Positions 1 through 64,000 are shown, counted from the first letter of the stretch. The stretch is 64,000 bases of DNA from Chlorokybus atmophyticus (GCA_009103225.1 RHPI01000249.1:310006-374005), one strand, 5' to 3'. Numbers and translations: made by a program. The notes: generated by a model from the letters alone, not told the origin.

Positions 1-727
1 AAGAAATGCTTCGCCACTATGTGGCTCCTAACCATGCTGATTGGGACAGGTACTTGCCAATGGCAGAGTTCGCTGTGAACAATGCGTGGCAGAAAAGTGT
101 AAAGGAAACCCCATTTTTCTTGAATTATGGGATTCGCCGAACACACCAGCGTCATTGCGTGTACCTCGCAATGCCCTAACTGTACTAGCGGCAAAGAAAT
201 TTGCCACTGATATGCAAGAAAATTTGGCTTAAGCCAAGCTATGTCTGTAAGAAGCACAGGACAGGCAAAAAGCTTATGCTGATACACATTGAAGAATGGC
301 CACTTTCGATGTCGGCAATAAAGTTTTGCCTAACGCAAAGAACATGACCCTCAAAGGTACGTGTGCTTGCAAGCTGCTGCCCCGATGGTTAGGTCCTTTC
401 TCTGTCACTGATGGAGTTGGTACGCACGCTTATCGACTGCCCCCAAGTGTGCGTATACACAACGTGTTCCACGTGAACTTGTTGAAACCATACCGCTCAT
501 ACGGTAGAACACAGCCTCCACCACCACCGGTTGAGGTGGACAGCGAGCTCGAATACGAGGTGGAAACCATTTTGGCCCATAAGCTGAATACTCAGGGACG
601 CGCAACCCGCTATTTAGTGAAATGGAAAGGGTATGGCCCGGAACATAACAGTTGGGAGCCCGACAGGCATCTTGCGCACTGCCGCGAGTTGCTTCGAGCT
701 GACTGGGACACACGTCCCGACCCGTGA
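1..727 (+). mobile_element. Ty3/Gypsy (chromovirus-type) LTR retrotransposon pol 3' end: integrase C-terminus plus chromodomain, degenerate
   Basis: Translation EMLRHYVAPNHADWDRYLPMAEFAVNNAWQKSVKETPFFLNYG (integrase core end), KLLPRWLGPF (GPF motif), IHNVFHVNLLKPY, then EYEVETILAHK...YLVKWKGYGPEHNSWEP (chromodomain). Several stops and a frameshift lie between about 180 and 295. Confidence 0.93.
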
Positions 728-871
728 AACTGTGGGCTTGGTTGATGACAGACTGGCAATGCAGTTTCATTACCACCTTGTCATTTCCTGCTATCTTACT
801 AGTTACAATTACTTGAAATCAAGCCTGATCAACTTGAGTTCAACGAGGACGTTGAAAACCCAAGTGGGGAA

Positions 872-1266
872 TGTAACGGGAGCAATAATATTAGGGGTAT
901 TATTGCTACCAAAATAACACATTTTGTATGAATAAGTATCTAAATATGCTTATTTAAACCTCTTTTCTACGGTTCCTCGCTTATTAAAGGCTATGATGCT
1001 TTATCATAGCTTAAATAATTCCCAATGAGTGTAGAGCCGCTTACTCAAGCCTATTTAGTGTCAGATTTGATAAAATGTGATCACTATCTCGTTAGGTACC
1101 TTACGATAGGTATCTTTCGATAGGCACCTTATTGATAGGTACTTTATCTGAGCTGTGATTGGCTCACGCAAGATTTCCTAACTACCTATCGGTAGGGTCG
1201 ATATTCAGTTGTGAGTTAATTATCGAGAGGTGTATATTTGTTATACTCTTAATATAAAACGTCACA
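872..1266 (+). mobile_element. Probable 3' LTR of the chromovirus
   Basis: Purine tract AAGTGGGGAA (862-871) is followed by TGTAAC at 872; the segment ends GTCACA at 1266 (imperfect terminal inverted repeat). It is AT-rich with internal 14-15 bp tandem repeats (TAGGTACCTTACGA-like, about 1093-1148). The 5' LTR is outside the window. Confidence 0.65.
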
Positions 1267-1394
1267 TCAAACCGATGTGACCTCGCTTTTAGTTCTCTGC
1301 TCAGTGGCGGCCACGCCGCTGAAAGGCTTGTCATACGCGGTGTGGGTGTTGGGGTAGAGGATTGAAGGGGCATCACCGGCGACAGTGGTGCTGT

Positions 1395-1580
1395 TACATC
1401 GAGGCCGTGTTTGGCAAGCGGTTTTAAAATTACAATAAAAGATTTTGGACCGAATATCTTGTCAAGTGGCTTGGTTATGGCGAGGAGCGTAACACCTGGG
1501 AGCCAATATCTAACTTGACAAACTGTGATGTCAAGTTGGGCAAGTTTGAGAGTGAACTCAAATCCACAGGTGCCACTTGA
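1395..1580 (+). mobile_element. Second, different Gypsy chromodomain remnant
   Basis: YIEAVFGKRF*NYNKRFWTEYLVKWLGYGEERNTWEPISNLTNC with an in-frame TAA at 1425-1427; not in the ORF track. Confidence 0.85.
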
Positions 1581-3239
1581 GAGCATGTGCTCGGTTGCAA
1601 CACATTCATGTGCAACTTTCTCTTCTTATGTGACATGCCAATAAGCGCGCACTGGTACCTAATACCAGAGTTGGTTGTCACTCCCGCGACTTGCATTTTG
1701 TTTTAAGCGTGGTGTGCGGTAATTCAGTAGGGCTGGCCACCCTAGCTGGCAATTATTGTGCGGGACACAAGCCCCATTCTTTGCAACATGGAAGTTGCAA
1801 TGCAAGTGGGGAGGAATGTCACGCCCAAAGGGCTGGCGAAAGTCACTCTAAGTTCCCTACTTATGTGGTAAGTAAGAGGGACCAAGTGAGGATTCCGCAT
1901 GCCATGGTGTGTAGCACTTGGCATGTGTGCTTATGCGGTCAGTCCTTGTCTACTTAGTAGCTAGGGCTATGTAGCTGCACAAGGCACTGTATATTAGGGC
2001 TGTTCGGTGTCATATGCTCTGCATGACTTGTGGAGTGCCAGTGCAGTGACACTGGGGCAGCGTATGTGCTGCAAGTGGCAAATCACAGGTCAATCATGCG
2101 ATTTGCCAGTATGATATGTTTGAACAAGCACAGGCCGGATTTTGGCATTTTGCAAATACTTGTCATATGTTTGACAATCTCGAGGTATGATAATCCCGTG
2201 GTTGATGTCCTGTGATGGGACAGGTCCTATGTGAACACAGTCAGCATTTGCTGGAAGGTCAGCACACAGTGACAAGGCCTTGGACCTTGGAAATGCTGTG
2301 TGCCAGGTCGGGAGAGCGGCAACTGGTATAAAAGCTCAGTTGCTACCTTGAGTAGGGATCAGAGTGTGTTCACCATTGAAGGGCCACTTGTGTGTGGGGT
2401 GCCTGGTTGTAGCTGTTGAAGGGGCTCTCCCCCTCATCTCTTATGGGGTGTGTGTGTGGCGTCTGTGGGTGGCACTTGTGTGTGTGGGAGCTGTTGGAGG
2501 GCTGGTCATCCTCTCCTACCAACTCTAGTGCTGTGTCTTCCCTCCACGAGGTGCTGCACCAGGGTGTGTTGTGCATAAGTCTTTTGTGCTTGTGCGCAAG
2601 TTGGTGAGGCTCACTAGCAAGTAAGTGAGTGGTATTGTTACAATGTGGGCATGTGCGCATGTGAGGCTACTCACACTTGTACCCTTAAATAAAGGGTAAA
2701 AGATTTTTCATCTGATTCCTTGTATATAGGTGATCCCAACTTAAAAAGCTTTTCCACTTATCATGTGTTGTAAGTCGATGTGCTTGTACATAAGTGTGGA
2801 AGCCAAGATAGAAACGTTCTAACCGTGGTTTACGCATATGTACTCCTAAGTCATGCAATAATGCTATGTAGCATTATTGCATGAGTCACTTACAACCAAT
2901 GGCATGACAGTACAGCCACAACATGTACACTTACAATAAACTTGTACTATGAGTCACTTATAGTACAAGTTTCATATAAAGTGCAAGCACAAGGGTAAGC
3001 AAGCCAATCAACCGAAATTAACAAATACCATAGATTAAATGATGCATTACGATTGTATCATACTGCTTAGGCAATAATAAAGCACTTGCTGCTCAGGCAT
3101 GCTTGACAACGCATGTGAAGCATGCATTATCATGCGACCATCTGGCAATGCCTTGACAAATCTGGCTGCATGCACAAGGGCACAATAGGTTTCCCTCGCG
3201 ATCAGGTGTTGTGCTCTCTTGCCGAGTCCTGCGTAGCTG

Positions 3240-4036
3240 ACCTTTAAGATACATGTCAGTACCCTACTTTTGGCTGCAAACTCCCATCTCTTTCGAAAGA
3301 TTTACGAGAGCGGCATGGTGGAGACTGCTGAGCGCACAACACGGACAGCACCACTACATGTCACTATGTGCAATGATGGTGAGCATACACGAACAGTTTT
3401 TGTCAAAGCATTAGGCCTGCGGCCTGCTGTGGGCCAAACGTTGCTCTCCATATTGGCCTTGGAAAGTTGCATATCGATGCCACACTGCTGCATGCGCGTC
3501 ACCGCATTGATGTGGTCTGCATACCTGGCTTGTTGCATAGAGTCCAACAACCACGTGTGATTCTTGTTATCAGAGATAGTGGCATTCCAGCAGCTGCTGC
3601 ATTACATGTATACGCAAGGATGCGTGTCAACGGCCCACAAGGACGCAGCTCTTTCAACTGCTTGCTGATAAGTACGCAGTGGAATCTTGCGTGGAGCATT
3701 GTGCTCTGCAGCTGCAACCCAAGCCAATCAGCACGCACAGTGCAGATGAACAATTACCTGCCTGTCTGCAACTGCTGGACCTTCCAGAACACTTGTTGTC
3801 TCATGCCGCAGTTGCCAAGCTGCAGGTAATTGCAACACAGCCAGTCATATCTGTCACAAATGTGAGTGCATTCGGGCATCGCTTATATGAACAACTTGTA
3901 ACTCTCACTGTATGTTGATCTGCAGACTACGGCTATGACCTTGTCGGTGAAGTACTACAAGTCCATCAGCAAACTTCCCGTTTCTCGATGCGGCCTTGCA
4001 ATATCTTATCTCCCAGTGAGTTGCGATGTCAATATG

Positions 4037-4073
<37 letters not shown>

Positions 4074-5069
4074 TGTTAACCCAACATACTTGAAGGCTCC
4101 AAGGTCTGCGACCAAACATGTCAGCCTAGCATATAACTCAGTGCCTCTGCACTTTTGAACCCTTCAGGTTGTTTGATGGCTGGTGGAGAGCAAAGCACTA
4201 GCCGGAGATGAACAAGTGTTAGTGTTCTGTTTCGCATCTCTATGGTTAAGTTACACACGTTGCGGCTCGGACGGGCGCGTATCTGAGAATGCCAGGCATG
4301 TGTTTGCCAAACTGGTCGGCAGCAGCCGCTTCCCCCTGCTGTCCAAAATGTACGTAGAGCAAGTTGTCGCACACTCCGGCCTGATGCACGAGGCGGAGTC
4401 TCATGCTGCGCCAGTCGCCATCAAGAAGGAGTTGCTTGTTTGGAGTTCAGCGCTGGTTGGACACTCTCGTTTCCAGCAACGTGACTTGCAGCATGACTCT
4501 TGCAAGTGGAAGGTGGACAGGACTGGCACTGAACCGCAATCATATGAGTTACCATCCCGCATCATTCAAGGTGGCCTCTGATGAGCATATACTGCGCAGC
4601 GCTGGTTGTTACTGTCTAATTTTGTGCACATTGGCCTTTAACGCAGCTAAAGCCATGTAGAGTTGTGCAGGGTTCCTTGTCAGTTTTGAAGTCAGCATCA
4701 ACATCGGCAATAGCAGTCAATCCATAGTTGATGTAAAGGTGGTAGTTAGCCCTCCCCCCCCCACTTGTTGACATGTCTCGACACACTGGCTGGTGGTTGG
4801 TGACAGTTTCCTCGCGATCCTTCTGCAATCGTGGCTCAACTTGGACGTGTTGGACAGCACTATCAGCCTCTCGTATGAACAGACCGCAAACAATGGCGAA
4901 GATCTACGGGTGGTTACCGCGTGACACTGCAAGGCACATCCGGTTTCAAGCAGATGTTCGCATGGAACACCACACAGGATGGATTGATACACGTAATAGA
5001 TCGCCAGTTCAGGTTTTCTTCAACCCAAGTGGCGAGCGTGGCGTCGATGATGACAGCGATGACGAGTAG
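3240..5069 (+). pseudogene. BTB/POZ-BACK (LRB/POB1-like) CUL3 adaptor pseudogene, copy 1 (5' end missing)
   Basis: Exons IHVSTLLLAANSHLFRKIYESGMVET; FQQLLHYMYTQG...ADKYAVESCVEHC (frameshift before ADKY); VV*WLVESKALAGDE...LVGSSRFPLLSK (TGA); C-terminal exon ending DDDSDDE*. Motif order matches recalled LRB-family proteins. Confidence 0.85.
4041..4072. repeat. (GT)16 microsatellite in an intron of BTB copy 1
   Basis: Direct reading of the sequence. Confidence 0.95.
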
Positions 5070-6591
5070 CTGGCGATGGTGTTCAAAGTGTGTAAGTGGT
5101 GACAATAGCGACATGCTATAGACTTACATGCATACATGAACTGAACCTTCCTTGCCAGTGTTAAGTACGAGGTAGTTGTTACCACTGTACACGCTGAGCG
5201 TTATGTGCAAGTATAGTGCGTCGTTCGCTCACATTAGTCTGCAAATATATCAAAAGGAAGACCTTGCTAAGCGAGTTCTCACCTAACATACTTCGTGTTA
5301 TGTGCCACAGTACATGTTACTGACATGTGCATTGAGGTGTGCTGTTGCAACTCATGTAAGCAAGTACCCATTCCACAATTTGCAATAGCATTGCCTTTGA
5401 CAGACTCTAGATCGCGAGTATTCAAGCATTTGGGCTGATTAATATGGTGCTCAAAACCTAACCTGGTTGGCGCCCGTGCCTTGCATCCAGTCTGTGTAAG
5501 TAAATCAAGCGCAGACAATAGACAAGTGCTTGAAATGAGTCGTGTCTACACGAAGCTGAGGAAAGCCAGTGCCCACCTCCCCTCCCCCCTTCCCACCCCT
5601 CTCACACACATTGTGAAGAATAGCCGAGACACTGAGCAACAAGGCCCCAGCCCGCACACCAGCAAGCTGCACAATCAACCAGCAAGCACTGTTGACGTTA
5701 GCCGTACACGGGTATTACGGGTAAAACGAGTCATGTTGGAGGCTGCGTGTGCGCATGTGCACTGTGGGAGACGAAAGGCTGACATGCTCGGTGTGTGTGC
5801 AGCTATTGGCTGTGTGACTGGCATGCATACATCACACACACAGAGCAGGGGAGGTGGGTTGTTTGTAGTGCTAGTAGTAAGCTAGGCAAACTGTAGCATG
5901 ATGGTCATTAGCCCGGTGGTCGTATATGTTACCATAGATGGTTTAAGCATGGCAATGGTGGCATGGTGGAGCTGTCCACAGCATGTGTGTAGCGCCTCTT
6001 GCACACGCCACGCACGGTGAACTGCTGGTGTAGAGTAACAGCATGAGATGCCATGTGCTGAGTGCTGCATGTTGTGCTGGTAGTGTGTATGTTGCACACC
6101 TTGCATGCTGCTAATGTAGCATGCGATCTCCTATACGCACGCACGCACGCACACACACACACGCGCATGCATGCATGCACGAGGTACGCATGGGGAGCAG
6201 GCTGGTGGTAGTGAAGCTAGCCCATACCACAGCATCCACACACACAAGCCCCACCCCACGCCATGACCTACTGTACAATCACAGCATGCAGCACTGAGCT
6301 AGTACCAGCGCTTATGCTATGCGCGTCAGCATTGCACGCAGTTCCGCACTGCTAACGTTGACAATGCAGCCCTTGCGTATGGTCGTGCAAGGGGCGCAGC
6401 AACCGAAGAGGGCCAATGATGAGGAGGAGGAGGAGGAGGAGGGTGGCGGAGGGACGGAGGGAGAGGAGGGGGAGTGTCAGTCTGCTAGTGTAATGCTGTG
6501 ACGTGACCATGAACGTTACCTGACTGTTTGGCGCCTTGTGTACACGTACATGTAATTACGCATGCATTGTCTTGCATGCCTGTTAGCTAGC

Positions 6592-6715
6592 GGTTACGCC
6601 ACACTTGCAGAAGGAGTGCGAGGAGACTGTCACCAACCACCAGCCAGTGTATCGAGACATGTCAACCAATGGCGGAGGCCTAACCACCACCTTCACCAAG
6701 TCCTGCCCCGAGCAC
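6592..6715 (-). pseudogene. 3' fragment of a BTB-BACK gene (probably the distal part of copy 2)
   Basis: Reverse complement encodes VKVVVRPPPLVDMSRYTGWWLVTVSSHSFC, aligning with copy 1 at about 4735-4830 (VKVVVSPPPPLVDMSRHTGWWLVTVSSRSFC). Confidence 0.8.
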
Positions 6716-7002
6716 CAAGGCCACGCTTGCTGGGGCGTCCACCGGAGGCCCTCTTCCAACAGCTGAGTGCCTTGACGCAGTTGTTGCTGGTTGCCTGGAT
6801 GCATCAGCTTTCTAACCCACTATGCACGACGAACCAGACTGCTTGTCCATCGCCGTAGACGGCCCCTTGTTTGCAAAATGGTAGTCAGTACTCAGTTTCC
6901 GTGCACTAGTCTTTTCATTCCCGTTCACACGAGCGCTTGAGTCAGCTACGAGTGTTAGGCTTGCGTGGCTACAGCTAGTGTGCACAGACAGCGAGGCTAC
7001 CG

Positions 7003-10000
7003 ATGTTGCTTGCTGCACATCCTGTAGCAAGGACGGGAGATGTGCAATGCATCTTTGCATCCGCAGCATGTGCTACACAAGTGCTTGCAAGCACTCAACG
7101 CTACTTGCTCCGGCTGTGTGGAGGCCAGCGAGTCCGTGTTCAGCGGTGGGAGGAGGCATCCACGACGCTTGAGTGGATATCCTTCCTCGGCATGCGCCCG
7201 GAGTTGCTCCCATTCATGCGTGCAGCTACTCACCGCTTGGCAGGCTCGGACATGCTCTGCCGAACAGCCAGTCCGGCACTGCTCTGCCCTTCCAGACTTC
7301 CAGCACACGGTTCGCCTTTCACCCACACCCAGGTGCAGTCGTGCCAAAGAACGTGCATTCCGTGTGCCGAGGGAGGGGGGTTGGATCACATACACGGTGG
7401 ACGTGCTCACCTCCTCCTCCCCCCCGCTGTGCTTCTACTGTAAGCCCGGGCGCGGTGTCCGCACGCTCCAACCCGAGGCGCCAAGCAGCCTCCTGCTCAG
7501 CCTAAGGTCCCCCCCCCCTCGCATTGCCCCTCCTCTTGCTCAGGCAGATGGTGTACAAGCGGGGAGCCTGTCTCTCACCGCTGGCGACAGCGGCGCTTTC
7601 ACTGCTCCGGCTACGGTGCTATCAACGCATGGTCTCACAAACACGCAGGCTGCAGATGGCTAGCAGCAAGTCACGCGCAAACAGAAAGGGGTGGCAAGAC
7701 AGGAGGCTGGCTCATCCTCTACCCAAGTGCAGCAACCCCACCCCCCTACTGTTTGCTCCCCACCTGTTCAATCTCTCTCTCCAGCCACGCCTGCACACGC
7801 TCCCCGCTCGGAGTCGTGGTATGACATGGTGGAGGAGGACCAGCTGGCCGCGACGCAGCAGGACCCACCCCCCCTCGAGGCAGCGCCCCCCGCTCATGTA
7901 CTTTCAGACACGCTCGCCCCAATGCTCTCGCGCCTTGGCATAGACGTAGGGGAGGCGGACTTCGACACGGTGTGTGCAGTTCTAATGCTGGGCGCAGGCC
8001 TCACGGCGCAAGCTGGCCAGGCACAGCTGCTGCTGTCGGATGTCGACCAGATCTCTGGCCTAAGGGTGGAGGCGCTTCAACCCCCCCTGCCCAGACGGCC
8101 AGTTTTGGAGGAATGGCTGTGGGAGCGGCTGCATGCTCCTCTTCAGGCGCTGGGCTTCACCCCGGCCAGCGGCTCGGAGGCAATGTCGCTGCGCTCCATG
8201 CTATCCCATGCTTTTGCAGTTCGGGGCAACGGGCGTCGCCGCACTAAGCTCTACATCATGCTGGTCCTGCCGGCGGACGCATCTTCTCTATCTCTCCCGC
8301 TCACACCGTCTCAGCGTTGGGTGTCGCTGGATGAATGGGAGTCGGCACTGCAAGACAGGCAGGCAGCTGGCAGGACCGTCACTTCGGGCCTTACTTTCCA
8401 TGCTGCGTTTCATTCTTGGCGGTCCACCCTCCCGCAAACAGCCGAGACACCAAGCGAGCCTCCTCTGCACAGCTCTGCTGCATGCAGCTCGGTGGCCCGG
8501 CAGCTGTTTTCTCCGCCCAGACTTGCGAGCCCGGAGCAGCACCCGCGCAGGCCCTTGTCGCCTGCTCCTCACCCTGTGAAGGCGCGAGCGTCTTTCATAT
8601 CTCCGGAGAAGGCTCCCCCCCCCCCCCCCCCNNNNNNNNNNNNNNNNNNNNNNNNNNNNNNNNNNNNNNNNNNNNNNNNNNNNNNNNNNNNNNNNNNNNN
8701 NNNNNNNNNNNNNNNNNNNNNNNNNNNNNNNNNNNNNNNAGGCCCCCCCCCCCCCCCCCCGAGCGGTGCGCTCGGTGATGGTCGTCCTCCGTTGCCAGGA
8801 CGGGGAGTGGTGGTTAGGCCTGGGTCGGTGCCCTCAACCATCCCCCACCCCCTTCGCTTTAGCCAGCTCGGAGGAAGTTGCAGAGGAGCCCCATCTATGT
8901 CGCCTTGTGGCTCGGGATCTGCAGCTCCCAGAGGACTCTCCTTAGGAAGAATGGGAGGCCGCCACCAGTGTGTTGACGCTGCGCATGCAAGAGGAACAGA
9001 TACAGCGCTGCATGGTTTGGGTGCTAACGCTGCCGGGGCATGCACACGCCACCGGTGATGGCGAGGTGGTGTGGGCAAACGTTCGCAAACTCCCGTAGGC
9101 GGGAGACTTGCGGGAGACTTGGTGACGTGGAAGCAGGTGCGATGGAGGGCGCGTTCATTAACTACAGCAGCAACTGGAGGCTGTCAGGCGAACGCATGAG
9201 CCGCTCCCTTTTTGCTAGGGGCAGAGCAGACAGGGTGTCTGCCCCGCTGCTGACACTGGACTTTACTACACAACGGCATGACCCAACCCTCCGCACACAA
9301 GCTTAGCTGCAGGAGGCCGCGAGGGATTTCTACACGCAGTCGTACACCTCTTCGGCAGCAGAGGCTTCGGCTAAAGAGGCAGCGCAGGCAGAATGTGTCC
9401 GGCATGTTTCACCCGTGCTCCTCCTTGCAGACAGCGCCGACCTTGATGCACCTATCACGCAGGAAGAGCTGCTGGTTGCACTTCGCTCGATGGATGCGCA
9501 CAAAAGCCCTGACATCGACGGCTTCACTGCAGCTTTTTGGCTGCATATGTGGCCTGTGCTAGGCGCCGACTATGCAAAGTACTGTCAGCTGGTGCTGGAG
9601 CGCGGGCACATGGGCAACACAACGCACAGGTGTCATCGCCCTTCTGCATAAGAAAGGCTCTATCGGACTTGCGCAACACTTGGTGCCCCATCACGCTGCT
9701 CACGTTGCACTATAAGATCCTAGCCAAGTCCTTTGCTCTACGCCTCTCTCCCTTGCTCCCGGAAGTCCTGTCCGCGGAACAGACAGGGGTTCATCAAGCA
9801 CAGGTACATCTTGGACAACATCCTCACTGCACTCGACTTTATCTATTGGGCTGAAGCCTCCCATCAAAAGCTTGCTCTCCTGCTCTTGGACTGCGAGAAA
9901 GCTTTGATCAGATGGACTGGTCCTTCTTGGATAAAGTCCTTCACGCGTTAGGGTTCCGCCAAACCTTCAGAGGGTGGGTACGCACTCTTAACGATGGGGG

Positions 10001-12697
10001 TTCAACCTCGGTCATGGTGAATGGCTACCTCACGGAGGAGTTTTCTCTCCAACGCAGCGACAGCGCTGCCCAATGGCACCGGCCTTGTTCGTCACAGCCA
10101 CGGAGGCCCTCGGCGCCATGCTCCAGGCGAAACCGTCTTGTCAAGGGCTTGTGCTCCCCGGTAACAGCCACCCTAGCGAGGCATCCCCTGATGAGGTCAG
10201 GTACTTTGCCTTTGCGGACGACACGGCTGTGTTGCTGGAGGTCTCTCAACAAGCCTTCCTAGCTTTTTCTTTGGTAATGAGCACCTACTGCCTAGCTTCG
10301 GATTCCTAGCTCAGTCTTCACAAGTCCATCGGTCTGCTCCTGGGCTCAGTGCGCCCCCTCCCTGCTCTAGACTGGGGGGTGAAGTGGCTGCAGCCGGGGG
10401 AAGCCACCACGCCGCTGGGGATACCTGTGGGCATCTCTCTGCAGCAACCACAGCTGTTCGAAGCCGTCCTGGAAAAGTTGCACAAGCGCATGCACATGTG
10501 GGCAGGCCATTACTTGTCATTGATGGGCAGAGCTTTGGTTGCCAACCAAGCAATACTCGCCTGTTTACGGTACACATCAGCGGTGGCTTCTCCATCCCAT
10601 GCACTCATGCAGGACTTGCGCAGAGAGTGCATAGGCTTTTCCTGGAGGTCTCAACCCTCCCCAGGCCCAGCCTCCATTACGGTCCGAGGCAAGGTGCAAT
10701 GGCAGGTGTTGTGTCTCCCTAAGAGCCTAGGGGGCTTGGGGTTGCTTGACCCCTCGCTGCAGTCGCAAGCGCTTCTGGCGAAGTGGGCGGCGAGGTTGGT
10801 TGATCCCACCTGGACCCCTTGGAAAGTTCTTGGCATCTCAGACCCACTCTGCCAGCAGCTGGCAGAGTGGGTCTCAGATGCGCGTGAGCCCACGATGCAG
10901 TGGATGCCTCCAGCAGCGCTCCTCTCCACAGACCTACTAGTGCACAACCGTGTTGCACGTCACTTGCAGGCCATCTTCAAGGCGTGGAAAGCCGTGGCCC
11001 CTACACACCGTCCCCCTCCCTCTACCTACGGGGAAACCCGGGTTTCCCCGTAGGTAGAGAGAGAAATGTTGGCGGAGGGCCCTCCGCCAACATTTATTCT
11101 TCAACGCCCACATTCGTCTGCCAGATGGCAAAGTGTTGGGTGTGGGGGAGTGTAGGCAGTGGTTTTGCCGGTGGGCTCGGGAGGGATTTCACAGGGTTTG
11201 CGACTTATCTGACCCACTCCTCCGGCGCCCATACACACGGCCGAGGAGCTCTACTACTGGGCCCCGCACTCCACGCACCAGCGTCTGGACACACTGTGGG
11301 CAGCCATCCCGCAGACATGGCTTGCTCTCCTCCATGCAGGACCTGGCCTGCCGGCGGCGGGGGAATGGTGGGCTGCTCCAGCAGCGGACGGCGTCTTGAC
11401 TTCAGTGCTCCTGGTCTCGTCCGTGAGCGCTGCGCAGTGTCGGGGTAGTCTCTTCCCCCTCTCAGGTCGGCAGCACAACACCCTCTTGGCCGGGGAAGAG
11501 GAGGGCCAGCTCTTCCTCCAGGCTGCATGTCGCGTTCATATCCTCCCCACCCCTTAGCGCTGGCGGAGGGGTCCCGCTCCTTTCTCTCCGGCCTGGCAGG
11601 AGCTGCCTGCAGCTTCTCGCTACCACGCTTGGTATCTTGCGGGTGGCGCGGCCCTTGCCGACGTCCATTATGATCCTCAAGCGGCAGGCTGGTCTGCCGA
11701 GCTCGGCAGACCAGCCTGGCTTTTTCACAACCGTTCCCACTCTGTGGGAGTATTCTTCCCACTTGGGCTATCGTGTTCTCTCTTGCAGGTCGGCATCCCT
11801 TGCGCCAGGCCCACAGCGCTGGAGAATGTTTGACCCAGCGTTACCCTGGCAGCAAATTTGGCGAGGCGTGCAGTTCTCTCCATCTCCGGGTACACACCGC
11901 AGACTTATGTGGCTCATTGCGCATAGCGCTCTCTTTACGGGAGAGCGGCTGCAATACATGTGTGCAGACGAAGAGTGCTTGACCTGCCACGCAGCTCCGG
12001 TAGAGACCACGCTACACATTTTCCATACATGCGAGGCTGCCACGCAGCTGTGGGGTTGGGTGCAGACTCTGTTTGCCAACCTTGGCGCTAGTCTGCGCAC
12101 CTGGGCGCATGCCATTGTTGGTGTCGGCACACCTGTCTCGCCCAGCAGCTTTTTGCTGATGTGGCGCCATATTCGCCCCATAGCACTATGGTGTTTATGG
12201 TGCCATCGCTGCGCTTATAGGTATGGCCGCTCATTACCATGGGCGGTGCTCCGTGCAAAGCTCTTCCAGGCAGTCTCCTTGCTCGCTAGGGAGGAGTGGC
12301 TGTCGGTCATCACCTCCCCGCTCAAGGATGACAAGCCCACCATTGCAATGTCCTCCTTCACTTCCACATGGGGCAGCAAGGGCTTCCTCTGCAAGGTCGC
12401 ACAGACCCTACCTTCCGAAGGTGGAGTGGCGACACTGGTCCTTTCTGGCGGACGATGGCTGATAGGTAGACAACTTCTTACACCATCCCGTGCTCGGGGA
12501 CACTTAGTGCTTGGGTTTACTCTTGTTCTGTTCGTTACTTGGCTGTTCTTCTTAGGCTGGCAGTCATAGTGCTGCTAGCCACCACGCAGTCTTAGTTAGA
12601 TCCTTTTTGCTAGTGGTTTTTTCTACTTTTCAACCTTGCTCGTCTTTATTAATATGATTCTCTGTTGGCCTTGAAGGAAAAAATAAAAGTACAAAAA
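7003..12697 (+). mobile_element. L1-clade non-LTR retrotransposon (LINE), degenerate; 5' boundary approximate
   Basis: ORF1-like VQCIFASAACATQVL...VRVQRWE...WISFLGMRPEL and a CFYCK knuckle remnant. ORF2 linker GAFINYSSNWRLSGE; RT motifs KSPDIDGFTAAFW, PITLLTLHYKILAK, LDCEKA, damaged RQxCP, FADD; LCLPKSLGGLGL; zf-RVT CLTCHAAPVETTLHIFHTC; A-rich 3' tail AAAAAATAAAAGTACAAAAA at about 12676-12697. Many frameshifts and stops. Confidence 0.93.
8632..8739. other. Assembly gap (108 N) flanked by poly-C
   Basis: Direct reading; true length unknown. Confidence 0.99.
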
Positions 12698-13829
12698 GGC
12701 TGCGTCGAGAAATGGGAAGGTTGCTGATGGACCAATAGGACGCTGCCAGCACTGTGGTAGCAGCAGTCTGCAACAGACCAATATGCTGAGAGAGTTGCGT
12801 ACAAACACCGCCTGATATGCACACAAGACACAAATGACCGACTGTGTCGGATAAGTACCTGCAGCTTAGCAACTGCGGCATAACACATCAATTGTTCTGG
12901 AATGTTCAGCAGCTGGAGGCAGGCAGGCAGCTGTTCAGCTGCACTGCCCTTGCTGATAGGTTTGGGTTGCAGCTGCAGCGCACAATGCTCCACGCAAACT
13001 GCCACTTCGTACTTATCAGCAACTTGGAGCAGTTGCCAGAGCTGCGTCTGTGTGCGGGTCGTGGACACCCCTGTGTATAGATTACATGCAGCAGCTGCAA
13101 CCTCTGCAAAGCAACACATGTGTATGTTGGAGTCTGTGCAACAACAGCCATTGATGCAGACTAACTGAACGCGGTGACGCGCATGCAGCATGATGGCATA
13201 GACATGCATTTTCCCAGAGCAGCAGAATTAGAGGCACGTTTGTAGCACGTAGCAGGCTGCACGCCTTGTGCATTGAGCACTTCGTGGGGCTCACCATAAC
13301 TGCACATAGTGACATGCAGCGGTGCTGTCTGTGTTGTGCGCTTTGCGGTCCCTGCCATGCCACCCTCCAACATGCACCGGAAGACAGCAGAATATCGCAG
13401 CTAAAAGTAGGCTACTGACATTTGTCTTGAGGTCAGCTGCGCAGGGCTCTGCAATGAGCACAAGCTAGCCAGTGGTAAGCGCAACACCTGAAACTGCGAT
13501 AGGTACCTGTCGTTCCCTTGTGCATGCAGCCAGATTTGTCAGGGCATAGCGTCCTCACGCTACCATGCATGGCCGATGAACTACGCCCAAACATGACTAC
13601 GGAAGAGACAGACGGAAACAAACGTCAAACCTGAGGTACCAAGACCGCAGCTGGGCGTGACATGGATATGCAGGACGCAGTCCGAGTACAATGGGTCATC
13701 AAAAGCAAAGCCGAATCCAGACTCGTGGTCATAAGGGCATTGGGATGCATCCAGCTTCGTGCAGCTGGGTTGCGTTTTCACACGTATCTGCTCGTCATCA
13801 CGCTCTCCAGCCCTGCCTTGCCTGCGCAT
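12693..13829 (-). pseudogene. LRB-like BTB-BACK pseudogene, copy 2 (5' half, cut by the LINE)
   Basis: MRRQG...ESGFGFAFDDPLYSDCVLHIHV (LRB-type N-terminus), VFRCMLEGGMAGT, LLQVADKYEVAVCVEHC with a frameshift after IYTQG. Homology to the other copies stops abruptly at the LINE tail. Confidence 0.88.
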
Positions 13830-14039
13830 GGTGAAAGGCAAGAGGCTTTGAAGGAGTAAACATGGGCAGAATGAAGACGTTCATGACATGCATGACTCAT
13901 CGGTACTCAACCTTCAACGTCCATGGTGGAGGTTGAGTAAGCTGCGGAGCCAACACTCACGACCTGCTTGAGACATAGTCCCCACATTACAACGCTAGCA
14001 GTGCCAATGAATGGCACATCCCACAGCATGCGGACTGAT

Positions 14040-14450
14040 GATTGCAAGTGCATAAAACAGGCAATCCGTGAGGGCCTTGGAACTTTTGCTCCCGTTATTG
14101 CATGCAGGAAAGCCACTACACTGTTTGGCCGGACTGTGTGACTACGAGGACAAGAGCAACCAAGCGCACAGTGAAACACCGAAACAAGCTGTACTGTTAG
14201 TCACTTTCTGCTGTTGCAGCACTGACGCCTACCTTTGGCAAGCAGAGGCTCCAACGCCGCTGCCATGGCCACGCGTGCGCCACACCAAACTCGCATTGGC
14301 CGATGCAAGGTCCAAGACTGCTCCCGGTTGCTGCTGCCTGTGTGCATCCGGATGTCGACATGCTGTTGTGCATGCTCCTGCGGTGGCGGCATTGTCTGCA
14401 TTGTCGAGGTGCTTGCAGATGTGCATGCGTGCAAATGTGCTCAACGGAGT
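14040..14450 (+). pseudogene. Partial F-box/LRR-like pseudogene fragment (cassette copy C), divergent from BTB copy 2
   Basis: 14212-14310 aligns with 26225-26340. TGG CCA CGC GTG CGC CAC (WPRVRH, 14266) versus TGG CCG CGG TTG CGC CAC (WPRLRH, 26297) shows synonymous changes on the + strand. Confidence 0.5.
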
Positions 14451-14487
14451 CCTGAGTCCCCCTCCCGAGCGCCTCAATTAGGTAAAC

Positions 14488-17400
14488 ATGGAGGACGGCG
14501 GCGACAAGATCTAGAGCGACCAGCAGCAGGACAAGAAGGACCTGGCTGCGGGTGAGGGCAAAGCCTTCGTTGATTGTATTGTAACAAGCTATGTATGCGT
14601 CAATGTCCACAATCTGCTTCTCAGCAGGTGATGTGTGCTCTGCGGAGGCCGCTACCGATGCTTGTGTCAGCGCTCAGACGCCCGCCAGGCCAAAAATGTG
14701 TGCTGGAAGTGCTGTCAAGTGTAAGCAAAATCATCAAGTTGCCAAACAGCAGTGCAGGCTGGTATTACTGTATGCTGTTATACTTGCTCTCGCAACCAGA
14801 ACTTCACATATGGGGTGGTAAGGTCTGCCTCAATCGTATACCACACAGTACACGTAGGCTGAGGTGAACACAACCCGCCTGGTGGTTCTGCTGTGCGTTA
14901 TGCTGGCTACTGGTTATGAGGTCCTTGCCATTATCATGAGCCACAACGCATGGCGCGTGCGGAATGGAAACCTGCCACAGACCGCCGTCATAACAACGGT
15001 TTGATGTGTGCTGCAGCCATTGGCACTATGCATAGTGAACTGTACAGTATAAAGTTAGACAACACGATCAAGAGCACAGCGAACGCCACCAAACACACAG
15101 GTTACTATCATGTTGGCGCACCAGGTCGTTATACTGCTGGTGTTCGTGGCTGCAGGCCTACGCATCCTCCGTCTGATAAGAAGCGAGCGCGCAATTGAAC
15201 AGGTGTGTGAGTGGTTGCGAGTACTTGCAAGTGTGTGTGTGCAAGTGCATGCGTGCGTGCGTGCGTGTATGCACATGTGTGCGTGCGTGTACACGCATGC
15301 ATGTATGCATGCAGATGCTTGTTTGCGTGCACGTGTGCATGCTTACGTATACAATGGAACAACAAGCACCACGTCTCATCTCCCTTTTCCCTCCCGCAGA
15401 TCGTGGCGTTGGCTCGGCTGCTGGCGATGCTTGCGAGCCTCCTGGCGGTAACACTTGCGCTTGCTGCCGGCGCGAACGGATTGCGCGGCCACTCTGCAAC
15501 CGAATCCCGTGTTGGCGAGGTCGCAAGCCCCCTGCCGCTGGCCCTCTTCTACGTGTACTGCTAAGCAAGATAGGCAGGTATGTAGTTGACGTGTTGTTGT
15601 GTGCCTCGTGTCGTTGCAAGCAGTAGTACGTTCGTGCACACAATGTTGTTGATCAGCGAGACCGGTGGACGCGTGTGCGCACACATCAATGCACGCACAC
15701 GCACATGCACAGCCATACGGACACGTGCGCGCACAGGCACATGTGCACTCACAAACACCGAATGGCTCTACGACTTAGCAGTCAGCAAACGAACATATGT
15801 AAGTCATTGAGCAATAAACCAACGACCAACAACCCACGCAACAACTCGTCCTCTTTCCCTCCTCTTCTCCATCAGGTTGGTTCAGTCTTCCTTGCAGAGG
15901 AGGCTACCGTCTGCACCGCCTGTTCGCATGTGCCCCTTCTTATTGCCAATTATGCTATTTGGAACCGTTTACGGTATTGTGCGGGTAGCGCTCGGGTCGG
16001 CCGCAGACGGGGACACCGGTTGCATCCCAGTCGTGTAAGCCCACAACAACTACACCACAGTACTTGATGCAAACCTTGTGGTTGCAAGCATGCATGCACG
16101 TACGCGAGCACACGCACACACACACTCAAAACGTATATGGCGCGTGAACACGCACGCATAGCCATGCATGCGGGCGCGCATGTGCGCACAACACACACAC
16201 GCGCGCACCGTACAGGTACACATGGCTGGCGATGCGTGTGCTGGCGGACAATCGTGGCGACAAGGGCGTTGTTAGCAAGGTGGTTGTGTCGTTCATCCTC
16301 CTGCTTGCCCTCGACTGCGCGGCGTTCTCTTTGGTGCTTTGGAACTCCATCAAGACCCGACGACACCTCCGCAACGTGCCCAACAATCGCATCAAAGCCC
16401 TCGCGTACAGCCTCTTTGCAGTGAGTCATGACCCTTCTCTCACGCGCACACGCGCACACACACACGCGCACAGTACCGCATTCTTGGCATTCTTTACACA
16501 CTCGCGTGCGCGTGCGCACACGCTTTGGTCTAACACAGTCACTAACGACACATAATGAGTGGGGGCTTGTGGGCTTCGATAATGTTGCTGGCGTTGGTTG
16601 CGCTGTTGGCGGTGCCGCTGGACATGTTTCTGGTTCCCCGGACGCACCTGCCGCGCTTCGGCTACTTTAAAGGGCCGCCATACCTCCTGCTCAGGCTGTC
16701 GTTCCTCACCGTCGCCTGGCTGTTCGTCCAGGTGCATGTGTGTCCGACATGCAGGTGCATGTCGGACGCACATGCACACATGCACACGAACATGTGTACG
16801 CACATGCACATGCACGCGCGCACACGCACATCTTACGCACGTTGTGTGTCGAGAACATCAAAAGTTTCACCATGCACTCTGGCATGCAGGTGTTGATACA
16901 CCTGCCTGCCGATGCGTACGGGAGGCCTGTCTGTGGATGGTTCCGGTGTGCAGTACTAAGCAAGGAAATTGCATGCACAACAACTACTGACGACACGACA
17001 CAACACGCCAACATGCCCACATCCTCACAGGTGCAACCCGGACTTCGATTGAGGGTACGATCTGGAGCATACACGCAGATGGTGTCTTGCTCCCTGCAAG
17101 AGACTTGGCCTCCAGAGAACCTGCAGTTCCTTGAGATCTGGTACTTGTAACAACTCATGTCCTTGCAAACACACTGGAACAGGCACACGTACATGCACAC
17201 GGACACGTGCCCACGCGCTCACAAGCACATGCCCAAGCAGGTGCACGCACACACACGCAGAAAGAGAGTTACACGCATCTGACCATGCGTGCTTTCGTGT
17301 CCGGGTGCGTGCGCACACAAGCATGAACACATTTAACCACACATGTATTCACATACTTAGGCGTGTTTCTTACTTCATCTTTGTTGTTGTCTGCAGCGTC

Positions 17401-19026
17401 CTTGCCTTTAACTTCTCGAAGCTGGCATACCACTCCGGCCCTGTCATGCAGAGCCGACTGCTGCAAGGAAACTCTATCGAGAGTGAACCCTACACACTCG
17501 TCGCCGAAGCAGAGGACAGAGCGTCCGACACACTCGCAGTCATTGTCAGATCGGAGAATCAGCCACCCGCACTTACTCAGACTCAAAGTCACACTCACAG
17601 TAAAGAAGCCCACCAAACACACTTAGCACAGCATTACTCCCGTGTAACTTCAAGTTGTCGTGCCAATTGGCATGCATCACAAACAATTGTTGACTTCAAG
17701 CACGAGTTGGCGTCTCGATAGAAGCATCACCACTATGCACAGCGTCGTTATGAGATGCTTTTGTTGTGACGCTGGAGTCTGCTTTGGCAATGCGTCTCCA
17801 CACAACTTGCGCTCAGGTGCTGGAGAGTTGGGGCCGGAGGGTGACGATGCAGGAAGCCATGAAGGTGCACGCGGGGTTCTGCGCGGCTTATGACAGCGTT
17901 GCTGCGCAGGTATTAGAGACTGTTTTTCACTCTTAAGCATAGAATGCTGATGACATGAGAGAGAGGGAGGCGTGTGTTGTTGTGCTCTCACTCTTTCTGC
18001 CCAGGTGTTGAGTGTGGTGGAGAATGAGCGACGCATTACAAGGCTGCCCGTGCTTGTGGCTGGCCACAGGTTGTTGTTGTGGTGGTGGTGGTAGTGGTGG
18101 GACGTTGTCATCTATGTAGCCCACTCTTTTCCTGCCTTTTCCTGCGAAGCCTCGGCGGTGCTCTAGCCATGCTCTGCGCCTAGTACCTGCGCCCACATGC
18201 CGGCGTCCTCGCAGGTACCTGACAGTGGCACAGTCTCTACGCGTCAGTGCAATAAGATGTGAACGGTTAGACCACTTGAGAAGCTTACAACAATCAACAA
18301 CCCAACATACCACTGCTGCGGTGCGTTACAGGAGCTGACCGTGTACACCTTTGGAGCACTGAGAGTGGGCAACGAGACGAGCCAGATCAACACGCTCGTG
18401 TCCAACATTTTCCGCATGGTGCACGTGCGTGACACGGTGAGTCACAAAGACAAGACAACGACCACAAACCAACATGAGTTGTGGGTCAGACTCCCCTCTC
18501 CCAACAGGTGACAAAGGTGCCGATGATGATACTCGGGTTCGCTCACGCGGATAAGGTGGTGCTGCTTAACTCGGACAACAACAGCAAGCTCCAAGGCGGG
18601 TCCAGCCTCCTGCTGGACCCGCCTTGGACCGACCTCGCCATACTTCACACATTTGCGAGCTCATCAACCACTTACTTATCAGGTCAAGCAATCAAGCTTC
18701 GACAATCGTTCATTCAGGCGCCCTACACTTGTGCATGCACGTACAAGCGCTGACGGCGTCAGGCCTTGACGCACACAGTCGCATACATGCACACGCCTGC
18801 AGGCACACATACCGACGCATGCACGCGCAGGCATCAACACGTATGCATGCTCGCACCAGAATATGTTGCGAGCGGTATCGCACATACCTCACATGTAAAC
18901 GACTTCCGTCGCAGGTATCGGCAAGCGCTGGAGCGGTGGTACAACAAAGCTCACGTGAAGGAAGGAGGCGCTTCACCAGCAGCACCTTTCCGGTTTTGGG
19001 CACCACACACCGAAGCCGCTTCATAA
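14488..19026 (+). pseudogene. Multi-pass membrane protein with C-terminal Lipase_3 (class 3 lipase/DAG-lipase-like) domain; disrupted
   Basis: Spliced exons give several hydrophobic helices, then AFNFSKLAY, KVHAGF, VLVAGH-S-LGGALA (Ser codon split by intron 18070-18149), YTFGALRVGN, VHVRDT|VTKVP and LH. In-frame stops at 14512 (TAG), about 15562 (TAA or frameshift) and 18181 (TAG). Confidence 0.85.
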
Positions 19027-20529
19027 AGCCGCGCCGCATGTCAAACTCAATATCACAAGTTCAACCCACGCGGGCGGAACTCATGTCGCGGTTGCTGCCT
19101 CGTCACCGCTATGGTAGCCGACCGTTGCTAGCTTGTAAATCAGAAGTGTGCTTAGTCTGTAACTCCAATATGTGCAGATTGCTGTTGTTGTGATCGCAAA
19201 CATGACTGTGGGAATCTAATGGCGTGCATGCATCATGATGCGTACACGTGTCTGTTGTCCTAGATTATGAAATTATAGGTAAGCTCTTTACGAAGTTAGA
19301 GTATGCAAGCTTGCATGTGGTTTGCACGTTGTGCTACTGCGCTGCAGACTAGCCATGCCCAACCCAGCACTCATCTATTGACTGTCCAGTTCATATTTGA
19401 CATACGCTCTGATCTCCTTCATGTGGAACACCATGGCAATGCTGCACAGTAACATTACGATGACGCAACATCTGCCTAAGATGCGCTTACACGTGCACAA
19501 CGGCGCGCTTGAGCATCTGCATACAAGCTGACACGCACTCGCAAATACAGGCAAGTTGCCTGTATTTACGAGTTAAAACCCGCAAGCGCGCGAAGGCTCA
19601 TGCACTAGCACATAGTGGCACTCGCTTGCTTGCCTATGAGCGATCAGAAACTTGCACGCAGTTGCAATTATCTGCGCATTCATGCAAACCAACTATCGAG
19701 TGACGTTGACAATAAACCATTACACAAACCAGCATGTGCAAGTTAATTAATATGGCTATGCGAGGCTGCGCTCGCACGCACAGTGAGCTCCATCCTCGTG
19801 TTCTTGCCATAACGGTTGGTGGTCACCACCAACGGTGTACACGGTGTTCATTGTCTGACGTTCACGACCACAACCAATTTGCTGTCAGTGAGGCGTCTCC
19901 TCTGAAGCATGTAAATATATTGACAATGTAGCGCTTGCAATGGATACCTGCACTAAAATGTCCAATTATTCAAACATGTGATTATGCATCTATCTACAAC
20001 ACAGTCTCAACTTTTGTACAGACACGCGCGTGCGCGCGTGCGCACGCGTGCATACAAAACCTCAACTTTCTGCAATCCACCGCTTCAACTCCGCTTGTTG
20101 TTGGTGAAGCCGTCCGTGGACATGCAACACGATGCCAATAAACATGGAGACAACATCTGATTGTTCATGTGGAGACAATGTTGTCTCCACGTTCAATGGC
20201 ATCGTGTTGCTTCACGTGAACTTGAGTTGCGCAATGTTAAAGTCGTCTACGGCGAGCATAGTCGCAGGAAAGACTTGCCAGAGAGCGACGACATTAACGA
20301 CCACGACCTTTCTTGCTCTCCAGGAATAAATTAGTACTAGGGCACGTTAAAAAGAGTTGCAACATTGCAATCTCTCACGCGCTGATTCGTGATAGCCATA
20401 TGAAGTTGGAAAAGCATGTTGCCTATCTTCTTATGAAACATGATCTTATAAACTTTATTCTGTTAATGATCTCATCCTCTATCGCCCTTATCAGGACATT
20501 TAGACACAAAAGACCAAAGCAATACGAGC

Positions 20530-20571
20530 TTCATCGCGACGGGTACCCTCCAAGGTACCCGTCGCGATGAA
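20530..20571. repeat. Perfect 18-bp inverted repeat (hairpin) with 6-nt loop
   Basis: TTCATCGCGACGGGTACC-CTCCAA-GGTACCCGTCGCGATGAA. Confidence 0.95.
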
Positions 20572-23469
20572 TATCGCTACTTAAATAACTGCCTCAGCAG
20601 ACGTGACTCTGGTGTTATGATAATTTGTAAGGCACATGAGTGAGGTAAAACTGACGTTGGGTCGGTTGTATATGATAATATAACAATTCTATTTGACAAA
20701 GGGCTTGGGACCATTATTGCATGCGATTGAGGTCGGATAAGTAAAGACATTCTTAATGAGCAATGCTTATGTAAATATATACGTGATAAACAATAATTGC
20801 TATTGAAAAGTTTGTTTGTTTATTTGTTGATCGCCCATGCAAATGCGGCCACTAGCCTAAAACGCGAGTTCCGCCAACTTCCCTAAAACAACATGCGTCA
20901 AATTCACAACATGCAAGGTTGGGTTTTAGCAATATAAGAGCGAAAAATCATGCTGCAATAGCATACACACTACTGTGTTCAATTACATCTACTGTGTACA
21001 GTAATATTAGTAGTAGCAGTAGTGGAGTTCTGTTGTGCGCATCAGAGTGATTTGTGCTACGCACATGGATATGTGAACGTTTTTAAGCAATTCTCATGCA
21101 CTTGCAGATGTGTGGGTAGGTGGTTTGCTTGCACGTCGCGTATATGCCTAGTGTTCCCTCTGTGGAACTTGTTGCGGTTTTCGATGAGTGGCTTTGGCAC
21201 ATACCGGTATGTGACATGTTGATCTCGTCAAGTATCATGCGGCACTGTTCAGTAGACACGGTATGGCGCATACGGTTTCACACATGAGGTATGGCATGAC
21301 ATTTATATATGCACAGTGATGAGGGCGGCGGCGGGGGTGTAAGACGCTGGCGAAGTTAACAAGTCAGCAGCAACTCCAACAAAAGTACTACTACGTACTG
21401 CTAGCCTACTCAGCGTCCTCTCAAACCTCCCTTAACTCGAGGTATCGCCTATATGTGGCAATATTGATGGGAAAGTCTCTACAAGAGCCCGTTTGGTAAT
21501 TTAATTCCATAGGGCAGGGCTAAATGTTGTCAAAAAGCAACACCTCTTCCAAGCCCTTCTCTTTGATTAACGCGCAAGAAATGACATGGTCCAACAACAA
21601 AAACGACCCATAATTTTCCCAGCAGATAAGGCCCTACATGCATAGCATTCAACTATAACATCAACAACACATCACATCATGTGCAGTGTACTTATGGAGG
21701 CTCCCACTCGTCGAATTGATCTTTAACACACTTGACAAAGCGCTTCTTGTCTGAGCATATGTAGTCTCGCCATCATTTGGCTTCGATCTTCCGGTCCCTT
21801 GGTTGCTTGCTTTTCCTTCCTGTAAACCCCTTTTAGGCACGCGTTTGTTTGCAAATCAGCTAAGGCATCAATATTGCAGCGAATATAAATCAACGATATT
21901 TGTTAAGTATGATTGTTGTAACCGGTATTCCGTTGATAAACTTTAAAAACAGAGGGAACGTTTTGCTCAGTTGTGAGCAGGCTTTAGCCTAATTTGAGGT
22001 TTGCTGGCAGTTAAAGAGCTTGATGTCGACGCTGCTTAATGAAACCTTTGCTACGTATGCAAGTGCTTGCGAAGTCAACACAAGAAGATATGGATTACGT
22101 GTTACATTGTGCATACAAGCGTACACAAGTCCAAAGTATGAAGTGTGCATCATGCTGATTGCATTGAGGGTGTCATACCCTTATTTGATAAAGGCGATGC
22201 CATATTGTGACAATGTGTGAGTACCACCATAACTAGCCTACATAACCCATTGGTAAGTGGCGTTGTAAGCTTGCCAGTTTTTTTCAGATTGAAAAGTGAT
22301 TACATCTATGGTTTGCTCTTTTATGAGTATACTAATGTACTCACAGTGTGCGCGTGTGTTAGCAAAGCAATTCAGCAAGCTTTTTATTTTATGGCAATTA
22401 CCCCCCTTGCTCTACTCTTACCAAACACGACCTTAAGAAAGGTTGCACGGTTAGTTTACAAGGTTTGTAAGAGTTTTTGACTAGTATATAATGGCATGGC
22501 GCACGATGGTGTGAAACGTGGCATTGCCTTGAAATGCAGGATACTTGCGTTGCTGTTAAACACGCATAGTGAGTCTGCCCAATGACATGGCATGCAGCAA
22601 TTAGCACGTGGGCATACAGCAGCAAGACACTACGGGCTATCATGTACTATTTGTCTACTCTCACTACACTACCTACTTACATGCTGCCCCATTAAACATG
22701 CATACATACGCAAGTAGTTACCTACGCACAAGGCCGTCATAATCACCTAGGTTGAGCAGCAAGGCAGTGGCAAACCGCGCGACTTGCTTGTATATTCAAG
22801 GAAAATAGAGCATGACTCCCTCCCCTCCTCTCCCCACCTCCCTCTCTTGTGCGCAAATATGCAACGCTAATGCCCGCATGCAATGTGTCACTTGCATGCA
22901 ATGTGTCACTTATTATGTCATGCATCACACCAGCAACAGGCACATGCAATGACACGCCAATACTTCATACCACTGGGGGGCTGCTAAGCTTACCTAACAC
23001 CCTACCCCTAGCCCGTTAGTTCACATAAGCATGCAAGTGGTACAACATAGTACTCAGCTGCCCACACGGGCTCATGCAGCCGAGTTTCTCAAACTTCATA
23101 TAAGTACAGCTATTGTATATTGGCAAGACTCGAGGATTGACTGACTGATGGTCCCTCCCGTGCAACCCAAGTAAAGGCAATGCTTGTATGTGTGTAGTGT
23201 AGCGGAACAGGCATTAGTTAGTGTTAAGCAAACGGCAGCAAGCAAGCAAGATAAAGCAACGACAAAGCAAGGTTAAATGTGCAGAAATATACGAAAAGTA
23301 CATACACAATTCCTTTGCGCATTGTTTGCACAATTCACAACAGCATGTAAGCCCATCCCTTTGCGGCAGTAACAGCAGCTATCAAATATAAAGGGCCAAC
23401 TTGCACGTGGAGCTTTATCCACATGCCGCAACACCACTGGAACCTCCAGCTGGTAGCGTATCGCGCCAG

Positions 23470-25737
23470 CTACTCATCATCAGCATCATGGGTACGGTCG
23501 TCATAATGGTCGTTATGGACCTGAGCTGGCTGCCCGTTAGTGTAGCCTTCTTGATCAGATATGATGGTCAACCCAATGTCTGCTTCAAGCTGGATATGTC
23601 TTGAGGTGTCACTTGGCGACCAATTGTAGATCGTCGCTGCTTTTCGTGGCCTCTCAAAGTGATCAGCTGATGACATTGTACTGTATATCCAAGTCGCGCC
23701 AGTGTTGCAGAATAAACCTGACTGCACCTATTAGTAACCAGCTGCTTGTATGTCTTGACATATCGACCATAGGCGGAGGCCTGACGACAGCCTGTATAAT
23801 AACTTTCCCGCAAGAACCATGCCATTGTTTGATGCTAAGCTTGAAGTTGACAAGGAACCCTGCAAATCAGAACGTGGCGTTAGCTGCTGCAACAAACCAA
23901 ATGCACAATGAACACAATACAGGTGCAATGATTGGTGCTGATAACCACCTTGAATAATGCGTGGCGGCAGCGCATATGATTGCGGTTCAGTCGCAACCCG
24001 GTCCACCTTCCACAAGTAAGGTTCCAGATACAGATGACGTAGTTGGTAACGAGAGTGTCCAACAAGCGCTGGACTCCAGTCGTGCAACTCTCGTTGGATG
24101 TCACGTGGCAGCTCATGGAACTCCAACGCCTCGTGCAGGATATCCCCTGGCTGCGCATGAGGTTGGAGTGCGGAACAACTTGCTGTAGATAAACCTTGGA
24201 CATGAGTGGGAAGCGGATGCTGCTGACTAATGTGGCAAACGCACGCTCAACATCCTCGCATATACTTCCGTCCGAGCTGCAGTTTGCATATCTTAGCCAA
24301 AGAGATGCGAAACAGAACACTGACGCTTCATCTCCTGCCAGTGCTTTGCTCTTCAGCAGCCCTTGCATGACCTGCAGGGTCCATGAACATTGTGCAAGTC
24401 ACATGGCCGCCTTGTGCTAGGCTTCAAAGTTTGCGACCAAGTGTAGTACTGTGGACTGCAGACCTTGCAGTGGTACAAGGCAAGCGCACATTGACTCTGC
24501 TCAACCTGACACATGCACGCATGCACAGACATGCAGTCACCACCATGCTGACATTGCAAACGGTAGCTTAGACCTCACAAGGCCATGTCGAAAAACAGGG
24601 AAGTTGTGGATGGACCGGTAGTACTCTGCTAGCACCTTCACAGCAGCACTCTGCTACAGACCAGCTTGTCGAGAGTTCGCGTACGACCAATAGTTGACAC
24701 GCATTCACAATTGTGACAGTCCTAAGAGGCTGTTTTACGCTTACCTGCAAGTTGACGACTGCAGTATGACACAACAAATGTTCTGGAAGGTCCAGCAGTT
24801 GCAGGCAGGCAGGCAACTGTTCAGCCGCGCTGCCCTTGGCAATTGGTTTCGTTGGTTGCAGCCGCAGCGCGCATTGCTCAACACAGGGATGCACTCCATA
24901 CTTGTCAGCAACTTGAAGCAGCACTTGACAGAGCTCCGTCTCTGTGCGAGCCGTCGGTGTGCACCCTTGCGAGTAGATGAAATGCAGCAGATGCTGAAAT
25001 GGCACTACCTCTGCGGAGCAATCACAGTTTGCATAACTCTGTCTGCTGTGTGCAACAGGTCATGCATGCAGAGTCACCTAAGATGCAATTTCACAGCATG
25101 TAGGCATGCTTATTCTCTCAGTTGGTAGAACCCAGGTTTGCTTCACAGGATGCGGTCCTTGCAGGTGAACAAAGTGTATCTGCAGTCGTAACACTTACCA
25201 TTGTAGTACAGGGACACATGCGTTCGCTGCTGTCCGACTCATGTGCGCTGTCGTCTCCACCATGCCGCTATCAAACATCTTTTGGAAAAACTGGGACCGT
25301 GCAGCCAGAAGTAGGGTGCTGACATGAATCGTGGGGTCGCGTGGACGGGGCGCTGCAACGCATATGCACAGTCAACTCAGATACCAGCAACGCTGGAACA
25401 CTACCCTAGACCATATTATGGCATGCATGCAGCCATATCTGTCAAGGCGTGATTTGATAAGCCACCATGCATGGCCGTACAATCATTATGATACAACACT
25501 AGGCTACAAGCATGGATGTCAATGCAGGCGCAATCTACCTGAAGTTCCAGGGCCACAGCTGGGCGCAATGTGGATTGGCGGGAGGCAGTCAGAGTACAAG
25601 GGATGGTTGTAAGCAATTCAAATCCCTGCTTGTCGTCGTCATCACAGCAATTGAACGCAAACAATTCCGTGCAGCTGCCTGATTTTTTGTCTTCTCTCTG
25701 CTCGTCAGCAAGCTCCGTACTTACCTTGCTTGCACAT
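23470..25737 (-). pseudogene. LRB-like BTB-BACK pseudogene, copy 3 (full length)
   Basis: N-terminal GFE-[1-bp deletion]-AYNHPLYSDC; STLLLAARSQFFQKMFDSGMVET with a +1 frameshift at about 25222; PFQHLLHFIYSQG...VADKYGVHPCVEQC; LLKSKALAGDE...IRFPLMSK; C-terminus RHIQLEAD...DADDE*. Confidence 0.9.
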
Positions 25738-25899
25738 GGCGAAAGGCAAGATCAGCCTTGGGTAGAGTTAACTGCAGCTAGAGTGAAGGCATGTTATGCA
25801 TCAGTCACCCACACAACAAAGGTCATGTATGCGGGCCGACACATGCGCAATCATAACGCCAAACCAGCCTACGACACGTTCAAAAGCACTCAGGCTCAC

Positions 25900-28800
25900 G
25901 AAAGCACAGAGGTCTCAAGCAGGTCTTCCAATTGAACCTTGTAGTGCATGGCAACCCCGCGATCAACCACCTTGTTGAACAGATGTGAAACATGCGCACA
26001 GACGCTTGCCCAGAATATGTCATCAACACTACAATACAGAGAGCCACTGGCACAAATGAATATGCCTACAACCTCCATCGACAACGCTGCTAGCAAGCGT
26101 GTTACGATCACAAGCAAACCTTTGCTTTGGTCAACGCACGAAGAAAAGCCACGATTGTAATCGCCTGACTGCCAATACGGGACAAGAAAATTCAAGGACT
26201 CCGAGGGAGCTGTAGTGTATGCAATGTTGCAGCACTGACGCTGACGCTTTGCAAGGGGAGGCCCAAGCGCCCATGGAGGCTCAGTGAACCACGACATGGC
26301 CGCGGTTGCGCCACATTCAACCCGCTCCTTGGCTAATCTGAAGGTTCAAATCTGCCCCCCCCCCTCCCCCCGCCCGCCTCCCGGTTGCTGCTGCTGTGGT
26401 TGACATGACAGCTGTCACGGATAGTCATTAAGGAAGTCAGAGCAGCAGCACTAACTTGACAGCAAGCCCAAATGCAGGCCGAACCGGACGCCAAGACAAT
26501 CATCCCGCGGCGTAGCACATCACGGCTTGTGCGAGCATACCGGTAGGCTCGTTGTGCAGTTGATACTTGACCTGTCCATGCATGTAATGCGCTTCGCCGG
26601 CGATGCATAACATGACTCGCATCAACCATGTCTGCCATCACGTGAGTAGGTAGTCACCTGCACGTGTCATCTAGCATACGGAGGCCAGTACAAGCAACAA
26701 TCTTTTTGCTCCTACAGAGATAGAGTCTCGAAGATTTGCCATGGTTACAACGACGGTAGTCAGCCAGCAAGGGGACCCCTGCAGCAAGATCAGTGTGCTG
26801 GTCAAGGAGTGATGATGCCCACCATGTACAACTACGGAGCCAGTTGCGCGTTGACAAGCATTGCGGGTGATACCTTATGAGCGGCAGTGGCTTGTTGTCG
26901 AGGAGTGGCATGAACGTATGCTTTCAACAACCTTCCCAACAGCAGCATTGGCATCGCACTGGACATGAGCACTGGCCCAAGCCAGTGCTCATGTCCAACG
27001 GCATCAGCAACCTGCGTGTACTACAGTGTTAGTCTCTCCTCAGCCAAAGTGTACCTAGCCATCAATATGCACATGACAACAACATGCATGAGACCAGCGG
27101 TACGTACACTGAGGCATGTTTGAGCTGGTGGTGCACCTGCCGCTTGCAAAGCAGCATCATGAGAAAGGTGATCGTCGTATCCAGCCATGCAACTGCACAG
27201 CTGAACCACTCTTGCTGATCTTCTTCTCGGCCATTTGAACGCAGCGCATAGTGCCGTAACTCCGCACAACTTGCCAGCGAATTGCGTGTGTGTGCGCGTG
27301 CCTGCGCCCACTATAAGGGTGAATGCAACAGCGTAGTGACAAGAGCTTCACAACAATACAACTCAGCACAAAAGATGAATGGCTGCCTCGGGTGATGTTG
27401 GTGCTGTTGCACCATGCGTAACTCGGGGGCCAACATCCGCATTGCGCTTGAATTGAAGCAGCATAATGTATGCCTGGTTGCTGTCGTCAAGCTGACTGCT
27501 ACGTCAAAGCTGTGTGCATTGAGTCCTCAACACAACAGTCATGTATACATAGCTGCGTGAGTGTGTGAACCAATCAGGCGAACAACACCACTGACCCACA
27601 ACGTTGGCAGTTCTCAAGCACAACTGACCACCAACAACGACAACCATCCCACTTTCAAGTATCATACAACACAAAGCACCTGAAGCGTTGACTCTGTTTC
27701 TCTTGCACAAAGTCCCACTGACTGTGCAGCGGTGAACAAGCAGCACGTCACAGCAGAAGCTTGGGTATCTCCAGGCATGGACAGTGCAGAGTGGCAGAAT
27801 CTTGCTTACTCAACTTGCGGTATAGATCCCAGACGCAGAGTGATAAGCTCTCAACAACACCACACAGCAGCCACCGTCCTGACGCTGGCGTAGCTTAGCC
27901 GAGCCCCTGGTTGGCCTGGCTCAATGGCCAGTTAAGTGGAAACCAGACAGCTGGCCTGCTTTCCCCTCCCCGGCTGGCCTGGTGGTCGCACGGTATGCTC
28001 CATGATCACGGCAGGCAAGCGCGGCAACTCGTGCTTCTGCTGTGCACAATCGCATGCTTGCCTAACAGCGACCCTCTATCTCAGCAAGCAACGACGACAT
28101 CACCAGCGAGGTGCCGGAGACTGCAGACTATGCCTCCTCCGCCGCCGCCACCGTCAACGCCGCCTGCTTCGCCAAGCTCAGGATATGCACGCCCACACAG
28201 CTTAGCGTACGCTCACTTGACTCGAGTTGAGCAGCTGCCGGTGCTGTACGCTATCACTGCATGCAGCTGATGCGTGCTGGTGGAGCACCTGTGGACCTTG
28301 TTGTAGATTGCACCGTCAAGTTGCACGCTTTGCTGTGTTGCTTCAAAGAGTCATCGCAGGCTCCAAACCAGTGGCAGCTGCTGGTGCTTGCTGGTACCAC
28401 TGAAGCTACCAGGTACACTGCCTCGTACAGACTGAGCGCACATGCCTTGGCCTGGACTCTGGGAGGCGTTGATAGTGAGATTGATCAGCCTGTGGCCTGC
28501 ACATGCGTGCCTATCTTTGGTGCGTGGGTGGGGGTGGGGGTGGGGGGAGAGATTGCTGAGCGTGCTCTTGCATGTCTGCGAGTATACGGATGCTGAGGTC
28601 AACATCCGCTTGCACAAGAAGCACTGCCAGATATATTCTCTTGCTCTGTAGGTACAGCACGTTTGGCAAGTGTGGCACATAAGAGCTCATGCATTGACAG
28701 CTGACGTACTCCACATGTATGCGCGCACATACGTAATTGTCCACCACGTTGTGCTGTTGTTGGGTGGGCTATTGAAGCTGGCTCACCAGGCGGGCATGAC

Positions 28801-29470
28801 GACCAACTACGGGGATCTGCTGGGAGACAAGCAGCAGCTGCATGGGATGCTGCTGAGGAGCTACGCGCAGAACTCACCCTCCACAATCAGCGCCTCACCA
28901 TCAATTGCGCAGCACTCTACGGGCTTGAGGTATAGTACCCCATGCTAACACGTGCGCGCGTGCTAGCGCGAGCGCAAAACTGAGCATGTGCGTGTGCTCA
29001 CGCCTGTATGTATATATGTATGCATATGTGCATATGTGCAAACACTTGGCTGAGTGTTGGTGTGCACAAAAGATGGTATGCTAGAGTATATGTAGGAGCT
29101 CGGAGTTGTGCGCTCGCCTATAACCAGGAGAGACCATATGGCTAGCTATCACAGGTTTCTAACACACCGTACTAGACTATTAACCACCTTCCGGAGGTGT
29201 TTTGGGATTGCTATTGCAAGGCGTCCATCCTCATCATCTTTGAAGGCTTGTAAATCAATGGTTGCATCAAACAAACTGTCCGTCTCACATGGGGTTGGAT
29301 ACCAATGATAGCGCTGTGCAGTGCGTTAACGTCCGAAATCCAGTGATGCAAATTGTATATCATACTTCCAGGTTGAGCGGTATGTGCTGAAGGAGCGCGA
29401 GGCCACTTTGAGACACCATAAGCTCGACATTCGCAACACATTAATAGAAGCTGGTGGCCTGACCACCAGC
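25900..29470 (+). pseudogene. F-box/LRR-like pseudogene (cassette copy A), divergent from BTB copy 3; boundaries approximate
   Basis: Homologous to 31.8-34.3 kb. Codon-position bias on the + strand: GISNLRVL at 27000-27023 versus 32699-32722 has 4 synonymous and 0 non-synonymous changes. LRR-like LxxLxL motifs; + strand splice signals at about 28790-28930 and 29371. Family assignment is tentative. Confidence 0.5.
26960..26997. repeat. Perfect 17-bp inverted repeat with 4-nt loop
   Basis: TGGACATGAGCACTGGC-CCAA-GCCAGTGCTCATGTCCA. Confidence 0.95.
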
Positions 29471-29657
29471 ATGATACTTATGTTGCCATTGGTTAAGTTA
29501 TCAATCTCAAAATCAAAGACAAAACCTGCGCAAGATGAGCGAGAGTTGTATGCGTGTTGGGTGCAATGCCTTATTGCAATCTACATACACATGCGCGAGC
29601 ACACACGCACGCGCGCAGCAACGCACACACGCACACGCACAGACACACATGTGTACC

Positions 29658-31571
29658 TTAAATGATGCGCGGGGAAAGTATGTACAATGGCACGCCGGTT
29701 GTTTTCCTGTCCACCCTGCAGCAATCGTTCTCACTCGCACGGTTGCGCGGGTCAGGACGAGGGGACACAACCGCCTCAGATCTGCCCATGGTTCTCAACC
29801 GTTTCTCATTCTCATTCATCTTTGATGATGTCTGGCGTGAAAAGGTATGGTGCAATGAAGAGTCAACCGCGGCATGTATTACATTCTCATGCACGCGCAT
29901 TAGACTCGAGAACGCCACAATCTGTTCCAGGTATGCTACGGACATGAGCGGGAAGCAAATGGTACCCCCGACTTTGCAAAGGCATCACGCGCTTCTTCAC
30001 ACACACGTGTGTCCAATGAAGCGTGCGCGCTGTGCACCCACAAGCACACAAGACAAAATGCCGACTCTTCATCCCCCGCAATTGTCCTGCTCTCCAACAG
30101 TTTGCGGATGACCTAACCCAAGCAAGCAAAACAGCAAAACAACATACTTTGTGGTGTGGCATGTGGCATGCGCATTAGCAATGGCATGTCTGCTGTCATG
30201 GCAGTACTCACTGAAAGCTTGAACTTCATCAGGCCTCGTTAAGACACAGGAATTTTGTCAATGCTGCGAACTTGTACTTCCTCAGCACTTCCACGACACC
30301 TTCCTGCAAGTGGCCAGGAACCTTGCTCATGCCTTGCGTGTGACCAAAAGCTGACCTTGAATGCACACGCGCACATGCACGCACTCGCACACATACCTGA
30401 AGTTCGACTACAGCCGCATGCATGAGCAGCAGATGCTCTGGCAAGTCGAGCAATCGGAAGCACGTGTCGAGTTGTCCCGCCGCGCTGCGCCCATCAGTTT
30501 TGGCAGGCAGCAAGCGCATCGTACAATGTGCCACGCACGATTCCACTGCATACTTGTTGGCCACACACAGCAGCTGCAAGAGCTCTGCCTCCGTGCGTGC
30601 AGTGGACCCGCAGCCCTGCGTGTAGATGAAGTGCAGCAACTGCTGGAAGGGCAGCAACTCTGCAACAGCCATAGCAATCTGTAAGTTTGTAGTGGATTGA
30701 TCACACTTCCCTTAGGCTCATGCAAGGTGAGGACGCGTTGCATAAGCCACTCCTACAACTGCGTGCCTATACGCGCACAAGCACAAGTTAGACTCCGCGC
30801 ACCACACAAAGGCCCACAGATGATGTTGCGATAAACAACTTAGGGACTGCGCTGCAACACGCCACTGTGCTTAGAGACTATTTGTTGTGTGCAGCATTGC
30901 TTGTGATTGGCAGCGCTCACCATCGTGACACAGCGTCACATGAATGGGCGCTGTTCGCATGTTGTGCGTCGCGGATTCTGCCATGCCGCTCTCAAACATC
31001 TTCCGAAAGTCAACGGACCTCGCAGCCAGGATGGGCGTGCTGAGGTGGAGCTTGAGCGGGCCACAGGCTCTGCATCGCATCAACGTTAGCCTGTCCTGGC
31101 AGCCATGTATGCAGCCTACTACTGCCACTGCACTCCACTCAATCGCGCCGCAGTTGAACGAAGGGGTTGAGCAAATACAAGCCAGAACGCGGTTATATTT
31201 TTGCATGCGTGCGTGCACGTATATGCATGCACGTGCATGCACGTGCATGCGTGTGTGCATGCATGTGCATGTGTGTGCGCGCACATGCATGTGTGCTCGA
31301 GTGTTTGCACGCGCATATCTCTGTGCTGTGTGCATTCACAACGCACGACAGCCGACTCATTCGTGTAAGCAAGTTAGCAAATTAGTGTTCACCATACCTG
31401 AGGTGCTCGGGCCATGCGTTACTCAACACGGATGTGAACAACGCAGTCAGATTACAAGGGATTGTCAAAGGCGAAGTCCAACCCGCAGTCGTCATTGTGC
31501 GGGGACTGGGATGCATGCAGCTCCAAGCAGTATATATAGCGTTGCTCTGGTGGCTGTTCTGAAGACGCCAT
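29658..31571 (-). pseudogene. LRB-like BTB-BACK pseudogene, copy 4 (3' exon missing)
   Basis: MASSEQ...DDCGLDFAFDNPL*SDCVVHI (TAA replaces Tyr); LHLSTPILAARSVDFRKMFESGMAES; PFQQLLHFIYTQG...VANKYAVESC; LLESRTIAGDEE...ICFPLMSVAYLEQ; ends YILSPRII. Confidence 0.9.
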
Positions 31572-31775
31572 GTCCCCAGGGAACGGACTTTGCTACCTTG
31601 ACACTGGAGTTGAACGTTTATGCAGTTGAGGTTGTAACAAGCAGCCTGAGGTGCGTAGCAAGTGCGGTGGACCATTGGCAAGCATTCTATGGGGGACGAA
31701 CGCTCAGCCTTGCATGCATGCGCTGACGCAATGCCTCTTTTGATCTGGCCGCTTCACCTGCCAGCCTAGTGTGGT

Positions 31776-34336
31776 ATGGTGTTGCACTCTCCAAGCCCCC
31801 TCCTCCTCCTCACCGTCAGCAGCCCAATCACCTGCCTGGTGTGAACTGGCTTGGCTTGGCTCCCTACGACGTGTTGCGAGCTAAGCTGCAGTACACGAAA
31901 GCTTACAGCTGCCACCTTCCGTCGATGCAGCTCAACATTACTGTATGATCTGCCTTGAGCGTAACTCAGTCTCATGCTGTGTATAGCGATGCTGCCTGCT
32001 GCCTCTAGGCTACCCTGTGGGTGACAGCTGTCATGGGTAGTTGAAGTCAATAGCGGGTGCGGCACATCATGTGATGATCACGTTAGACGGCTTGATGTCG
32101 CTCACAGGCGCCTTGTGCCAGGCATCATCTGCATGCGATGCGTTCCAGCGGCGACGCATCACATGGCTTACATGAATGTATGTTACATCAGTCGTGTACA
32201 CGATGCAACACCCATCATCTTGACAAACACGTGCCACTCCATGCACTCAGTTCTAAGTGTGCACATCTCATCAAGAATACAATTGACAAGCACTAGCCCA
32301 GTACAAAGGTCAAGCAATGTGAGTTGTCACCTGAACGGGTGATCTTCACCAACAGCAAGGCCGGTACAAGCAACAAGCATTTTGTCGTCAACTTTGCCAC
32401 GACTGCCATAATGGCGGATAACGAACCAGCAAGGGGACCTCTGCACCAACATTGCAGCATGCTTCTTCATAAGCAATGGTCCTCACCATGCACAGTGACA
32501 GAGCCAGTTGCACGACAGGTTCTACCGTACTACCTGCAATAGTATTGCAGTAACGCAGTTGGCACCCATGTATACATTTGTTCATCTTGGCGGGTGACAC
32601 CTTGCACTTGTTATGTAGTGGCATCAACAAATCTTTCAACTGCAACATCTTGTCCAACACCAGCATTGCCATGGAGAATTGGCTCGGACCAGTGCTCTGG
32701 CATCAGCAATCTGCGAGTGTTAGTCTCTCCTTCATTACAGCTTGCATAGCAATGCGTACGCGCATGCCAACCACATGCAAGAGCAGTTGTAAACGCTGTG
32801 TTTACTGAGGCATGCTTGCTGGTTAAGCACTTGCAGCTTGCACGACAGTAGCATGAGAAGGGTGTAATGTCTTGTCGTATCCAGGCATGCAGCTGAACCA
32901 CTCCTATCAATCTTCTTGGGTCTTCAACTGCACCGCACAGTGCAAGTGTAGCCTCTCACAAGTTTCCAGCATACAGTTGCCAGAGCGCTCTGCTACCAGA
33001 ATCAATCCAGCAATAGGGAGAGCGTGCATGAGACCAGTGCGTTGCAAGCACCTGATATTACTTTGTGTGTCAATGCTGATTGTCAACACGGACAACTATC
33101 CCACACTCAAAGTGTCACCCAACACAAAGCACCTGAGGCTTGGACACCGCTGGTCTCGCACAACGAAAATGTGCAGCGGAGGAGAAGCAGCACATTGCAG
33201 CCAACGAAATGGTTATGGAGAATGAGCAGACTACGCAAGGCAGTAAGCAGCAGGAAACTTGCTTGCTGCGCAAGTCTCTTACAAAACCCAGACGCCGAGT
33301 GACAAGTTCTCGACAACACATACCACACAGCAGCCACCGCCCATACGCTGCTATACTGAAGTCCGGCCCCGGGTTGACCCCGACCCAGTTGTCTGCTTTG
33401 AGAAGCAGGCAGCTTCGTTCTCTTCCAGCTGGCCGGTCTGCAACATGCGCTAACGGCAGGCCAGCGCGGCAACTCCTGTGCTGCTGCAGCTGCTCAGCAC
33501 AATGTCCCTGCTAGCATACCAGCGACCCTCCCTCAGCAGGCGACAACAACGGTGAGACTAACAGACACGCAGACTGTTCCTCCTCCGCCGCCGCCAACGC
33601 CGCCGCTGTGGCAGCTGCGCTAAGATCAGTCTGAACGCCCGTACACAGCTTTGCTACGTATGCTCACTCGAGTTGAGCAACAGCTGCCGTTGCTGTAGGT
33701 TAACACTGCAACAAATCATTGCTAGTGCGGCTATAACACTGGAGAACCTGTTGACAAGTTAACCTTGATGTAACACTTGCACCATCAAGTTGCACGCTTT
33801 CCTGTGCTATATATGGTCATGGCAGGCTTCAAAGTGGCAGCTCAGCGGCTGGCATTTGCTGGTGCTACTGAAGCTGCCAGGTACACCGCCTTGCCTGTAC
33901 AGTTTCTTTGGTGAAGGTGCTCAGCCTGTGGCCTGCTCATGTGTGCAATTGTAAAGGATGCTGAGGTCTTTGCATGCGCTTACACAAGCAGCACTCTGCT
34001 AGAAACATTCTGCTGCTGCTGTGTAGCCACAGCACGATTAGGGGAGGGGTGGGGGGAGAGATTGCTGAGCGTGCTCTTGCATGTCTGCGAGTATACGGAT
34101 GCTGAGGTCAACATCCGCTTGCACAAGAAGCACTGCCAGATATATTCTCTTGCTCTGTAGGTACAGCACGTTTGGCAAGTGTGGCACATAAGAGCTCATG
34201 CATTGACAGCTGACGTACTCCACATGTATGCGCGCACATACGTAATTGTCCACCACGTTGTGCTGTTGTTGGGTGGGCTATTGAAGCTGGCTCACCAGGC
34301 GGGCATGACGACCAACTACGGGGATCTGCTGGGAGA
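31776..34336 (+). pseudogene. F-box/LRR-like pseudogene (cassette copy B), divergent from BTB copy 4
   Basis: ATG at 31776 (MVLHSPSPSSSSPSAAQSPAWCEL; the adjacent frame reads NWLGLAPYDVLRA), loosely resembling an F-box start. Colinear homology with 26.4-28.8 kb; many stops; ends at an N. Confidence 0.45.
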
Positions 34337-34584
34337 NCCCAGTTGAGCGCAGGTAATGTAGTACATACTGCCATCCATACTTAGCATGGCAGCAAGTTGC
34401 TTGCATGCAGCTCGTTTAACAGATACCACGCTAGGCGGGTTCCTTGAAACATGGCATACAGCCATCTATTTCCTTAGTAAGGTGAACAACGTGGAATGCT
34501 GACTGATGAACCTACAGGGGAGTGTATAGACACGCGCGAGATGGTGGCCTGGAAACATTGGAATTAACAAAGAGCTACATACAA

Positions 34585-35305
34585 TCAAAGGTCTTGAGGG
34601 CCGAGGCGGCAGTGCTTGCAGCGCTTCTCCCAGCAGCATGGACTGATGCAGGAGAGCAAGCCACAAGGGAAGCAGAAGAAGGAGCAACACTGCACGCACA
34701 AGGCCAGATTGTTAATTGTGGTTGTTGATGTGCGGTATGCACGGGTAATAATGCCACACTGGAGTTGACACTTACATAAGCGGTGCAGGTAGGCTCCAAG
34801 CGGTATTTGTGGTTGGGGCACACCACAGGCTTGGAGTGGGGGTTGAGGATGGTTGTCTCGCCACCATCAGCATCAATCTTCGTGCGCACTTGCACTGGAG
34901 GCAAGAGGCCACCTTCGCTGTTGAGCACACGATCCACTATCACCTGCTGCTGCATATGCTCATACGCCGGCGGCTCCGCACCTAGCCAATAAACGACAGC
35001 ATTGTTTGCGATAGCACAACAATGTTGTTGTTGGCCAAATGTATTTTGAAGTGAGTATGTCAACGTTGTGCATTTATACTTGCAGTATTAAGCATTACAA
35101 ACAGACATGCGTATTACAGGCACATGTCTCAAGTTTGCCGTCCGGCAGCAACGGCTGAGTCAGAATAATACTAATCACACAGTATGTGTTTGACAAGAAA
35201 CGAGAATAAATGGCGACAAACTGCTAGCCTATACTTACCACGTCCATCCTTGCCGTACTCCAGCGGGTCATTGACAATGGGCGCCGTCGTTGTGGGCTTG
35301 TCCAT
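34585..35305 (-). CDS. BRI3/LITAF-like small Cys-rich membrane protein (3 coding exons)
   Basis: Spliced in frame via GT-AG introns: MDKPTTTAPIVNDPLEYGKDGRGAEPPAYEHM...VVCPNHKYRLEPTCTAYCCSFFCFPCGLLSCISPCCWEKRCKHCRLGPQDL*. It has CxxH, a hydrophobic FP-GLL segment, CxxC and a PPxY motif. Confidence 0.75.
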
Positions 35306-35814
35306 CTGCAAGGCAAACACGCAACCGGCAAGTTGGAAGCGATTCACAGAACACGAACCCTCATCCAAGCTCCCTCCCAGAACGCGGGGCGCAGTTGCTC
35401 CATAGCCCAAGCCCCATGCAAACACATTCACTCACGGGCACACACCTTGCTTCTTGAAGATTCCGCAAGCCACTGAACAGCGCCCTCCTTCCACAACGCG
35501 GAGCTTGGCAGGAAGGCTGAGTCGCTGCACAACACGGCAGCGGCGGCGGCGGCGGGCTGTAACACACCTCAAACTGCCGCGTGGCCAGTATATAGCCGAC
35601 GCACACACACGCCACAGCTGTAAGGCAAAACGTGCGTCATGTGCGCGTTACGCTACGTACCTCAGTCACTCCAATGCTTCGTAACTGAGAGACGCTTTAG
35701 CATTGCACCAGTAGCGAACAATAGTTGCTAACCAATAGCGAGCAAATTTGGCTATGCCTACAGAGAATCGGGTGGAAGCCAAACTCACATTGAGCAGGTG
35801 CTGTGGTTGTCGGG

Positions 35815-38430
35815 ATGGCGGGCGGCGGCGGGGATGGTGTGGATGGGGGTGGTAGTGGCGAGCAGGATATGTCTCCCTTGCTTGTAAAGAAGCTGAGGGA
35901 GGAGACTGGTAGGCTGCTTGCCAGAGCACAAGCGCTTGTAGAAGCAGCTCAGAAGTACAATCACCGCTTGACGGATGAGGCGGAGCGGATCGCCTCCACC
36001 AGGTCGGTCCGGTTTTGACCGTAACAATAGGTGTGAACAGAGCCAGATTGTAACATGCATACATGCACCAAGAAGCATCAGTGTGCAAGGCTGGTCTGCA
36101 AGTCAACATTAAGAAGTCCACTTCAAGGTTGCATGTTGTGAGGAGGCTTCTAAGTAGGCTACTACTAGATCGATACACTGCTAGATCGACACGCCCTGAT
36201 CTCCGAGGCTGCGAGGTCAAGTTGCAAGCACACCGGTCACAGCTCACCACTTGACGGCATGCAACTGCTGTCAAGCATGCATCGTGGCTTGCTTGAAGTT
36301 AGCTAAGCATTGTCACGTTGATTGCCAAGCAAACCTTGCTACGATGACGACAAACGAGCAGGAGCTGCATGCATGCCGTTTGCTACTGCTAAGCACTGTA
36401 TGTTTACGAAATGTGTTGACTTCATGGCGCCCGCAGCACAGCACTTGCGGAGGCGCTTGCGGAGGAGAGAGCGGAGTTGAAGTCAAAAATCAGCAGCTTG
36501 GATGAGGCTACGCGGCGAGAGGTAGGCATGTGACCAAAGTCTTACACTTGCAAGATTGTTTATTTGTCGGCATGTGTGCAACCCATGACATGTGCTCCTG
36601 ACACCGTATGCACACGTAGGTGCAACACAATTTGGACATGGCGCAAGCAGGGGTGAACAACCGGGTCGTCAAAGCCTGCTTGCCACCACGGCCAAATGGT
36701 TGGCTGTCTTGGCAGTGTGATTCACTGCTTCTTTGGTTTACTGTCCGTAGTGTCAGTGTCACTTGCCGCATGCTAAGTTGCAATGTGGTGTGCATGTGCT
36801 CTGATGAACAATTAACTGATTGTCTTTGTGGCCAGGCTTGTACTTGCGCATGTTTCTTGGCAATGCCAATGTTGTGGAGCCCAGGGTTGCGCGCCGGCAT
36901 GGCTTGAAAGATGACTACAATGCTTACAAAGTGAGTTGCTGGTTATCTTGTTGTTGCAGCGTTTATGCCAGCTAATATTGGCTGCATGCTTTTGCTTGAA
37001 AATGAAGCACTCCTGGCTTGCCTTCCAAAATGTCAGTCTTTGATAATTGGCAGACTTTGTGCTGGGGAACAATATATTGGCTATCACGGCTACCTTGCAG
37101 AAGCCCTGACAGACGCTGTGTCACGGATTGTTGTGCTTGCGTGTAGGCTTGCAAACTGCAGTGCATATATGCTACACCTTGCATGCATCTCTGAGCAGTT
37201 GTATTGTAACAGGATCAATCAGCTGTCATCTTCCTTGCATTTCCAATTGCACTGCTGTACTGGATGCGCAACCACAGCGAGTGCATCAACTCCATCCCAG
37301 TAATTTTATACCAGGTGAGCTCGCATGAGTGCTTAGGTTAGAAAGCTAGTTTCAGGCTGTTGTGAAACATGCTCTTTATTGCTGCTGAGCGCACCTCTCA
37401 TGCTTGTGCGCCATACATGCAGTGCTTTCTGCTGTATTTCTATACGGCGTTGGCGCTACGAGAGAATGTGCTTGCAGCGAATGGCAGCAACATCAGGCCC
37501 TGGTATGGACAAAGCTAGAAAGCTATTCCTGGCTGGTCCATGCCATAGGCGTTTGTGTGGGGGCAATGACAGTGTCTCATCTCAGGTGGATTATACACCA
37601 CTACTGCGCAATGGCAATGGCTTTGACAACACTTACATGGCAGATAGACGGGCCAGACTGCGCTGAAAAGCAGGTTAGGGCACCGCAGATGAGCACAGCA
37701 GCAGCTGTGTATGTGTGCTCACAGCTCTGTCGGTCCAGGTTTTCGTTGCACGGTTCCTGTCATGGGCGCTGCTGCAGGGCATTGTCATGCTGCTGCAAAA
37801 TCGTTACCAGCGCAAGAGAACTTACACGCGCATAGCCTTGGGCAAGGTACACCCGCCTCCACCCAGTGCAGCTGTTCATGCAAGCCATCATCAACAATTG
37901 CATACATGGCCGGTAAAAGTTATGCCTGTTACTGTTATGCACAGGCAAGCACAATGGATGTAGTTGGCGGCGAGAGCTCTTCAGTCAGCACGGAGCTGTG
38001 GCTACTGTACCCGCTTCTCTTTGCACTGCAGGTACCATTTTGATCTACTCTGTGTTCTTAGAGCTGGCAAGTAAAAGCAAGTGCTCAGCACCGAGGCTAA
38101 TGTCGGTTGCCGCGGCAGGGGTTCCAATTTTACAATGCAACCCTGCTTCTGGAGTCCGTGTTCCGGCAAAAGTTCATGTGGCAGGTACAGGTGTTGTGCC
38201 TAAACTTTTCATGCTGTTCTGCTTCGTGCAATTGTCATCCAGCCACCATTCCTACGGTGTTGTGATGGTGGTGTGTGCTTTGACAGCTGTTCGTGTGCGG
38301 CGTGCTCTTCATGGTCATGGCCATTGGCAACACCTACAGCACTGCCGCCACCCTTGTACGCAAGATTGGCAAAGGCCGATACTCATCCATTGATGGCGAC
38401 AGCGTGAGTCGGCATGAAATTATGAGCTAA
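35815..38430 (+). CDS. TMEM120: TMEM120/TMPIT-family membrane protein (multi-exon)
   Basis: N-terminal coiled coil; WIIHHYCAMAMALTTLTW; FLSWALLQGIVMLLQNRYQRKRTYTRIALGK; MDVVGGE...ELWLLYPLLFALQ; VLMVMAIGN, all matching the recalled plant TMEM120 homolog. Middle exons and exact 3' end were not fully traced. Confidence 0.92.
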
Positions 38431-39317
38431 CAGTCTCTGCACCTGTGTCGCGCTTGCATCGAAACTGTACATTGTCACATAACGCCATCAAGTCACTTAG
38501 TTTGTAGTAGCACTTGTGTGCAGAGTTTTTAGTACGCAAGAGAGAAAAGTCGCTTTGCCTCATAATCTGCATTGGTGTTTATACATGGGCATGTTTTTAA
38601 TGAATTGTCGTTTATCGTGCACATGCACGCTCATGTGTGCACACATGTGGGCATCATGTCACTAGTGGTGTTATTGCCACCAATAGTGGGCCGTAACCTT
38701 TTTGAACATTGTGACTTCTATAAGCATATCGCCACTGTCCACGCGATAAACACGTAGTTTATCCATGCGCAACTTGGATTCCTAGGACACATTAAGTTTG
38801 ATGGACATTGGCACAAAACGCACTTTGCCGACAATCAGTCGAATCTTTACCCACACAAGGTTATGTCCGGTTGATGGCGGCAACATTGTCTTCTCTTCCG
38901 TCCCGTTTTACACCTAGTTGCAAATGTAATGAGTTGGTGGCAATATAGATGCAAACTTTCTATATTACAACTTACGGACATAAAAAAATGGAGGGTTGCG
39001 TTAGAGTGATTGTTGCTCTTTTCGATCAACTTAACCGGTGGGAATTGCTTCTTATTCAGCGTAACATTCACGCCGCGGTACGTGATAAGATATTCAGTAA
39101 GCAATGCCAAGGTTACAACCATTACAATAATGCTACCCTAAATTACCTTAACGTTAAGATTCAACTAAACAAAAAATCGCATCGTTAGGTCACCATTTGG
39201 TCACGCATGGATTTGATCAAATGGGATCGCAACGGTGACAACAGTTGCTAAAAAAGGCAGCAAATTGGCCAATCATTGCAGAGATGCATAACAGATGCTG
39301 AAAACTATCCGCGGCGG

Positions 39318-39831
39318 CAATTGCTTGCCAATGGCGACCCAAATTGGCTAGCGATTCGGTGCAATTGCAGCACAGTTAGTGGTTAAAACAGCCGCATTCT
39401 TGGCGGTACGAGGTCGGGACAGGCCCTATACACCAAAAACATGCCGCCACCACTCACCCTCGTTTTAACTGATTCACTCCACCCTTTAACGCTAATTGAT
39501 TACACGTTATAGGCACTGCGTCATCAAACATGGTCACCAACCGAACTAGGGGCCTTGGCTGATGATAAACACAACTGCTTGCCAACGGCGACCCAAATTG
39601 GCTAGCGTTTCGGCGCAATTGCAGCACAGTTGATGGCTAAAACGGCCGCGTTTTTCGTGGTACGAGGTAGGGGCAGGCCCCATACCCCAAAGACATGCCG
39701 CCACTACTCACCCTCGTTCTAACTGATCCACTCTACCCTTTTACGCTAATTGATTACACGCTATAGTTACTGCATCATTAAACATGGTCAACAGCCGAAT
39801 TAGGGGCCTAGGCTGATGATAAACACAATTG
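39318..39831. repeat. Tandem duplication of a 254-bp non-coding unit (two diverged copies)
   Basis: CAATTGCTTGCCAATGGCGACCCAAATTGGCTAGCG (39318) recurs as CAACTGCTTGCCAACGGCGACCCAAATTGGCTAGCG (39572); the copies are colinear without large indels through GCTGATGATAAACACAA. Confidence 0.9.
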
Positions 39832-40410
39832 TTGTACCATGTTGTGCCATTGCAACTCGCTACAAGCTTTAAAACATGCTCACCACGACAAGCGAGGTCG
39901 CAGTCAGCAGTCATGGGCGAACCATTTCATAAATGAGGCAAGCCTCACTTAAGCGCTGACCGCACCCTACAAGCTTGCATGAGCCATGCGTTCATGATGA
40001 GGTTTCAACGCGCATCTCTCGTGAGCCTTTTTGTGCAGGGGGAAAGGCCCAAACCAAAACCCCGTTATGTTTCATCAACCTTCACCGCCTCCTCATGAAC
40101 CCCACCAGGATTAGGGTTGTGGGTATGGTGCTTTGGCACGCCCCATAACCTTCGCAGAGAGCATTTGAACCGGTCATTGGTCATACACACCGTGGCTCTA
40201 CATTGTATGATCTATGCTGACATCAAGCTGAGCGCAACGGCTGGGCTTGCTGCCAAGTCATCAAAACAGACGGTTAAGATGGTACACATTAAGTTCAGAT
40301 ATTGCTGGATGATCACCGTAATAAGCTTTGGTTGTGACTGCCACGTGGCGGGCGATCAGTGCGGTTGTCGCCGCCGCTACCACCACGAGGTGGGCGGCGG
40401 CAGGGTTGCC

Positions 40411-47101
<6,691 letters not shown>

Positions 47102-48383
47102 GCTTATGTGTAGAAAGTGCCTCAGCATCAACATCAGATTGTGCTTTTTCCGAGGCATTGCTGCACAATTCCGAGGTGCTTTCGTCAGTAGGGCAGCGGC
47201 GGAGCTTGAACCAATATTGCTGAGGTTCATGACGATCACTAGCGGCTGGCAATGACAGGAAGTGGTGTTAGAAAGCAGGAAGGACTACTACCTTTATAAA
47301 AGCTTTCTGGTTGAACGGAGTCTAAACGCCTGCCTACCAAGCTTCTAGTATGTTAAGTGCAGCACAATGTGTATGTAGCCACACAACCTCTCTGGCGCAC
47401 TGTAGTATAGGGTATGTGAAGTGCTGTGTGAGACAGTGTCTCATAAGTTCAAGAAATCTGTACAGGTTCATGCTTATCTCGTTGGTCAGAAGTCCATAAG
47501 ACTTGATGATGATAAAGTCAAATACGGTGGACGTAAAAGAGCCTAGGTGCCTGATGCTAGCACTTTAATGTGAGCTGAGTGCATTCGTTTCAGATCTTGG
47601 TAGGGGTGTGCAACGTTGCTTATATAAGGCGTTTTGCACTAGGCTCTGGCATAGGGGGCCCCTTGCTTGGCGTTATGTTGGTGCTTGTTGATGTACTGAT
47701 TGCTGAAGTGGTTTTAGTTCATGCACTCAATAGCTACGCTTCTTGTCTGTCCTTGCTGTGCCCAACAACCACCGGTTGTACTATATAGATAAGCTGTGCC
47801 AAGCTGTGCCAAGCTGTGTATGCCATGTGAAACTGCGTGAGCAAGATGGGACATCCATACTATGGCATACACTTCCGTGAGTGAATGCATGGAAGACTCT
47901 TCCAGGAAAAGTAAAAGTTTATATTGAGATCATTTAAACACTGATTGAATAAGTGAACGGATTGCAAAGGTATCATTGAGACAGGACGAATAAATCAACG
48001 CTTTTGTGCAGTCCAGTGCAGAATGCTCATGTCAATAGCACATGCCTTCATGATAATCACTGGAGACCATTGTGCGGTATTTGTAGGCTGGTGTTGGTGT
48101 TGAGGGTGAGTAGGTGGTTAAACCGTTCTGAGACTAAGCTTTTGACAGCCATTTGAATGCACGTACATGTTGAAAGGAAGGGCCTGGGCCAGCCTATGTG
48201 CTTTGTTCATGCTTGCGTGGCATTTTCATTCGCTGCAAACTTGCGTGTCTCTGGGACGAGTTTCTGTGCTGGCCTCGTGCTCAGTCTGTCCACAACATGC
48301 TTAACCGCATGGATTCCCCTCCTGACTTCATCACTAAACATCTGCCGCAGCAATACCTGCACTGAAGTCTTTCACTGGCGACA

Positions 48384-49729
48384 CTAGCCTGGTGTTCCTT
48401 TCTCCTTACCAGCTGCGACTGTAACTCCACCGCCTGGGGAACCCTCGCTGCTATCAGGCGTTTTGCTGCCGCCATTAACTGCCACCTTCGCCCCTTGACC
48501 TGCTCGTTCCTTTGCTGCTGGCGAATGCACGGCGGCAGCAGCATCACTCTCACCGCTGGTTTCTGCCTTTGGCGTTTCCTCTGTGTGTGGACTTGTGCCT
48601 GGGCTGGCAGTCTTGCCCAAGTCTCCTGCAAGATGTCAGGCATCAGAATGCTTGGATGCTAGGATGCAAGTGGTGAGGTGAAGCCTCGCGTTGACAAAAA
48701 CCTTCCACTCTCAGTCGTGACGCGGTCTTCAGCTGCTTGCGCATGTCATAAGCATCCTCACCATCCGCATAATACTTGGCTTCAACATCGTGTATCCTGA
48801 AAGTGTGGATACACGCGTATGAATGGAATGTTAGAGGCATGCATCTCCCAACAAGTGGGACTTACTTATAACCTAGGGTCTCTGTGTAGAGGTGGAAAGC
48901 TGCCTTGTTGCTCTTACGCACGTGAAGCGACACATAGTCTGCCCCAAACACCTCAAACATTGCGAGTTCTGCGGAAGAGGCGCCCAGCTGTTAGGCCTTG
49001 AGAGAATGTTGACCAGATCAGCCAACAGATGTGTGAAGTGCTGGAATAACTTACGTGCAGCGCTCATAAGTTTGGTGGCAATGCCCAGCTTGCGATGCGA
49101 TCGCAAAACTGCCAGCGATGTTATGTGCCCATGACACTCATGCGACTCTTCTTCCCTACAAGTATTGAGATGAACCACAATGGTCATTATCTTACAGACT
49201 GCGTGCATGCAGATGCACTTTGCTGCACTACATGTACTAATGGGCAGGGCATCACAACATGGCAGCATGCAGCGCATAGTCGGCCAGCTGAATCAGTGAA
49301 TCGGAAGACCGCTGCTAATGCCTCACATTTTGGCGAGAACATAGCCGACAATCCGCTTGTTGTAGTCCTCTGCCACGTACAGAAGTTGAGGCCAAGAAAG
49401 AATGTGGTAGAAGTAGTACTGCACGAACACCACAACAGAAACAACCATCACATCTACTGTTCGACAAGCGGCGTAATGCACAAATTCTGCACATGCTCAA
49501 CGCGAAAAGCGGCCTTCATAGCCATGCACACTGGACATGCGTTGCGTACCTTCATCTGGTAGTTTTCGGGAAGGCAAAGCAGATTGCAGTTTTGCATTGC
49601 AATCAAGTCATCCACCTGCATGGCGAAAGACAACTCATCAGCCATGCCAACAAGCCAAGTGCATGCAAGTCAGCAGACCGAGCGCCTGCGCTGGTTTCTT
49701 CTCACCGTTGCTTGCCGAATGCAAACCAT
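48384..49729 (-). CDS. NAA10: N-alpha-acetyltransferase 10 (NatA catalytic subunit, ARD1); 7 coding exons
   Basis: Fully spliced in frame: [91 protein letters not shown]...[14 protein letters not shown], plus a low-complexity tail. Confidence 0.98.
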
Positions 49730-49970
49730 GGTGACTTGTAAACTGCAACGAAGCTCCCACTGCTGTACCTCGGCAACGACGTCGGCACCGCCGCCGCCAG
49801 CGACACCACTACTGCCACCGCCTTCACAAACCCTAAACTTGCTCGGTTTATTGTGATTGCAGTTAGGCTTTAGTTCAACAGTTAGCGTTGTACATTTAGC
49901 CAATGCTGATGCCTCAGTGACTGCTTGCGTGGCAGCGGCGGTGGTGGCGGTGGTAACGGTGTGGTCGAGC

Positions 49971-51740
49971 ATGGCGTTGATGTGGTCTGCGTCGTCTGTG
50001 AGTCGTCTGGTTGGCAATTTGGTCAAGGCGAGCCAATCTGGCGAACTCATTGCCCGACGCCTCCATCAACAGCCACGAGCAAGAAGGCGCAACTGTCCGC
50101 GAGGCAGCAGCAAGAACGCCAGCTTTCATGCACGCAAACCTCGACAGCTCACTGCTTGTAGTACCAGCTATCAGGTAATTGGAGACACGTAGCTGCTCTT
50201 CTCGTTCCTGTCTGGCGTTAAGCATGCTTCGGTGGTATATGAGCGTATGCGCTTGTTCGTTGTTTTCGCTTCATAGAATGCCAAAACGTTGGACACATGA
50301 CGCAGGTCGCTGCATACAATATGTCAGTGCCTGGGCCGTGAATGACCTTACGTACAGCATTGCACAAAAATGCCTTACGACTGGTGCAATGCTCTTTTTG
50401 CGAAAATGGTTGCTAACTCACTTACAGCTGAGCCCCTCAAGCATTGCTGCAGTGTAGGCTGCTTGTCTTAGCAATCAGTGCATGTGTGGGTTCCAAATGC
50501 TTTGGTGTCGTAGCTTGGAGAGGAAGCGTTTACTGGCGGATTCTAAATAGCGCGGCAGGTTCATAGGGTGGACTTCGCAAGCGAGACCTCCCCTGATCAT
50601 CATTTGCATGGAGACGGCAATGAGGCTCAACCCACAACAACATACGAGGTCGAGGTTGTCACTTCAATCGAGCGCGGAAGTGGGCTATCTGAGCCAGCTG
50701 GCGGCATACTGCTCAACTTCGTGCATGAGGACGGCACAGCTGTGCTGAGAAGGTTTGGCGCCAACAATCATCGCTTTCAACAGGTTGGTCGCGAATTGTG
50801 TCTATGCATGTTGCACTTGCCTTGGGCGTAGGCACTCACCTGCGCCTTGGCCAGGGTAGCGTTGACAGTTTTGCAGTGGAGGCTCCATCAACATCAGCAC
50901 AGCTTGCTGCGCTGTGGATTGCACCTCAGGTACTGCGCACATCAGCAAGGCAGTTGCGCACTTATCTTAATGCCAATCGGTTGGTTGTTGCACACAGTCA
51001 GGCAAGTGGAGGCCAGAGCGTGTGTCCATCAAACGTGGTGGTCAAGACCACATAGATGTCTTCAGGTGCGGCGAGCTGCTTGGCGATGGTGCAAAGCTGT
51101 CGGCAGCGGAGCTGAAGCCTGTGAGAGTCTCCCTTTCAGATACTGACCCGCAACACACTGCCGAGCTACTACAAATAGCACGGTTGCAGGTAAAGACGTG
51201 CTACTTGGTGTGCATGTATGGCATGTGCGCACACGAGACCACACAGTACTGCATTGCACAGGAAATGTTCATTCAATCTTTACCTCGCTGCCTAAACATC
51301 GGTGCTCTGCCAACATGCAGGGCTTGTCAGACTACCAATCCTTGAAGCAAAGACTTCTTGTGACAGATGTGAGCATCGCCCTTGCTGGCTCTGTCATTGC
51401 GGGCATCTTGGGGGGCACTGATGTCGCCAGGTCGTTCGGCATGGGTGCGAATGCTGGCCTCATCTACTTGCTTTTGCTTGAGAAAAGCGTGGACGCATTG
51501 CCCGGTGGCAGCCACGGAGGACGCAGCATGAATGACTTGGCGTCGCGCGTCCAAAACGTCATCAACAGCACGCCAGCGCGTGTTGCCGCTGTGGCTGCTT
51601 TGCTGCTATTTGCCGCACGAGGTTGGGGAGAAGGCGCGTCGGTGACAAAGCCGCAGCTTGTGGCTGCCGTGCTGGGCTTTCTGACGTATAAGGTTGCGGT
51701 GCTCGTGACCGCCGCAACAACACCAGCAGGCAATGAGTGA
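49971..51740 (+). CDS. Probable plastid protein: transit peptide, PLAT-like beta domain and AtpI/CGL160-like 4-TM domain
   Basis: Ser/Arg-rich N-terminus; YEVEVVTSIERGSGLSEPAGGILLNF...GSVDSF...LAALWIAP; then LSDYQSLKQRLL...SFGMG...YLLLLEKSVDAL...LGFLTYKVAV, resembling the recalled CGL160 C-terminus. Confidence 0.75.
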
Positions 51741-53875
51741 TTGCGGATGTGTAAGTACATAAGACACCAGCTTGCCTAGCGTTGTACAGAGTTGATAAAC
51801 TAGTGTGCGCTGCGTAGCTTGGCTTGTATAGTTCGTCAAAAGAGCTTGTACAGTTCATGTACATGTCGAGGTAGTTGTACAGTTACCCATGGCATTACGC
51901 GGCCATCATGAAAGCTGCTCAGCATAATAAGTGAGGGAATGCGCGCACAGCGACGAGCTTGGCTACAAAGAGAGTGTCATGCATGGCGTTTTGCGTGCAT
52001 GTTGTGATGACTGGTTCTGACATGTTGCAACGCTGCCTAGCGACAGCAATCACAGTGTCCGCAGTGTATTGTTGGCGGGTACAGAGTGGGCGGTGGCGGC
52101 GGTGTGGGGGAGGGAGGGGGAGTCGAGTTGGTCGGCTGTTGCTGCTGTTATCGCCGCCGCTGCAAGGACTGGCTCCTAACTACAGTCGCGCAATTTAAGA
52201 CTGCATTGCATATATGAATGACCCTGTGATTTGCTACGATGCTTTGTTGCTGCTTGGTCTAATTACCTCAATATTAAACCTATGCCTGCATAACTGACAG
52301 GGGGGCGATATAGAAAAGGTTGCGGGTAGAGGGTAGGTAGCACGCAAGTGCGTTGCTTAGCCCAGTGGTTGTGTTGTATATATGCAAAATGTGCATGTAG
52401 CATTGAGGTGAATATATCGTGCAATGCGTACTATGTTTTGTGCATGCGCAATTTTACATTGATCGGACACAGTGTCAGATGGGGTCGTAGCCGCTCTCCC
52501 AATTTCTTGGTGAAACCTTGATGGTATTTAATAGGTTGTGCCACTATATGACATGTGCCATCATGCGGATATCGTTGCATTTCCAACCAAGCCAGCCAGC
52601 ACGCATTGAAGTATATAACTATATACATCAAAGGCTGCATATGCATAGGGGAAATACATCATAGTCAATCACGTACACACACGCGTGCTCAGTGCGCAGA
52701 CACACAACCAATAAATGTATGTTCATGAGAGGATGCATATAGTTTGTTTAAGATTGAGAAACGTTGTGTAGGATGTAGACCATTTGCAGTCAATGCCGCC
52801 GAAGCATAGCGTGCACGCGGCAACATCAGGCAGAGGGAAGCAAGTCAACCGCATGTTGGGTTGGCATGTCATTCAGGTGTTATAAACGTCGCAAGTGGTG
52901 ATGACCGTGTGTGCGGCTACTGGCATGTGTCACAAGAGATTGCATATTAAGCGTTATATGCTGCGAGTCATAGTGTGCTTCTGTCCTATGCCTTTACCAT
53001 TATGCAAGTTGTTTGGCAGAATCTACGCCAACTGTCACTACATGTACATGCTGCCCTGTCTTCGTGCATATAAGTCTAAGCCCCATAGTGTAGGTGGTTA
53101 ACTTGTATCTATCTTGCTAGTGGTGTGATCATGTTGGCTTCATGGTTCAACACCAGGTTGCTTTCTGGTTGGCTTGCACTGTTTTGTGGCCCCTTTGTTC
53201 TACCCGGTAGGCTATTCTGGGTTCAGTGCATTGGTCTGCCCTGCTTCAGTGGCCTAGTGGCATTGAGCGGGGAGAAGTCACGTGGCACGGTGCGTGTCTG
53301 ACACCAGTACGGGCACCTGACTCAGCAGCTCGTATCCCCCGTGGCCCCATTGTACAAGCGCCCCGACACCATCCCATGAAACGGCAAGCTGACGGATAAA
53401 GGCAAGCTGTAGGGTCGTGTTTTGTTGCCGTCGCAACGCCTCCACATCTCTGAATGTGATCCATCAATCAGCATCCGACCGGTAGGCGCTCGAAGAGGGG
53501 TGTTCTACAGGCCATGTACCCAACACGAACTGATGTGAACTCATGACATGGCCGACGACGTGGTGAACGAAGTGGTGAACTTATGACCTAACCGACGACG
53601 GTGTGCGCCGGCGTTGCCGTATACGCGTGCACCATTTTCACGTGTTGCCAGTGATGGTCTCAACGCCGACGGCGCTTTTGCCTATACAGAGCCCTTTAAA
53701 TCGGAATTTCCGCCGACAGATCGGTCTTGTTCTCAATACAATGCATTGCTGATTGCACATAGTTTGCTGCAGTGTGCATCTGGCTGTGGGAATTGCATGG
53801 GTGTAACAAAAAGGTGTTGCTCCTGCAGTGGAGGCGGTGCTGGTGCCGGTGGCGGCGGCGGCGGCGGCCGTTGAG

Positions 53876-56800
53876 ATGAGGATATCCAGGCTTGTCCTCC
53901 TCTCCGTGCTGGTTGTATTAGCTGCAGTTGGTGCGCATGCCAGAAAGGAGGGCGGGAAGGTGGGCGGCTTCCCAGGCTTGACGCCCTTCAGCTTAGCTGC
54001 CACCGCTGCCGCTGGCGATGGAGCCTCCCAAGCTGCTTCCCGCATGCGATCCGGCAGCCAGCCTCAGGCACCACCTTTGTTACAGGCAAGCAACGGGGAT
54101 AAGCTTATTGTTGCTGGCAGATCTCACCACATAGAACAGATCACTTGACACACAATGCAGTCCAATGGAAGTACGCTGTGGCAAGAATGTCTTCATTGTG
54201 GACAGAACAAGCATGACTTCAAGCAGTCCAATTATCCAGCATGAACGACAGACCGCAAGTTGTGAACATCAAGCTCGTCGCCTTGTGCTTGTAAACCGTC
54301 GCATGGATATGAGACTGAAGTGCTCACTGTGTTCACACGTTATGTGCAACACAACAGCTGTTGCAGATACACAACAGCTGCCTTGTGCACAAACTTTAAC
54401 TTTTCAGCTTAGATCATGCACTGACGCTTCGGCTATCGTGCGTCGCAGGGCCCGCAAGTACAAACACACACGCTCGAGGGTGTGGAGTGCGTGCTGATTG
54501 ATGCCAGGAGCAAGCCTGGGCAGGCAGCGGCACTGGTGGAGCAGCTGGAGGCCTTCGGGTTGGCAAAGGGGGTGGCTGTTGCAGGCGATGTCGTGAGCTT
54601 CAAGCTGCCTCTCAGCCGTGTAGTTGAGCTGAACAGCCTGTCCGCACTCAGCTTCGCCATGCGATCACTTGCTGTCACGCATGTTGGCAAAGTCCAGTCT
54701 CAGGGCGACAAAGCCATGCGCAGCGACGTGCTCAAGGCCAGCGTTGCAGGCCTCACGGGTGCTGGAGTCAAAGTGGGCGTGCTTTCCGACTCATACAACG
54801 TAAGTGGTTCGCTGTGTTGTGTTGTGCAGTGCTGCGCGGGCGCACATGCTTAGCGTGTAGCACCACCCGTCTCATGCGTGGTGCTGCGCAGGCATTGAGA
54901 GGAGCAGCAAGCGATCTTGGTAGGTCTTCTGCATGCTTGAGGACATGCGCACTCTGTGCGTGTGCCTTCAACATCGCGTGTATGCTTGTGTGTAGGCGTG
55001 GTTTTGTGCTTGTGCTTGTGCTTGTGCTTGTGCTTGTGCTTGTGCTTGTGCTTATGCTTGTGCTTGTGTGGCACAAGCTCAGCCCTTGCTGACTTCTCGA
55101 CTTGCCGCAGCAAGCAAGGACCTTCCTCCAAATGTTAAAGTCCTCAAGGATCTGCCTTATGGGGCTGATGAGGGCAGGGGAATGCTACAGATAGTGCATG
55201 ATGTGGCCCCCGGTGCCGCACTCTACTTCTACACCGCGTTTGACGGGCTGGCCGATTTTGCCAACGGTATCATCACGCTTGCCGAGGCGGGCTGCAAGGT
55301 CATGTGAGTGCAACACTTAGAGTGTACACAATGCAATGGGGTCACATGCATAACATTGCATATATGTTACACACTAAACTATACACATATGCAGAGTGCA
55401 AGTGCACACACACACATCTCAACTGCTGTGCCACATCAAATAAGCACTTGCATGGTTCTCTGCAGAGTTGACGATGTTGTGTATTATGCCGAGCCGTTCT
55501 TTGAGGACGGCATTGTAGGTAAGCATTGATGTGAGTAACACACATTGACCACAGAGTGTTCGCCTTAACAGTGGCATAATGAGTGCCATCATACTGCAGC
55601 CCAAGCGATTGACCAAGTCAAGTCACAAGGCATTGCATATTTTTCAGCTGCTGGTAACCAGGGACGCGAATCCTGGGAGACAGGTACGATCTGTTAATAG
55701 CTGTGAAGTCAACGTGTCAACCTGTCAGCACCAAAGCGATGTTGTGTATGTGCGCAGTTAAGTGGAGGGAAGACAATGATGGTTACTACTTGTTTGATGC
55801 AACATTCAACATGCAACAATTCTATGTCCCACCTGGATCGTTCGTGACGTTCGTCATGCAAGTATGTCAATGCGTGCCCACAGCTCAGCAGCGTATGGAG
55901 CATGGTGCACTTATTCATGGTTGCCCTACTTACGCATGAGTTCACGCAGTGGGACCAACCGTTTGGCAAGTCTGCCTCAGACCTTGATCTTGAGGTGTTT
56001 TTGTACGACTCCAAAGCGGACGAGTTCTACCCTTACACGGCTGACAACGCAGATAACACCAATGGCGATCCGGTTGCTGTAAGTTCATTTCATGTATTGG
56101 TATTCAGCTCACCTTTGCGCCACCTCTTCATTGTGAAATGACTGATGTGCAGATTGTCAGCATCGAGAACAGCGATACTAGGCAGGGAGGCTATGTGTAC
56201 ATTGCCATAAAACGTTCCAGCGGCCCAAAGCCCGGCCGTGTCAAGTACGCTTGGTTTGGGTCGGGAACGCCGACAGAACACCTCACTGACTCTCCCGCAT
56301 CATTTGGTCACTCGCAGGCCGAGGGCGCGTTCTCGTGCGCAGCAGCATAGTAAGCATTTGTGTGTAACTGTTTGCTTTAAGCGTGTTGATGCAGATGCAT
56401 GTGGTGAGCTAACACGCCGTGACAACTTAACAGTTACCCGCAAACGCCGCCTTTTGGAACAAACCCAGCTGTGTTGGAAACCTTCAGCTCATTCGGCGGA
56501 ACTCCAACGATTTTCTCCTCATCTGGCGTTAGGTGCGGCTTTCATCCCGATGTTGTGGATAATATCTGATCGACACTTGCTTGCAAGTGTTAACAACTCT
56601 ACTACTGATTGCGTAGGCTTGCAAAGCCGATTGTGCGCTTGAAGCCAGATGGCTGCGGCCCAGGTGGGTTGCTGAGGAGGCAGAGTGGTTGTGGGCAGTG
56701 AGCCTCTCTCTGCTGTTGTGGTTATCCGCATCAGGAAATTGACTGGGTATGATGCAGATGGAGCCGACACGACATTCTTTGGGGGTCAAGACCGCGATGG

Positions 56801-58430
56801 CAACGGCAAGCCCAATTTCAGCGGCACATCTGCCTCTGCGCCACACATCGGCGCCTTGGCGGCGCTTCTGCGCCAAGCCAACCCTGCATTGACTCCCGAT
56901 CAAGTGTACGACATCCTGCGTCTAACGGCTGACAACATGAATCCTTACACCTCTCGCTTCAACTTTGGTGCAGGGTGAGTGAGACAGAATCGGCCTGTCT
57001 AGCACGTGTGGCGCACACAAAGCCACGCATTCCTGCATTCACAGGCGCGCATGCGCGCCAACATGCATGCCTGTAGTACATTGCTACGCACGCGCATCTG
57101 CACACGCACAGGCATAGACACACAGGTACAGCACTTACTCACAAGACTATGCGCTTACTCACTTCACAACTGTGTAGGTATGGTCTCGTGAACGCACTAT
57201 CGGCATACACGGCAGCAAAATGCCGGACTGCGTGCGGCAAGACGACGGTCACGTGGCCCTTCCATCTGGACGCCGGTTGCGGGCCGAGCGGCTATCATCT
57301 GGGCTGCAAGTCAGGTGTTTTGAGTCTCACAACCCCCTCGGGAACATACACTGTTGCCCTGCCGCTCCGCACGAGCTACTTGCTGCTGGCGAGCGCTGTC
57401 ACGACGAAGCTCACCGCATATGGCTGTCCCAACGGCGACACCGCAAGGTCCTTCTCCGCCGTCAACACGTCTTACACCATTAGCGCACGCAACGTGGTGA
57501 TGGGCTACGGCACCAACGGCAGGGCGAGCTTCACCACGTACTCGGCCACAGGAGCACGCATTGCGTCTAGCAGCTGTTCCACCAACACTAACGGCGTGCC
57601 GAGCTACTGCAACGGGACGCAATGCTGCACAATGCCTCTCGCAAAAGACTCCTCTCGCATCTCCTTCTCCGGTACAGGCAACTGCGGCGGGGCGGACATT
57701 CTGTACCCGCCTGCTGTGGTTAGCAGGATCACTCCCGCCAACACCAAGACCAACTATTTCCTCCGCCTTGACTTTTCTGCACCAGTCAGGTGGCAATGCG
57801 CGCGTGTCTACACATTGGGCCATCGTGTTCATGTCTCAATGTCAGTGTGTATAGCATTCAACCCAACCACTTACACATGCGGACCCACCTCTTAGGCCCA
57901 GGAGCACTCAAGCATGCGAAGCAATCGTCTGGTCTTTGGCAGCTTACAAATGCCGCTGGCCGCTCAACTTGCAGCCCTCCACACGGCTGCGGGATGCTTT
58001 TGGCCGCACGGCTGCTGATCAGGCAGTCATAGACTCCAGGTTCCCTACCTCAACCACACTGCAGCAAGCACTCATGTCGGTCGCCGAGCGCGCAGTAAGC
58101 ATAGTGTATGAGAATGAGCAGTTGTGCACACATGATGCTCAGAGCATTAACGTTGTCCTCACTGTGTGCAGTACTCACAGCTCGGAGTCAAAGCAGTTGT
58201 GGCTCTGCTGAACTCCTACCGAGTGCGCTATCCCCTATACCCCAAAGAAGTGCAACAGCAGTTCATTGATGCTCTTCAATCCTCCAAGCAAGGTACACAT
58301 GCATAGACTGAGTCTCTGGCAAGTGCTGTGTTTGCATGCCTGACTGGAATATTGCTCCGCAGCTGTAGAACAAACGAATACCTTTCTGAAGTACAATGCC
58401 AACCAGTGGTGCCCGCTCACAACATGTTGA
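53876..58430 (+). CDS. Secreted chimera: signal peptide, prodomain, bacterial-type S8/S53-like peptidase, GUB_WAK-like domain and PDF1-like domain (16 exons, intact frame)
   Basis: MRISRLVLLSVLVVLAAVGAHA; SQGDKAM..GLTGAGVKVGVLSDSYN; DEGRGMLQIVHDVAPGA; IVDDVVYYAEPFFEDG; YFSAAGN; WDQPF; LETFSSFGG; NFSGTSASAPH; CRTACGKTTVTWPFHLDAGCGPSGYHLGC...CNGTQCC; AFG...TLQQAL...LLNSYRVRYP...FIDALQSSK. All junctions splice in frame (the first donor is ambiguous). Confidence 0.88.
55004..55068. repeat. (TTGTGC)n hexamer microsatellite, intronic
   Basis: About 10 tandem units in intron 3 of the peptidase gene. Confidence 0.95.
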
Positions 58431-61400
58431 CAGCACCCGCGATCAGCGATCTAGCATAGATGGAGATTCATTGGCGAGTTGGACAGGTTTGCGGTATATT
58501 GCAATGGACTATTGGTGTAGCAATGGAACTGGTTACTTGGGTTCCTGTAGTTGTTGAGCTTAAGGATAAGGATGCTAGTAGAGACGTTGATACAGTCTAC
58601 TCGCGTTGGTGTCACGCCAGTTAACAGTGTAATTGCGTTATAAGAACCAGTCTTAAAGTATCACGTATGTGGGGGAAGTTCATGTCACTATAAGACCTGT
58701 CACATTCGTTGTATGAACCAGCAATGGTTGTAGAGCGGTTCTTGTAATGAATATGTTAATGTAGTTTACTGACTTGGTTGTCTGTAATCAAACATATGCT
58801 AATGTATGTTGACATTATGTTTATGCAATCACAATTTATGGTTTTTCTTATGAGAACCACCAGACAGAATGGTGTGGTGGTGGTTACAATGGGACTAGAA
58901 TACTGCGTTATGAGAAAGAAAAGGTGGAGGCAGGTGTAGTTGCTGTAACGAGCGTAGGCTGTAGTGAGTTTTGTTAGCCGCTAACGGCGGCGCGAGGGAT
59001 GAACATGCCTTAATCTGGCTTCACCCGTTATTAGCTTGGCTGCACATAGCAATAGCTCGACATTGCCAATCGCATTAATAGTATCAACATTGCAGGTGGA
59101 TGGGCATTTCGACTATGGTGGTGTTACGACTTGGCATAATGGTAGGCAGTTTCTGACATCAAGAACTTGTTTCACATTGATGCATTCATGCTGATTGGCT
59201 TACAATCATCGTTCTGCATTGTTTGGTTGATGGTACCATGGATAGTAATTAGTGTCCTGTATACTTGTCGTGCAACATGCGCCGCATGATGTGCATATCG
59301 TGCTGTACACACATGCAGCATGTGACATGCACGCATGCGCGCTCTATATTTTATAAAAAAACACCATATTGTGACTTTGGTAGGTATGCTGACAGAACTG
59401 AAAGTGATTGACAACCGGGGACTCAACAATACGAGACCTTCAATTGCGAAGGGTGGCTTCCACGCATTTCGTGACATTATGACATATGCTTGTCCGCTTG
59501 TGCTTATGCTTGTGAGCCTTGCATCCTTTGCTATAATGCTATGCAATACTATACCCTTTATGCAACAAAATTGTTACAATGTGTTAAATATATATATATA
59601 TACTGTTTGAACTGCTAAACGTGGGTGATTAAAGATAAACTTTGATGGTTGCCATAACAGCACATGCTATTTCAACGCAGGTAAATTGTAGGCGTTACAA
59701 CTTGACACAAATACATTATTTTTAAATATTCCGCAGACATGCTTTTTAAAGGCGCGTCATACAATGGTGCAATTGCAAGCTATTGATACAATCTTACCCT
59801 TTGTAAATTTTGCACAATAAGATGAATGAAAACTGTATTGACAATGATAATAATTGAAGGAGTACAATAATTAACCGTATTATTTTCATGATTGTTATAC
59901 AACAGCTGTATTTATGCTTGCACTACGGTGGGTGCATTTGTCATTAATAGTTTGGATACCCCACATTTAAAATGTTAACTTACCCATCATGTCCTCATGT
60001 ACTTAAGGCATTGTGAAAGATGAATCGTGCTAATTGTTGTTACAAGTGTAATCATGCTCGAGTAAACGTGCATCGCTTTGTCAAGTACGCGCATTACTCT
60101 TATCATGTATGGAATGAGGCTGAGGGTCAAAGGTATCTTATTTTATCTTCTAAGGAACATGCTAACATCCATATTACTATCGCTATCGCTGTCGCTGCTC
60201 TCCTCGCAGCTAGCAAGTGTGGGCGCGTATAATCTTCCACGCCGTCTCAGCTTTGTCAACCACGTCGGCATGCATGCGCGGGGCATTTCGTAGCGCGTTA
60301 CCCTGCACCAAGCAACATGCCGAAAGCGGTGATGCGCACATGAGCTCGAGATTGTGGTTGACAACACAAATACCGGTAATATCACTACCATTATCAACAG
60401 CGTTGTGTCTATATGTTCGTACGCGCGCCACGTGGTGGCTAATATGTATATATGCGTTTGCGTTGCGTTTCGCACGTGGCCGGAGGCCACTATGGACCAA
60501 CCATGAAAATTGGATGAAAGGCATTGGGGCGTATTAAGATGGTAAAGCCCAATGCATTCTATTCCCACCGTCGAGTGAGTAGCCATAAATGTGCGGCTGC
60601 GACATCTGCTGCAGCAGCTGCCGCTGCTCACCCCTTGGCGTCGGCATCTGCTGCCGCAGCGCAAGGGGTGAGCAACTGTAACATGAGGCCTCACGGACTC
60701 GACCATAAAGACCTAAATGGGGTTTTAAAGTTCCAATCCTTAGGCTTTTACGCTAATCATTACCCACTTCGTAACAGCAGCGGCAGCTTCAAACTTTGAC
60801 GGACACCAGCTTGGAGCGACGGCGGTGGGCCTTAGACATGCAAGGCGGCCACGCCCGCAGGCAACAGCTGCGGGGGCAATGCAGGCCAGGAGGGCGGCGG
60901 CGAGCAGCGGCAGGCTAAGGCGGCGCAGCCAGCCAGGCTAGAGGGGTTTGTTGTTTTATTGTTGTTTTTTGCCATTGTTCAGTGCTTGACCTCACGGCCT
61001 TGCTGCTGGGTAGAGCAGGAGGGCGGCGGCGAGCAGAGCCTGGCCAAGGCGGCGCCACTTAATCAGGCCAGGTGGGTTTTTTAAATAGCCAACCAATTAA
61101 TGCGTGCATGTGTTACCGTGTGCATATAGTGCGTGTTCGATTATGTATGTGAGCTTCGCAGGTGCGTGCGTGCGTGCGTGCGTGCGTGCGTGTGTCTGTG
61201 TGTGTTTGCATGTGTGTGTGTCTATAGCCATATTATATGTAGCTTTATTCTCATATATGTAATTCGTGAATGATAAGGAGCGCGCACAGTCAAGAGTTGT
61301 TAATGGCATAGTAGCTTCCATGAGGTGTTTGTACAAGCTCCATGAGAGATACACTTACGCTATGGAGGACGTGGTGCAAGTCGTAGATGATGAGTTACAT

Positions 61401-62300
61401 GGGCACATTAATAGACGCTACGAATCAATAAGAGAGGCTGCTTGGCACGCAAACGGCTTAATGAAGAGGGCAACTGATAGTAGTGTCAATACACACTTCA
61501 GATATAAAAAGGTCGTGGTTGATCATGCTGAGTTAAACACATGGGTGATAGATCTGCATGGATGACATGCTGGATGTATGCATTCATGCACACACTTGCG
61601 CGTGCAAAAGTTTGCACACATTCGCACGCATGTCGCCCTACGAATGCACATGCAAGCATATATGTCAACACGCATGTGCAACGCTGTGCCAGCGCATGCA
61701 TACCACCCGGTCAATGATATGGTGTATGGCTGACTTGCAGCGATTTTATAGCAAGTAGGTAACAAGGTGAAGGAGCATGATGTAGACCAAGGAGAATCAG
61801 CTGCATTTAATAATGTATGTATTTGTGCATTCATGCTATGCAAGCAAAGTGTACAAGCAACAGTAGACAAGCACAGGCTTCCAAAGCACAAATTACTTAT
61901 CCCCTGTGCCCTTCGCTACCAATTGTTGGCATGTGTTATGTCATGAATGGTGGTATAGGCAATGCAAGTAGCACAACATCATGTGTCACTACCTCAACAT
62001 GCATTGTGTACGTATGCACATGTTATGCCGAAGCTAGTGCACTTGGATAGTCGGCCTGAGTGTGACTGAACTACATCGATATTGACGTGACACTAGCATA
62101 TGCGCCGTTGGCATGTGATGAATGCACAACAATACTGCGAATGTACTTTAGTAGTTTGAGCACATGATGGGCAAGTATGCACAGCACTCTGACTGACTCA
62201 GATAAAGATACGAAGACAGTTGCATCGAATGCTATTTGCCTCAATGTTCACAGAGGATACATGATATGCAAACAGACATCAATTTCAATTGCGCTCGTTT

Positions 62301-62304
<4 letters not shown>

Positions 62305-62355
<51 letters not shown>
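62305..62355. repeat. (AT)n microsatellite
   Basis: Direct reading of the sequence. Confidence 0.97.
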
Positions 62356-62365
<10 letters not shown>

Positions 62366-64000
62366 TATATATACGTATATACATCGTACATAGTATGTAA
62401 ACCAGTCATTATAATTGTGTATTATATTCGTGCTACATTGCATGATAATCAACTTATGTCAATCAATAACCCACGCTATCATGCATTTGATTTGCACGTG
62501 CGTCTGTCCAGCACAAATTGATCAGGACACATTACGCAATGCAAGCATATATGTCTTTTTCCACCAATGCTCTTTTGAGTTCCCAGTCGTATCTCTGGCG
62601 ACGCATATTGCAATGCACTATTATGTTGCTACATGTTTTGATGCCAACTCAACGCATGTCATTGTTATGAGACCCCTTATATACACTTCAATAATACATA
62701 TGCTCGAACGTAAGTATTTAACATGTGTACATGTATACATAATGCATAATTTTACCCATTACCGTTCCCCGCTTCCAACATAGTGCCCCCTTTATATTTT
62801 ATCAAATGCGGCCCCGAATAGCATTGCTAACGATAATTTATGTGCATTCCATCAGTAAGGGGGCACAGTATTACATAGATTGCCTGCGCTGATTATGCAT
62901 GTTTGAATGCATTGCCATAATACATGATTACTTACATTATTTAAATGGATACATAAACTTAACATTTGCTATATTTATTGTGTAATACGAAAAAGGGGCA
63001 TAGTTTAGCCCAACAGTGCCCCCGTAAAAAGTACAAGGGGGTAGTTGTAACATGTACAGTGAGGGCATCGTAAACGAGTGAATACAATAAGTTTATGTTG
63101 TCCCATGACCAGGTATAATTATAAGGAGAGTGGTCCATTGTACTCGCCATGAGTCATGTACGACATGATGGGCGATGTACATCTCGTGGTTTCAAGATGC
63201 ACCACATTACCCATCAGTGCAGCTGTAAATAAGCAATGTCAATAAAACTAGCAAAGCCATTATCTTTAGACAAGCTGTTTTAGCGGGTCATTACGGTTTA
63301 TCTTTAATAATGTGCACGCTCACAATAACCGCATAAACTTGGCCGACAGTAACAATTTCAGATGCACGTGTCCGTCAAGTACATACATATCCATATTGAC
63401 ATTGTATGTTGTGTGATGCATTTCAAGCGGGTACATCACTTATGCACTCAACGAGAGTGTATGAACTTAACAAGTACATACGCCCATTATTGACGTCACA
63501 CAGTGCTGGGAATTGAGCCCGCGTCTGCGGGGCAGCAGAAGACGGCACAGCCGTGTCGGAACCTGCCGAAACAGGCATCCTCAACACGTGCGCAAGGCTG
63601 GTGTTGGAGTGTGCTCCCCATGAAGCGTACCGCACATGCAATGGCTGATTAAGCTGCTACCATGGTGCGGCATGTTGTCCACTGATCGACCTGCCTCTGG
63701 TCTGGACCTGTAGCGCTGTACGACAAAGCATCCATGGCGCCGACCACACAGTAAGGCCCCTTCGTGATAAACTGTGGTTTGGCAAGTGGTGATTCCCGCG
63801 GGTTTCGCCAAGAGTTGGTCAGCGGTTTCGCCAGTTTTCTAAAAAGACCCCATTTTCCCATTCTGGTGATTGGCGAAACCTGCCAATGCCCGCCAAACAG
63901 GCAACTTTGGCGGGGAATCACACTGTGACACAATTGTATCATCATTTGGTTGGATAGTGTTGAGGTAGTGATGTAGATCAGAAAGGCAGGAGGAAGGGGG

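What the first reader, a model, noticed from the sequence alone, without database searches (positions are those of the whole stretch)
53876..58430. Intact three-domain secreted chimera: bacterial-type S53-like protease + WAK galacturonan-binding-like domain + PDF1-like domain
Seen: a 16-exon ORF that splices without stops, with a signal peptide, a peptidase domain, a Cys-rich domain (C-x3-CG-x4-WPF-x4-C-x4-Y-x2-C ... SARN ... CNGTQCC) and a C-terminal helical domain. Established (recalled): that Cys pattern defines GUB_WAK_bind (PF13947), the pectin-binding ectodomain of wall-associated kinases, and the tail resembles the conserved C-terminus of PROTODERMAL FACTOR 1. Inference: a cell-wall-targeted protease, possibly docking on homogalacturonan, assembled from a bacterial catalytic domain and plant wall modules. 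I do not know this architecture from any described protein.
Basis: partly seen in the sequence, partly recalled or inferred. Interest (0 to 1): 0.9.

Follow-up and report, generated by a model that had tools for sequence, protein, structure and literature searches.

The report
Algal secreted subtilase with WAK and PDF1 modules
This is a real, intact gene of an early-branching streptophyte alga (its closest relatives are Chlorokybus proteins) that joins a bacterial-type protease to two protein modules otherwise known from land-plant cell-surface proteins. It shows that those modules existed, attached to an enzyme rather than a receptor kinase, near the base of the plant lineage.

Summary
At 53876-58430 (+) 16 exons splice into a 903-aa stop-free ORF (14 GT-AG introns, one GC-AG). 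It has a signal peptide, a subtilase domain, a 10-Cys module and a helical tail.

- **Protease:** Pfam places it in Peptidase_S8, not S53. Its nearest relatives outside the alga are bacterial (40-43% identity). Glu217 sits where the motif order puts the subtilisin His.
- **Middle module (one exon):** it reaches the GUB_WAK_bind gathering score. Its model matches the N-terminal ectodomain of WAK1-5 (TM 0.65-0.75).
- **Tail:** it is homologous to PDF1_C. hhalign gives 93%, PDF1 is the only Swiss-Prot fold hit, and PF27764 is recorded on a 57%-identical paralogue. The same fold also occurs in bacterial proteins.

Three Chlorokybus proteins (969 aa, 915 aa, and a 437-aa fragment that starts in the last stretch of the protease) share the layout, and a 192-aa fragment spans the WAK-tail joint. 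The scan itself noted three more such genes elsewhere in this genome. I found no paper describing the architecture.

RNA contigs confirm three splice joints, including protease to WAK exon, but coverage is thin.

Homogalacturonan docking is doubtful, because Chlorokybus 'pectin' lacks alpha-1,4-galacturonan. Both C-terminal modules are basic (pI above 9), which suggests tethering to the anionic wall matrix.

Verdict: a new domain architecture built from known parts.

The parts
53876..58430 (+). Whole coding region: 16 exons, 903 codons plus TGA stop
   Evidence: Hand-built model, stop-free, canonical splice sites. It aligns end to end with P0002 and P0003.
53876..53941 (+). Predicted signal peptide (aa 1-22, AHA then RK)
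   Evidence: This is the only hydrophobic stretch of the protein (Kyte-Doolittle scan). Inferred from sequence features; no predictor was run.
53942..54718 (+). Linker and putative propeptide (aa 23-160; rest of exon 1, intron 1 with GC-AG donor at 54086, first part of exon 2)
   Evidence: The second half is conserved with the N-terminal region of bacterial homologues. It has no Pfam hit. The propeptide role is inferred. No RNA evidence covers this part.
54719..57220 (+). Subtilase catalytic domain (aa 161-585; exons 2-12 plus the first 14 codons of exon 13), interrupted by 11 introns
   Evidence: Peptidase_S8 on exon 12, E 8.9e-11. Bacterial S8 homologues are 40-43% identical. A profile search of PDB finds only S8 entries.
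54788..54790 (+). Asp184 codon (motif VLSDSYN), the subtilisin Asp32-like position
   Evidence: Asp in 112 of 119 bacterial homologues. Replaced by Asn in paralogue P0003.
55170..55172 (+). Glu217 codon (motif DEGRG), at the position where motif order puts the subtilisin catalytic His
   Evidence: DE is conserved in 107 of 119 bacterial homologues. Replaced by Ala in paralogue P0002. The equivalence to His64 is inferred from motif order, not from a structural superposition.
55656..55658 (+). Asn298 codon (motif AAGN), oxyanion-hole Asn as in subtilisins
   Evidence: Invariant in the 20-sequence family alignment. The AGN block aligns weakly to SAGNN of fervidolysin 1r6v and AGN of tomato SBT3 3i6s.
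56309..56311 (+). His437 codon (motif FGH), a family-invariant His of unknown role
   Evidence: Invariant G-H in alignment A4.
56829..56831 (+). Ser523 codon (motif GTSASAPH), the catalytic serine
   Evidence: Pfam and PDB alignments of the Ser block.
57221..57784 (+). WAK-ectodomain-like module (aa 586-773, 10 Cys, pI 9.2), all within exon 13 (57178-57789, phase 2-2)
   Evidence: GUB_WAK_bind scores 31.0 bits against a gathering score of 29.4. The Atlas feature hit is 0.96. The AF2 model has pLDDT 84.7. The top 22 Swiss-Prot fold hits are all WAK/WAKL N-terminal ectodomains. Atlas TM reaches 0.75, to streptophyte clusters only.
57785..58427 (+). PDF1_C-like helical tail (aa 774-903, 4 Cys, pI 9.55; end of exon 13 and exons 14-16)
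   Evidence: 57% identical to the tail of P0001, which carries a precomputed PF27764 hit. hhalign to plant PDF1_C gives 93%. A model of the P0001 tail (pLDDT 90.5) hits only PDF1 Q9S728 182-306 in Swiss-Prot. Atlas TM is 0.79.
56975..57177 (+). Intron 12, between the protease exon 12 and the exon carrying the WAK module
   Evidence: A spliced joint 56974/57178 is seen in one RNA contig of run X1, with 21 nt on the far side.

Best explanation
The gene encodes a secreted pre-pro-subtilase that stays attached to the alga's extracellular matrix through two C-terminal binding modules.

**Shown**
- One open reading frame joins a signal-peptide-like N-terminus, a region shared with the N-termini of bacterial homologues, an acidic catalytic domain (pI 4.6) of a bacterial-type subtilase subfamily, a basic 10-Cys beta-rich module with the fold of the WAK receptor ectodomain, and a basic 4-Cys helical module homologous to the C-terminal domain of PROTODERMAL FACTOR 1.
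- There is no transmembrane segment, EGF repeat or kinase.
- This copy keeps all five residues that are conserved in the subfamily: Asp184, Glu217, Asn298, His437 and Ser523.

**Inferred**
- The conserved N-terminal region acts as a propeptide that is removed on activation.
- Ser523 is the nucleophile, with Glu217 as general base in place of the usual His.
- The two disulfide-rich, positively charged modules hold the enzyme on the anionic, sulphated, uronic-acid-rich wall and mucilage polymers of the alga (or on a wall protein). Proteolysis would then act locally on wall or matrix proteins.

**Evolution (partly shown)**
- The catalytic domain came from the same pool as bacterial enzymes that carry interchangeable C-terminal binding modules.
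- In the alga it gained 11 spliceosomal introns and streptophyte-type modules, then duplicated into a small family.
For: - **Continuous ORF and splice sites:**
- **The protease-WAK fusion is written in a single exon:** exon 13 encodes the last helix of the subtilase domain (YGLVNALSAYTAA, aligned with bacterial GYGFIQADRA) and runs straight into the WAK module. An RNA contig also joins exon 12 to exon 13.
- **Same layout in relatives:** three Chlorokybus proteins share it, plus a fragment that spans the WAK-tail joint.
- **S8 assignment and bacterial relatives:**. In a tree, the window protein, P0002 and P0003 form one clade (SH-aLRT 100) among prokaryotic sequences.
- **Bacterial relatives carry varied C-terminal modules:** cellulose-binding, He_PIG, PKD, PPC, RTX and T9SS tails.
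- **WAK module:**
- **PDF1_C tail:**
- **Charge and topology:** WAK module pI 9.2 (paralogues 8.95-8.98), tail pI 9.55, catalytic domain pI 4.6; no hydrophobic stretch beyond the N-terminus.
- **Subfamily residues:** conserved in this copy and in 107-112 of 119 bacterial homologues.
- **Wall chemistry:** Chlorokybus wall polymers are anionic and sulphated (PMC10953000).
Against: - No activity, localisation or binding has been measured for any member.
- RNA evidence is thin. Depth is low, exons 1-8 and the exon 13/14 joint are not covered, and some contigs retain introns 9-11.
- The equivalence of Glu217 to the subtilisin His rests on motif order and on my recall of subtilisin and kumamolisin sequences. 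The N-terminal half of the domain does not align to the S8 profile or to solved structures.
- Two paralogues lack one of the presumed catalytic residues (Ala for the Glu in P0002, Asn for the Asp in P0003), so the family may not depend on proteolysis.
- The tail of P0003 is acidic (pI 5.5), so a purely electrostatic anchor does not fit all members.
- The function of PDF1_C is unknown, and ligand binding by WAK ectodomains is disputed (PMC11684076).
- The organism is inferred only from the nearest proteins.
Confidence: 0.6

Rival explanations
1. One reading: the WAK module docks the protease on homogalacturonan (de-esterified pectin), as proposed for land-plant WAKs.
For: The module reaches the Pfam gathering score for the family named 'galacturonan-binding'. 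It has the fold of the WAK1-5 ectodomain. In-vitro pectin and oligogalacturonide binding by WAK ectodomains is reported in work cited in PMC11684076. The module is basic, which suits a polyanion.
Against: Chlorokybus 'pectin' released nothing with endo-polygalacturonase or Driselase, and its authors conclude it lacks alpha-1,4-galacturonan (PMC10953000). WAKs are genetically dispensable for oligogalacturonide responses, and the predicted WAK1 module is negatively charged (PMC11684076). Identity to land-plant modules is only 15-30%, so ligand specificity cannot be transferred.
Confidence: 0.1
2. The C-terminal modules are not wall anchors. They serve as substrate-recognition or protein-protein interaction domains, or as secretion or maturation extensions that are cleaved off, as happens with C-terminal extensions of many bacterial subtilases.
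For: Bacterial members of the same subfamily carry many interchangeable C-terminal modules, some of them sorting or pre-peptidase domains (PPC, T9SS and PEP-CTERM tails). In land plants the WAK module sits in receptors, which fits ligand recognition. The tail of paralogue P0003 is acidic.
Against: The WAK-plus-tail pair is conserved in all paralogues, with invariant Cys positions. That argues for a folded functional unit in the mature protein rather than a disposable extension. No data bear on cleavage.
Confidence: 0.2
3. The protein is a pseudo-protease: a structural or sensing wall protein that uses a dead subtilase scaffold.
For: No His at the canonical position. Paralogues P0002 and P0003 each lack one presumed catalytic residue. 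The N-terminal half of the domain is too divergent to align with the S8 profile.
Against: This copy keeps Asp184, Glu217, Asn298, His437 and Ser523 within motifs that are conserved in over 100 bacterial homologues. That pattern is expected for an active enzyme family. A Ser-Glu-Asp triad on the subtilisin fold is an established catalytic solution in clan SB (PMC11593635).
Confidence: 0.07
4. The three-part protein is a gene-model artefact: two neighbouring genes (a protease, and a WAK-PDF1 protein) wrongly joined.
For: No RNA contig covers the 57789/57896 joint or the 5' exons. Several contigs are unspliced.
Against: The end of the protease domain and the WAK module lie in the same exon without a stop. 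An RNA contig joins exons 12 and 13, and another joins 14 and 15. The conserved motif DFSAP-x-RP spans the exon 13/14 joint and is shared with P0001 and P0002; P0003 keeps only the PPRP part. Fragment P0015 spans the same joint. Retaining intron 13 would run into a stop at 57893.
Confidence: 0.03

Closest known systems
Bacterial modular S8 peptidases of the 'SDSYN / DEGR / GTSAAAPH' subfamily (e.g. Fibrella, Spirosoma, Oculatella, Blastopirellula proteins P0025, P0037, P0059, P0084)
   Same: 40-43% identity over the roughly 500-residue N-terminal region plus catalytic domain. Same conserved motifs, including Glu at the inferred base position. Same overall plan: signal peptide, conserved N-terminal region, catalytic domain, then C-terminal binding or sorting modules.
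   Different: The algal gene has 15 spliceosomal introns. Its C-terminal modules (WAK-like, PDF1_C-like) were found in none of the 119 bacterial homologues examined; those carry CBM, He_PIG, PKD, PPC, RTX or T9SS modules instead.
Land-plant wall-associated kinases (WAK1-5, WAKLs) and WAK-type receptor-like proteins
   Same: The whole N-terminal ectodomain module is shared: the GUB_WAK_bind region plus the following Cys-rich beta region, about 190 residues. Evidence is the Pfam gathering score, TM 0.65-0.75 and a conserved Cys/Gly/Pro-Phe pattern.
   Different: No EGF repeats, transmembrane helix or kinase. The module sits C-terminal to an enzyme rather than at the N-terminus of a receptor. Sequence identity is only 15-30%. 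The module is basic, whereas the WAK1 one is reported as acidic (PMC11684076).
PROTODERMAL FACTOR 1 (Arabidopsis PDF1, Q9S728) and the Pfam family PDF1_C (PF27764)
   Same: The C-terminal helical domain of about 125 residues is shared. hhalign gives 93% with 31% identity to a plant PDF1_C cluster. PDF1 is the sole significant Swiss-Prot fold hit. Shared motifs are around (T/S)-(L/I)-Q-x-A-L and A-A-L-L-N-S.
   Different: No proline-rich N-terminal region. The domain is the tail of a protease. The algal tails have two extra Cys at the very C-terminus (W-C-P-L-x-x-C). A C-P-L motif near the end is also present in bacterial look-alikes P0144 and P0145, but the one plant-type sequence examined, P0146, lacks it.
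Sedolisins (MEROPS S53: sedolisin, kumamolisin, TPP1)
   Same: Subtilisin-type fold family (clan SB) with a Glu instead of His as general base. The Glu lies 12 residues before the A-P-G-A strand, as I recall for kumamolisin (memory, not tested).
   Different: No Asp four residues after the Glu (Met here). The subtilisin-type Asp184 and oxyanion Asn298 are kept. No S53 entry appears among the 60 best (listed) of 114 PDB profile hits. No Pro-kumamolisin activation domain hit.
Land-plant subtilases (SBT1-5, e.g. tomato SBT3, cucumisin)
   Same: Secreted pre-pro-subtilases acting in the cell wall, also thought to derive from a bacterial transfer (PMC6713707).
   Different: A different subfamily. 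SBT1-5 have the canonical Asp-His-Ser triad, a PA domain insert and an Fn3-like C-terminal domain, and are reported only from Coleochaetophyceae, Zygnematophyceae and embryophytes (PMC6713707). Here only the Ser block aligns.

Membership tests
Peptidase S8 (subtilases, Pfam PF00082, clan SB) | Profile match above the curated threshold | tested here: met
   Exon 12 alone scores 42.1 bits against a cut-off of 21.8, E 8.9e-11. Paralogues score 32-43 bits. PF00082 also covers S53 proteins (from my knowledge), so this shows clan membership rather than S8 as opposed to S53.
Peptidase S8 (subtilases, Pfam PF00082, clan SB) | Catalytic Ser in the G-T-S-x-x-x-P-H block | tested here: met
   GTSASAPH with Ser523. 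It aligns to the Ser block of mirolase, fervidolysin, subtilisin BPN' and others.
Peptidase S8 (subtilases, Pfam PF00082, clan SB) | Catalytic Asp after the first beta strand, and oxyanion Asn in an A-G-N block | tested here: inconclusive
   VGVLSD(184)SYN and SAAGN(298) are present and conserved in the subfamily. The AGN block aligns weakly to solved subtilases. The Asp block does not align to any profile, so its equivalence is inferred from motif order.
Peptidase S8 (subtilases, Pfam PF00082, clan SB) | Catalytic His in an H-G-T-H-type block between the Asp and the Asn | tested here: not met
   The corresponding block reads D-E(217)-G-R-G-M. DE is conserved in 107 of 119 bacterial homologues. 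An invariant His (His437) lies elsewhere and its role is unknown.
Sedolisins (MEROPS S53) | Glu-x-x-x-Asp pair on one helix, and Asp instead of Asn in the oxyanion hole | tested here: not met
   Glu217 is followed at +4 by Met. Asn298 is kept. The definition of the feature comes from established knowledge of S53 (see PMC2635056, PMC11593635).
Sedolisins (MEROPS S53) | Sequence relationship to solved S53 enzymes, and a pro-kumamolisin-type activation domain | tested here: not met
   The 60 best of 114 PDB hits of the family profile, which are the ones listed, are all S8 entries. The N-terminal exons have no Pfam hit.
GUB_WAK_bind (PF13947) / WAK ectodomain module | Profile match above the gathering score | tested here: met
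   31.0 bits against 29.4, on residues 15-59 of exon 13; only just above threshold. P0001 scores 31.1. P0002 and P0003 fall below (24.8 and 21.1).
GUB_WAK_bind (PF13947) / WAK ectodomain module | Fold of the WAK N-terminal ectodomain | tested here: met
   The AF2 model of the window's own exon 13 has pLDDT 84.7 and pTM 0.82. The top 22 Swiss-Prot fold hits are all WAK/WAKL; WAK1 6-234 scores E 8e-10, and TM by query for the top hits is 0.65-0.69. All Atlas rows are GUB_WAK clusters, TM up to 0.75 over 188 residues. Both sides of these comparisons are predictions; no solved structure matches.
GUB_WAK_bind (PF13947) / WAK ectodomain module | Binding of galacturonan or pectin | not testable with these tools
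The literature argues against the ligand being present in Chlorokybus (PMC10953000) and questions the assignment in Arabidopsis (PMC11684076).
Wall-associated receptor kinases (WAK/WAKL) | EGF repeats, a transmembrane helix and a cytoplasmic kinase domain | tested here: not met
   No EGF or Pkinase Pfam hits on any exon. No hydrophobic stretch beyond the signal peptide. The protein ends 130 residues after the module.
PDF1_C (PF27764) | Profile match to the family model | tested here: inconclusive
   The Pfam copy available to me lacks PF27764 (no hit even for P0001). The collection's precomputed annotation lists PF27764 on P0001, whose tail is 57% identical to the window's. It is not listed on P0002. 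The window's own tail could not be scanned whole because it is split over three exons.
PDF1_C (PF27764) | Homology to plant PDF1 C-terminal domains by profile and by fold | tested here: met
   hhalign of the algal tails against a plant-type PF27764 cluster gives 93% probability and 31% identity over 104 columns. The window tail against P0146 gives BLASTP E 1.5e-4. Foldseek finds PDF1 Q9S728 182-306 as the only hit with E below 0.1, TM by query 0.66. Atlas TM is 0.79 to a PDF1_C cluster. The model used was of paralogue P0001, not of the window protein.

The most novel reading that the evidence does not exclude
In the deepest-branching streptophyte lineage, the WAK ectodomain module and the PDF1_C domain occur together as the anchoring end of a secreted bacterial-type protease, in an alga whose wall has no homogalacturonan. 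On this reading the WAK module began as a general anchor or binding module for extracellular enzymes, recognising anionic wall polymers or wall proteins. Only later was it recruited into receptor kinases, with pectin sensing as a secondary acquisition. PDF1_C would itself be of bacterial origin, since it has close structural and sequence look-alikes in Planctomycetota, Actinomycetota and Acidobacteriota.
Probability: 0.25. Interest if true: 0.8.

Novelty: new variant of a known kind. Interest (0 to 1): 0.6.

Why it matters
WAK ectodomains and PDF1 are land-plant cell-surface components whose biochemical functions are still unsettled. WAKs as pectin receptors are now contested, and the PDF1 C-terminal domain has no known function.

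Finding both modules in one protein, attached to an enzyme instead of a kinase, gives a simpler system in which to ask what they bind. The host lineage split from the ancestors of land plants at the base of the Streptophyta and lacks classical homogalacturonan.

The gene is also a clear example of a bacterial-type catalytic domain that became fully 'eukaryotised': 11 introns in the catalytic part, a duplicated family, and bacterial accessory modules replaced by lineage-specific ones.

The conserved Glu at the inferred His position marks a large, uncharacterised, mostly bacterial subtilase subfamily whose catalytic mechanism has not been studied.

Tried and rejected
1. **Pfam on single exons.** Only exons 12 and 13 gave hits. 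Exons 1, 2, 4, 7, 8, 9, 14 and 15 gave none even at E up to 1 (exons 14 and 15 were re-run at E up to 10).
2. **Atlas search with exon 14 alone (66 aa).** It returned ankyrin-like clusters sharing only about 85 features. I treated these as noise from a short helical fragment.
3. **Word-indexed homology searches for the tail.** These were nearly blank. With P0001 residues 305-437 only the query came back. With the three-tail profile there were only three hits, at E 1-6. They still supplied P0144-P0146 for pairwise and profile tests.
4. **Was the tail inherited together with the bacterial protease?** No. None of the 119 bacterial homologues matches an HMM of the algal tails. An Atlas row for an actinobacterial S8 peptidase reached only TM 0.56.
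5. **Solved structures.** None matches the WAK module (best TM 0.28) or the tail (best E 1.1).
6. **NCBIfam.** Only sub-threshold mycosin and dentilisin hits on the Ser block.
7. **Genomic locus of P0003, to compare intron positions.** It is not on record.
8. **Paralogues in the window.** There are none.
9. **Bacterial contamination.** Rejected on the introns and on green-lineage neighbours (CGL160_C).
10. **Donor of the protease.** Not resolvable. The algal clade is well supported, but its sister group is not, and the data set holds no other eukaryotes, so it does not test transfer against vertical descent.
11. **Steps not taken.** The spliced protein was never sent whole to any remote tool, because it has no reference. 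No full-length Pfam, structure or exact-sequence look-up was done for the window protein itself.

Full report
**1. The observation**

I translated 53700-58600 in three frames and joined the coding pieces at canonical splice sites. The result is 16 exons on the + strand, from the ATG at 53876 to the TGA at 58428-58430. The CDS is 2712 nt (903 codons) with no internal stop.

Fourteen introns are GT-AG. Intron 1 uses a GC donor (CAG|GCAAGC at 54086). Introns are 70-363 nt long.

The model is not a chance ORF. It aligns from end to end with independently predicted proteins P0002 (969 aa) and P0003 (915 aa). Over the first 585 residues or so it also aligns with bacterial proteins, and that alignment runs through the very short exons 3, 5, 6 and 11 without gaps at the joints.

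**2. RNA evidence**

Three small runs of one organism and one study (2021) hold parts of the stretch. I laid them on 53600-58800.

- Run X1 gives low-depth contigs with spliced joints at 56532/56617 (intron 10), 56974/57178 (intron 12, from the protease exon to the WAK exon, only 21 nt on the far side) and 58094/58172 (intron 14).
- Other contigs of the same run are unspliced across introns 9, 10 and 11. These are either pre-mRNA or DNA carried in the library.
- Nothing covers exons 1-8 except contigs drawn by a (GCTTGT)7 microsatellite in intron 3 and by part of intron 4. Nothing covers the 57789/57896 joint.

The gene is therefore transcribed and spliced as predicted where it can be seen, but the full-length mRNA has not been shown.

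**3. Evidence for the fusion in the DNA itself**

Exon 13 (57178-57789) begins with the last helix of the subtilase domain. The sequence YGLVNALSAYTAA aligns with the conserved GYGFIQADRA of the bacterial enzymes. The exon then runs without interruption into the Cys-rich module. So the protease and the WAK module are joined inside one exon.

It is not a clean module-sized cassette, however, because 14 of its codons belong to the protease.

The motif DFSAP-x-RP spans the exon 13/14 joint. It is shared with P0001 and P0002, while P0003 keeps only the PPRP part. A fourth Chlorokybus fragment, P0015, spans the same joint.

**4. The protease**

- **Pfam:** exon 12 hits Peptidase_S8 (E 8.9e-11).
- **Solved structures:** a profile of 20 family members finds 114 solved structures. 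The 60 listed are all subtilases, and the match is confined to the Ser block plus a weak A-G-N block. No sedolisin appears among them.
- **Nearest relatives outside the alga:** prokaryotic or metagenomic S8 peptidases at 40-43% identity. The named ones are Fibrella, Spirosoma, several cyanobacteria and Blastopirellula.
- **Tree:** on 121 catalytic domains, the window protein, P0002 and P0003 form one clade (SH-aLRT 100) whose sister group is unresolved.

The data set consists of the best hits of one query and holds no other eukaryotes. It shows one origin followed by duplication within the alga. It does not test the donor, or transfer as such.

The subfamily has its own signature: V-G-V-L-S-D-S-Y-N, D-E-G-R-x-M, S-A-G-N, an invariant G-H, and G-T-S-A-x-A-P-H.

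By motif order, the Glu (Glu217 here) sits where subtilisins have the catalytic His. From my memory of kumamolisin, the Glu-to-APGA spacing is that of sedolisins. Against S53, the sedolisin Asp at +4 is a Met, and the subtilisin-type Asp184 and Asn298 are kept.

I therefore file the domain as a divergent clan-SB subtilase with an inferred Ser-Glu-Asp arrangement, not as S53. The His equivalence is an inference.

This copy keeps all five conserved residues. P0002 has Ala at the Glu, and P0003 has Asn at the Asp.

**5. The middle module**

- **Pfam:** exon 13 reaches the gathering score of GUB_WAK_bind, 31.0 against 29.4 bits.
- **Protein language model:** the features place it with GUB_WAK clusters (0.96, 200 shared features).
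- **Exhaustive phmmer search of 1.84 billion representatives:** only 17 hits. They are the Chlorokybus proteins, land-plant WAK-type proteins (Cryptomeria, Diphasiastrum, Carpinus) and unnamed metagenomic or run-assembled proteins.
- **Alignment:** 15 of these share the Cys/Gly/Pro-Phe pattern over the whole 190 residues.
- **Model:** AlphaFold2 on that alignment, with the window's own exon as target, gave pLDDT 84.7 and pTM 0.82.
- **Fold search, Swiss-Prot models:** Foldseek returned WAK1-5, maize WAK17 and the WAKLs as the top 22 hits. WAK1 residues 6-234 score E 8e-10, and TM by query for the top hits is 0.65-0.69.
- **Fold search, Atlas:** only streptophyte GUB_WAK clusters, TM up to 0.75.
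- **Solved structures:** none matches.

The module therefore corresponds to the whole N-terminal WAK ectodomain, not just the 64-residue Pfam core.

**6. The tail**

The Pfam copy I could query lacks PF27764. The other evidence is as follows.

- The collection's precomputed annotation lists PF27764 (PDF1_C) on P0001. Its tail is 57% identical to the window's over 138 residues.
- The Atlas feature search puts a PDF1_C cluster first.
- hhalign of the three algal tails against a plant-type PF27764 cluster gives 93% probability.
- The window tail itself matches that cluster's representative at BLASTP E 1.5e-4.
- A model of the P0001 tail (pLDDT 90.5) finds Arabidopsis PDF1 residues 182-306 as the only meaningful hit among 550,129 Swiss-Prot models (E 1.7e-3, TM 0.66; the next hit has E 0.9).
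- The same model has TM 0.79 to a 328-member plant PDF1_C cluster.

Unexpectedly, that search also gives TM 0.74-0.77 to bacterial clusters from Actinomycetota, Acidobacteriota (DUF7507/DUF11 surface proteins) and Gemmatimonadota.

The sequence searches found bacterial relatives too. P0145 belongs to Planctomycetota MAGs, and P0144 lies on a compact prokaryote-type contig. These are as similar to the algal tails as the plant domain is: 28.7 and 21.1 bits against 24.7. Both share a C-P-L motif near the C-terminus with the algal tails.

The tail is thus PDF1_C-like, but 'plant module' is too narrow a description.

**7. Organism and family**

The closest proteins all come from the JGI/EukProt set of Chlorokybus atmophyticus, at 49-65% identity. 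They are therefore paralogues, or the window comes from a related genome. The window protein itself is not in the collections I searched.

The scan's own notes list three more such chimeras on other pieces of this genome. I did not see those sequences.

Neighbours in the window are eukaryotic and of the green lineage: a GH2 beta-galactosidase, a CGL160_C exon and a retroelement.

I found no paper that mentions this architecture.

**8. How it probably works**

- The protein has one N-terminal hydrophobic segment and no other, so it should be secreted rather than membrane-bound.
- The catalytic domain is acidic (pI 4.6).
- The WAK module (pI 9.2, 10 Cys) and the tail (pI 9.55, 4 Cys) are basic and disulfide-rich. 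The WAK modules of all paralogues are basic as well.
- Chlorokybus wall 'pectin' is anionic, rich in GlcA and GalA and partly sulphated, but it is resistant to endo-polygalacturonase and Driselase. Its authors conclude it contains no alpha-1,4-galacturonan (PMC10953000).
- In Arabidopsis, WAKs are dispensable for oligogalacturonide responses, and the predicted WAK1 module is acidic (PMC11684076).

I therefore favour tethering of an active protease to the anionic matrix, or to a wall protein, over docking on homogalacturonan. Bacterial relatives that carry cellulose-binding, PKD, PPC or sorting modules at the same position show that this subfamily is routinely targeted by swapping its C-terminal modules.

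None of this has been measured. The acidic tail of P0003 and the missing catalytic residues in two paralogues are real caveats.

**9. Verdict**

The 'S53' label, the 'plant-only' origin of the tail and the homogalacturonan ligand are not supported.

This is a new domain architecture built from known parts. It is present in public protein sets but, as far as I could find, undescribed. Its main interest lies in what it says about the early history of the WAK and PDF1 modules.

Noticed in passing
window 55008-55049 (intron 3): A (GCTTGT)7 microsatellite attracts many unrelated RNA contigs (depth up to 641 in run X3). This makes the bin 54992-55165 look highly expressed when it is not.
   Followed up: partly
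window 56331-56865: RNA-run contigs that retain introns 9, 10 and 11 coexist with spliced ones. Two intronic differences from the window are seen: C>A at 56431 and G>A at 56549. The cause could be pre-mRNA, DNA carry-over or another allele.
   Followed up: no
P0002 and P0003 (Chlorokybus paralogues), aligned to window codons 55170-55172 and 54788-54790: P0002 has Ala where the subfamily has the conserved Glu. P0003 has Asn where it has the conserved Asp. Some paralogues may be catalytically dead while keeping both C-terminal modules.
   Followed up: partly
P0144 (locus L001 3171-3443), P0145/P0147 (Planctomycetota MAGs); Atlas rows 2-7: The PDF1_C fold has close look-alikes in bacteria (TM 0.74-0.77, rmsd about 2 A). 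They occur as small stand-alone proteins or at the ends of large surface proteins. Some share a C-P-L motif near the C-terminus with the algal tails. The origin of plant PDF1_C may be bacterial.
   Followed up: partly
L001 2255-3443: P0144 (90 aa) overlaps the end of an upstream 323-aa ORF by 56 nt. The PDF1_C-like piece may be the C-terminus of a longer protein split by a frameshift or a gene-calling error.
   Followed up: no
window 41249-46191 (+): Long exons of a GH2 beta-galactosidase gene (Glyco_hydro_2_N at E 1e-32; Bgal_small_N at E 2.5e-18) lie about 8 kb upstream of the protease gene.
   Followed up: no
window 51198-51737 (+): An exon with a CGL160_C domain (E 7.6e-12), a family named as conserved in the green lineage. 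This supports a green-algal nuclear context.
   Followed up: no
window 11637-12566 (+): An ORF with a zf-RVT domain (E 5e-9) lies in a GC-rich block (6-12 kb, GC 0.57-0.60). It is probably a non-LTR retroelement.
   Followed up: no
window 56309-56311 (His437): An invariant Gly-His in the whole subfamily, bacterial members included, lies between the A-G-N block and the Ser block. Its role is unknown. It could matter for a mechanism that lacks the canonical His.
   Followed up: no
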